Shown: positions 1 to 64,000 of the stretch, piece after piece
How the letters are laid out: each line of letters opens with the position of its first letter
How positions within the stretch are numbered: the stretch's first letter is position 1
Assembly (NCBI RefSeq): GCF_021028975.2
Contig: NC_059426.1
Location: 116,932,001 to 116,996,000 of the forward strand
DNA: 64,000 nt
DNA from: Sphaerodactylus townsendi
Lineage: Eukaryota
Direction of reading: 5' to 3'
The notes under the pieces: model-generated
Told to the model about the DNA's origin: nothing
What the model saw: the letters and a program-made list of their open reading frames with translations, nothing else
Databases searched by the model: none
Program-made: the position numbers and the translations under genes

Positions 1-54
1 ATCTCCCCTTCTTCAATAACAAACAAAACACACACACAACTTGACCCAACATAC

Positions 55-198
55 CAAAGCACTTGCTCAGATTGGTCTGCTTGTCAATGAAAACCTTGGC
101 AGAGACAACATTTCCAAATGGCATGAACATCTGAAGCAGGTCTTGGTCCCCAAACTCCTGGGGGAGGTGGTAGATGAAAAGATTGGCTCCCTCTGGAC
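55..198 (-). CDS. CELF1: CELF1 exon, RRM3 N-terminal part ([48 protein letters not shown])
   Basis: Manual translation; ag| acceptor at 199-200, |gtatgt donor at 54. Confidence 0.95.
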
Positions 199-3100
199 CT
201 TCAACACATTCATTTAGAAACAAGCTCAACAAAAACATAATTCCTTTGGCTTTCACCAATTCATAACATTGCCCATACTTGAATCTTAAAACAACTCTGT
301 GCTGGATTCTAGAGACCACTAAGACTTACTCAATTCAAATTCTGCTAGAGAAAAGGCAGGCAATTTCCAGTCCTAACACAACACTAAACCACATGCCTTG
401 ATTGATATGAATCAAAATGTGGCTTTTCCTTGACTGCTTCTCCAATTATTTTCCAATGAAATCATCACTGGTTCATTATAACTGTTGCTAACTGGAGAAT
501 ATGAGATACAGAAACAAAGCTTAATGTACTGGCAAAGGCAATACTGGTGTCTAAGTAGGAAAAAGTCGTATATGAAAATAAAGGTGAAAGGATGCGTGCA
601 ATATCAGTTCCTGTGCTTCAAATCACCTCAAGTCAATCAGTGCTGCATTCATCACCAGGTCTCGATGCTTAGTACATAAGTTTGTTTACGTTCTTTGTAA
701 TAGCAAATATCTGATAAAAACTAATAGAATTAACCGGTTCTGGTGGGTTTTCCGGGCTGTGTGGCCGTGGTCTGGTGGATCTTGTTCCTAACGTTTTGCC
801 TGCATCTGTGGCTGGCAACTTCAGAGGTGTATCACAGAGGGAAGTCTGTTACACACTGTGTGTAACAATACATTAAGTCTTCAACAATACATTAATAGAA
901 TTAATCTAAGCTAAGAAGCTATAGCTACCTCAACCACAAAATTACTAAGTGGCCTTAGGTAAGCTGCTATTGCTCTCAACCTTAAGACCGCACCCCACCA
1001 AGGATAACACTGGCCTTGTCACAAGGGTTGTCACAAGGGTTATGAAGAATGTGCATGACATGCTTTACACACCTCTGTGAAAAATTGTGCTCAAGAAAAT
1101 GCTCTGTGGACTGCACAATGTGTAAAGGATACCCACATACCACCACTACTTCCCACCTACCTTCCTTTTGACTTCCTGCTGCACCAATACTCTGCTGTGT
1201 TAACAGACTCTGGTTATAGAGTGTGGGCAATGCAGCAGCAGCATACTGCTGAATCCCAGAGTAGGCCTGAGATAGGGCCTCCATTGTGCTGCCTGTGCCA
1301 TTTGAAAGGCCACTACTGCCCAGTCCACCATTTAAGGCTGCCATTCCTATGCATGAAAACAGAACAGGAATTAATACATAATTGACTTAAACAGTTTTTG
1401 CTGAAATCTTTGTTATTGAAGAGACATCTTGGAGAATCCCCCCAAAATGGCTCATGCTAAAAACATTTTCTCTTCCATTCATCTTAAACTAACCTGCTAA
1501 AGAGCCAACGTTGAGACCTGCAGTAGCCCCTGCTAGTGTTTGCAGTGCTCCAAGCGAAGCCATTGGGTTAACAGATGAACTGCTATTGGAACTGGGGGAT
1601 GAACCTGCTATTAAAATGGAAGAGTTAAACACCACAAACAGCTTCCAACAGTAATGATACTCTTTAATAACCTTCAATGAAAGCAACAGGAATTCTTCCC
1701 ACTCCTGCTGCTCCAAGTGGTTTGGACAACTATGCCAAGAATTCTTCTAACCTACATTACAGGACTGTTGTAATGATAAAATTGGGAGCACATATAACAA
1801 CTAGAGCTCCTTGGAGGACAGGTGGGTTTAAAATAAAACAGAATATGTATATTTGGAATCTGTATTAACTCAGAATATTCTAATTACAATCTACTTCATT
1901 ATATACTACTCAATTTGAGTTCATTGGTGCCAGTTATTTGTCTGAATGCCAGTGTGCAAGTAATAATTGCTTCTATATTTATGGATCAAAAGCAACTATT
2001 TTATATTGCAGGAGAATTGCTTCAAATGAATAAAAGGTTTTTCCTCACCAAGTTAGCAGTGGCATAAAAACAAAATTTCTTCTAATAATAAGAGTTTCCC
2101 CAACATGCAATTCCTATTGTAAGAGCCAAAGTGAGGAGAACTCTCTTGAGTTGACAGGATTCAACACCCTGTCTCATTAGGGTTTTACTCTTAGACACAA
2201 GGAAGTTGATTTGACAAGAATTTGTACCAGGCTACAGTATTCTTTTGACATTCACATTATCTACTCATATTTTCTCACTGAAGAAACATTCTTAATTATA
2301 ATCCTAACAGGAATTTAGTTTGAAACAAGACCAGTCTGCTCCCATTTTAGTGACAAAGTGTAATTTAGCAGCCACAGAAAATGTCTGAATATATATTGTC
2401 TCCCCAACATAGCCTCCAATTATGTAAATCCCAACCATAGCCTCCAATTATGCAAATCAAGTGGGAAAGCAGGAAGAAGATTCTCAAAGGCTCAAAATAT
2501 CATTACATATGGGAAAAAACATGAAAAACAATGTTCTTCTGCTGAAATCTAGCGTCACACTTTGGCATGTAAAAAAGACCTTTTGATGGCCCTAATTAAG
2601 TTTATTTATTTAAAACATTTTATGCCACTTTTCCAACCAATCAAGGCCTTGACGGCAGCAAGCATAAAAACATGAGAATCATTAAAAACATTTAAAATTT
2701 AAAAATAAATAATTTAATAATGGTGGAAGACACAGACAGAGGAAGACAGACAAATTTTCCTATGGAGGCAGTCCCTACGTTTTGGTTTTGTGACCAAGAA
2801 AGTCCCTTCTTGTGGTCCCACCTTCACCAGCCTTGGAGGGGGCAACCAAAGCAGGGCCCCCAAAAATGAACAAAGTGTATAGATAGGTTCATATGGGTTA
2901 AGGTGGTTCTTCAGGTATGTTGGTTTCTGCCCATACAGGGCTTTATTATTATTATTTATTATATTTCATAGACTGCCCAATCCCCGGAGGGCTCTGGGCG
3001 GTGTACAACAACAACACAATAATCAACAAAACCGAAGATTGGGGGTGGAGGGGGCAGATAAAGGTAGGATATCAGGTGAGTGGGAAGGAGAGAAGGAAGT

Positions 3101-6100
3101 TGGGAAATGGGAGAGGCTATGAGAGCTGCCAGGCAAAAGAAAGAGGAAAGGAGAGGAGAGGGGAAAATGAGATGCCCCCTGCAAGTTTTTGCAGGCCTTC
3201 TGCTTGTTCAGTACTATTATCCTGAAAAATGTCTCTTTTACCTGAACTGGTGAGTACACTGAGAGGACTGTTGGAAGAATTGAGTGCAGTGGTACCACTG
3301 GGCGTATTCTGAGCAGCAGTTGCTGCAGCTGCAAGTGCTGCTAGGTTCTGTAACTGCATCGCATTCAGTCCTGTAAGACATAATACAAATTGGACTGAAG
3401 TCTTAATACAAATTGGACTGAAATGTGAAATGGCTATTACGGAAGATTTCATATGTCTTCACAATATACCGGCAGAGGCAGCTAGGACCCCGGGGGAACC
3501 CTGGATTACAATTCCTGGTAGGAGGTTGAGACGAAGGCGGGATAGAAGGAGGAAGAGAGGGCGCCGGGCTGGTGTTTTTACTAAGCTGGGAAGGTGTAGT
3601 TTCAAGTCTGCACTTCCAAGCATTTTTCTTACTAATGCACGATCTCTTAGCAACAAAATGGATGAATTAAGGCTACAAATTGTGAAGAGCAGATTTGGCA
3701 AGAACAGCTGTGTTTTATTAATTACAGAAACCTGGCTTCACTCACACATTCCCGATTCAGCAGTTGAACTATCTGGTTTCACTTCTTTCCGGCAGGACAG
3801 AAGTAGTAAAGATTCTGGGAAGCATAAAGGAGGGGGTTTAAATCTCTATGTGAACAAAAGCTGGTGCACTAATGCAAGCATCACAGGGGTCACTGCTCAA
3901 GGGATTTGGAAAGTATGACTATTAGATGCAGACCCATATATCTGCCACGGGAGTTTAGTGTGGTTATCATCATTGCAGTATACATTCCACCTGATGCTAA
4001 TGCTGCCATAGCTTTGAGCTCTCTGTATAACATTGTTGAAAACCAGCAGAAAAAGCATCCTGATGCTGTGCTCATTATAGGAGGAGACTTTAATCATACT
4101 AATTTAAAACAGTGCTCCCTAAACTCTACCAGCATGTCAGGTGCCCCACTAGAGGAGCCAATACATTGGATAAAGTGTATACCATCATCAAGGATGCCTT
4201 ACAAGGTGATACAGTTACCACACTTGGAGTCAGTCAGACCATTTATCACTGTTTCTGGCACCAGCATATATTCCACTTGGGAGGTGAGGGTGTTGCCTGT
4301 AATAAAGACTGTAAAATCCTGGCCTGATGATGCCTCTAAACTACTTCAAGATTGTTTTTGAGACAACAAATTGGGATGTTTTCTACCACACCCAGATCTG
4401 GAGGAGTATACCACTGCTGTTCTGAGTTATATCACCCACTGCACAGACACTCTTACTGTGTATAAGCGCATCCGATTTACTCCAACCATAAAACCCTGGA
4501 TGACAAAGGGAGGTTCAGCGACTTTTGCCTGACAGGAATATTGCTTTCAGAGCTGGTGATGAGGCAACGTAGAGTGCGGCGAGAGCCAGTCTCAAGAGAG
4601 GCATTACGACAAGCCAAGATGAGTTATAAGAGAAAAATTGAAGATTATTTTAATAATAACAACATGAGGCAGGTGTGGCAGGGAATTCAACAAATTACCA
4701 ACCATAAACCAAACAATGACATTTCTGTGGATGGGGATTCTTCTCTGGCGGAGGAGCTAAATCACTTTGCCCGCTTTGAAACAGGTCTATCAGAAGGAGA
4801 TGACACACAGCCACCAGGTGATTGCAGCTCACACCTCACTGTGGAGGAACATGAGGTGAGGCAAGTTTTGAGGGCTGTGAATCCAAGGAAGGCTGCTGGA
4901 CCGGATGGTATTCCCGGTCGGGTGTTAAAGGAATGCGCTAACCAACTGGCTGGTGTTTTTACTGGGATCTTTAATCGATCTTTATCCCAGTCCACCATTC
5001 CATCTTGTTTGAAAGCTTCCACCATTGTTCCACTACCAAAGAGATTTCCTGCTGACAATCTTCAGGATTATAGACCAGTGGCACTCACCCCATCATCATG
5101 AAGTGTTTTGAAAAACTGGTCAATAGGCATAATAGTTCTCGCCTTTCAGATACATTTGATAAACATCAGTTAGCATATCGGACAAACAGATCTACGGAGG
5201 GCGCCATTGCCATTAGCCTCCACACAGCTTTGGCAGCATCTGGAACAGCAGGGGAATTATGTGCGAATGCTCTTTCTTGGGACTTTAGTTCCGCATTTAA
5301 TACAATCTCGCCACAAAGACTGGTGACAAAACTTGTGGATCTTGGACTCTCACATTCAATCTGTTTGTGGATTAGGGACTTCTTGTCTGGGCGTTCCCAG
5401 AGGGTTAGACTGGGAAATCGGGTTTCCTCAGTTCTTACTCTAAATATGGGAACGCCACAGGGCTGTGTGTTGAGCCCTTTACTGTTCACCGCTTTATACA
5501 TATGATTGTACTCCTGTCTATCATAGTAACACCATTATCAAATTTGCTGATGACACAACGGTGGTGGGGCTCATCTCTGGAGGGGATGAGTCTGCCTATC
5601 GGAATGAAGTGGACCGACTGCTCTCATGGTGCAGGGAAAATAACCTGGTTCTTAACACTAACAAGACAAAGGAGCTCATAGTGGACTATAGAAGGAATAG
5701 CTCAGAAATTCAGCCACTTGACTATAAATGGAGATCAAGTGGAAGCGGGTGGCTAGTTTTAAATTCCTGGGCGTTATGATTAAAGAGGATTTGACCTGGG
5801 GAGTACAGACTACCGCGGTGGTTAAGAGAAAGCCCAGCAAAGACTGTACTTTCTGAGACTTTTAAGGAAGCAACAACTAGATGGAAAACTTCTGGTGTGC
5901 TATAGAGAGTGTCCTAACCTACTGCATCTGTGTATGGTTCTCCAGTTGCACAGTGGCGAATAGGAAGGCGCTCCAAAGGGTGATCAATACTGCACAAAGG
6001 ATTATCGGCTGCCCTCTCCCCTCCTTGGAAGAAATCTATAATGCCCGAAGTCTAAATAAAGCCCAAAATATTCTAAGGGACCCGTCTCATCCAGCACACT

Positions 6101-9100
6101 CTCTTTTTTAAACTGCTACCATCTGGCAGACGATACAGGGCCCTCAGAACTAGGACAAAGAGGCTTAGAGACAGCTTCTACTCTAGAGCTGTGGCTATGC
6201 TAAACTCCGCTGCTTCATATTGATGTATTTGGGGCTATGTAGGGATGGGTGGAGGATGATGATGTATGAGTCTGAAATTGCATGAGTCTGAAATTGTATG
6301 AGTCTGAAATTGTGTGCATCGAGGAATGCTGCTGTAAATTTCGTTGTGCGTGCACAATGACAATAAAATGCTTATGCTTATGCTTATAAATAATGTATAG
6401 CATATCTGTTCCTATACCACTATCCAGAGGTCCTCAGAAGTCTTTTTATATTTTCAGCATCATTCGATAATTACTTTATGTAGCAAGTGTTTATAGTTTG
6501 ATCCCCACAAACCTGAGGCAAGAGCAAATATTTTCTAAAGCTTCTGCCATGATAGGTTATCAGAACCTATCTAAATATGGTGATTATGTTCCTGTAGTGC
6601 TCAACCACAGAAGTGTTTTAACCTGTCCCAAAGTTTACGGAATTTTACCCACCCATACTTAGACCAAACTACAACTGAAAATGTCAAAATTACATTTTAC
6701 ATCTGTAAAACTTCCACATATTCAGACTGACTGATAACAGGAAGACCCAGAATCCTTACTAGTTGGGAAAGGAGAAGCTGTGATGTACTACCATCAGCCT
6801 GATCCTTCCCTTCCCCCAGCCTCGTAAAGAAGAGCCTATTTTTAAACCTTGCTATTTATCTAGACTATTCTCATGCCTCTTCAGAATCCTGTTCAAAGCA
6901 GCTTACAATTAAAGACCACAGTGCAACCCACAAGCCATCAAAAACACAAGCAAAAAAGCTGTCCCTAAAACAAAGCAGACCTTTAAGAAACTGATAAGAT
7001 AAGTCCCTAATTAAAAGCCTGGCCAAAAATATGCGTTTTAGCCTGAAACCTACAAGAAAGTAAAGTAGGTGTCTGGTGAGTCTCAAGGGGAAGGGCATTC
7101 TAAAAGGTGAGGTGCCACCTCAGAAGATACCCTGTCTCTAGCTGCTATCCACCTCACCTCTGAAGTTGTGTGTGTTTGGGGGGGGGGATGACAGAAAGCA
7201 GGGCAGATTTTAATCACTGGGCTGGAAAGTATGGGAAGAGACAGTCCCTAAGGTATCCTGGCACCGTCTACAGCAGGGGTAGGGAACCTGCGGCTCTCCA
7301 GATGTTCAGGAACTACAATTCCCATCAGCCCCTACCAGCATGGCCAATTGGCCATGCTGACAGAGGCTGATGGGAATTGTAGTTCCTGAACATCTGGAGA
7401 GCTGTAGGTTCCCTACCCCTGGTCTACAGCCTTAAAGGTAAGGATTGTACCCAAAAGTAGATCCATAGCCTCTCCAGATCATTCAGAACAGGATTGATAT
7501 GATCCTTGTAACCATCCTGACAGTAACATGACTGTTGCAGTTTTGATAAAATGAAGTTTCCAAACTGTTTTCGAAGTACTGCATATCACAGAATCTAGAA
7601 TAGATCACTGTAGCCAAATCATTTTTTCAATGAACAGCTGCAGCTGACAAAACATGCTAATGTCCCACAGAGGAAACTGGAGCCTCCAACCATAAGCCAG
7701 GATTTAGAAGCACCCAAAGTTACAACCTTGCTCCCCTCCCCACCCTGCCACACAGGTTGGCTCTGCAATCTTTGACCAATTTCAGCATTGACCTACACCA
7801 CCTCAGCCTTGTTTGGATTGAGCTTCAGTTTATTGGTCCTCATCCATCCCATTACCTTATCCGGGCACCTATTCAAGACTTCCAAAGACCCACTTAGCTT
7901 AGCTGTTAAAGAGAAACAGAGCTGGGCATCATTCACATATTGGTGGCATCTCACTTCAAATCCCTGGATGACATCTCCCAGAGTTTTCATTTGGATATTA
8001 GACAGCATGAGAACAAGATGGAACCCTGAAGGATCCCACAACTTAAACCACATGGAACTGAGCAGCAGGTCTTGAGTTCCACCTTCTGGAATTGGCTGGT
8101 TAAGTAAGAGTAGAACCATTGAAGCATGATGACTCTACTCCCAGCCCAGCCAGACCATTTCTATGTAGCTTCTACCCACTGGAGAATCTTGCCCAAGGAT
8201 GGGATATTAGGCACTATGCTGTCTTTGTATAGGCCATTCTGGGTCTAAGATGCCTTCTTCAAGAAGTGTCTCAAACACATCTCTTTCAAAGTGGTAGGAA
8301 CCACACTATCCCACAGAGAGGTGTTTATTATGTCCTGGACCCACTAAACCAACCCAGCTTCTTCTTTTTTATAACGTGATGCCCTCCAGTAACCAATGGA
8401 AAGCCAATATTATGAAAATCTAATACTTTACAAGGACAGTGAGGGATAGTCTGTAAAATAAATACAAATCAGAGGTGCCTGAGAATAAGGGACACAATTT
8501 AAAGTTAACTAATTGCAACTTTCCCCCCTACATTTATCTATTTAAATCACCTTCTGAAAAGATCTGATGAAAATTGACTAAGTCCCCAAAAGAATAGCGA
8601 GGCACTACAGAGAGAGAAAGTAAAAAGTTAACTCTAGACTCCTGCCTTTAGGCAACTGAGATTAAGTATTACTAACATTAGTATATCACACCACACTCTT
8701 GATAGCTTTCTTTATTGATTACCATCATCATTTGTTACCGATCCTACTTTCAGATCTGTGTGTGTGTGTGTGGTAGTGATGGTGGTGGAGTAGGACTTAC
8801 CTCCCATTGGGTGGAGGCTGCCCAGTGTGTTCAGATTTCCAGAGGAGGCGGCTGCTGTCTGCTGAAGGAGCTGTAAATAAAGCTAGACATTACACCAAAA
8901 ACAGAACAAGAGTGAGAATGAGGGCTGGCTCCACTTATGGGAGAGACTGTACCACACCACAGCCAAGGTGCTGTTATAACAAGAAATCCTGATGACTACA
9001 TCATGACACCATCCTACACACACATGTACACAGGTATTAAATATTGTAGTAGAAGGAAAACAGCTGGTTTGTCCATACAACTTCTAGGAGACATTTGAAT

Positions 9101-12100
9101 TACATCAGATGTTGCATTGCTTAACTGTAGAAAAAATGCCCCATGCTACAGAAAACTGCTACATACACTGCAGTTCCTTTTCTCATTTATGCTAGAAACT
9201 GCAGAAATTCAGGGAGCACAGGCAAACTTTGAACATTTATAACTCATCAATACACCCAAACACTACTTTAGAAAAGGCCTGGAGTTTTCTAATGGAGCCT
9301 AAGCAGGAGGACACTTGTATGAGAAACCACAGCTGCGGGTAAAATAGTTAGGAAGATATTCTACTCAGCAACTGCCAAGAAAACTCACTGCTAAGTACTG
9401 GGGTCCAAGTGTGTTCAATCCAGCTAGGTTTCCCCAAACGGAGGCAGCACTGATTTGCTGCATCTGCTGCTGGAGCTGTTGTGCAATTCGTTTTTGTTCT
9501 TTGTCTTTCTGGGTATCCGCAAATTTCACTACGATGGGAGAAGAGCAGCCCTGAAATATCAATTCACAGACATTAAATTCTTATGGACCACCCACCAATT
9601 ACAGAAACCCACCTCCTATACTTTTCAGAACTGGGATGCTCCTAATCAATCACCCAGCCTCCAGAGGACTCTCAATTCATTTTCACTAATTTGAACTTCA
9701 TGTATCCTATCTATTTTCTCATTATCTATTTCTCATTTTCTCATGTGATTGTGAGACGGTGGTTGAAAACAAAGGATGACATCACAACACCTGGAAAACT
9801 AAGGAGGAACGACAGATGTCCAACACTGGCCTGCACAGAATCCAAAAGGCCTGTGAATGTCCAACATTCCACCCAGTCATTCAAAGTGATGTTTCTTACC
9901 TCCATGGTCTGCGCTTGGTGCATTGCTTTGATTGCTGTTTGTGCCATACCTCTCATTGTAAAAGTTACAAAAGCACAACCTGAAAAAAGATAACATGATC
10001 ACATTTATGCACCAGGTCGGTCCCAGTAATGGAAGTTGGACAGGTGAGAGAGACTGCTGGTAGCAGAGATTCCCAGCTCCCAATTAGATGTCAGGTAAAG
10101 AGACAGAAATTCATAAACCTGCAGTCCATCCTCACCTCGACTTAAGCCGTCTGGACCCCGTAAAATTCTGCATTCTTCAATCTGTCCAAATGGGGAAAAC
10201 ATCACTCGGATATCATTTTCATTGCACTTCTTTGAGATCATCCCAATGAACAGTTTTCTATCTTCCACGGCTAAAAAAAGAAAGGAAAAAACCGTCTTAA
10301 TGATGAAGGAACATCGACTAAGGAATTAAACAGATTAATTCAGAAACTTGTTTACCTGCCAGAGAATATTCCAAAATCAGACAAGTGATTATTTCAAATC
10401 AAAAACTCTAGGAAGTTTACTGTCACCAAGCACCATTTTTTTAAAGAAAAGTTACAAATAACAATTGTATTTTATAAATATAGATTGTTTTAATCAGTGT
10501 GGAGATTTGCTAATACATTCCTTCAAGACTTCTTGTATATGATGTTAAATGTCTGCTATGATCATTTTCATTACGTGACTTTAAATCTTCGTACACTTCT
10601 ATAAACAATTTTACTGGAGTAACTGTTCATAAATATTATTACATATTAAAATCCTCACAATACAAGATGGCTAAGAAGCCTACCCTGCAAACACAACACG
10701 TTAATTTCCACTTGAAAAAACTGACAGCAGTCCAGTATCATAAATATTTCACTTCTGATTTAAAAGAAGGGGATGTTTACATCAGCAGAAGGGGGAATTG
10801 TCTGATAGGAAAAGTGTGAATGGTACATATCTTTGTATACGATAGGGATATACAGCAGGCAATTGACAGACATCCTGCTGCAAGGTTCACAGCATCAGCC
10901 TGCATTATTTCCCATTCCAAACCTGGGAAGGCACAAGAAAATGTGGCAAATATTTCCACTTTAGTTAGTAAGAAGGAGTCCTTCTAGCTGCTAGCTCTGC
11001 CTCATTCATGAAGGCTTGACTGTTTTTTGGTGAGAGTGGAGTTAAGAGGTCATGCCCTTATTGAATGAAGGTACAGGAGGATGCTGTTCCCTGCTTTAGG
11101 GAGAGACTGGTACATCTGGCTTCACCAGCAACCGATTAGCAGCTACCTGGTCATGAAGAACTTTCTATTTTATTTGATTTAATATCCCGTCTTCCCTGGC
11201 TTGAGGCTGGGCTCAGGGTGGCAGACACAAACATTTTAAAACAATGATAATATTACAATTAATAAATTGAAATCCTCCAGTATACCATAAATACAAAGAC
11301 AGCGACTTAACCAGTCCATCAGTTCCACTGTCACTGTGAATCTAACACTTATGGGTGAGAGAGGAGGGGGTGTAAATTCCAGCCACGGCCCCAAAATGGA
11401 TAATTTTCTTACTGGAATTCCTGTGAGCCACTTTCTTAAAAATGTATCAGTGACTCACAAATCCCTTTAGCATCCTCTCTCTTTGGCTTCCCAAGACCTG
11501 ACATATGAACAGTATTATAATCTTTCCTCCTTCATCTCATTGCCTTGAGAACTGCAGATGAAATTGAGACAGGGTTTTTTTCAATATGAGGTTAAGGCAA
11601 TTTAGTTCCACACCAGGGATAAAGATGGTGTTCTCCTTGAAACAAACTCTCCCCATTTGCTCAACATGGCTTCAACATGAGGGAGGGAGGGATCGAGATC
11701 AATGCCTTAGTGACAATGCTCATATCCTGAAAGCTGAGTTTTTTCTACAGCACAGGCAAGGGCCATGGAACTCCCTTCCCAAAAGAGGAATACCTTCATC
11801 CTCATTTAGCACAGATTATATTTTTCAAAGATCACAAATTAAAAGTTGCTTATATTAATCTGAAATACATGTCTATGCATAATTATTTTCTACCTGTAGG
11901 CTATATACTTTTTATATTTTGGCTGTTTGATTCTTTTTGAAGAAATATGCGATGTTTTAATATATGCTGTGCTGAAGATCATTTTTTGATGGAAGAACAG
12001 GATATGTGCCATGATAAGTAAGGTTCAAAAGAGCAGGGACTATTCAGAGGGTAAAAGGTACGTGGGATGCCTTGGTACCCACATAGATGAGGCGGAAAAA

Positions 12101-15100
12101 TGAGATACTGTTTCTTAAGTGGGAAGTCTCCTTGTCCAAGCTTAACACACTAATCTTGATCAAAGAAAGCTTGTTCTGCACACACATACCATTATTCTTT
12201 TCACTGTCAGCTGGCTTCATTTGGATAGGATGGTGCATCTGTGACCAAAAGAAAGTGATTAGGATATATAAATGCTACCCACGTGTTCCTTCACAGAACC
12301 AGAATTTTGCAGCCATTGTTTTTTTTTTAATATTATATTAAAATATTAGATGGTAAACTAATGCATATGGAAATGGAAATATCAAGCCTGTTGAACCAAA
12401 TGATTCCACATACCCATCTCAGAGCTGGAACCCTGAACGAATTGAAATGAAGACAGAACAGATCTGAAAGATAATGTGCTTGTTGTCTTACCCCTGGGAG
12501 AATCTTCATGTTATGAAGAGCATTCTGTGCTTCTAGTGCAGCTTTACGGGTATAAAATGTAACAAAACAGCACCCTATAAAGCAAACACATAAATTGCAA
12601 ACTGAGGGCTTATTTTTAGAAGAGATTCACAACATAAAATGCTGCCTTCCTAATACTTGATAGCTAAAAGTTACTGCAGTCAAGCTATCCCTACGTTTTG
12701 AGACTTTTAAGGGAACAACTCCTAGCAGAACAAATGTTTTCAACACATTTTAGCATCACTCAGGAGTTAATTACGAAGAGAATATTTTACTTTGGCAGAG
12801 GTAACTGCTGAAGACCCAAAATAATCAGTTGCAGAACTTGAACTAGTCAGAAACCAATCATGCTGTTTAAACCCACAGAAAATAACTTATAATGTTAGAA
12901 CTCAGAACACACATTTTAAAAGATGAGCTCCTTTACCACAGAATGTAAGCATCTAAGCATAATATTTAAACTCTTCATGAATGTGGCTTCATTCATTAAC
13001 CTCAACCTGTCAGCGATTTATCCATCAAAAAGTGACAGTCTGAAGTGGCAAACCAAACTGTAGAGTCTTCAAGTAGACCACATTTTAAAAGGCTACTTTC
13101 TCATAAGAAGAATTTTTTTAAAACATGGAATGATATTTTTTAAAAAATTATAATCCTTTGCCTGAAAGGGAACACAGTTTATTCCACCAGCTCAGAACTG
13201 CTTAACACTACATTCTGCTACATCTATAGAGCAGATCTTAACTTCTAGAACATTTAATTTAACCAATAAGCAATATTCTGCAATTACCAGTTCATGTACC
13301 TCATTTGTAGCTTAACAGACACATTCAGCAGTATTAAAGGTAAGCTTCTCCCAAAGGTCTTTCACCTCCTGATCTGATCAAAAGCTATATAGGCTGAGAG
13401 GCCAAGAGCTCGCCCATTCCCCAGCAGCTTCCATTAGCTCTTTGGCAGCTTTGCTTCTCCTCCTTTGAGACTCCAGGCCAAAGTGAGCTAATTAGGACAA
13501 AAGGCTTGGGACTCTAGCAGATGTTTTACTGTTTTTCCCCCTACATTTTATTCAACACATGTCAAAATGGTAGAACACTATGTTAGTTATTCCAAGAATA
13601 AGGGCAAGGTCATAAATCAGGTTTTTAGGTGTACTCTTAAAAATGCACGAGGGCATTCAACAAAGACATATTTCAAAATATATAATACACAGGTATATGT
13701 CAACCTTGGCTGCAGCTCCTTGTTAAGTGTACATGTGGTAGCAAACTCCCCTTTGCTCTGTACAATGTGTTCAAAAGCCGTAAAAGTCACAAACTGCCTG
13801 TTTTCTTGATAGTGTTCCACATAAAATAACATGGAGGTGATCATGCAACTCATGTTATCTAGACCAAAGTGACAAAAGTCAAAGTTTGTGCGTACACAAG
13901 CAAACCTGTATCCATCTGAATATAAAAGTCGCAATATGCATTGGCAACAAAAATTTTAATTAGAAAATAGCTCTCACCTTTACTCTGAGGAGGGTTTTGG
14001 CTCCTGTCCCGCAGGACATTAATTTCATAGACGGCACCATACTGTTCAAATAGTTCCCGTAGATCCTTCTCAGACCAACTTCGAGGGACCTGACCCACAA
14101 ACATCTTGATGGCATCAATGTCTGGTTGGTCAGGGTGATCCAGTGTGCCATTCATTTTCTTTGAGCTGTACAAGGCAAAGAGAAAAAAGCTGATACGTCT
14201 CCTCCTTGGCTATGCCTTGATAAATCATGCTTCCTGTGTATTAAAAGGATACTACAATTTCAAATGTTATCACAAAAACAATTTGTTTAAAAATCCATAG
14301 AGAAAAAACCAAAATAATTTTGTACATAAAGCCAGGGTGGTGATGGTATTTAACTTCCTCTAGATTTATTTCGCACTTTGTTCTTCCATAAAAGTTAATA
14401 ATAATAATCACGTAGTGCAAAAGAGAAACTGGGTTATATGCGTGTGTGTGTACACACATGTATATTTATGTATATAAATATGTGTGTGTGTACATTCACA
14501 AACACACATACCCTTGCTCGAAAGTAAGCCCAGCTGCTTCTGTGTGTAGTCTTAAATCCTGTAATTCTGCAATTGTTCATTGTAAGTTCAAAGGCAGAAG
14601 GTTCTGAATAAATAGTGAATGAAAAATTCATGCTCATTTCCAAGTTCTTTACTCTACCAGATATTGCTAGGTAGAGTTATTGTTTAGCAAGTTCAGTTTG
14701 AGGTCCTAATTATAATCCAAAAGTTAAAGATATAAGTCAAATGGCTTGCCAGTGCTTTCCCCTTAAAACAGTAAAAACAACCCTATGTGGTCTCCCCAAA
14801 GGCTGTATTTTCTACCCTTCAGCAGAAACCCAGGATGAAGCAACATGAGTCCAACTTTTGTTAATGGTCCCTGTAAACTATATTTGCCAACCTTTAGTTT
14901 CTGTAACAGAGAATCAACAATGAAAAGAAAATCTGAAAGATTATTTTACTACAGCAAGGGAGTAATGCTGAAAGCACCCATTGTAATCCAGAAAGACAGG
15001 CTGGGATGGTTACTAGAGAGCCTTCATTTCACTCCAGAACATGGTATGTTATGCTCAGAGGACATGAAGACTGATCTTCAGATGTCAGCCTACTTTTGTT

Positions 15101-18100
15101 TTCTTTAATGTGTGGTAATTTTCAGGGCATAGTATGCTCCTATTGTTAGAAATTCCATAAATGTGTCTGAAAAGGAATTTTAAAGGAAAATTTGCCTTCA
15201 AATAATAACAAACCAGACACAATTAGGGTTAAACTGGATGTGGAGTTGGGAATTGTATAGTCAAACCTTCCAAGTGTTTTTCCCTTCTAAATAACAGTTT
15301 TGTACAACCCAATTTTGACGGTATTGCAGATCAGGCGAAAAAAGCATATATATTAAAACATTTACTTTGCATCTGCCCCAGTGACTCAAGGCTATTCACA
15401 AATTCCAATTTAAAACACACAATAACGATCAACTCCCAGATTATCCCCGTGATAAAAGAACTCCATGTGAACAGAAAACTAGCACAGCAGGGAGAAGGTT
15501 GGGCTAAAACTAGTTTCTTCCAATGTTTCTCATGGGGAAATATTTTTATACACGGAGAAACAATAGAAAAAGTCTTCCTTCACTTAAAGGGATACAGTCT
15601 ACTCTACCATTGCAACACTAACATCCCAGTCTGCTACTTCCTTTCTGCTGTGCTATTTTCCAACCTGAAACAGTATAATGGAATTGATATTTACTCCACC
15701 GGGATAACCGTACAGAATGCCTACATGATTGTCCCAACGGAGCAAACAGCTTGATAGGAATCCATCATGTCAAGGAAACTTCATAGAAACCCCCCATGCC
15801 CTCTAAATCACAGTTCTGATCAAAATTCCACCCCCTACAGGTACTTGCAAAGGCCCAATCACAGAAGTCCCAGTGACTTGCCTAGTTTGACTCTAGACTT
15901 TCCTAATACAGGTTTTCTGCTAGGCTAGGCGAAAACAATAACACAATTTGTTTGCAGGCTACTAAATTTCATGGACACTACTTCAGAGCAGCGATCAGTG
16001 TGACTGTGCTACGTTTAACTCAAAAGAAAAAGATGGCCTCCCTCAGCCTTTCATTGACTGAGAAAATGCAGTATTTATTATTGTTGACAACTTCATGAGG
16101 CACTCTGAGAATGGAACCTTGGAAACTTACTGTGAGGGTTCCCTTTGCTCTGAGGTAAGGAAGGTATCTTGGAAACTTGGGTATTCCCTTTCTTCACCAA
16201 TGCCAAGCACATAAAGGCTTGCTTTATGTCTAAGCGTTGTTCTTCTCATTTCTACAGCAAGTAGAATCTCATTAAGTCCACCACTACCATTCGCTCTTCA
16301 GATGGGCAAAATGCCCTCCTTACCTCGGAGCAAAAGAATGGGAATTCCAATAGCAGCATCCCTCTGTCTTTGGGTGGAAATTATGAGTCATCCACCATTT
16401 GATGCATAACTCAGTGTCCCAAAGCTGCATCGACTAAAGAAAAAGAAATTATCATGTAGTGTCTAATGAAGGTTGAAATGGATAACCACATGACCACTAT
16501 GGATATCTCTTCAACTGAGGCACGACCGTCAAATGCTGCATTATCAGCTGACCTTCCTACTGGGTTAGAAGTTAAGCCCACAGGAATGGGAATGTTGCCG
16601 GATCTATATGCCTGAGAAATGCACTGCCTTATGTTGTAATTTATCACCTGTATTCTGTGAAACAAGGAATTGACCTTGGCAGTAAAGGCAGGATCAGACC
16701 GAAGTACCACATTGTCTTTGCTGAAGGCACATCCTTTTCTGGATGAAAGAGCCCCCAATTCTGCTACCCTTCAAGCTGAAGTTACTGCTGTTAAGAGCAA
16801 AGTTCTCATGCAAAGTCACTTAAGCAGAACCACTTTTAATGGGTCCAATAGAACTTTGTTGAGAACATGCCAAGGTTCTTGCACTGAAAGCTCTACTGAA
16901 GATGGAAGCCAGGGCCTGTGAAGCCATTCCAGAACCACAAAGCTAACTAGGGCTCATTCCTGGCAGATCTTCCTCCACAGGGAGGTCAAGGAATCTTCTT
17001 GCTCTGCCTGAGGATGGTGAAAAAAATCTGGAACAGAATCATGGCACTAGATGACAATAGGCCGGTGCGAAAGGTTCACACTCAGAACATCAAATCTATT
17101 CAGGTCTCCTTTTTGAAAGACCACTTGTCCTTGTCCATAGTTCATCTGCTCAACCAGTATGCTTGAGTACTGAAGGATCCCTGGATGTGCTCTGCTGAGT
17201 GATTGTAGATACAACTATTCCCAAGATTGAGTGCGCTTTGCTTTCTGATGCAGGACAGACAACCTGGATCCCCCTTGCTTATTGATATGTGCATTTGCTG
17301 ATATACCAGTGGTCCTGACTAGGGCATGCTGGCTCATGATACTGAAAGTGCATGAGCACCATCCTCATAGCTCTGAGTTCCAGGATATTGATGCTCAGGT
17401 ACTTCTCTTTGTCCTAGGCTGGCTGATCCTGGATGGGAGCCCCAGCCCTCCCAACTGATCAGACTGGCTACTGTGAAAATGTATACCATTTCCTTCTTTA
17501 TATAAGATTGTGCCCAAGCTAGAAGGCTGGATTTGGTCCACCAGATCAAGCTTTGTCTGACTGAGATTGTTAGGGTCAGCCGGGATGTCTTTTCTTCTGT
17601 GTGATCACCACCTGATGTGGTCACAGGAACCCACTGGGGAGGCCTGGAATGTAAACAAGCCTATGGAACTGATCTTATGAATGAAAGCGTTAGACTGTGG
17701 GGTCAGGGGGATTAACCTTTCTGATTTGACCTTGCAGATGTTCTTTGCCAAGCTTAATAGCTTGTTAATGTTTTTTCTCTGGTAGAACATGCTATTTTGG
17801 TTGTCTATGATGATCCCATGATGCTCTAGACTCTGTGTTAGAAGGTTGCTTTTTATCTCTGTTCAAAAGATTCTCCAGCATCTGTATGACAGTGCAGCTT
17901 TCTCCTTTGTTGGTGAACAAATCAGGATATCATCCAGGTCTGGGTGGACTGCCTTCACTGCTTTCTGGCAAGGACCACTAGTGTCACCAGAGCCTTGGAA
18001 AACACTTGAGGAGCTGAAGCTGGTCCAAAACAAAGGGCTGTGATTTGGAAATGCTGGTCTTGGAAGGAGAATCTGAGAAATGTGTGATGACCCACATCAA

Positions 18101-21100
18101 GAGGAATGTGTAGGGATGCTTCCATGAGATAAATGGAAGTCATGAATGATCCTGGATTGAATGTTTTGATGCTGGACTATAGGGTCTTCATGAGGAAGTG
18201 TTTTTGAATCTCCTTGTTTCTCACAGGGAGGAACTCTTTCTACTTTTTTTCTAGCCTTTATCACCAAGAAATGTTGCATTGCCGATAGAGTCCTTATTTG
18301 TTTCTGCCTTTTGAGGGATCAGGGAGAGGTGAGGAACTGGTCCGGGGAAGATTACAAAACTCTATGGTAAAACCAAATAGGATGATTTGTTGCACCCAAT
18401 GGTCCAGAAGTGATTGAAGTAATTGATCCTGGGAAAATTATAGTATTCTTCCACTGGACCTGGCCTGGCGTCAGTTTTCCTTGTATGATAGGCAAATTGA
18501 TAGGGATAAAATTGAGAAGACCTGTTAAGACAGCAGATCCAGGTCTACATCATCCTCAGAGGTCTGTGATCCCCTGCAAAAGGAGCCTCAGCTGATTGGC
18601 CTCTGTGCTCTCCTCCGGTTTAGGCTAAACTGTGGAGGTGTGTGGTAGGGACAAGAGGAGGTTTGGTATAAAGGTCTTCTGTTACCCTTCCTTATATTTC
18701 TTGGTATGGCCTTTTTTTCCTGTCTCTGGTCTCCCAACACTATTTTGTCAAGGGTATCCCCAAACAGTCGGCCACCTTGGAAAGTATAAACCATCATTAT
18801 GGCTTGGGAGTGGAGGTCTGCTTGACACACACAAAGCCACAGAGTACAATCCATGGTAGTAGCTGCAGCCATAGAGAATACTGAAAAAGCCACATTGTCC
18901 AGAGATGCATCTGCTAGGAAGGACACAGCCTTAAGGACAATATTTACACCTTCTGTTCTTACTGGGAATGAGTTGACTCAGTTTGCAAGTCCAGGCAATG
19001 GAAGTCCTGGAAACAAGAGCTGACATGGCTGCTGCCTTTCTGGCTAGGATCAATACTTTGTGGGCCTCCCTGAATGCAAAATCTGTTTTTCTGTATAAAC
19101 AGGCCTTCACCATGACATCTCCTTGACTCTCCAACACCTCTGGGGCTGTTTATTGCTTGGGCTCCCTGCTGCAATGAGGACAGCAAACTCAGGCCTTCAT
19201 CATCTTCAGAGAAACTCGTTGCTGCTTGCATTGTACCACTCTGTGGCATCCTCCATTAGTGGGGGGGGGGGGGACCAAAGCAATAAGGGAAGCACCACAC
19301 ACAGCAATAAGAAGGAAGGCAAGTTCTAGCCAGCATAGCAGAGAGCTTATGCAACATATGATGCAAAAAGGTGGGAGAAAGGAAAAAAGACAGAGCCAGG
19401 TTATCTGCAGAAGACACACTTAGCTGCTCTCTTTATGCAAGGCCAGGATAAAACTGATGCACAAGTTCCCACCTAGAGGACAGGAAGTGGAAAGTTTTAG
19501 TCCTGGGAAAACAGCTAAGCTTCCAAGATGCCCGACTGCTCAGAACAAAAAATATCGAGGATCTTAACTATATAATCTCCACATTATTTCACATCTCAAA
19601 CACACACAATTTCATACAAGAACAAAACAGGATTCTTTCAAACAAAGGAATATAGAAAATCGTAACAGGATGATTAAAAAAAACTTTAAAGACTGAACAG
19701 AATTATTTATTTATTTGATTTAATATCCTGCTGTCTCCTGCTGAAACAGGCTTGGAGTGGCTTACAACATACTCATATTACACAATTTCCTAAAATACCA
19801 TATAAAATAAATAATCTAATAAACAAGGTATAGGTGGCATTAAAAACTTAACTACGGGTAGAACAACTTACTCCCCCCCCCCCCATTTAATATCGTCACT
19901 TCAGCTTGAAACGTAAACATGAATATGCTAAATTTCAAAAGTTTAAATAAAGTCAGATTGAAATTTATTGTTAGTAAATTCAACCAATTCCCGGCACATT
20001 AACCCCTGAACTAAAAGAGAGCCTGCAGGGGTAAGGAGCCGGAAAATGCTGAATGGTTAAAGTCAGGTAGTAGAGATGTTTATGATAATATCCCTCCTTT
20101 CTTTTTGACTGTTTCACCAGCTACTGCTGTTTCTCCAAAGGTGTAATTTGGTCATAGTGATCCATGCTCTGATCACATCCAGGACCAGAACAGATTACAG
20201 TAATGTGCAGCAGTCCAGAATGCAGCAGCCAGATTATTTTTGAGGAGCTAAATACAGCAACTGTATCCCCCCATGTTGGAAAATCTACATGGACTATTCT
20301 GGTCTAGTTTTTAACTATAAGGCCGTGAACTGCTTAGGGCTGGAATACTAGGAAGAACCACCTTTTCATGTATTGTCCAGACCACCAGGTAATATCCTCT
20401 TATCAAGCCCTGCTTTCTGTGTCCCCACCTGCAGAGGTAAGGTGGGTAACAACCAGAAACAGTGCTTTTTTTTAGCAGTGAAACCCTGCCTTTGCAATGT
20501 CCACTCATCTGAGGCTTGCCTAAAGCCTACCTTATTTTCTTTTCCATCTTTCTTTAGCTATTTCATGGTCTGTTTGTAGCCTGAGGACTGAAATTCCACA
20601 TACTTCCAATGATACAGTTAACATATATTAACAACACAGTTGGGGCAAATTATTGGTTCTGGAAGGGCATGAAGACTTCTGCCTTTCATAGCTTACAATA
20701 GGAATTAGTTGTACACACCACTTTTGCTGAACTACCAAAGTGGGGTTTGATTCCCCACTCTTCCACATGAGTGGCAGAGTTTTATTGTTTCCCCACTCCT
20801 ACATTCCTGCTGGGTGACCTTGGGCTAGTCACAGTTCTTCAGAACTCTCTCAGCCCCACCTACCTCACAAAGTGGCATCTGTTGTGGGGAAAGGAAGGGA
20901 AAGGAGTTTGTAAACCCCTTTGAGTCTTCTTACAAGAGATAATCCAAAGCTCTTCTTCAATCAGTGGGCTGGATCCTATAGAAACTTCAAGTCAGGAGTT
21001 GGCAGAGGGGTTTTTTTCATACCATCTCCATTACATTATACTGAGACAGGTGGAGAAATCACTGAGCTAGTGCAAGAAGATACTTTGCTCAATTCCCAAT

Positions 21101-22046
21101 CTTCTCTGTACCCCCTACTCCACATGGCACTGCATTCTGCTGATGAAGGTTCTCAAATTCTAACTATAAGATTTTACAGGTGCCCAGGGAAGAGAAGAGG
21201 GAAGATCCACATCTGCAATTCCTTCTGCAAACTTTTGTTATAGGGCCCAGTTCTGGTGTTTCGAATCATAACAATGACTTGACAGTTTCAAGAAACTTTG
21301 GAAAGCAGGTAGGAAGGCATGTTTCAGTCACTATTATAGATGTTGCAATAGTTTCACGTATTTATCAGAAAAGTTTATTTCTATGACACTAATACCTTAA
21401 CTTAATAAAATATGTTCATGTGAAAGTTGCAGCATAGCTATATCCAGTTCCATTTAAATTTTGATAAGAATTTTTTATTCTGTCTGAGTTTTATCATAAA
21501 TTTACACAAATTTGCATTTCTAGTATGCTAAAATTGTACCGACTGCAATGCTCAGACATATATATTGACAGCTTAGACTCTTGGACTGCAATAATGTGCC
21601 AGATTTCAAGCATAATCTGTACTGTATGTTAATGTTCTTAATGATAGTTAAAAAACTATATCCCTTAAAAAATAAAAAACAAATACACAGTAAATTAATA
21701 TTATTAGAATCAAGACAGCCTGTTTTAAGCCGGTTCCATGTAGAATAAAATTAAAACCTGACAGAAAACTGAATCTGCTGTGCCTTATGAAGTACTTGTT
21801 CCTAGCACATCAACTCTAAGCATCTTTTGAAAGCATCATTTCAAGAACTTGGGTATTATTTTTGCTTTGTTTTTTGCTTTTCTCCCTTTCAATTACAAAA
21901 CATAAAGAACAACATCCCCACAAACCATGATCAAAAGATCAAATTCAAGCCAATCAGCTATGAAGAAGTACTTACAGAGGGCTGACATTCAAGGAGCAAT
22001 GATCCACCATCATTTCTGGGAGGAAATCCAACTTAAAAGCAGCCAT
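55..22046 (-). CDS. CELF1: CUGBP Elav-like family member 1 (CELF1/CUG-BP1), multi-exon CDS, 3' end outside the window
   Basis: Exons in transcript order: 22046-21976, 14165-13978, 12574-12492, 12238-12190, 10270-10136, 9979-9900, 9550-9389, 8882-8801, 3370-3242, 1607-1494, 1346-1161, 198-55. All GT-AG and phase-consistent (1423 nt). Translation [13 protein letters not shown]...[12 protein letters not shown]...[24 protein letters not shown]...[10 protein letters not shown]...[21 protein letters not shown] matches CELF1 RRM1-3. Confidence 0.97.
735..865 (-). mobile_element. Penelope-like element end fragment
   Basis: Reverse complement of the GCCAGCCACAGATGCAGGCRAAACG...CACGGCCACACAGCCCGGAAAACCC repeat also seen at 22.8 kb and 28.3 kb. 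Confidence 0.6.
1161..1346 (-). CDS. CELF1: CELF1 exon ([17 protein letters not shown]...AAGSQKE)
   Basis: Within ORF 982..1344; tag| acceptor, |gtaggt donor. Confidence 0.95.
1494..1607 (-). CDS. CELF1: CELF1 exon ((A)[37 protein letters not shown])
   Basis: Within ORF 1489..1716; tandem tag|cag| acceptor (start at 1607 or 1604); |gttagt donor. Confidence 0.93.
3242..3370 (-). CDS. CELF1: CELF1 exon ([26 protein letters not shown]...VLTSS)
   Basis: Within ORF 3117..3452; tcttacag| acceptor, |gtaaaa donor. Confidence 0.94.
3385..6387 (+). mobile_element. Rex1/Babar-clade non-LTR retrotransposon (APE + RT), frameshifted, antisense within a CELF1 intron
   Basis: APE motifs [37 protein letters not shown]; RT motifs [67 protein letters not shown]; 3' tail of (ATGCTT) repeats. 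Confidence 0.9.
6830..8120 (-). mobile_element. Decayed L2-type LINE fragments (RT C-terminal part and 3' end)
   Basis: ORF 7793..8119 has HQYVNDAQL (degenerate YADDTQL) and [11 protein letters not shown]; L2-like 3' end at ~6830-7260, interrupted by a MITE. Confidence 0.65.
7274..7421. mobile_element. Palindromic hAT MITE (148 bp), TSD GTCTACAG
   Basis: Termini CAGGGGTAGGGAACC...GGTTCCCTACCCCTG; near-perfect palindrome; exact 8-bp TSD. Confidence 0.92.
8801..8882 (-). CDS. CELF1: CELF1 exon ((LYLQ)[23 protein letters not shown])
   Basis: Manual translation; acceptors give starts at 8882 or 8870; |gtaagt donor. Confidence 0.93.
9389..9550 (-). CDS. CELF1: CELF1 exon ([21 protein letters not shown]...GPQYLA)
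   Basis: Within ORF 9365..9562; ttcag| acceptor, |gtgagt donor. Confidence 0.95.
9900..9979 (-). CDS. CELF1: CELF1 exon, RRM2 ([27 protein letters not shown])
   Basis: RNP1 motif; ttttcag| acceptor, |gtaaga donor. Confidence 0.95.
10136..10270 (-). CDS. CELF1: CELF1 exon, RRM2 ([24 protein letters not shown]...DGLSR)
   Basis: Overlaps ORF 10005..10268; ttttag| acceptor, |gtgagg donor. Confidence 0.95.
12190..12238 (-). CDS. CELF1: CELF1 exon ([16 protein letters not shown])
   Basis: cacag| acceptor, |gtatgt donor. Confidence 0.94.
12492..12574 (-). CDS. CELF1: CELF1 exon, RRM1 ([28 protein letters not shown])
   Basis: Manual translation; tatag| acceptor, |gtaaga donor. Confidence 0.95.
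13978..14165 (-). CDS. CELF1: CELF1 exon, RRM1; contains the short-isoform ATG at 14155 ([12 protein letters not shown]...)
   Basis: Within ORF 13859..14173; tacag| acceptor, |gtgaga donor. Confidence 0.96.
16110..19548 (-). mobile_element. Degenerate DIRS1-like tyrosine-recombinase retrotransposon
   Basis: Minus-strand remnants: gag-like ([14 protein letters not shown]), RT (ASLHIPL...FLRFSF...[22 protein letters not shown]), recombinase ([33 protein letters not shown]). Inverted match 16143-16166 vs ~16312-16335 and a terminal-repeat remnant at ~19440-19548. Confidence 0.85.
20741..20957 (+). mobile_element. tRNA-derived SINE (Squam3-like), 5'-truncated
   Basis: Homologous to 33604-33847. 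Confidence 0.72.
21976..22046 (-). CDS. CELF1: CELF1 first coding exon of the long isoform ([24 protein letters not shown])
   Basis: Manual translation matches the known CELF1 N-terminal extension; |gtaagt donor in frame with the next exon. Acceptor of the UTR part is uncertain (22128, 22099 or 22096). Confidence 0.92.
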
Positions 22047-22748
22047 TGCTTACCACAAACCACTAATGCTAAAGCACTGTTTTGTCAAACCAAACACTGC
22101 TAGAGATTTTTCTGTAGGTTTCAACTCACTGATCCACACACACATACAACACTCTCAAGCCACAAGGATACAAGCTTGGAGAGACCAGCGGTAGACACCA
22201 CAAAAACAGGCTGGACTGGGAAAATAGAATGGGGACCAGGATTAAAAAGGGGATGTGACCATGTGAAGAGAGAGACCGCTCAGTACACAATGAAAATGCT
22301 GATGCACTGGGCTTGTTTTGTGCAATTTTCCCTAGCGAAGCAGTACTGAGTGCACTGTCAGATAAACAGAGTGTCAGATCCATGAAGATAGCTGTGTGCA
22401 ACAGAGCAGAAGGAACACAAACTAGCTTCGGACTCTTAACCAAGTTCTGCATTCAAATTTGTCAGCATGAAGCAGTAAATACTACTACAGACAAAAAAAT
22501 TCTAAGCTAAGAAACTGTTTACTATGTTCCTGGTTTGAGGAAAGCTGTTTTGTGCTAGAAGATGGGCATAACTGTACTTTGGCTTAAAATGTAAACAGCA
22601 AGTCTTAACAAGCTTGTTTCTGAGCAAACCTTCAACAAGACATTACTACAATCTAAGTACTGTGTCCTGTAACTCAAATCTGTAGTACACCACCACCAGA
22701 AGATATTTGCAAGCTTTACAAATCCATTTATGAACAAAACGTGAGTTC

Positions 22749-22903
22749 TGATCCTCTGAAGATGCCAGCCACAGATGCAGGTGAAACGTCAGGAGAACGT
22801 CAGGTTTCAACTCACAGGAGAAAATGCTACTAGAATACGGCCACACAGCCCGGAAACCACACAACACCTCAGTGTTTCCGGCCGTGAAAGCCTTTGACAA
22901 TAC
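22749..22903 (+). mobile_element. Penelope-like element end fragment
   Basis: CCTCTGAAGATGCCAGCCACAGATGCAGGTGAAACGTCAGGAG...GCCGTGAAAGCCTTTGACAATAC. Confidence 0.65.
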
Positions 22904-23685
22904 AATAAAATGTGAGTTTTCAGAACTTTCAGGGATGCCAGAAAATACAGAAAAAAAGATGAAAAATACCAGTTTAAATAAAAACAGATAAGTAAACTCA
23001 TGCATATTGATGAATCTAAGTAATCTTATTTTTCTGAACTCCAATTTTATTACATTAGCATGACAGAGCCGTTCTGCAACTCTGGTCAATAAATCTATCC
23101 CAGTGAACTTCTCCACATTTACTATTCTCTTTTCCACCAAAAGATCTAAACAGGATTCTAACTCCATCCACAACTGCTTCCTGGATCTTATTTTTAGTTC
23201 AGTGCTCCACAGGGTTCCTAGTGCCTGCCTTGTTCTGTTCTTCGTTCAAAAGGGGGGGAAAAGCACGGAGGGGGAGGAAGGCAGCATGATTATGCATGTC
23301 GGGCTGGCCTCTCTCCCTTGTTTTCCCAGTCCAGTCAGGCTGGGGAAGCAAGGAGAGGGAGGCAGCATGATCTTGTGTCTTGGGCTGAGTTAACTCAGCC
23401 CGACACCCCCCCTTGCTTCCCCAACTCAGCTGGCTCAGAGGGACAGCAACAGTCTCCCTATTTCTCCACCCACCTTCCCCCTGGCCAAAACACCAATTTT
23501 GCTCTATTCCACCAGGCCTGGCATCAGCCTCCCCATTCCCCCTCCCCCACAAGCACCAAGCTGCCCCCCCAAAATCACTGCTTGCTTGCCTGCCTGGTCA
23601 TAGTCCTTCAGGGTTAGTTCTACTGTGGAAGCCCGCACTTCCACTGCCCCACTACTGGACCACACTTACATTTTTCTGTGGAAAA

Positions 23686-24499
23686 CGGTTCATTGGTTAC
23701 TCGCTGTGAAGGAGCCTTCTCCTGGAAGGTAAGGAGGACATCTTGATGGGTATTTTCCAACCCTGCCTCAGGGAAGCAGGAACTTGAAATTGTCACTTCC
23801 AGTGAAGGTTTGGACGCCCATCTTGTCTTCAGTAGACGACTGTCAAAGCAGTACTAGCACACACATGGTAACATTAACAGGAAGTAACATAATGGAACAA
23901 GTAACAAGAACTAAACAGTAACTCAGACCTCGAGTTCAGATCAACATAGGCTCAAGCGTGAAAAACTTTATCGGAGATCAACTGGACCCAGTGAAGGCCA
24001 AGATGTCCTACTTACCTTCCAGGAGAAGGCCCCTTCATGGTGAGTAACCAATGGACTGTTCTCCTGGAGGCAGAGGACATCTTGATGGGACCTCCCAGAA
24101 CAGTGTTCCAATAGGGAGGGTTATGGTCAATCTCCGACCAATGTGTTCCAGCCCTCTTTTGCCGAAGTAGGAAAAAATACAGAAGAGCCTAAACCAGGGG
24201 TAGGGAACCTGCGGCTCTCCAGATGTTCAGGAACTACAATTCCCATCAGCCCCTACCAGCATGGCCAATTGGCCATGCTGACAGAGGCTGATGGGAATGG
24301 TAGTTCCTGAACATCTGGAGAGCCGCAGGTTCCCTACCCCTGGCCTAAACGAAGCGCTGTTCTCCCTGCTGAGGCAGGAAAAATACTGAAGACAAGATGG
24401 GCGTCCAAGCCTTCACAGGAAGTGACAAGTTTCAAGTTCCTGCCTCCCTGAGAAAGGATTGGAAAACACCCATCAAGATGTCCTCTGCCTCCAGGAGAA
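23686..24499 (-). mobile_element. Non-autonomous miniature DIRS-type element (ITRs plus internal complementary region)
   Basis: ITRs 23717-23834 and 24384-24499; internal segment 24001-24089 is the reverse complement of both element ends joined; no coding remnant. Confidence 0.85.
24195..24342. mobile_element. Palindromic hAT MITE (148 bp), TSD GCCTAAAC, nested in the mini-DIRS
   Basis: Nearly identical to 7274-7421; exact 8-bp TSD. Confidence 0.92.
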
Positions 24500-25087
24500 G
24501 TGTATAGTCAGTGCTCAGGTATCCTGTGCTGCACAAAGAGATACAATTTTATTCCATCAAAACACAAACCATAAGAGGCAGCCTAATTGCAAACATCTTC
24601 AGTAGATCAATAATTTTTGGTATCAAGCTCTTGAACTATCCCATACTAACCTCAGTATGAACTCATGCCTATCCAACACACTGATCCCTATTTAATACTC
24701 ATTCACTTGTCTTCCTACTAGCCTTTTCTTCCATTTTCATTCTCTATTTTGAGTAGCTTTCTTCCACGCCAATTCAAACCTTAGCTTGAAATATTATTTT
24801 AAATGTTTCTGTCCTGCCTTTCCAACTGCCCAAGGTGAAATACAGTTTCCTATACAGTCGCAGCTGCCAAAGTAATATTAATTTGTCAGAGCACCAAATA
24901 ATTAGCGGGGTGGCCACCAGAACGATGTGTTTACAGTATAAAGAACAAGAAAAACAGGTTGATTTCATGAATAGGGGGAGTACAGGAAAGGGGTTTTGCC
25001 CCCTCCCACAATTTCTTCCACCTCTCAAAGTTCCTACTAATGGTCCTGAGAGCTCCTCCGGAACAATAAGCAATACAGCAGAGGAAA

Positions 25088-25227
25088 GGCCCCTTCCGCA
25101 CATGCAGAATAGTGCACTTTCAATCCACTTTGCAGCTGGATTTTACTGAGTGGAATAGAAAAATCCACTTTCACACAATTGTGAAAGTGGATTGAAAGTG
25201 CATTATTCTGCATGTGCGCAAGGAGCC
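25088..25227. mobile_element. Hairpin MITE, probably PIF/Harbinger-type
   Basis: ~44-bp TIR GGCCCCTTCCGCACATGCAGAATAGTGCACTTTCAATCCACTTT with its inverted copy; AAA on both flanks. Confidence 0.7.
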
Positions 25228-28200
25228 AAAGGACTGCAGCAAGGAGAAGGAATTAGAAGAAATTACAGTCCTTCATTCATATGAGTTTTTGCTGCTTGCG
25301 AAGCTTGACCTCTTCAGGCAAAAATCTATGGCAGTGATTTCTACCAATTTCCTATTCATGCTGAACCCTCCCACAGCCCATGCTGCACCACATTTTTATT
25401 TTGAAGACCGCCAGACTCACAGTAGCAACGCTTGGGAGGGAGAAGAAACAAGGAGTTGCAGAAGTAAGGTTGTGGTGGTAAAAAAATATCTTCTATGAAC
25501 TAATGTTTTGAAAAGGCTTGGATCCAAGGTACTGCAGTCATGTTATCTTTGCCTTCAGTACTGAGGCACTCAATGATTTTCAGCTCTATGTAGAAAATGG
25601 GTATACATTTTTAACCAGCATAAACTCTTTTATGCATTTTTCTCAAACAGTAATTTGCTTTGGTGGTTTATGCAAGCAGGGTCAGTATTTATACAAGTTG
25701 TTAGGAGCTGTGTAAGCTCCAGCAACATAAATTCTCTCCGCTGCAGGGTTGCCACTAAAACTTTACTTTCCATTTCTCTGGCTTGCCCTGCCCACTGTTC
25801 AAAAATAACTCAAAGTTTAAAAATTCATAAGGTTACATTAAAGTTAACAAAGGTTTTATTAAATGGTTTAAAACTACACAAGTACTGACAAGCAAAAATA
25901 TTTGTTAGGATAAGAGCTGCAATAAGAACTTCTTTAAATGTTGATTATTTGAACATATGTTTTGAAACTGCACTAATTACACAGATAGAACTTCCATGCA
26001 TGTAAACTCTACACAACAAATGACCACTTTTTGCTCATGTTTTGAAACTGCACTATAAATACATATATAAAATAAATTCCAATGAATGGCTTAACTGAAG
26101 CCACAACATGAAACTGATGTGTGAAACTGCAATTAAAAATCAAATTAGAGATCAGAGAACAAGTATCACTACAATACAGTTCAGCTGTCACTACAATTTT
26201 TTCTTTCAAAAACTCAGTTTCTGATCCATTGTTTCTCCTTTCATTTTGGTTTCTTTTTTCCCCAGTCTTTTCATTTTAGTACTTTCAAGATGTTTCATTT
26301 CTTCTTCAAGTTTCTTCTTGTTGCTTATGGCATTTAAACTCCAAGTACTCTGTGTCTTGTGCATGAGCATGCCTGACCTACTGTATAACACTCCTATCAA
26401 TTACAGCAGATACAAGTCCTCCAGAAGTCATGACAGCATCATAAACCCAGGACCGACAAACAACAGTTTCTTTATGCAAATGTTCTATTAACATTGACTC
26501 ATTAGTTGAAAATTCGCTTTCAGCTGAAACATTAATGTGGGACATAGCAAGATACATCTTGACAACATTCCACAAGTCTGAGAAATTTTTGCTGGCCATC
26601 AAAATACCACTGTAAGATGTATCCAATCCAATTTTATCATCTTATTTTACTAGAGATTTAAAGGGCCGGGGGGAGAGGGGAATGGAAACACTCAGAAAAA
26701 AGGAACCTAACCCAATTTTTTCTGAGGCCCCTTTTAACATTTTTCTTACAGAAAAAAACTGGAAATTTAGAGGAGTGCTGAGAAAAGATCCCCTGAAATA
26801 TTTTCTCCTTTAGAATAAGTGAAATACTTTTAAAGTGATGGGCATACTGTAGCTCTTTTACACAGCATTTATATACAAGATGCATTTCTGCTGCACCTCT
26901 ACATGAGGGCAGCATGCAGGGCTTTCATCGCTCTTGTGGTCCATCTTTTCACCTCTTCCTCAAACCATCATGACACATTTACCCACTGAATGGCTGTCAA
27001 GTAGCTCATTGCCCTTCCTTATTGGAGGGGGGAAATCAGAAGGAGCTAGGGCAGGAATCTGATCCAAAACCTAAGAGGAAAACTGAAAGTTTCACTGAGA
27101 ACAGAGTTCTGTCTAACCAGCAGCTACAGAAGGAAGACGAATCATCTAACTGGAACTAAATCAAGCTGTGCAGATATTATTGACTCTTTGTATGACCCTT
27201 CCTTCTGCGAAATAATACATGTGATGGACAGGCTAGGTCCCACCTCCACCTTAGAGCAACCAATAAGAGCTGATGGAACGTTGGGGAGTCATTTGGAAAA
27301 CAGCAGATCAGTTGGCAGCTGGGGAGTTGAGAGGGAAAAAGGAAGGTGTCTGAGTGAAACTGTGGAGAGGAGCTGAATATAGTAGGCTGAAAACAATCAA
27401 TTTGTAATCAAGGGATCCAGAAAAGGACCACCGTTCCAAAGCTAAATAGAAGCAAAACGCGACTTCTACCTCACTTTCTTCAGTGTTTGTGTTTGTCTGT
27501 CTGGGGGTTAAGTGCTATCAAGTCACTTCTGATTCATGCCAATCTTATGAACCACCGCCCTCAAAGAAGTCCTACCATTTAGCAGCCTTGCTCAGGTCTC
27601 ACAAGATGAGGCCCATGGCTTCCTTTATAGAGTCCATCGATTTCCCACTTCCTTCAGCTTTTCCATACATTATTGTCTCTTCCTGTGACTCTTGTCTTCT
27701 CATAATGCACGATAGCCTCAGTTTAGTCATTTCAGTTTTGAGGGAGAATCCAGGCTTGATTTGATATAGAACCCATTTATTTGTCTTTTTGGCAGTCTCC
27801 CGTATCCATGTTTTCTTTTAAGTCCTGTTTATTCTACTTTTCAGATAGCAAAACCTCAGGAATATGTCCTTAGTCCTATACTCTAACCACTATACAAGGC
27901 TAGCTCACCTACTAACTACTGTATTACTATTCCAGACGTTTCAGTGCTGCCACAGACAGGGTAGTCAAGTCAATAAATGAATAAACAAACTAAAGAGGGA
28001 GTTGGGTCGAAACACAGAGGGAAACAGCTCTGGTTGCAATACAAAAAATGTAAGTGGAAGCCAAGTTACTCTGATACACAGAAAAAAAAACTACTACAGA
28101 AAACAAAGAAGGGAAGTCAACAGAGCCTGATTCACCCTCTGTGGATGAAGCAGATAATTCAACAGCTTTAACAAGAAATAGTTCAAAGAAACTATTCCAT

Positions 28201-28253
28201 TACCATGACCTTAATGTCCACTTATGACGTAAAATAGAATATTTCATAAAAGA

Positions 28254-28480
28254 TGTTGTGGGTTTTCTGGGTTGTGTGGCCGTGTTCCAGTAGTATTTTC
28301 TCTTGATGTTTCACCTGCATCTGTGGCTGGCATCTTCTACCAGATCCTCTGAAGATGCCAGCTACAGATGCAGGTGAAACATCAGGAGAAAATACTACTG
28401 GAACACGGCCATACAACCTGGAAAACCCACAACATCCTAGTGATTCCAGCTGTGAAATACATATGTCATGTCGACAATAC
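28254..28480. mobile_element. Penelope-like fragment arranged as an inverted pair
   Basis: ~28254-28336 is the reverse complement of ~28352-28434. Confidence 0.65.
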
Positions 28481-30353
28481 ATATGTCATGTAAAATAGAA
28501 CATGTGAAGTTGCACAAAGTTATCTGCAGCAAAGTACAGGAAATATGCTCCATTTAAGAAAATTTCCAATATATAAAACTGGACAGATCCAAATGTTATG
28601 AATGATAAATGTAAGGAAAGAAAAAACTACATTTCTCTAAACTTCAAGTTTTGATTAAGCTGCTTACATAATTTTGTACTATTTCTCAGTCAAAGTTCTC
28701 ACCAGATACTTGCAGAAAGTTTAACAATTGCAAGTATGAAATCCTGAGTTCATGTAATCTTTGACAGTTAATCCAATTAATGGCACAAGACAAAACCTGA
28801 GAAAAACTGCGAACAGTAGCCTTGTCAGCCTATACAAGCAAGAAGACAACTTTAGCACTGATACCGAGTTTTATTTATTTATTTATTATTATATTTGTAA
28901 ACCGCCCCATCCCCTAAGGGCTCTTAGTTAATAAAACAACTTGATTCAAAAATACACCTACAACTACTGAGTAAAAGTACAGCAACAGTAAAATGAAGTT
29001 TCAAAGGAGTAATGTGTATGTGAAGGGGTCACCTCCTGGGCCTGCCTGCACAGACACTGCTACAGCAAGCACTGTGCTGTTCCCCCGGAGGAAGAAATAC
29101 AGTGACATTATGGAATGAGGATATCTATGCTGTATAGCTCAGATTCAAAAAAGCCAACAAATAGCAAGGCAGGAAGATGGATATGAAGAGACATATAAAG
29201 ACAGAGAGAAAAGTTGGCAGAAACATCTCTGGAAAACATGTTTTGAGGAAATGCTCCAAACATGAGCTCCAGGAGAAGATGGCCTGCACAAGAGAAAGAG
29301 AGCCTGCCTATTCTTGCTTTTTAAGTTATCTGATCACCTCATCAAACAATAGTACAGACCATAATTTAAACAAGTACCTTCCAGAGAGAAGGTGGGGTTG
29401 GAATGACATGTGCCTGAAGAGAAGTTATCAGTTAACTCAGCTACTGCTTGAGAAAGTAATGCAGACATCTGCAGGATAGAGCAGTCTAAGAAAAATCCAG
29501 CAATATTTATAATCCTGCAATACTTATAATCCTATCATGCCTCAAAGTAGTCTGTGTGAAATGTATGCATATGGAAGACACCAGATTCCAAACACTTTAA
29601 TGTCTGCAGGGATGTTAAGCACTGTCAAGTGTCACATTTTATACAGAACAAAGATCCCTTCATGAACCTACTAATCATCCTTCTGACAGACACAGATTAG
29701 ATTACTCCTATCTTTGCACATACAGCTATGCACAACAGCAGGCAAGAAGTGATCAAGTCTTTCTAAACTATAGAATGATTCAATCGAGGCTAAAAAGGGA
29801 AAGAGTATTTCCAGCTAACTTGGGTGTGTATTTTCCAGTGCACAGTTGTGAAAGACAAAATACCGCAGAAAGAGAAAATTAGCGATTCTCAAAATTATAA
29901 AAGTGATCCTACTTCTACATATACCATACAAGCAGGGGGACACCTCATTTTCCCTCCCTCGCTATTTTTCCTTTTCCTCTCTTAAAAGCCCACACAGCTT
30001 CTTCCCTTTTCCAGCCTCCTCTTCTTGCTATTCAACAGACAAACTATATTTATCTGATCCCCCATTTTCACCTTTTCCTACTAGGACCCCTGCAAAACTC
30101 TGGCTAAGTTGTACAGTGCTGGGTCAGGCACAATGGTGCAGTTTTGGATGAGCTAGGTCCAGTTGTGTGGCACAGTTGAATGCTGGGGAACCAGCAAGAA
30201 CTTTCAGGGGAGATATTAGTTTACCCTGTATCACTCTCTTCATACTATTTTCTTTTTCCTGCTTCCTGGTAGCCCGCAGATACATAGCTTTCCCTGTTTT
30301 CTTCTCTCCCTCCCATCAACCAACCTACTCTTTATCTGCTCTCCATTTTCAGC

Positions 30354-30562
30354 TGTATTTATTTACTTCTTTTATACCCTAACTTTTTCCACAATGGTGA
30401 CCCAAAGCAGCTTACATCATCTTCTTCATTTTATCCTCACAACAATCCTGTTACCTAGGTTAGGCTGAGGTGGTGTGACCGGCCCAAACTCACATTGAGC
30501 TGCTAAAGTAGAGTGGGAGTTTGAATCTTCCAGAGCCTAATCTGAAACTCTCACCACTATAC
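30354..30562 (-). mobile_element. Older tRNA-derived SINE (related copies at ~34600-34775 and ~37090-37285)
   Basis: Shared TTTTATCCTCACAACAA..CCTG..AGGT.GGCTGAG core and ACCACTA end. Confidence 0.6.
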
Positions 30563-31899
30563 TGGGTTTTGTGAGATGGCTGCTGTGGAACTATAGAAAG
30601 CAGCTGGTCCTAGGTGAGCATGTAAGATATGTAATAGCAAGCTGCTTGGTGGTTGTTGCAAGACCTAGTCCCAACAAGTCCTCGCCTTAAAGGCCAAATA
30701 GCCCTGGGAAAGGTCCCTGCCTCTTACCAACAGGGGAAAAAAAGACTGAAGCCAGATAGCACAGTTGTGGGTGTCCTGGCCACTGGGAGAATTTATTTCA
30801 TAAAGCTAGAATTTGCGTGTATTAACCCCTGCCCATGCATTTTTAATTCTTACTTGTTAGATTTCAGGTTTTAAACTGTAGTCAGGTGTTTTTATAATCG
30901 TTGTTTTATTTATATTGTTTTCAGTTCCACAAGGTAAAAGGGTGGCTAATAAATATATATATATATATATTTGCAGCTTGGGGCTTTTTTCAGGTTTGTA
31001 GAAAGATCTGCTTTGTCTATCCATGGTCCCAAACACTGGATAGTGGCCACAGACGGGACCATGTTGAGAATTAGATATATTGATAGCACTTAATTTTTTT
31101 TATATAAATTACATGGCACTATACAGCAAATCCAAATATACCACCAAACTTTCTAAAGCCTCCTCTTCTAGTTTACTGGGTTTTTTTCTTCTTCACTTCT
31201 TACTTTGCAACCCATCAGCAAGAGAATTAAAACCCACGTTTTGGCCCTGATTCACAGTCTGAGAAACCATGTTCTACATTCTTAAAAAGCAATCGCTTGT
31301 CTACTGAAATGAAAGGTAGCATTCTTTGATAATCCTCTCAGGCAGAATAATGTCATATTCCTCCCCTGAAACTAACATCAATCTTTGCAGCAGTATCTGA
31401 ATGGAAAATACAAACAGCAAAAATGAAGAGGTCCCTCAGACCTCTGGAAATGCAGAGTTATTTAGCTGTTTCCTAGTTGTGAAAAGATGAATCCGGGCCA
31501 GTGGGTGGGAACTTATGAACCAACTATATACACTCTCGTTTCAATATGGCTCCTTACATGAAGAGTAAGAGAGAAACTTGTACAGGACATTCACCCACAA
31601 TTGACACTGATGTTTTGACTGACCATAATGAGCTTTAGACCAAATCTGTTTTCCAGCCCTGGCCTAAAGTGACACTCAAATGCAGGATTTCAGAATGTGG
31701 CATAATGACTAAGAGAAGCAATGAGACAAGAGCTCTTCTATAGATAGCTATGAAAAGCCCCTGAACTGGCATGCCTATTTCTGTTATGTTCCTCCTACTA
31801 AATACTATGTCAATGATACAGTCTTTTGGATGCTACATTTGGATGCCTTCCTATCACTGAAAATCCAGGTAACAAATATGGCCAGGATGGTACTTTTTC

Positions 31900-32520
31900 A
31901 TCTTTACTGAGCCTAGCAGTTGATCTGTCCTACTTGGACCAAGCCACAGTAACCATGCAGCAATCCCCTCCAGAATGGATTACTGAAACTTGCTCTACAC
32001 AGGGCTGTCCTTAAGGTTATCTCGGAAATTACAACTGGTCCACGAGCCCTTCGGGGGTGAGGCGGCTTATAAATCTCCTAAATAAATAAATGAATGAATG
32101 AATGAATGAATGAATGAATGAATGAATGAATGAATGAATGAATGAATGAATGAATGAATGAATGAATGCAGCTGTTTGGGTCCTTACTGGGACCCTACGA
32201 AAAGCACACATTTGAGCAGCTGCAATGACTCCAGATTGAGTCTTGAATCAAGTTTAAGGTGTTGGTACTTACCTTTAAAGCCCTAAACAAACTGGGACCT
32301 TTGTACCTAAGTGAAAATGTTTCTCAATATACCCCCAAAGAACATTGTGCTCAGCTGGAAATAATCTTCTATTGATCCTTGGCTTAAGAGAAATCCAGTT
32401 GTCCTCGGCCAAGGCCTATCAGTGTTGGTGGAACTCTGTCTAGCGAGACCTGAACTCTGTGGAATTTGGTTCAGTTTCACAGGGATTGTAAGATGGAGAT
32501 GTTCCACCAGACCTGTGGCT
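31900..32520 (+). mobile_element. Decayed L2-type LINE 3' region (similar remnants at ~20090-20520 and ~52870-53300)
   Basis: AAATTACAACTGGTCCA...GCAGC...TTTAAGGTGTTGGTACTTACCTTTAAAGCCCTA pattern typical of L2 ORF2 ends. Confidence 0.55.
32089..32168 (+). repeat. (AATG)20 microsatellite
   Basis: Perfect tetranucleotide array continuing an (AAAT) retroposon tail. Confidence 0.95.
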
Positions 32521-33550
32521 GAAGGCAGCAATGGCATACACAACCACTGGCCTCCCTCTCACTTCCTACAGCCCCTGCTGATCTTGTTGTATCTTCCCTT
32601 AAACTCCCCTTACCAACTTCCATTTGGTCTCCACTTTATTATTTTATTCCCACAAGTATCATCGCTTATCAAGGTTTGTTATTACCCTTTATGGTAACAT
32701 TGTATAATATTGGTTTCTAATCAACTTTTGAGAGAAAACTTAAGAGCACCATCTGTTTCAGTCAAGTTTTTCTAAGGTTTTAATAACAGAAATGAAGATT
32801 TTATGCTTTTATAAATTTACTGTGTGAATGATTTTATATCACTGTATCGAAACTTTTAAAGCCATCCTGAGCCTGGCTCTAATTAGGAAAGGGCAGGGTA
32901 TAAATCTAATAAAATAATAAATCAAAATAAAATAAAATATTGACTGTCTTGTTTCTTCTTCTAAGGTTGCAAGTCTAAACACATACTGTAAATACAGATA
33001 ATTTCAACTGAACAGGATAACAAAGACTCAGGAGTGCCTGTTATTGCTATCAAAGTACTCTGATACATGTCAAATAATTCTTACTTGGCAGTCATCTAGT
33101 AAGTTGTAAGCATATACTCAAGCCACATGCATTCTCAGCACTAAGCAAAAAGCTTCAACTAACTTTATTATAACTCACACAGAGACAAACATAGAAACTG
33201 TTGTACTTTTCTATACTTGATCATACCTTATCATGCTACTTAGGCCTATTCTGAACTAGATCCTTGTTTACTTCTGGGGCAAGAAACTAATACAGAAGTT
33301 CCAGAATAGTTCCTAGTTGCAGAAGTTTAGTTGTTCTGTATCAAACACATTTTGTGCAGCATACACATTTTGCCAATTAAACCTAACCAACATATATTTT
33401 GCCTTTTTATAATGACAAATTGGAAAATATAATGAAAATATTTATACTCTGAATTTAAGCTGTTACACATCATAAATGAGAATCTATTGATGCTAATTCA
33501 AAGCCAATTCAGAACCAGATAACAGAGGAATGGGTGGGTGTCTTTGCTTA

Positions 33551-33847
33551 GAGCAGCAGTGGCATAGTGGTTAAGAGCAGGTGTACTCTAATCAGGAGGA
33601 ACCGGGTTTGATTCCCTGCCCTGCAGCCTGAGCTGTGGAGGCTTATCTGGGGAATTCAGATTAGCCTGTACACTCCAACACACGCCAGCTGGGTAACCTT
33701 GGGCTAGTCACAGTTCTTCTGAGCTCTCTCAGCCCCACCTACCTCACAGGGTGTTTGTTGTGAGGGGGGAAGGGAAAGGAGTCTGTAAGCCCCTTTGAAT
33801 CTCCTATAGGAGAGAAAGGGGGGGATATAAATTCAACTCTTCTTCTT
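33551..33847 (+). mobile_element. tRNA-derived SINE (Squam3-like), full length
   Basis: Pol III A box TGGCATAGTGG, B box GGTTTGATTCC, body GCTAGTCACAGTTCT...CTCTCAGCCCCACCTACCTCACA, (CTT)n tail. Confidence 0.8.
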
Positions 33848-35240
33848 ATTCAGATTCCCATGGAATAAGTTCCTCCATCACTAAGCCCAACTCATATAAA
33901 GGCAACTCATATGAATGTCTATGTGATTAGAAATGGAAGCGTCTGATGAGGGGTGGAAACATATCTAACTGAAACAACTGAAATAATGCTAGGCAAATCT
34001 GAATGTATTATGACATGGATTGTAAAGAAACTCAGACCCCCTAATTAACACACCCATATACTCCCTTCAAAGGATTATAAAAACTGTAACAGAGCCAATT
34101 GGGAGCAGAGCATGGGACAGTCAATTCCAGTAAAGCAAGAGCAGCAGTCTTATTATTCCATAAATGCCTCAATATAATTGTACAGGAATCTAGAATTGCA
34201 CATGACATAACATACAGTATAATGGACGTCTTAATAGACTTAGAGCAGTATCATCTGGTAACTGTACGAAACAAAAAATAACTCTGGATTCTTCCACTCT
34301 CTAAATGCACTGATTTTATTATTTGGTGCAACCAAAATAATTCATGGTGGTAACCTTAAGGAAATTATGGATCCCCTAACCGGCCACAGCTCTGTTCACA
34401 TAGACATCTTTATAGGGTCAGAGAAGCAGTGTTTTCTTCCATAAGGATTTGGGTGTACATAATTTCTGGAGACTGATGAATCAATTTTTAAAAAACATTT
34501 CTCTTCTAAACCTGGCAAAATTGTTTTTGATCATCTTATTTCTTTGTAAGTACACCTATAATAATTTAATCTTCACTGTGTCTTTCTCCTCAATGTGGAT
34601 CCACAGGTGCTTAATGTCACTCTTCTCTCCTCCATTTTATCTTCACAACAACCCTGTGAGATAAGTTAGGCTGAAATTGTGTGACTGGTTACTAAATAAC
34701 CTTCCTCAGCAGAGTGAAGGTTTAAACTTGAACTTCCAAAATCTTAGTCGGACACTAATCATTACAATATACTGGCAACATATTAACCATTACAACATCA
34801 TATCAACAAAAGAAGATCATCTGTTGTGTTAGAAAAACTACACATATTTGATCTTAAAACTTCCAAGACTGTCCGAATGTATTACGGGTTCACAAAAAAC
34901 ATTTCTGATTCTAAAATCAACATTTTATCATCAGTTTTTAGTTATTTTATTTTCCTCCTGTACATAGCCAGATCAGTGCCAGTGTGATACAGTACTGGAA
35001 ATTTGGGTTTGGATACAGCGCACCTAAATTCAACTATCTGTTTAGCTAAGAGACCAATGGGGGTAACCCAGGAATAATAATTCAAAGGGTTCTAAGAGGA
35101 CAGCATTAACACTGATATATATACTGCTTCAGCAATGTGATTTAAAACTGCAATATAAAATTACACAAAATCACAGAACACTGCAATCTGCTCCAAACCT
35201 GTCCATTCCAGGAGCCAACCAGGTGTAGTGGTTAAAAAGT

Positions 35241-35538
35241 CTGGAGAAGAGAAGCTTAACAGGTTACATGATTGTCATGTTGCAATATTTGAAGGGATGT
35301 CATGTTGAAGATGAAGAAAGCTTGGTTTCTGCTGTTCCAGAGTCTAGGACACAGAATAATGGATTCAAACTACAAAAAAAGAGATTTCACCTAAACACTA
35401 GGAAGAGCTTTCTGACACCTTCTTTGGAGGTTTGTAAACAGAGGCTGGATGGCCATCTGTCAGGAGTGCTTTGATTGGGTATTCCTGCATGGCAGGAGGT
35501 TGGACTGGATGGCCATTGTGTCTCTTCCAACTCTAAGG
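35241..35538 (+). mobile_element. CR1 LINE 3'-end fragment nested in a SINE (35211-35735)
   Basis: LEKRSL..MIVMLQYLKGCH...RTQNNGFKLQKKRF; CR1-type 3' UTR GGTTGGACTGGATGGCC...CTTCCAACTCTA. Confidence 0.8.
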
Positions 35539-35889
35539 CTGCAAGTCAGAATAGGATCTGGGAATCCCAAGTTCAAATGTCATGCCACCAAGGAAGCCTG
35601 GTGGGTGACCTTAGGTGGTTCACACACTACATTCTCAGCCAAATCTACATCATAGGGCTGTTGTGAGGATAAAATGAAGGAGAACCATGTCAGCCACTGT
35701 GGGTTCCCAGTGAAGAGAAAGCTGGAGTATAGATGAATCATATAATTAACCAAATAGTAAATATCATTTCAAGTGACATCTCTTATGCTAATAAGAGAAA
35801 GTCTACATTGGCTAAATACTTAGTACATTTTCAAGCATTCATTATCTCCTCACTCTTTATTCTTCCCCTTTCTAGCCCTCCTATTCTAT

Positions 35890-36450
35890 CTCTTCCATTT
35901 CTCCCCCGTCCACACCACTACCATATCATATATATAGTGCTACAATTCTCCCCCTGCCCTTGTTTCGAAAAATATGATATTCTTGAGAGGGGGAAAAACA
36001 TTACATGGATCAACCAGCATCTTCAATACTTCTGTGCTCAAAGGAGAGCCATAATGCTCACCAGGTTTAATGTTATGCCTTCTGCCTTGTTACATGGCAG
36101 ATTTAATAAGCAAGAAAAGGCTAATAGATTGTGCCCGTGTAATGATGGCTCAGTTGAATCTCTGGCCCACCAATTACTACACTGTTTCAGATTCAAGGAA
36201 ATCAGATCCAAGTATGTGAATCTTACTCCTTTACATTTACCCGATCTCCCCGATTTAATTAGATTACACTACTTGTTGGACAATCCTGATCCTTCTCTCT
36301 GTATGATAGTGGCAGACTTTCTCCTGGAAATTACTAAACACCAGTAGATTTCCTTCGACCTAACATTTACTGTATTGTATTTGCTTTTTAATCCTTTTTT
36401 TATTATTGTTGTACTGTTGTCTATGCCAATAAAGGCTTGCTAAAAAAAAT
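35890..36450 (+). mobile_element. 3' end of a non-LTR retrotransposon with a C-terminal CCHC knuckle (RTE-X-like)
   Basis: ORF 35733..36347 has RRAIMLTRF...GRF...RLCPC...ESLAHQLLHC...R; ends in AATAAA plus an A-run. Confidence 0.65.
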
Positions 36451-38063
36451 ATTTCTGTGGCCTGAGAAGACTAAGAACAGGCAGGAGCTACCATGTCTAG
36501 ATAAGAGGAAAGGGAAGTGACTTGGAGGCAAAGAACAGATCGTTGGCTCTCCCCACCCAACTTAGCAGCAGAACGTTTGCAATATTCTGTTTCGCTATCA
36601 TGAAACAGCAAGACAAAACCAGAACATTAGGAACAGTTGATAATGATGAAGGAATAGTTCTAGAAGCATTTGAAAGCAGTCCAAAGCCTTGACAAACTGA
36701 AACAAAAGTGTATGTCAAACTACACATGAAAACAATGGTCTGTTATTAGCAATGTGTTTCCTTCTTCACCAAGAGATACTGGTCTAGTGTGTTCCTGGCT
36801 AGGAGAACAATACGCTTACAAGGAAACAGCAATTATATAAAACGTTTTCTTGGATATCAACAACCTAAGAACAAGACTACGCCTTTATTGAAAGAATCCG
36901 CACTGAAGTTACCTGATCACAAACAGCAAAAAAGGGCACTTTATTTGAGCATTATACTATCCCCAAATACTCACTTTGCATTCTATAATTTGGCAAACCT
37001 TATTTTTTTTGGATGTCTTTCTGTACCGTGCAATACAATGTGTTATTTTTCCTCCGTCTTTTAATTTTGTAAAAAATCTCTTTCCTTTCGTTTATGCTCT
37101 GCTTTCTTCCCCGGTGGGGTCTCAAAGCAGTTTACATCATTGCCCTTTCCTCCAGTTTTTCATCATAACAACCCTGTGAGGTTGGCTAGTCTGAGTGGGA
37201 CGGGTCCAAGGTCACCTGGCAACTTTACACTGCAGAAGCAGCGCTCCCAACCCAGCAGGCTACCGCTTGTCACACTAACTGCGACTGAAACAAGAGCCCC
37301 AGAAAAGTTCGGCTCCTCCGTTATCAACCAAAGAAGCTTTCACAAGTCAGAGAATCGTGCCGTAAAAGGTATCACGTGGCCAGTAGGCTCCTGGGGATTC
37401 CGACCCTCCTCCCCTTTCTCCCACTTAGGCTCCATTACAGCGCTGGGAATAACATCCCCTCCCCGCCCTCGCCCCGCGCGACTTGGAGCCATTTTACAAG
37501 GCACGGGCCAGAGTTAATTTCGGGGCCGATTCTGGAGCTCGGCCTGCGCGAACTCTCTAACGGAAGAGACTCGGCGTCCGCCCGTCAACAGACTGAGCGG
37601 CCAGGACGAGCCCCGCCCCCTGGGATGGCGACAACGCTCTCCTGCGCTGTCCCCAAACGAGTGGCCAACGTCGCCCGCCCCGAACAAGCCCCCCGTGCCC
37701 TCCTCTTCCCAGCAGTCCAAGAGGAGCCAGACGGGAGAGAGAAAATAGCCTGAGCCACGCGACGGGCTTCCCTGGCGCTCGCTTGCACACTCATGCCCCT
37801 CTCTTTCCCCGCAGCCCCCGGTCCGGGACAGTCACCAGTTGCCCAGGAGAATCTCCTCCTCGGCCTCAGGCCGCCCAACCCCACCCAAGTGGCGCGCGGA
37901 GTGCGGTCAGCACCCTCCTCTCCCCGCTCCTTCGGGCCACCGGGCAAGGGAACGGACAGCGGTCCAGATCCCATGGAGGGAGGCCCAGTTACGAGAGAGT
38001 CCTCCTCCCAGGGCAGCAGACACCTCCTCAACGAGCGCCAGCGAGACTGCCGGGTGCACTTAC

Positions 38064-38185
38064 CGTCGGCTCCCTCCCTGCCCTGCCCGGGCTCCTGGCG
38101 GCCACCGCCCTCGCCTGCCCCGGGGGATCCGCCCGCACCCCGCTTCGCTCCCTCCGCCTCAGGCCGGTTTCGCAAGATGGCTGCG
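38064..38185 (-). other. CELF1: Probable non-coding first exon of CELF1 within the CpG island
   Basis: Consensus donor CG|GTAAGT on the minus strand at 38064/38063, downstream of ETS (CCGGAAG) and YY1 (GCCATCTT) motifs; transcription start is approximate. Confidence 0.6.
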
Positions 38186-38504
38186 CTTCCGGGAGAGACC
38201 ATCGCAGGGCGACTGAGAGAGGCGAGCCAACGGAGAAAGGCGCGCGCTGGAGTCGCAGACCCCCCTCCCCCGCCCTTCTCCCCCGAATGAGCGCGTCCGC
38301 CGCCCCTCTCGGCTCTGCCCTCCTGGCCAGAGCGCTGGAAAACGGCGCTGCCGGCAGGGCTCCCCCTCGAGCCGCCCTCCAGAACCAGACTTTCAACTTC
38401 CTGATCGCCCCTCCGGCCTCCCCCTTTCTTCGCCGCGGAATGGATTCCTCCAGCCGTTTCTTCCACAAACCTCCGCACAGCCGCGAGGCTTCGGGCCCGA
38501 GATA

Positions 38505-38672
38505 ATGATCCCGGCCGCGCTGAGTCCCGGCTTGGCGCGGCTCCTCTTCTACCCGACGCTTCTCTACACGCTGGTGCGGGAGCAGTTGCCCGGGTCGCGA
38601 CGGCCGTGGTTCAGCCGCATCGACCGCGCTGTGGTCCTGGGAGCGCTGCCTTTGCGGGGAAGATGCCGCCAG
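38505..38672 (+). CDS. PTPMT1: PTPMT1 exon 1
   Basis: MIPAALSPGLARLLFYPTLLYTLV...LGALPLRGRCRQ; |gtaacg donor. Confidence 0.93.
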
Positions 38673-41086
38673 GTAACGGGTGTCTCCCGGAGGACCCCGC
38701 CCCCGGTCGAGCCTGCGGGTGCTTTTTCACTTCAGTGCCGGCTGATGTCGCGGGAAAATCGAACAGGGAGTTGCTGGGAGTCCATCATCTCCCTTGTGCC
38801 TCTGATACGCAGATTTTCGATTGGCGAAAGTTTTTCTGGTGGGGACGTAAAGTGACGGGAGAAAGTTCATCGGTTTAACTTATGTAGCAAACAGTTACTT
38901 CGGCACTCCCGCGTCGTAAAAACGTTGGCGACCCTGGAGTGATTTTGTGAATGAAGTCCCAGCCCCAAAGTCACCTTGTGGCTGGCAAAAGAGCTGGTGA
39001 TGCCTGCTTACTAAGGAAAGAGGAAAAGTATTCAACTGAACCCGACAAAAGATTTCAAACTATGAATCCCAGAGCACTTTAAAAAGGTGCTCTATAATAA
39101 CTGTACCTGCTTCGGGTATCCTATTTTTCATTATTATGCATAGTAGTTTGAGTCGGAAGAAACAAATTCCAGGACTAAGCTTTCTTCCACTCTGATTCAA
39201 ATAGCGCACTGTCTGTCCTTGGTACAAAATATACCACGGTGGAGTGATCCACAGTACTACTATGGGCAGTGGTGGGATTCAAATAATTTAACAACTGGTT
39301 GTTTACAAGCACCATTTTAACAACCGGTTCTGCCGACGTGGTGCGAACCTGCTGAATCCCACCACTGACTATGGGAATAAATGAACTGATTAAACAACTT
39401 GTAACTTGACATACATGCATTCAGGATATTCTTTAATTTGAAGCTACAATACTAGTGATTTTGGAAATGCAACTATGCTAAATATGCGCAACATCCCTTT
39501 TTATGATGAAAAATACATAAGGCTTGTAAAAGGGTTACGTAGAGAACCTTGAAATTAAAAATCCCAGGGGAGCTAGTTTTTTATACCCCACTTTTTTTTC
39601 CTTTAAGGAGTCTCAAAGCAGCTTACAATCATGTTCCCTTCCCTCTCCACAAAAGACACTGTGTGAGGTACATGGGGCTGAGACAGCTCTGAGAGAACTA
39701 TGATTAGCCCAACAGGCTTCATGTGGATGAGTAGGGAAACAAACCAGTTCACCAGATTACAGTCCACCATTCATGTGGAGGAGCAGGGGATCAGACCCAG
39801 TTCTCCAGATTAAAGTCTGCTTCTCTTAATCACTATATCACGCTGGTGCTTTCCCTACCTTCCCAATTTTTCTGCACCCTCCTTCTGCTAGTCCAGTGAA
39901 AGTTTATAGTTTGAATATAACAAATGGGTCTTTGGGGGAGGAGGGCTCAGTAGACAAACATAGGATGTTGTTTTGATTCTTCTTCCTGCAGCTGGTAGAA
40001 GAGGAGAATGTGCGAGGTGTGGTCACAATGAATGAAGAATATGAGACTCGCTTTCTGTGCTGCTCTCCCCAGGTGAGTCTTCATTCTGTTGCGAGAAGAG
40101 GTGCCTGGTAGAAAGCTGAAGGGAAAATTTAAACTTAAGCACAGATTCCCAGGCAAGTGTGCGTCATTCCAGCCTGAAGTGTGATTTTATTCTTTTCCCT
40201 ATTGTCTGCCTGAAGTTATCCTTTCAACTTGCCTGTATTTTAAATCAGTGAATCTTGGTTGCATATTCCTTCACCTACCCATTAAAATGATGGCTTTCTC
40301 CTCTAAGACTGTACAGATGATTTGCTGTGTGTTTGTTTTTGCTACCTGCAGGAGTGGAAGGCAATGGGTGTAGAATGCCTGCGCCTTAGCACTGTGGACC
40401 TGATTGGAGTACCCTCATTGGAAAACTTGCAGAAAGGTGTACAGTTTGTACTGAAGCATCGTGAATGTGGAAACAGTGTTTACGTGCACTGCAAAGCTGG
40501 CCGCAGTCGTAGTGCCACTATGGTTGCGGCATATTTAATTCAGGTAAGAATGGGTTCTTTGGTTAATGTCTAGAGAGCATAAATTGCTGTTTTCAAGAAT
40601 GGGATGATATAGAAATCTTCATGGGAAAGTTATTCTGCTCCCATCATTAGTGATTAGGGGACGCTTGCTGTGGCCCTTGAGAAAATCAGAACAGCTAACA
40701 GATGGAATCCCTCCTTGCAAGAGTGAGAGAGAAATTAAGTAAAGCAGTTGTTCTCACTGAGAACTACACCTAGATAAGACCAAAGCAGATCTCAGTTGAG
40801 AGATTGTCATAACTAGCAGGAAGCAATGGGATCCATGGAGAGGAGGAAGAACTATGTATCAACTTCCTTTTATAATTAGTAGTTTTCCCTCTGTGTCACT
40901 TAACCAATGTTAATTTCCATCTCAGTAGAGAATTTCTTTCTATTTACATGTTTTCTAATTTTTTAGCTGCACCAGTGGACTCCTCAAGAAGCAATAGACA
41001 CCATTGCTAAGATTCGGCCTCATATCATCATCCACCAGAAACAGGTACAATTACTAGAGAACTTTTATAGGAACATAACTGTTTGA
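38505..41086 (+). CDS. PTPMT1: Phosphatidylglycerophosphatase and protein-tyrosine phosphatase 1, mitochondrial (186 aa)
   Basis: Exons 38505-38672, 39992-40072, 40352-40543, 40967-41086, all phase 0, GT-AG. Motifs ARLLFYPTLLYT, ENVRGVVTMNEEYET, catalytic loop VHCKAGRSRSAT, IAKIRPHI; stop TGA 41084-41086. Confidence 0.96.
39267..39367. mobile_element. hAT-type MITE (101 bp), TSD ACTATGGG
   Basis: 15-bp TIR CAGTGGTGGGATTCA...TGAATCCCACCACTG; exact 8-bp TSD. Confidence 0.88.
39574..39848 (-). mobile_element. tRNA-derived SINE (Squam3-like)
   Basis: Reverse-complement homology to 33551-33847. Confidence 0.72.
39992..40072 (+). CDS. PTPMT1: PTPMT1 exon 2
   Basis: LVEEENVRGVVTMNEEYETRFLCCSPQ; cctgcag| acceptor, |gtgagt donor. 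Confidence 0.95.
40352..40543 (+). CDS. PTPMT1: PTPMT1 exon 3 (catalytic HCKAGRSRS loop)
   Basis: Within ORF 40322..40573; cag| acceptor, |gtaaga donor. Confidence 0.96.
40967..41086 (+). CDS. PTPMT1: PTPMT1 exon 4 (terminal)
   Basis: LHQWTPQEAIDTIAKIRPHIIIHQKQVQLLENFYRNITV*; ttttag| acceptor. Confidence 0.93.
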   Translation: MHQWTPQEAIDTIAKIRPHIIIHQKQVQLLENFYRNITV

Positions 41087-41258
41087 ACTCCTGCAGAAGG
41101 AAGACAAGAACCACCAAAGGCAGAGGATGGACTGGCAGGTGGACAGGAATGCTCACTGCCAGGAGAGCAAAAGCCACCAGAATATACACAAGATCCCTCT
41201 TGGAATTCATCTGATTTGTAACATTCTGTTGATTATAAACAGGAATGGCTTCTCTACC

Positions 41259-41264
41259 AATAAA
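41259..41264 (+). terminator. Candidate PTPMT1 polyadenylation signal AATAAA
   Basis: First AATAAA after the stop; GU/U-rich sequence follows at ~41317-41340. Confidence 0.55.
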
Positions 41265-41452
41265 TAATCTTCCCACTGCCTAAGAACATGAGCATCCAGT
41301 AACTCTTGCCCTTAATGTTGATTGTGTTTTACCGCTCTTTCTCTGGGGTTAACAGCCCTTCCTTGTTACATAACAGATTTGTGTGATTGCTCTTGTCAGT
41401 ACTTCCTTCACAAATACAGGGATAAAACCACACTGTTGTCCCAGTAGAGACC

Positions 41453-41458
41453 TTTATT
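41453..41458 (-). terminator. Candidate KBTBD4 polyadenylation signal AATAAA
   Basis: TTTATT on the plus strand, ~660 nt past the KBTBD4 stop. Confidence 0.5.
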
Positions 41459-42121
41459 AAGAATTTCACCTAAGAGACTGACAGCATCCACAAGTAGTTT
41501 TGACACTATTCCTCTCTATAACATGCTCTTTTGCATAAGCCATAGTAAGAGGATGAGACCTCTAGTAGCCAGGCAGGAGACTTCAGCTGGCATGTTGGCA
41601 TCAAGGAAAGCTTTACTTTTTCTGCTGGGAGGTAATATACTGAGGAATAGTGGTCTCATTTACTCTCAGTAGAACTAAGTCAACAGCAGTGTTAAGTAGC
41701 TCTAGCTAAACAGCTGTCTTCCACAGCCCAAGTGAGCCCTTCACAAGAAACCACTTATCTGGCAGTTACAGCTGAGGGACTTTATACATCTGTAGGACCT
41801 GAAACACAAAACTCTAGATTGTAGAAAGAGTTCATCTATATTGTAGAGGGCTTGCTGGTGATAAAGGGTGTACATCTAAGAAGCCTCTTAACTATGTGGC
41901 TTTCAGACACAAGAAGCTTAACATCAGGGGATCACAGTGATAGCAATACTTCAGTTAGGACCCAGACTGTGGCAAATTAAGCTTGGCAGCAGCAGCTGAT
42001 AAAAGAAGAACTCTTCTAAAGTACCGTGATCTGCCTTGGGAAGCAGGAGCTAGGTTATCTAGGTATCTCTGAGCTGCTTCATGGAATGTCTCCATTGATC
42101 GGGCCTGGAGATATTCTTCCC

Positions 42122-42982
42122 TCAGGCAAGCACAAACTGCAAATTGGTAAGTAGCACTTTGAGACCACAGGTATCAGTTACCACAGAAGTGGCTGGATTG
42201 AGTTTGAAGGTGTTGGCATCCCCTTTCTTGTAGCGATCTCGGAAGATATAGATGTTACCATTACAACTAGCAATTTTCCAAAGGGTGGGTTCTGAACTCC
42301 AGGCATCTGGCAGACAGAGTCGGGTAAAGCTATCCAGGAGAGGGTTATAACACATCAGTGAGTCCCCCTCTGCTACTATGAACACCAAGTCCTTGTGCAC
42401 AGCAGCATGCATGAGCCCCGCAAAGGGTAACACATATGGCTTCACATAACATTTCTCTGTGTTGGTGTCATAGCACTGGATAAGCCGAGAGGGCTTGGTA
42501 AAGAAGTCAAGGTCATTCTCTTCCCCACCCAACAAATAAATAATGCCATTGAGATTTACACCTGCAGCTCCAGAAACTGCTACTTCAAGCTGACTAGTCT
42601 CTGTCCATACATTGTCTCTTACTCTGTAATATATGACAGCATTAGAGAGAATGTCCTGCAGTGTCTTTCCACCCAGCGAATAGATTACATCCTTACTGGG
42701 AACAGAGACCATTGTATGTTGAAGCCTGTCTCGGGGCAGGGGAGCACACCATTCCCAGTCTACCGTCGTGTTGTTGCATTTCCACATGCGTCGGGGGATG
42801 GAGCCTCCAACAACGTAGAGATCACTGCCATGCTTGCAGGCTGCAGTGATTTGGTGGCACAAGCTGTTCTGACCTCTAACACTGATGGAGTCATCATCTC
42901 CACAGTGCAGAGATACAGCAAGTGAGTGTGTACGTGACGACTCCTTCCCAATCAAGTAGATGTGAACATTTTCTCCAATTTC
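42122..42982 (-). CDS. KBTBD4: KBTBD4 terminal exon (kelch repeats)
   Basis: Contains ORF 42122..42955; cttag| acceptor. Confidence 0.96.
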   Translation of the reverse strand, partial: EIGENVHIYLIGKESSRTHSLAVSLHCGDDDSISVRGQNSLCHQITAACKHGSDLYVVGGSIPRRMWKCNNTTVDWEWCAPLPRDRLQHTMVSVPSKDVIYSLGGKTLQDILSNAVIYYRVRDNVWTETSQLEVAVSGAAGVNLNGIIYLLGGEENDLDFFTKPSRLIQCYDTNTEKCYVKPYVLPFAGLMHAAVHKDLVFIVAEGDSLMCYNPLLDSFTRLCLPDAWSSEPTLWKIASCNGNIYIFRDRYKKGDANTFKLNPATSVVTDTCGLKVLLTNLQFVLA

Positions 42983-45900
42983 CTAAGGAATAAAAGGTAT
43001 CTTCATCAGCTTCAGATCTGTCTTTTGCAAAGAAATTCAACAAGCAAATCATTACTTTCAGAAAATAAACTTTGACACCTTCATTGCAGAGGGAACACCT
43101 GCGAACTGCAAAAATGTACCTACACAGGTAGGAAACTCAGCTGACTCAAGACTATTCAGACCTCACCAACCCTATTCAGACCAATTGCCACTGACTAGAT
43201 GATTCTAACATCCATGAAAAGCTTCCCAAGTTTTCAGTTGTGGCAATACATCTCTTCTGTTCAGCATAGTGATCACAGTTAAGCATGTGTATGAGAGACA
43301 GAAATAACAGTGAACTGTACTTAACCATGTACCTTTAAACTTGATCGCAGTATCTCTGAGAAACCTGAACGTTCTTCTTTATTGAAGTTGATCCAGGTTT
43401 CAATGGCAGCAGTTGGATTCTGGGAACATGGAACCCCATCTGAATATTTGCAAAGACAAGAAGTTGTCAGATAACTTAGGTAGGGCTAGCACTCCCTTCA
43501 GATATATCACGTTATTTCTTAAGTATCAGGTGCTCTTGCATGTTACTGTTCCTCTTGTAGAGGTGACCTGTGACTTCATCACTAGCCATAGGAGCAGACC
43601 CCAATTTCTCTCCCTGCAGTTAGGGAGAGCAGACATTAGGAAGATGTTCCTTGTGCCTTAGTCCTGGAGAGGGGTTTATACTTCGTAGAGATTTACTAAG
43701 GACACAGAGCACAGTTGCAATAACCTTTCACTGTGTGGCGTAGTGGTTAGAACGTCAAACTAGGATCTAAGAAACCAGATTCGAATCCCAATTCTGCCAT
43801 GAAGCTTGCTATGTGATCTTGGGCCAGTGATATACTCTTAGCCTAATCTCCATCACAAGGCTCTTGTGAAGGTAGAAGGAAGGAAAGGAGAATGAGGTAA
43901 GCCACCTTGGGTTCCCACCAGGAAGAAAGGTGAGGCATACATGAAATAAATAAGTATCCAACACACATTCCAAAGATTTAAGGGCCCTTCCTAAGAAGGA
44001 CAAGTGATTTCCATCAATTCTGATTTCCTCCTGCAGAACCCTACTTTGGTGAAAAATACTATGCCCTCACATGCTCATTAAGTCTTTGGAATGTGTGGTT
44101 GAATACTGGATGGAGTCTCCAATAGTTTAAGAGACTCATCTGCCTTGGCTAGTTGTGAACGTCTTCAGCATATTTTCAGAGACAATTCAAATAATTGGAC
44201 TACTAAAAAAATTAATCAAGCGTACCAAATCTTAATATTTTTCAAGCTGCTCATGAATTGTAGAAGCTATTGTGAAAATAATGACAGAAGTCCAAGATGG
44301 ATAGATGTACTACTGGATACCATTTAAACATTCATCTTCCTGGCACTCAGGACTGCGGGCCTTTACTTCTGCGGGAGTGTGCACTGTGTGAGGCTGATCC
44401 CATTACTAATAATAAGACCAACCATTGCAGTCAAAATTAATGGGAATTTCAGTTCAGAAACTGTGTTGGTGGGCCAGGCAACACACACTAAATGCAGCTC
44501 AGTATTTTAAAATGCGTGCCCTGAAGCTTTCTTATTTTTCACTGGGTTTAGCCAAACTTCAAATGCTGGTACTGACTGTGGCTCAAATAGAAATCCTTCC
44601 TTCTATGTTCATCATGTGTCTATTTCAGATTTTCAAAGTCTGTCTCAATAAAATTTGTAACACAGTAGGTACAAAACCTAAGAATGTACCGGTAATTAAA
44701 ACCCCAAAACATTGATCTATGTGCTGTTTGGTGGTGGACAGTGCCATCAAGTCACAATCAACTTAAGATGACCCCATAGGGCCGTGGTGGCGAACCTTTG
44801 GCACTCCAGATGTTATGGACTACAATTCCCATCAACCCCTTCCAGCATGGCCAATTGGCCATGCTGGCAGGGGCTGATGGGAATTGTAGTCCAAAACATC
44901 TGGAGTGCCAAAGGTTCGCCACCACTGCCATAGGGTTTTCAAGGCAAGAGATGTTCAAAGGTGGTTTGCCATTGCTTGCCTCTATGGAGATTCTAACCAG
45001 AGTCAACTCTCTTAGATCCTGAGATCTGACAATACTGGGCTAGCAAACCATCCAATTTGATTAAAACTTTCTAATTTACATTATTTAGACCTGTATTAAG
45101 ACCATTTGCTTAGTGAATTCCATGTAACAAACAATTGGGCTGGAACATATCCTGCCTCTCTGATCTGGAACATATCTTGCCACTCCATTAAGAGCAAAAA
45201 GTAATTTTCAGGAACTTGGTTCCCCCAACTCCATTCAGGACAAAGGAAAAGCAGCCAGGCATTTCTTTTGTATTCTGCCCGGCCTTCAATGGGGCCTCTG
45301 GCTCGGAGGCAAATTTATGTCCCTGTTAGCTTATCTGAACTGGCCTCTCACCACTTCTTGCTCCCCCTGAAACAATTATTTTGATGCTGACAGTGCCTCA
45401 GTTATAAGAAGGTTTAAGACACATGCCATGTAAATGCTCCCTCAGCCAGCTAATACTCTCTAATGGGGCTCAACAGATGGCAGCCTGAGTAATTAAAATA
45501 ATGTCCATTTGAAATTCTCAGCCAGGATACAGTACAGAGAAATCAGATGGAGGCCTGAGTTCCTGTGTCACATAGAGACGGGGGGCCCCCTCTCTAAGTT
45601 GTCCCTGCCCTGAGACTAATAAAAATACTAAGAAAGAGAAACATTATGACCAAAGGCTGATGAGCTTCGTCCTCCTTGTAATTTAAAACTGGGGCATAAG
45701 AATCTATCCCAGCCAAGCCACAACACTGCATTTCTGGCACATTTCTATAGGGTTAGCTAAGTATAGGAAAGTTTCCAATGTTTCCTACAGGTATTGTTAA
45801 AATACTGAAATCTATCAGTCATATGGATCTGTTTCCCTAATAGCAGCACATTCTGTCAGGTCAAAGAGCTATCGTTTAATAATCTAAATTCCTAGTTATG

Positions 45901-48900
45901 GCCTGCTGAATGGAACTCCCCAAAGCTGCACTATAGAACCAAAGTATCCTGAAGAAGAGCACAGAGTGGCTCTTGAGGTCTAAGGAACAGAAAGGAATTC
46001 AAAGCCTCAGGTGGTAAGAATAGGTTAGAAGCCAATATATTAAATTTCCTATGGTAGAAAGCTGTAGCTCTTCTAACTAGGGTTGAAGGAGTCATAGGGC
46101 ACCTGAAAGATGATTTGAACTGTGATCTGAACTGAATTATACCATGGCATTTAGTCAATCAATTATTACTTCCTATGTGGTGTATAGTGGCTTTCATTTA
46201 AATCCTAGTGACACATCTTGTTACTCACCGACTGCTGCTTTAGAATAGCATTATGAATCAAATCAATTATCTCATATTTCACACGTGCAAATATAATTTA
46301 CATAAATATGGCACGTAAATTCTTTCTCACTGATTGCAGCCAACTAGAATAAGTGCAAACTCTAAGAGAAATACTGGAATACTGGGGTGGATCCACTGGC
46401 AAACTTTGCAAGAGTTACTAGCCCCCTCTCTCCCCTCCCCAGAAGCTTGCTGCTTATAAAGGTAGCTGAGGAGATAGTTTTGCCTAATGTCCCTCCTCAC
46501 GGCAGTACCTTCTACTTTCATTCTCAGAGAGGATTTCTGGTACAAATAACAGGCTACTGGGGAGAAACTAATCCAACTAATTCAGCACATTTACCTGCTC
46601 AATCCATCCATTAACCTTAAGAATCCAAAATAATAAATTTGTACTTTAAGTCCCTCCAAAAATAAAGGTTTTCCATAGGAGCATTTTGTTTTTAACTGTA
46701 CAGATCCATCATTTACAACTAATTTAACTGTTCAGATCCATCATTTACAACTAATTTTACATAATTTCACTAATTAATGAGATCAAAAATCTTGCTCTAC
46801 CTTTAATTGAAAATATAACGTCTGACTACTCCACACTATTTCTAAAGTACCTAGACTGATGAAATCTCTGCTTACCCTTTCACATGAGAACTTTATCTCA
46901 TGTTTCCCTCATGGCTGCTGTCAGTAACTGCTCTACCAACCTGTGAGAATATCTGTCAAGAGACGGATAGGAAGATGTAGAAACTCCTCTGTTTCCTGAA
47001 GCTGTGATAAGTATGACTTGGCACAATGTTTGGCAGCAGTGTAGAGCTTCACATCACTGTGCTGATCAGCCAGCCACATAATCTGCAGACAGTTCCTCAC
47101 GTGTACTGTTCGAGCCAAAAAACGGGAACATTCCTCAAAAAGTGCAGTTAGCTGGTACATATCTGCTACCTCATAAGTCTCTTGCAAATCTTCTGTCCGT
47201 AGCTTTACAGCTCCATGATAAATATAGTCCACCAGCAGCTGAAATACGCTCTCACTAATATCTTGTAACTCAATCACCCGGTTATGTGCCTCCTTCAGAT
47301 TGGAAGTGAACATAGAACGAAAGAAGCAACTCTGAGCTGAGAGGACTAGTCGATGCAGTTGGAATTCTTTGCCTTCTACAGAGATAGTGACATCTGCAAA
47401 AAGTTCATCCTCTAGGCATAGCTTCATAATTCCCTGGGCAACTCTGCATGAGTGAGAACGGTCAGTGAAAGTGTAATTCAAAAAGTAGTTTTCCTCTGCA
47501 GAGGAACTTCCTGTTTCTTCTGTTGATGAACCTCCAGCCTCCTCTGAAGAGTCCATGTTGTTGCCAAGATGTGATTTCCAATCTGAAAAACAACAGTCAT
47601 TGGAATTTCTTTGTCATAGACTTATCTGACAACTAAGGATAACAAGTAAGAAGTTCACATGGTTGAATCTGAATTGGCATGGACCACAGCAGCATAACAT
47701 CTGTATCTTATGTGCATCCCAGTGCATACTACTGGGCTCCTGTCAATCTCTTGCAACAAATCATCACAGAATCAAATACTTCAGCGTGAGACATACTGTG
47801 TCTTATTTATAAAGCTTCAGAAATTGCTGGACTTCATGGAGTATGGAGGATACTAGACAAACATTCTACTTTAGTTCAATAGAACACTGCCCTAAAGACA
47901 GCATTTCTTAATTGAAGTGTTTTGTATGTCCTGTATGTGTTCAAAATGCCAGGAGCTGTGAAATAAAAAAATACTGGTTTGATTCAAAATACTGGTTTGA
48001 TTCAAATTTCCAGAAATTTTAGATCATCAAGGTTGCTGTGTGTTTTATTTTTTATTTAATGTGCAGTTTTACAGGTATGTTGCTGAAGACCTTTCTCTTC
48101 ATCCAGGCATTCGGTTAGCCTCCATGGAAACTTCCTCCACAGCTGCTACTTTGAGCAGGTGGGGTTATTTTGATGTGATTTTTATTGCTCTTATAATTGT
48201 TATATTTTATGTATGATGTTTTATTGTGCTTTTTATTGTTTTTCAATTTTTGTACAGTCTCTAGTATGAGGCAGGATATAAATATGAATAAAAATGCTAG
48301 GCAAAAAGAAAGAGGAGGCTGAATGGGTAACTGAACTGTTATGATTGGGTGGTAGCTGTACGCTAAGGGGAAGAGTTGATTGGTATGCAGAGTTTGTTCA
48401 GTGTCTATGGGGAAAGAAAATAATGGAATAAGATGCTGTGGAGAATGAGAGAAATATTTATTCTGTGTGGAAGTAATTAGCCTAATTGGTAAGTGAGGAA
48501 AATAAGCCTCTGTGGCTAGGTCTATTTAAAGTAAAGGTAAAGTTTCTCCTTCAGTTGTGTCTGACCCTGGGGCACCACTGCGAGCAGTGATTTCATAGGC
48601 AAGCCTCTTTTGTGGGGTAGTTTGCCACTGCTTTCCCCGGCTATTCTTTACCCCCGAGCTATGTGCTAGGTACTCATTTACCGACCAAGGAATGGATGGA
48701 TGGCTGAGTTGACCATGAGCCAGCTGCCAGAATATCTGACCCACAGGGGGCTCAAACTCCTGACCGTGTGAGTGGCAGTGCAAGCACTTAACCACTATGC
48801 CACGCGGCTCCTAGGTCTACTTAAGGAACTTCAAATAAAGAACAACTGTACCTATCTGAAGCCATTATGCTTATTAACCATTCAGAAGCTGTTATGCTAT

Positions 48901-49977
48901 TTTAAATGTGAATAAACACCATTTATGTTTAAAGGGAAAATGCTTTGTTTAGAGTGAAGAATCCCCTTTCACATCAGAGCTATCCTGATCTTTGGGCCCA
49001 ATTAAGAATTGGATCCTTTAATGGTAGCAAAAATGTGTGGGAAATGCTAAGGAAGGCAAAAAGAAGCATAGCACATGTCACCTCAGAACACTACAGAGGG
49101 TCACCCTGTAAGGAGTCTCAAAAAGAACAAAATGTTACAGTAGCAAATATGTGAAAAAGGAAGAGCTGCTTCACGCTTTACAGCCACAATCCAGTGAGGT
49201 TAACAATGCAATCCTACAAATACCAAACTGGGAATAAATTCCATTGGATAGATCTGAACAAGATTTTGAGATGGGTTATGACTGCATTCATTAGTCCATT
49301 CATCAGTAACGACCTGGTGCTTTACACACAAATCATTATAGAATGTATACAAGCTGTGTTGACGTTCACAACTTCAGGGAGGGGTGTGTGTGTGGTTGGC
49401 TGGGCGACCTGTCATGTGTTTATACAACAGCTCTAAAAAATACGTTCATCCTCCATAGTGCATAGAATGGTTTCAAACAGTGGACGATTGAGAAAGAAAA
49501 GTGACATCACTGAGTATCGCGATGATAAAAAAATACAGGCTAAGCGATCGAGCATTGTTTTAAAAAGCTACCAGGTACAAACAATCCGGGGACGGTACTT
49601 GGAAATATGTGAGTGCGACAGGTTGGGGGCTGCGTCTTCTCTCTGTTTGTGCGGCGGACCCGGCGCTCCCAGACACCAGGACGAAAAGAAACGTCGCTCG
49701 CCTTTCAGTCAGGCGCGCCTAAACTCACTAACGCCAACTGGATGAAGCCAGCCTCTTTGCACAGCCTCTGCCCAGAACCACTCGGCGCGCGGCTTGAGAT
49801 GCCCGCCTTGAAGGCATGTGGGAAACCACGCAGCGCCATTCAGAGCCGCTCCTCCCAGCGGGGGATGGGTAAAAAAACCCCTTCCCGCCCCCTAAAGGAG
49901 CCCGGGGGACGGACGGACGGAGAGAAGCATCCCGGCCTCAGTGGGCGGCAGCTCTTACTTGCGGCTCCTCCCTTCAT
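42122..49977 (-). CDS. KBTBD4: Kelch repeat and BTB domain-containing protein 4 (542 aa; a downstream ATG at 47556 would give a shorter form)
   Basis: Exons 49977-49959 (MKGGAA), 47582-46941 (BTB/BACK), 43439-43333, 42982-42122 (kelch; YVVGGSIPRRMWK...LLTNLQFVLA*). 1629 nt, phase-consistent. Confidence 0.96.
43333..43439 (-). CDS. KBTBD4: KBTBD4 exon 3 (DGVPCSQNPTAAIETWINFNKEERSGFSEILRSSLK)
   Basis: Manual translation; ttcag| acceptor, |gtacat donor. Confidence 0.92.
43735..43952 (+). mobile_element. Older tRNA-derived SINE
   Basis: A box TGGCGTAGTGG, B box GATTCGAATCC, (AAAT) tail. Confidence 0.65.
44782..44927. mobile_element. Palindromic hAT MITE (146 bp, second subfamily), TSD CCATAGGG
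   Basis: Termini C(A/C)GTGGTGGCGAACC; same central palindrome GCATGGCCAATTGGCCATGC; exact TSD. Confidence 0.92.
46941..47582 (-). CDS. KBTBD4: KBTBD4 exon 2 (BTB and BACK domains)
   Basis: Overlaps ORF 46933..47556 (FADVTISVEGKEFQLHRLVLSAQSCFFRSMF); ttttcag| acceptor, |gttggt donor. Confidence 0.96.
48528..48811 (-). mobile_element. Sauria-type SINE with TSD TAGGTCTA(T/C)TTAA
   Basis: (ACCTTT)-type tail, GGTACTCATTTACCGACC core, tRNA-like head on the minus strand; flanking direct repeat. Confidence 0.8.
49959..49977 (-). CDS. KBTBD4: KBTBD4 exon 1 coding part (MKGGAA)
   Basis: ATG in a good Kozak context, |gtaaga donor, in frame with exon 2; resembles the MKGG start of the long mammalian isoform. 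Confidence 0.8.
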
Positions 49978-50299
49978 CCCTCCAGCTCGGAACTCCACAC
50001 CGAGAACGGCTCGAGGAGACACCAGATAAGACCGCGCTTCCCTTCCCACTCCGGTCTGTGTTCCCGGAAACTGCCCTGACGTTTCCTCTGTGCGCGTGCG
50101 CACTCCTCATTTCCGGACCATTTCGGTACTTCGCACGCGAGGATTGGCTTAGTTTAGTGGGCGCGGACGAAGCGGTCGTGTAATGATAGTGGTTTATCGA
50201 GCCAATGGGAGAACCCTCAATGGCGCGCATGCGCCTTAAAGAATTCAGCTGTGTCCTTGTGAGGTTCGGAGCTCGAGTTTGGTGCCCTGATTTAGGAGA

Positions 50300-62579
<12,280 letters not shown>

Positions 62580-62647
62580 CAGCAGGAAAGCTGGGAACAC
62601 TCCCATGTTGCTGCCTTCTTCTTTGATCGATTAAAATATTTATATCT

Positions 62648-62653
62648 AATAAA
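62648..62653 (+). terminator. NDUFS3 polyadenylation signal AATAAA
   Basis: 69 nt after the stop, followed by U/GU-rich sequence. Confidence 0.7.
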
Positions 62654-64000
62654 AAACCCTTGATGTAAGGCTTTTTGATTGTCTGACTGATTTTTAAGCA
62701 TGCATAAAGTGAATCGGAAGTGATTTTTTTTCAGAGCAAGCCCCCAGAGGACTGGCTTTGAAGAGGAGCTTCAGGATTCAAAGGAATGTATGTTCACAGG
62801 AAAGGAACAGTGAAGGTAACAAAGAAATGAGTAAAGGAAAATGAACCACATGAGACTGACTTGTCTTCTTGTTAGGAAATAAAAAATACCTCCAGGTAAA
62901 ATATACAGAAAGGAGGTCTTCCATGTTCTGGGAAATGTAACTACTTACAGGGATGAACTCTAAATAGGTCAAAGGCTGCTGCAGGCACGAAATCATACTT
63001 TTTCAGTTCTAGTGAGAGGTTTCATCTTGGAATTATTGGACACTGAGTGGCTGGAAAGCTATGGTTCTGTGTATGTGTTAAGCAAAATTTCCTAGCTTTG
63101 CAGTGCATCCTCTGAAACAATTGGCTGTTAGGATTGTGGCTGTGGTTTATACATCCAAATAGCTATAGGAAGACAGGCAACCCCCTGTTGCAGAGTTTGC
63201 ACGGGTAGTATTAGGCCTTCAATGCTTCTGTTGGAAAACACTGGAAGTTTTGCCCTTTACATGTTGCAAGAGACTTTCCCCATTTGCAAATTTGTTTTTG
63301 CCATATGCTGAATTGAATGGGATCATTAAGAACTTCTTTTTCTTTTTTATTTCAATTAATGCTGTGATCAAGAAGGCAGCTGCTTAAATGTGGATCACAG
63401 TGAGTAGCTGTGGATTTGGCTTTCTAATCGCCCATCTGTGGTGAATGAATGACACTGAATTGATAACTGAAACAACACAGTTCCTGGGCTATAGCACCAA
63501 GGCTAGGGTGGGATGAAAAGAGCTGAACTTAAAGTGTGCTACAAGCAATGGATTTCATTTGACAATATTTCTCGTCCTGCAGGCTTTAGCCCATGGCAAT
63601 GGAGTCCAGGTTTTTAATTCTGACTATTATTTAATTTGCATTATTAAGCCTTCTAGCAAACACTACTGAAATTTTCTTTGCCACACCAGCAGTTCTTTGC
63701 CGAATTGCTGAGAACCATTACGTTACTCCAAAGTTGGGCGCAGTGTTTGGGAGCAGTTTGGTTGGACAGATGGGAAGGTAATCGGGCCACAATGTCATTT
63801 CAGTTTTATGTTTGAGGCAGTGGGTAGGCTTATACACATACAACCCTACCTCACAGGGTGCCAGATCACTGGTCTTTCTATAGCAGAACTGTGTGACTGA
63901 CAAACATCTTTTGCATTCCTGCTTCCTGTGGTTACACTGGAGATGTCAAGGGCTGAACAGAGGAAATTCCACATGCAAAGCATGTTCTGTGCTTCCTGCC

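What the first reader, a model, noticed from the sequence alone, without database searches (positions are those of the whole stretch)
23686..24499. Miniature non-coding DIRS element retaining the full ITR/ICR architecture
Seen: 23717-23834 and 24384-24499 are ~117-bp inverted repeats. 24001-24058 is the reverse complement of the left terminus (23686-23743), fused directly to 24059-24089, the reverse complement of the right terminus, so the internal segment spells the end-to-end circle junction. Established: DIRS1-type retrotransposons use this ITR + terminal extension + ICR layout to regenerate their ends and form the circle integrated by tyrosine recombinase. Without the nested MITE and one TSD copy the element is ~660 bp and has no ORF. 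Inference: a compact non-autonomous DIRS family mobilised in trans, analogous to TRIMs or MITEs. I do not know of a description in lizards but cannot confirm novelty.
Basis: partly seen in the sequence, partly recalled or inferred. Interest (0 to 1): 0.72.

Follow-up and report, generated by a model that had tools for sequence, protein, structure and literature searches.

The report
Single-copy internally deleted DIRS retrotransposon
This is a single, gene-less leftover of a known kind of jumping gene that kept both ends but lost most of its middle, likely while being copied; it is not a family of miniature elements, though other places in the genome hold odd 109-base chains made only of such ends.

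Summary
Observation confirmed; family interpretation not supported. 23686-24499 has genuine DIRS1-type ends and an 89-bp ICR, but lies on the minus strand: the 'left extension' is the 3' extension. Autonomous 5.3-6.3-kb relatives (Gag, RT/RH, YR) with the same ends exist genome-wide. The element (658 bp without its MITE) keeps about 180 bp of 5' end and the last 13 YR codons. Its deletion junction occurs once in the genome. Its only close relative (L002, 718 bp, 90-94%) has a different, mutually exclusive interior. Of 78 ICR-anchored copies with both ends, 23 are shortened (834-5030 bp), and none of 31 short copies shares another's structure. The deletion likely arose during copying, less likely after insertion. 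Side lead: six unlinked loci hold 108-115-bp 'ends-only' DIRS units as 1-6-mers, with the linker flipped inside arrays, possible fossils of circle intermediates. Look-ups of earlier scan notes showed no such finding on other DNA.

The parts
23683..23685 (-). Target trinucleotide TTT just outside the 3' end
   Evidence: Sequence. The 3' flank begins TTC or TTT in 71 of 81 and 19 of 23 relatives
23686..23716 (-). 3' (right) extension, rE, 31 bp
   Evidence: Outside the ITR pair and complementary to the ICR; orientation from full-length relatives
23717..23834 (-). 3' ITR, 118 bp
   Evidence: 89.9% to the 5' ITR
23835..24000 (-). Subfamily-specific spacer between ICR and 3' ITR, 166 bp
   Evidence: 2 hits in the genome: this locus and L002 at 90%
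24001..24058 (-). ICR half complementary to the 3' terminus (58 bp)
   Evidence: 52 of 58 matches
24059..24089 (-). ICR half complementary to the 5' terminus (31 bp); junction trinucleotide at 24059-24061
   Evidence: 31 of 31 matches
24090..24167 (-). Remnant of the tyrosine-recombinase 3' end (last ~13 codons, ~24127-24167, with a 1-base shift) and the bases down to the ICR
   Evidence: About 74-82% to the same stretch of longer copies; translation matches the YR C-terminus of L060, L061, L063
24166..24171 (-). Internal deletion junction (about 4.7-5.1 kb inferred lost)
   Evidence: Similarity to L002's 5' part ends and similarity to the YR end begins here; a 32-mer across it has 1 match in the genome at up to 3 mismatches
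24171..24383 (-). Start of the 5' leader (about 57 bp once the MITE and one duplication are set aside), shared with L002
24195..24342 (.). Nested 148-bp palindromic MITE with an 8-bp target duplication (24187-24194 and 24343-24350), hAT-like by duplication length (family label recalled)
   Evidence: Arms 95% complementary; 97-99% to a copy in L027/L077; empty site in L002
24384..24499 (-). 5' ITR, 116 bp, beginning TTC
   Evidence: 81-86% to the 5' ITR regions of five of six full-length copies mapped, 78-80% to L060 and L063

Best explanation
It is a single-copy, internally deleted DIRS1-type retrotransposon that kept both ends and the ICR and likely lost its middle by a template jump while a longer parent was being copied, before the tyrosine recombinase would have inserted it at a TTT site. 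Shown: architecture, orientation, autonomous relatives, single-copy junction, YR remnant, later MITE insertion. From established DIRS biology: the ICR restores both ends and forms the circle junction, and YR recombines its trinucleotide with a matching target. Inferred: the parent was a full-length or longer member of a small subfamily now surviving only as this copy and L002; the jump joined the 5' leader to the YR end at a 2-3-base overlap; the product was not copied again. That it is a one-off deletion derivative of either timing has about 0.8 probability; the copying-stage timing is the less certain part.
For: Junction 32-mer: 1 match. Spacer: 2 matches. L002 holds about 120 bp more leader and lacks about 65 bp of YR end, so neither copy derives from the other by one deletion. 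23 of 78 both-end ICR-anchored copies are 834-5030 bp (one is 5'-truncated) against 55 of 5.3 kb or more. No pair among 31 short elements is collinear over 80%. Two other young deletion junctions are also single-copy. Several of the 23 junction views show overlaps of a few bases, others filler bases; none shows GT-AG. For the timing: 3 of 18 deleted copies have no mismatch at all between ICR, ends and ITRs; several carry two junctions with an internal island; 11 of 22 right breakpoints lie within 500 bp of the ICR against 19% expected (p about 0.001 on alignment ends; 8 of them viewed base by base); ends-only multimers with flipped linkers point to deletion on free intermediates.
Against: Deleted copies are older on ICR-to-end divergence (median 0.034 against 0.011, p = 0.005; 6 of 38 young against 12 of 27 older copies deleted), as expected of deletion after insertion. 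The only sibling is also under 1 kb, while only 1 of 78 census copies is, which hints at a shortened shared parent. No close full-length parent was found (best about 75%), so the overlap at the junction cannot be fixed. The breakpoint-clustering count partly rests on alignment ends in copies about 70% alike.
Confidence: 0.5

Rival explanations
1. A full-length DIRS inserted here and later lost its interior in the chromosome (double-strand-break repair with short overlaps). The MITE came before or after.
For: Deleted copies are older on average. End-complete copies that lack the ICR exist (L045, L046, L053, L218, L225, L228), although the ICR is essential for retrotransposition in Dictyostelium (PMC7192593, passages). 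This copy is old: 7% divergence between its self-templated repeats.
Against: Undecayed copies are already deleted; double junctions and clustering of breakpoints near the ICR. Both surviving subfamily members would have needed independent near-total deletions that spared every cis part. L002's junction form is already present in organisms B and D.
Confidence: 0.28
2. One reading: a short non-autonomous parent of at least about 780 bp was mobilised in trans by autonomous DIRS, and this copy and L002 are its further-deleted, last surviving offspring.
For: Both members are under 820 bp with all cis parts, at unlinked loci on C2 and C5. Their 8.4% divergence (48 of 569) is close to the sum of their own decay (about 3.5% + 2.5%), so their sources were near-identical. 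Other deleted copies also have deleted nearest neighbours (L146/L102 98%, L161/L106 94-95%). DIRS-1 RT can act in trans (PMC7192593, section 21).
Against: No shared junction, no surviving parent, copy number 1. In PMC7192593 the truncated construct did not complete a scored retrotransposition, and the authors call that assay uninformative on the point.
Confidence: 0.18
3. The junction is a splice: a spliced DIRS RNA was reverse-transcribed and inserted.
For: Some deleted relatives keep internal islands that look like exons, and right breakpoints recur near the ICR.
Against: None of the junctions viewed shows GT-AG ends; they show short overlaps or filler.
Confidence: 0.03

Closest known systems
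DIRS1-like YR retrotransposons of Anolis carolinensis (AcDIRS1, AcDIRS2; PMC3266345, passages including Table 3) and Xenopus (PMC9210276, passages)
   Same: 5' ITR - ICR - 3' ITR - rE layout. ITRs about 120 bp as in Xenopus. ICR halves 31 + 58 (AcDIRS 40-58 and 39-60). rE 31 (AcDIRS 26-28). Trinucleotide junction. Full-length relatives here are 5.3-6.3 kb (AcDIRS 5.9-6.0 kb).
   Different: Lacks Gag, RT/RH/MT and all but about 13 codons of YR. 658 bp, single copy.
Dictyostelium DIRS-1 (PMC7192593, passages and section 21)
   Same: ICR of 89 bp against 88 bp, split 31 + 58 against 33 + 55, complementary to both extremities.
   Different: Much shorter ITRs; no ORFs.
Non-autonomous YR retroelements: TOC1 (PMC9940879, one passage), SIRE (PMC6681497, passages), zebrafish 'DIRS-N1' (name only, PMC5400779, one passage)
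   Same: YR-retroelement ends without coding capacity.
   Different: TOC1 is described as non-autonomous with copy-number variation, and SIRE as an interspersed repeat of split-direct-repeat type whose mobility is left open. The structure of DIRS-N1 was not seen. This element is single-copy.
TRIMs and MITEs (recalled; TRIM, LARD and MITE categories seen in PMC8498967 passages)
   Same: Short, ends retained, no ORF.
   Different: Defined by many copies of one structure, which is not met here.

Membership tests
DIRS1-like YR retrotransposon (deleted copy) | Inverted terminal repeats | tested here: met
   89.9% over 119 columns
DIRS1-like YR retrotransposon (deleted copy) | ICR near the 3' end complementary to both extremities, with a 3' extension | tested here: met
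   52/58 and 31/31, abutting; rE 31 bp
DIRS1-like YR retrotransposon (deleted copy) | Gag, RT/RH and YR ORFs, in the element or in relatives with the same ends | tested here: met
   Absent from this copy except the YR tail. Present in L060 and L061: LAP2alpha E 4e-10 and 3e-9, RVT_1 E 5e-16 and 9e-17, Phage_integrase E 9e-5 and 5e-4, the last below the curated cut-off
DIRS1-like YR retrotransposon (deleted copy) | Insertion at a trinucleotide matching the circle junction, without ordinary TSD | tested here: met
   Element starts TTC and is followed by TTT; TTC/TTT in 71 of 81 and 19 of 23 relatives, no preference at the 5' flank. The empty site itself was not seen
Non-autonomous miniature family (TRIM/MITE-like) | All cis parts kept, no coding capacity | tested here: met
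Non-autonomous miniature family (TRIM/MITE-like) | Several unlinked copies share one internal structure and junction | tested here: not met
   1 match to the junction; sibling differs; 0 collinear pairs among 31 short copies
Non-autonomous miniature family (TRIM/MITE-like) | Autonomous partner with matching ends | tested here: met
   Full-length copies about 78-87% alike at the ends; none from the same subfamily
Non-autonomous miniature family (TRIM/MITE-like) | Transcription and mobilisation in trans | not testable with these tools
   Needs a helper/donor assay or circle capture
Existing Repbase or Dfam entry | Sequence match to a curated family | not testable with these tools

The most novel reading that the evidence does not exclude
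DIRS replication in this genome sheds end-complete by-products of every size, and the recombinase integrates them. The window element is a mid-sized one. The extreme is an ICR-less, 108-115-bp unit made only of the two ends, found at six unlinked loci as monomers, a dimer, a tetramer and a hexamer, with its linker flipped inside every multimer and TTT after four of the six. These would be genomic fossils of the circular, rolling-circle intermediate that inverse PCR failed to capture in Dictyostelium, and possibly a micro-family moved by YR without an ICR.
Probability: 0.35. Interest if true: 0.62.

Novelty: new member of a known kind. Interest (0 to 1): 0.3.

Why it matters
As it stands the element is ordinary: a deleted copy of a known retrotransposon superfamily. 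It does mark out a natural minimal cis set (about 180 bp of 5' end plus about 480 bp of 3' end) that could serve as a donor in a helper assay. The census behind it matters more. About three in ten end-complete copies are internally deleted, each differently. The ends-only multimers bear on an open point of the DIRS cycle: whether and how circles form and are integrated. PMC7192593 reports that the circle junction could not be amplified.

Tried and rejected
Family test: DNA searches with the 3' half, L002, the spacer and L002's interior and mismatch patterns gave no third close copy. DNA searches score only the best candidates; pattern counts are whole but miss copies with more than 3 changes in the motif. 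Splicing was rejected on junction sequence. A direct genome-wide count of ICR-to-5'-end distance was not obtained, and 94 of 194 matches were not listed, so contigs from C6 on are thinly sampled. Sequencing runs: no RNA holder listed. In organism B, contigs join both window flanks to the element's ends (records 1 and 7), but no contig of B, C, D or E covered 24136-24167; a hole proves nothing, so the state of the orthologous interior is open. Whether organism D has the empty site could not be read (records 18, 20, 23). One contig of organism E runs on through the YR end for over 255 letters, compatible with a longer relative but not tied to this subfamily. The flanks match no other fetched locus, so no paralogous empty site was found. 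Five hits are RT coding sequence and one is an ICR-circle junction, not micro-units. Literature searches found no description of miniature ITR/ICR DIRS families in squamates or of ends-only multimers; most subscription papers, Repbase Reports and supplements were not seen, and Repbase may well hold such entries.

Full report
Observation. The ITRs (23717-23834, 24384-24499) are 89.9% alike. 24001-24058 complements the 23686 end (52 of 58) and 24059-24089 the 24499 end (31 of 31), and the halves abut. A 148-bp palindromic MITE with an 8-bp duplication sits at 24195-24342. Without it the element is 658 bp with no useful frame.

Identity and orientation. A genome search with the first 509 bases gave 119 matches from 40 of 1371 candidates scored, almost all 68-85% alike. 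Of 20 ten-kb extensions, six gave full-length elements of 5.2-5.8 kb with both ends. L060 and L061 encode a LAP2alpha-type Gag, RT (with RNase H hits in L061) and a YR ending just before the ICR. The genes run towards the extension, so the window element lies on the minus strand and the extension is the 3' rE, as in DIRS-1 and the Anolis elements (PMC3266345, passages). The window copy keeps the last ~13 YR codons and about 180 bp of 5' end. Roughly 4.7-5.1 kb are inferred missing.

Is it a family? No, on every test run. The subfamily-specific spacer has two hits, by DNA search and by a 26-mer at 3 mismatches: this locus and L002 on C5 (718 bp; 94% in the 5' part, 90% in the 3' part). L002 has more leader and less YR end, so the two interiors exclude each other. 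A 32-mer across the window's junction matches once.

Census. An exact ICR-junction motif has 194 matches. I fetched 88 of the 100 listed (8 already held or the window itself, 4 extra units of one array) and 30 of 33 matches to a variant motif. Both ends lay within 7.5 kb in 66 of 88 and 12 of 30. Of these 78, 55 are 5.3 kb or longer and 23 are 834-5030 bp (one is 5'-truncated); only L169 is under 1 kb. None of 31 short elements (23 census, 8 found earlier) is collinear with another over 80%. Junctions of two more short copies are single-copy. Junction views show short overlaps or filler, not splice sites. The 3' flank begins TTC or TTT in 71 of 81 and 19 of 23 copies, matching the junction trinucleotide; the window copy is followed by TTT.

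Mechanism. Established (PMC7192593, passages and section 21; PMC3266345, passages): the ICR is needed to complete retrotransposition, is thought to restore both ends and form a circle, and YR is thought to integrate at a trinucleotide; RT can act in trans. Inferred here: the deletion formed during copying. In favour: 3 of 18 deleted copies show no decay at all, several have two junctions, and right breakpoints crowd near the ICR (11 of 22 within 500 bp against 19% expected; rough). Against: deleted copies are older on average (p = 0.005), and ICR-less end-complete copies exist, both of which fit deletion in place. I put these at 0.5 (during copying), 0.28 (after insertion) and 0.18 (short shared parent).

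Related species. Contigs of organism B join both flanks to the element's ends, so the insertion is shared. L002's junction form appears once each in organisms B and D at single-copy depth. The window's own junction was not covered in any of the four runs, which proves nothing.

Side finding. Following a tandem cluster led to units made only of DIRS ends: 26 bases of 5' end, a 22-29-base linker from the ITR, and the 58-base 3' end. One sister subfamily has them at six unlinked loci: C1 (6 units, 115 bp), C4 (4 units, 109 bp), C12 (2 units, 109 bp), and C3, C11 and C13 (monomers). Their 3' parts are 83-100% alike. The linker stands in both orientations within all three multimers, and TTT follows four of the six. 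Four more loci show similar units from other DIRS families, and one on C841 was not fetched. These come from 30 of 48 and 30 of 32 pattern matches fetched. Head-to-tail exact junctions with flipped linkers are most simply explained by collapse of the ITR stem on a free intermediate, rolling-circle or hairpin copying, and YR integration. Repeated insertion into the previous unit's end, or tandem duplication with later inversion, is not excluded. PMC7192593 could not amplify the circle junction by inverse PCR, so these arrays may be useful evidence.

Known and new. It works like, and is a deleted member of, DIRS1-like retrotransposons. It fails the defining test of a TRIM- or MITE-like family. 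Non-autonomous YR retroelements are named in print: TOC1 (PMC9940879, one passage), SIRE (PMC6681497, passages), DIRS-N1 (PMC5400779, name only). Six searches found no account of miniature ITR/ICR families in squamates or of ends-only multimers; Repbase, Dfam and supplements were not seen. PMC9210276 and PMC8498967 were read as passages only.

Verdict. Real structure, ordinary status: interest 0.3, most of it owed to the side lead.

Noticed in passing
L209 (G000:C1, about 10749700-10750450), L212:1224-1658, L265:1347-1551, L250, L267, L229: Ends-only DIRS units of 108-115 bp, without ICR, as 6-, 4-, 2- and 1-mers at six unlinked loci. The linker is flipped within each multimer, and four loci end exactly at the DIRS 3' end before TTT.
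   Followed up: partly
L246, L252, L264, L268 (each near 1500) and G000:C841:4148275-4148325: Similar ends-only units from other DIRS families with different linkers, so the product recurs across families.
   Followed up: partly
L002:1501-2218: 718-bp sibling with all cis parts and a different junction; its junction form is also present in organisms B and D.
   Followed up: yes
L045:1405-1665, L053:1501-2251, L046:491-1713, L218:1475-2298, L225 near 1440-1641, L228:1475-2095: Short copies of about 200-1220 bp with both DIRS termini but no ICR.
   Followed up: partly
L161 and L106: Two deleted copies 94-95% alike share nearly the same right breakpoint but have different left ones: a hot spot or a nested origin.
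   Followed up: partly
L059:7759-8003, L018:1470-1652, L064 near 5500-5970, L066 near 5960: A DIRS end next to another copy's end or ICR, including a head-to-tail junction in L059, as expected if DIRS insert into their own ends.
   Followed up: no
window 24195-24342; L077/L027, L107, L170, L068: The same palindromic MITE family is inserted in several DIRS copies and is very abundant in the laid runs.
   Followed up: no
window 25087-25200: Start of another very abundant repeat with an internal inverted repeat.
   Followed up: no
L089, L090, L094, L097, L099, L101 and others: Many full-length copies have little or no mismatch between ICR, ends and ITRs, so some DIRS subfamilies were active recently.
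   Followed up: partly
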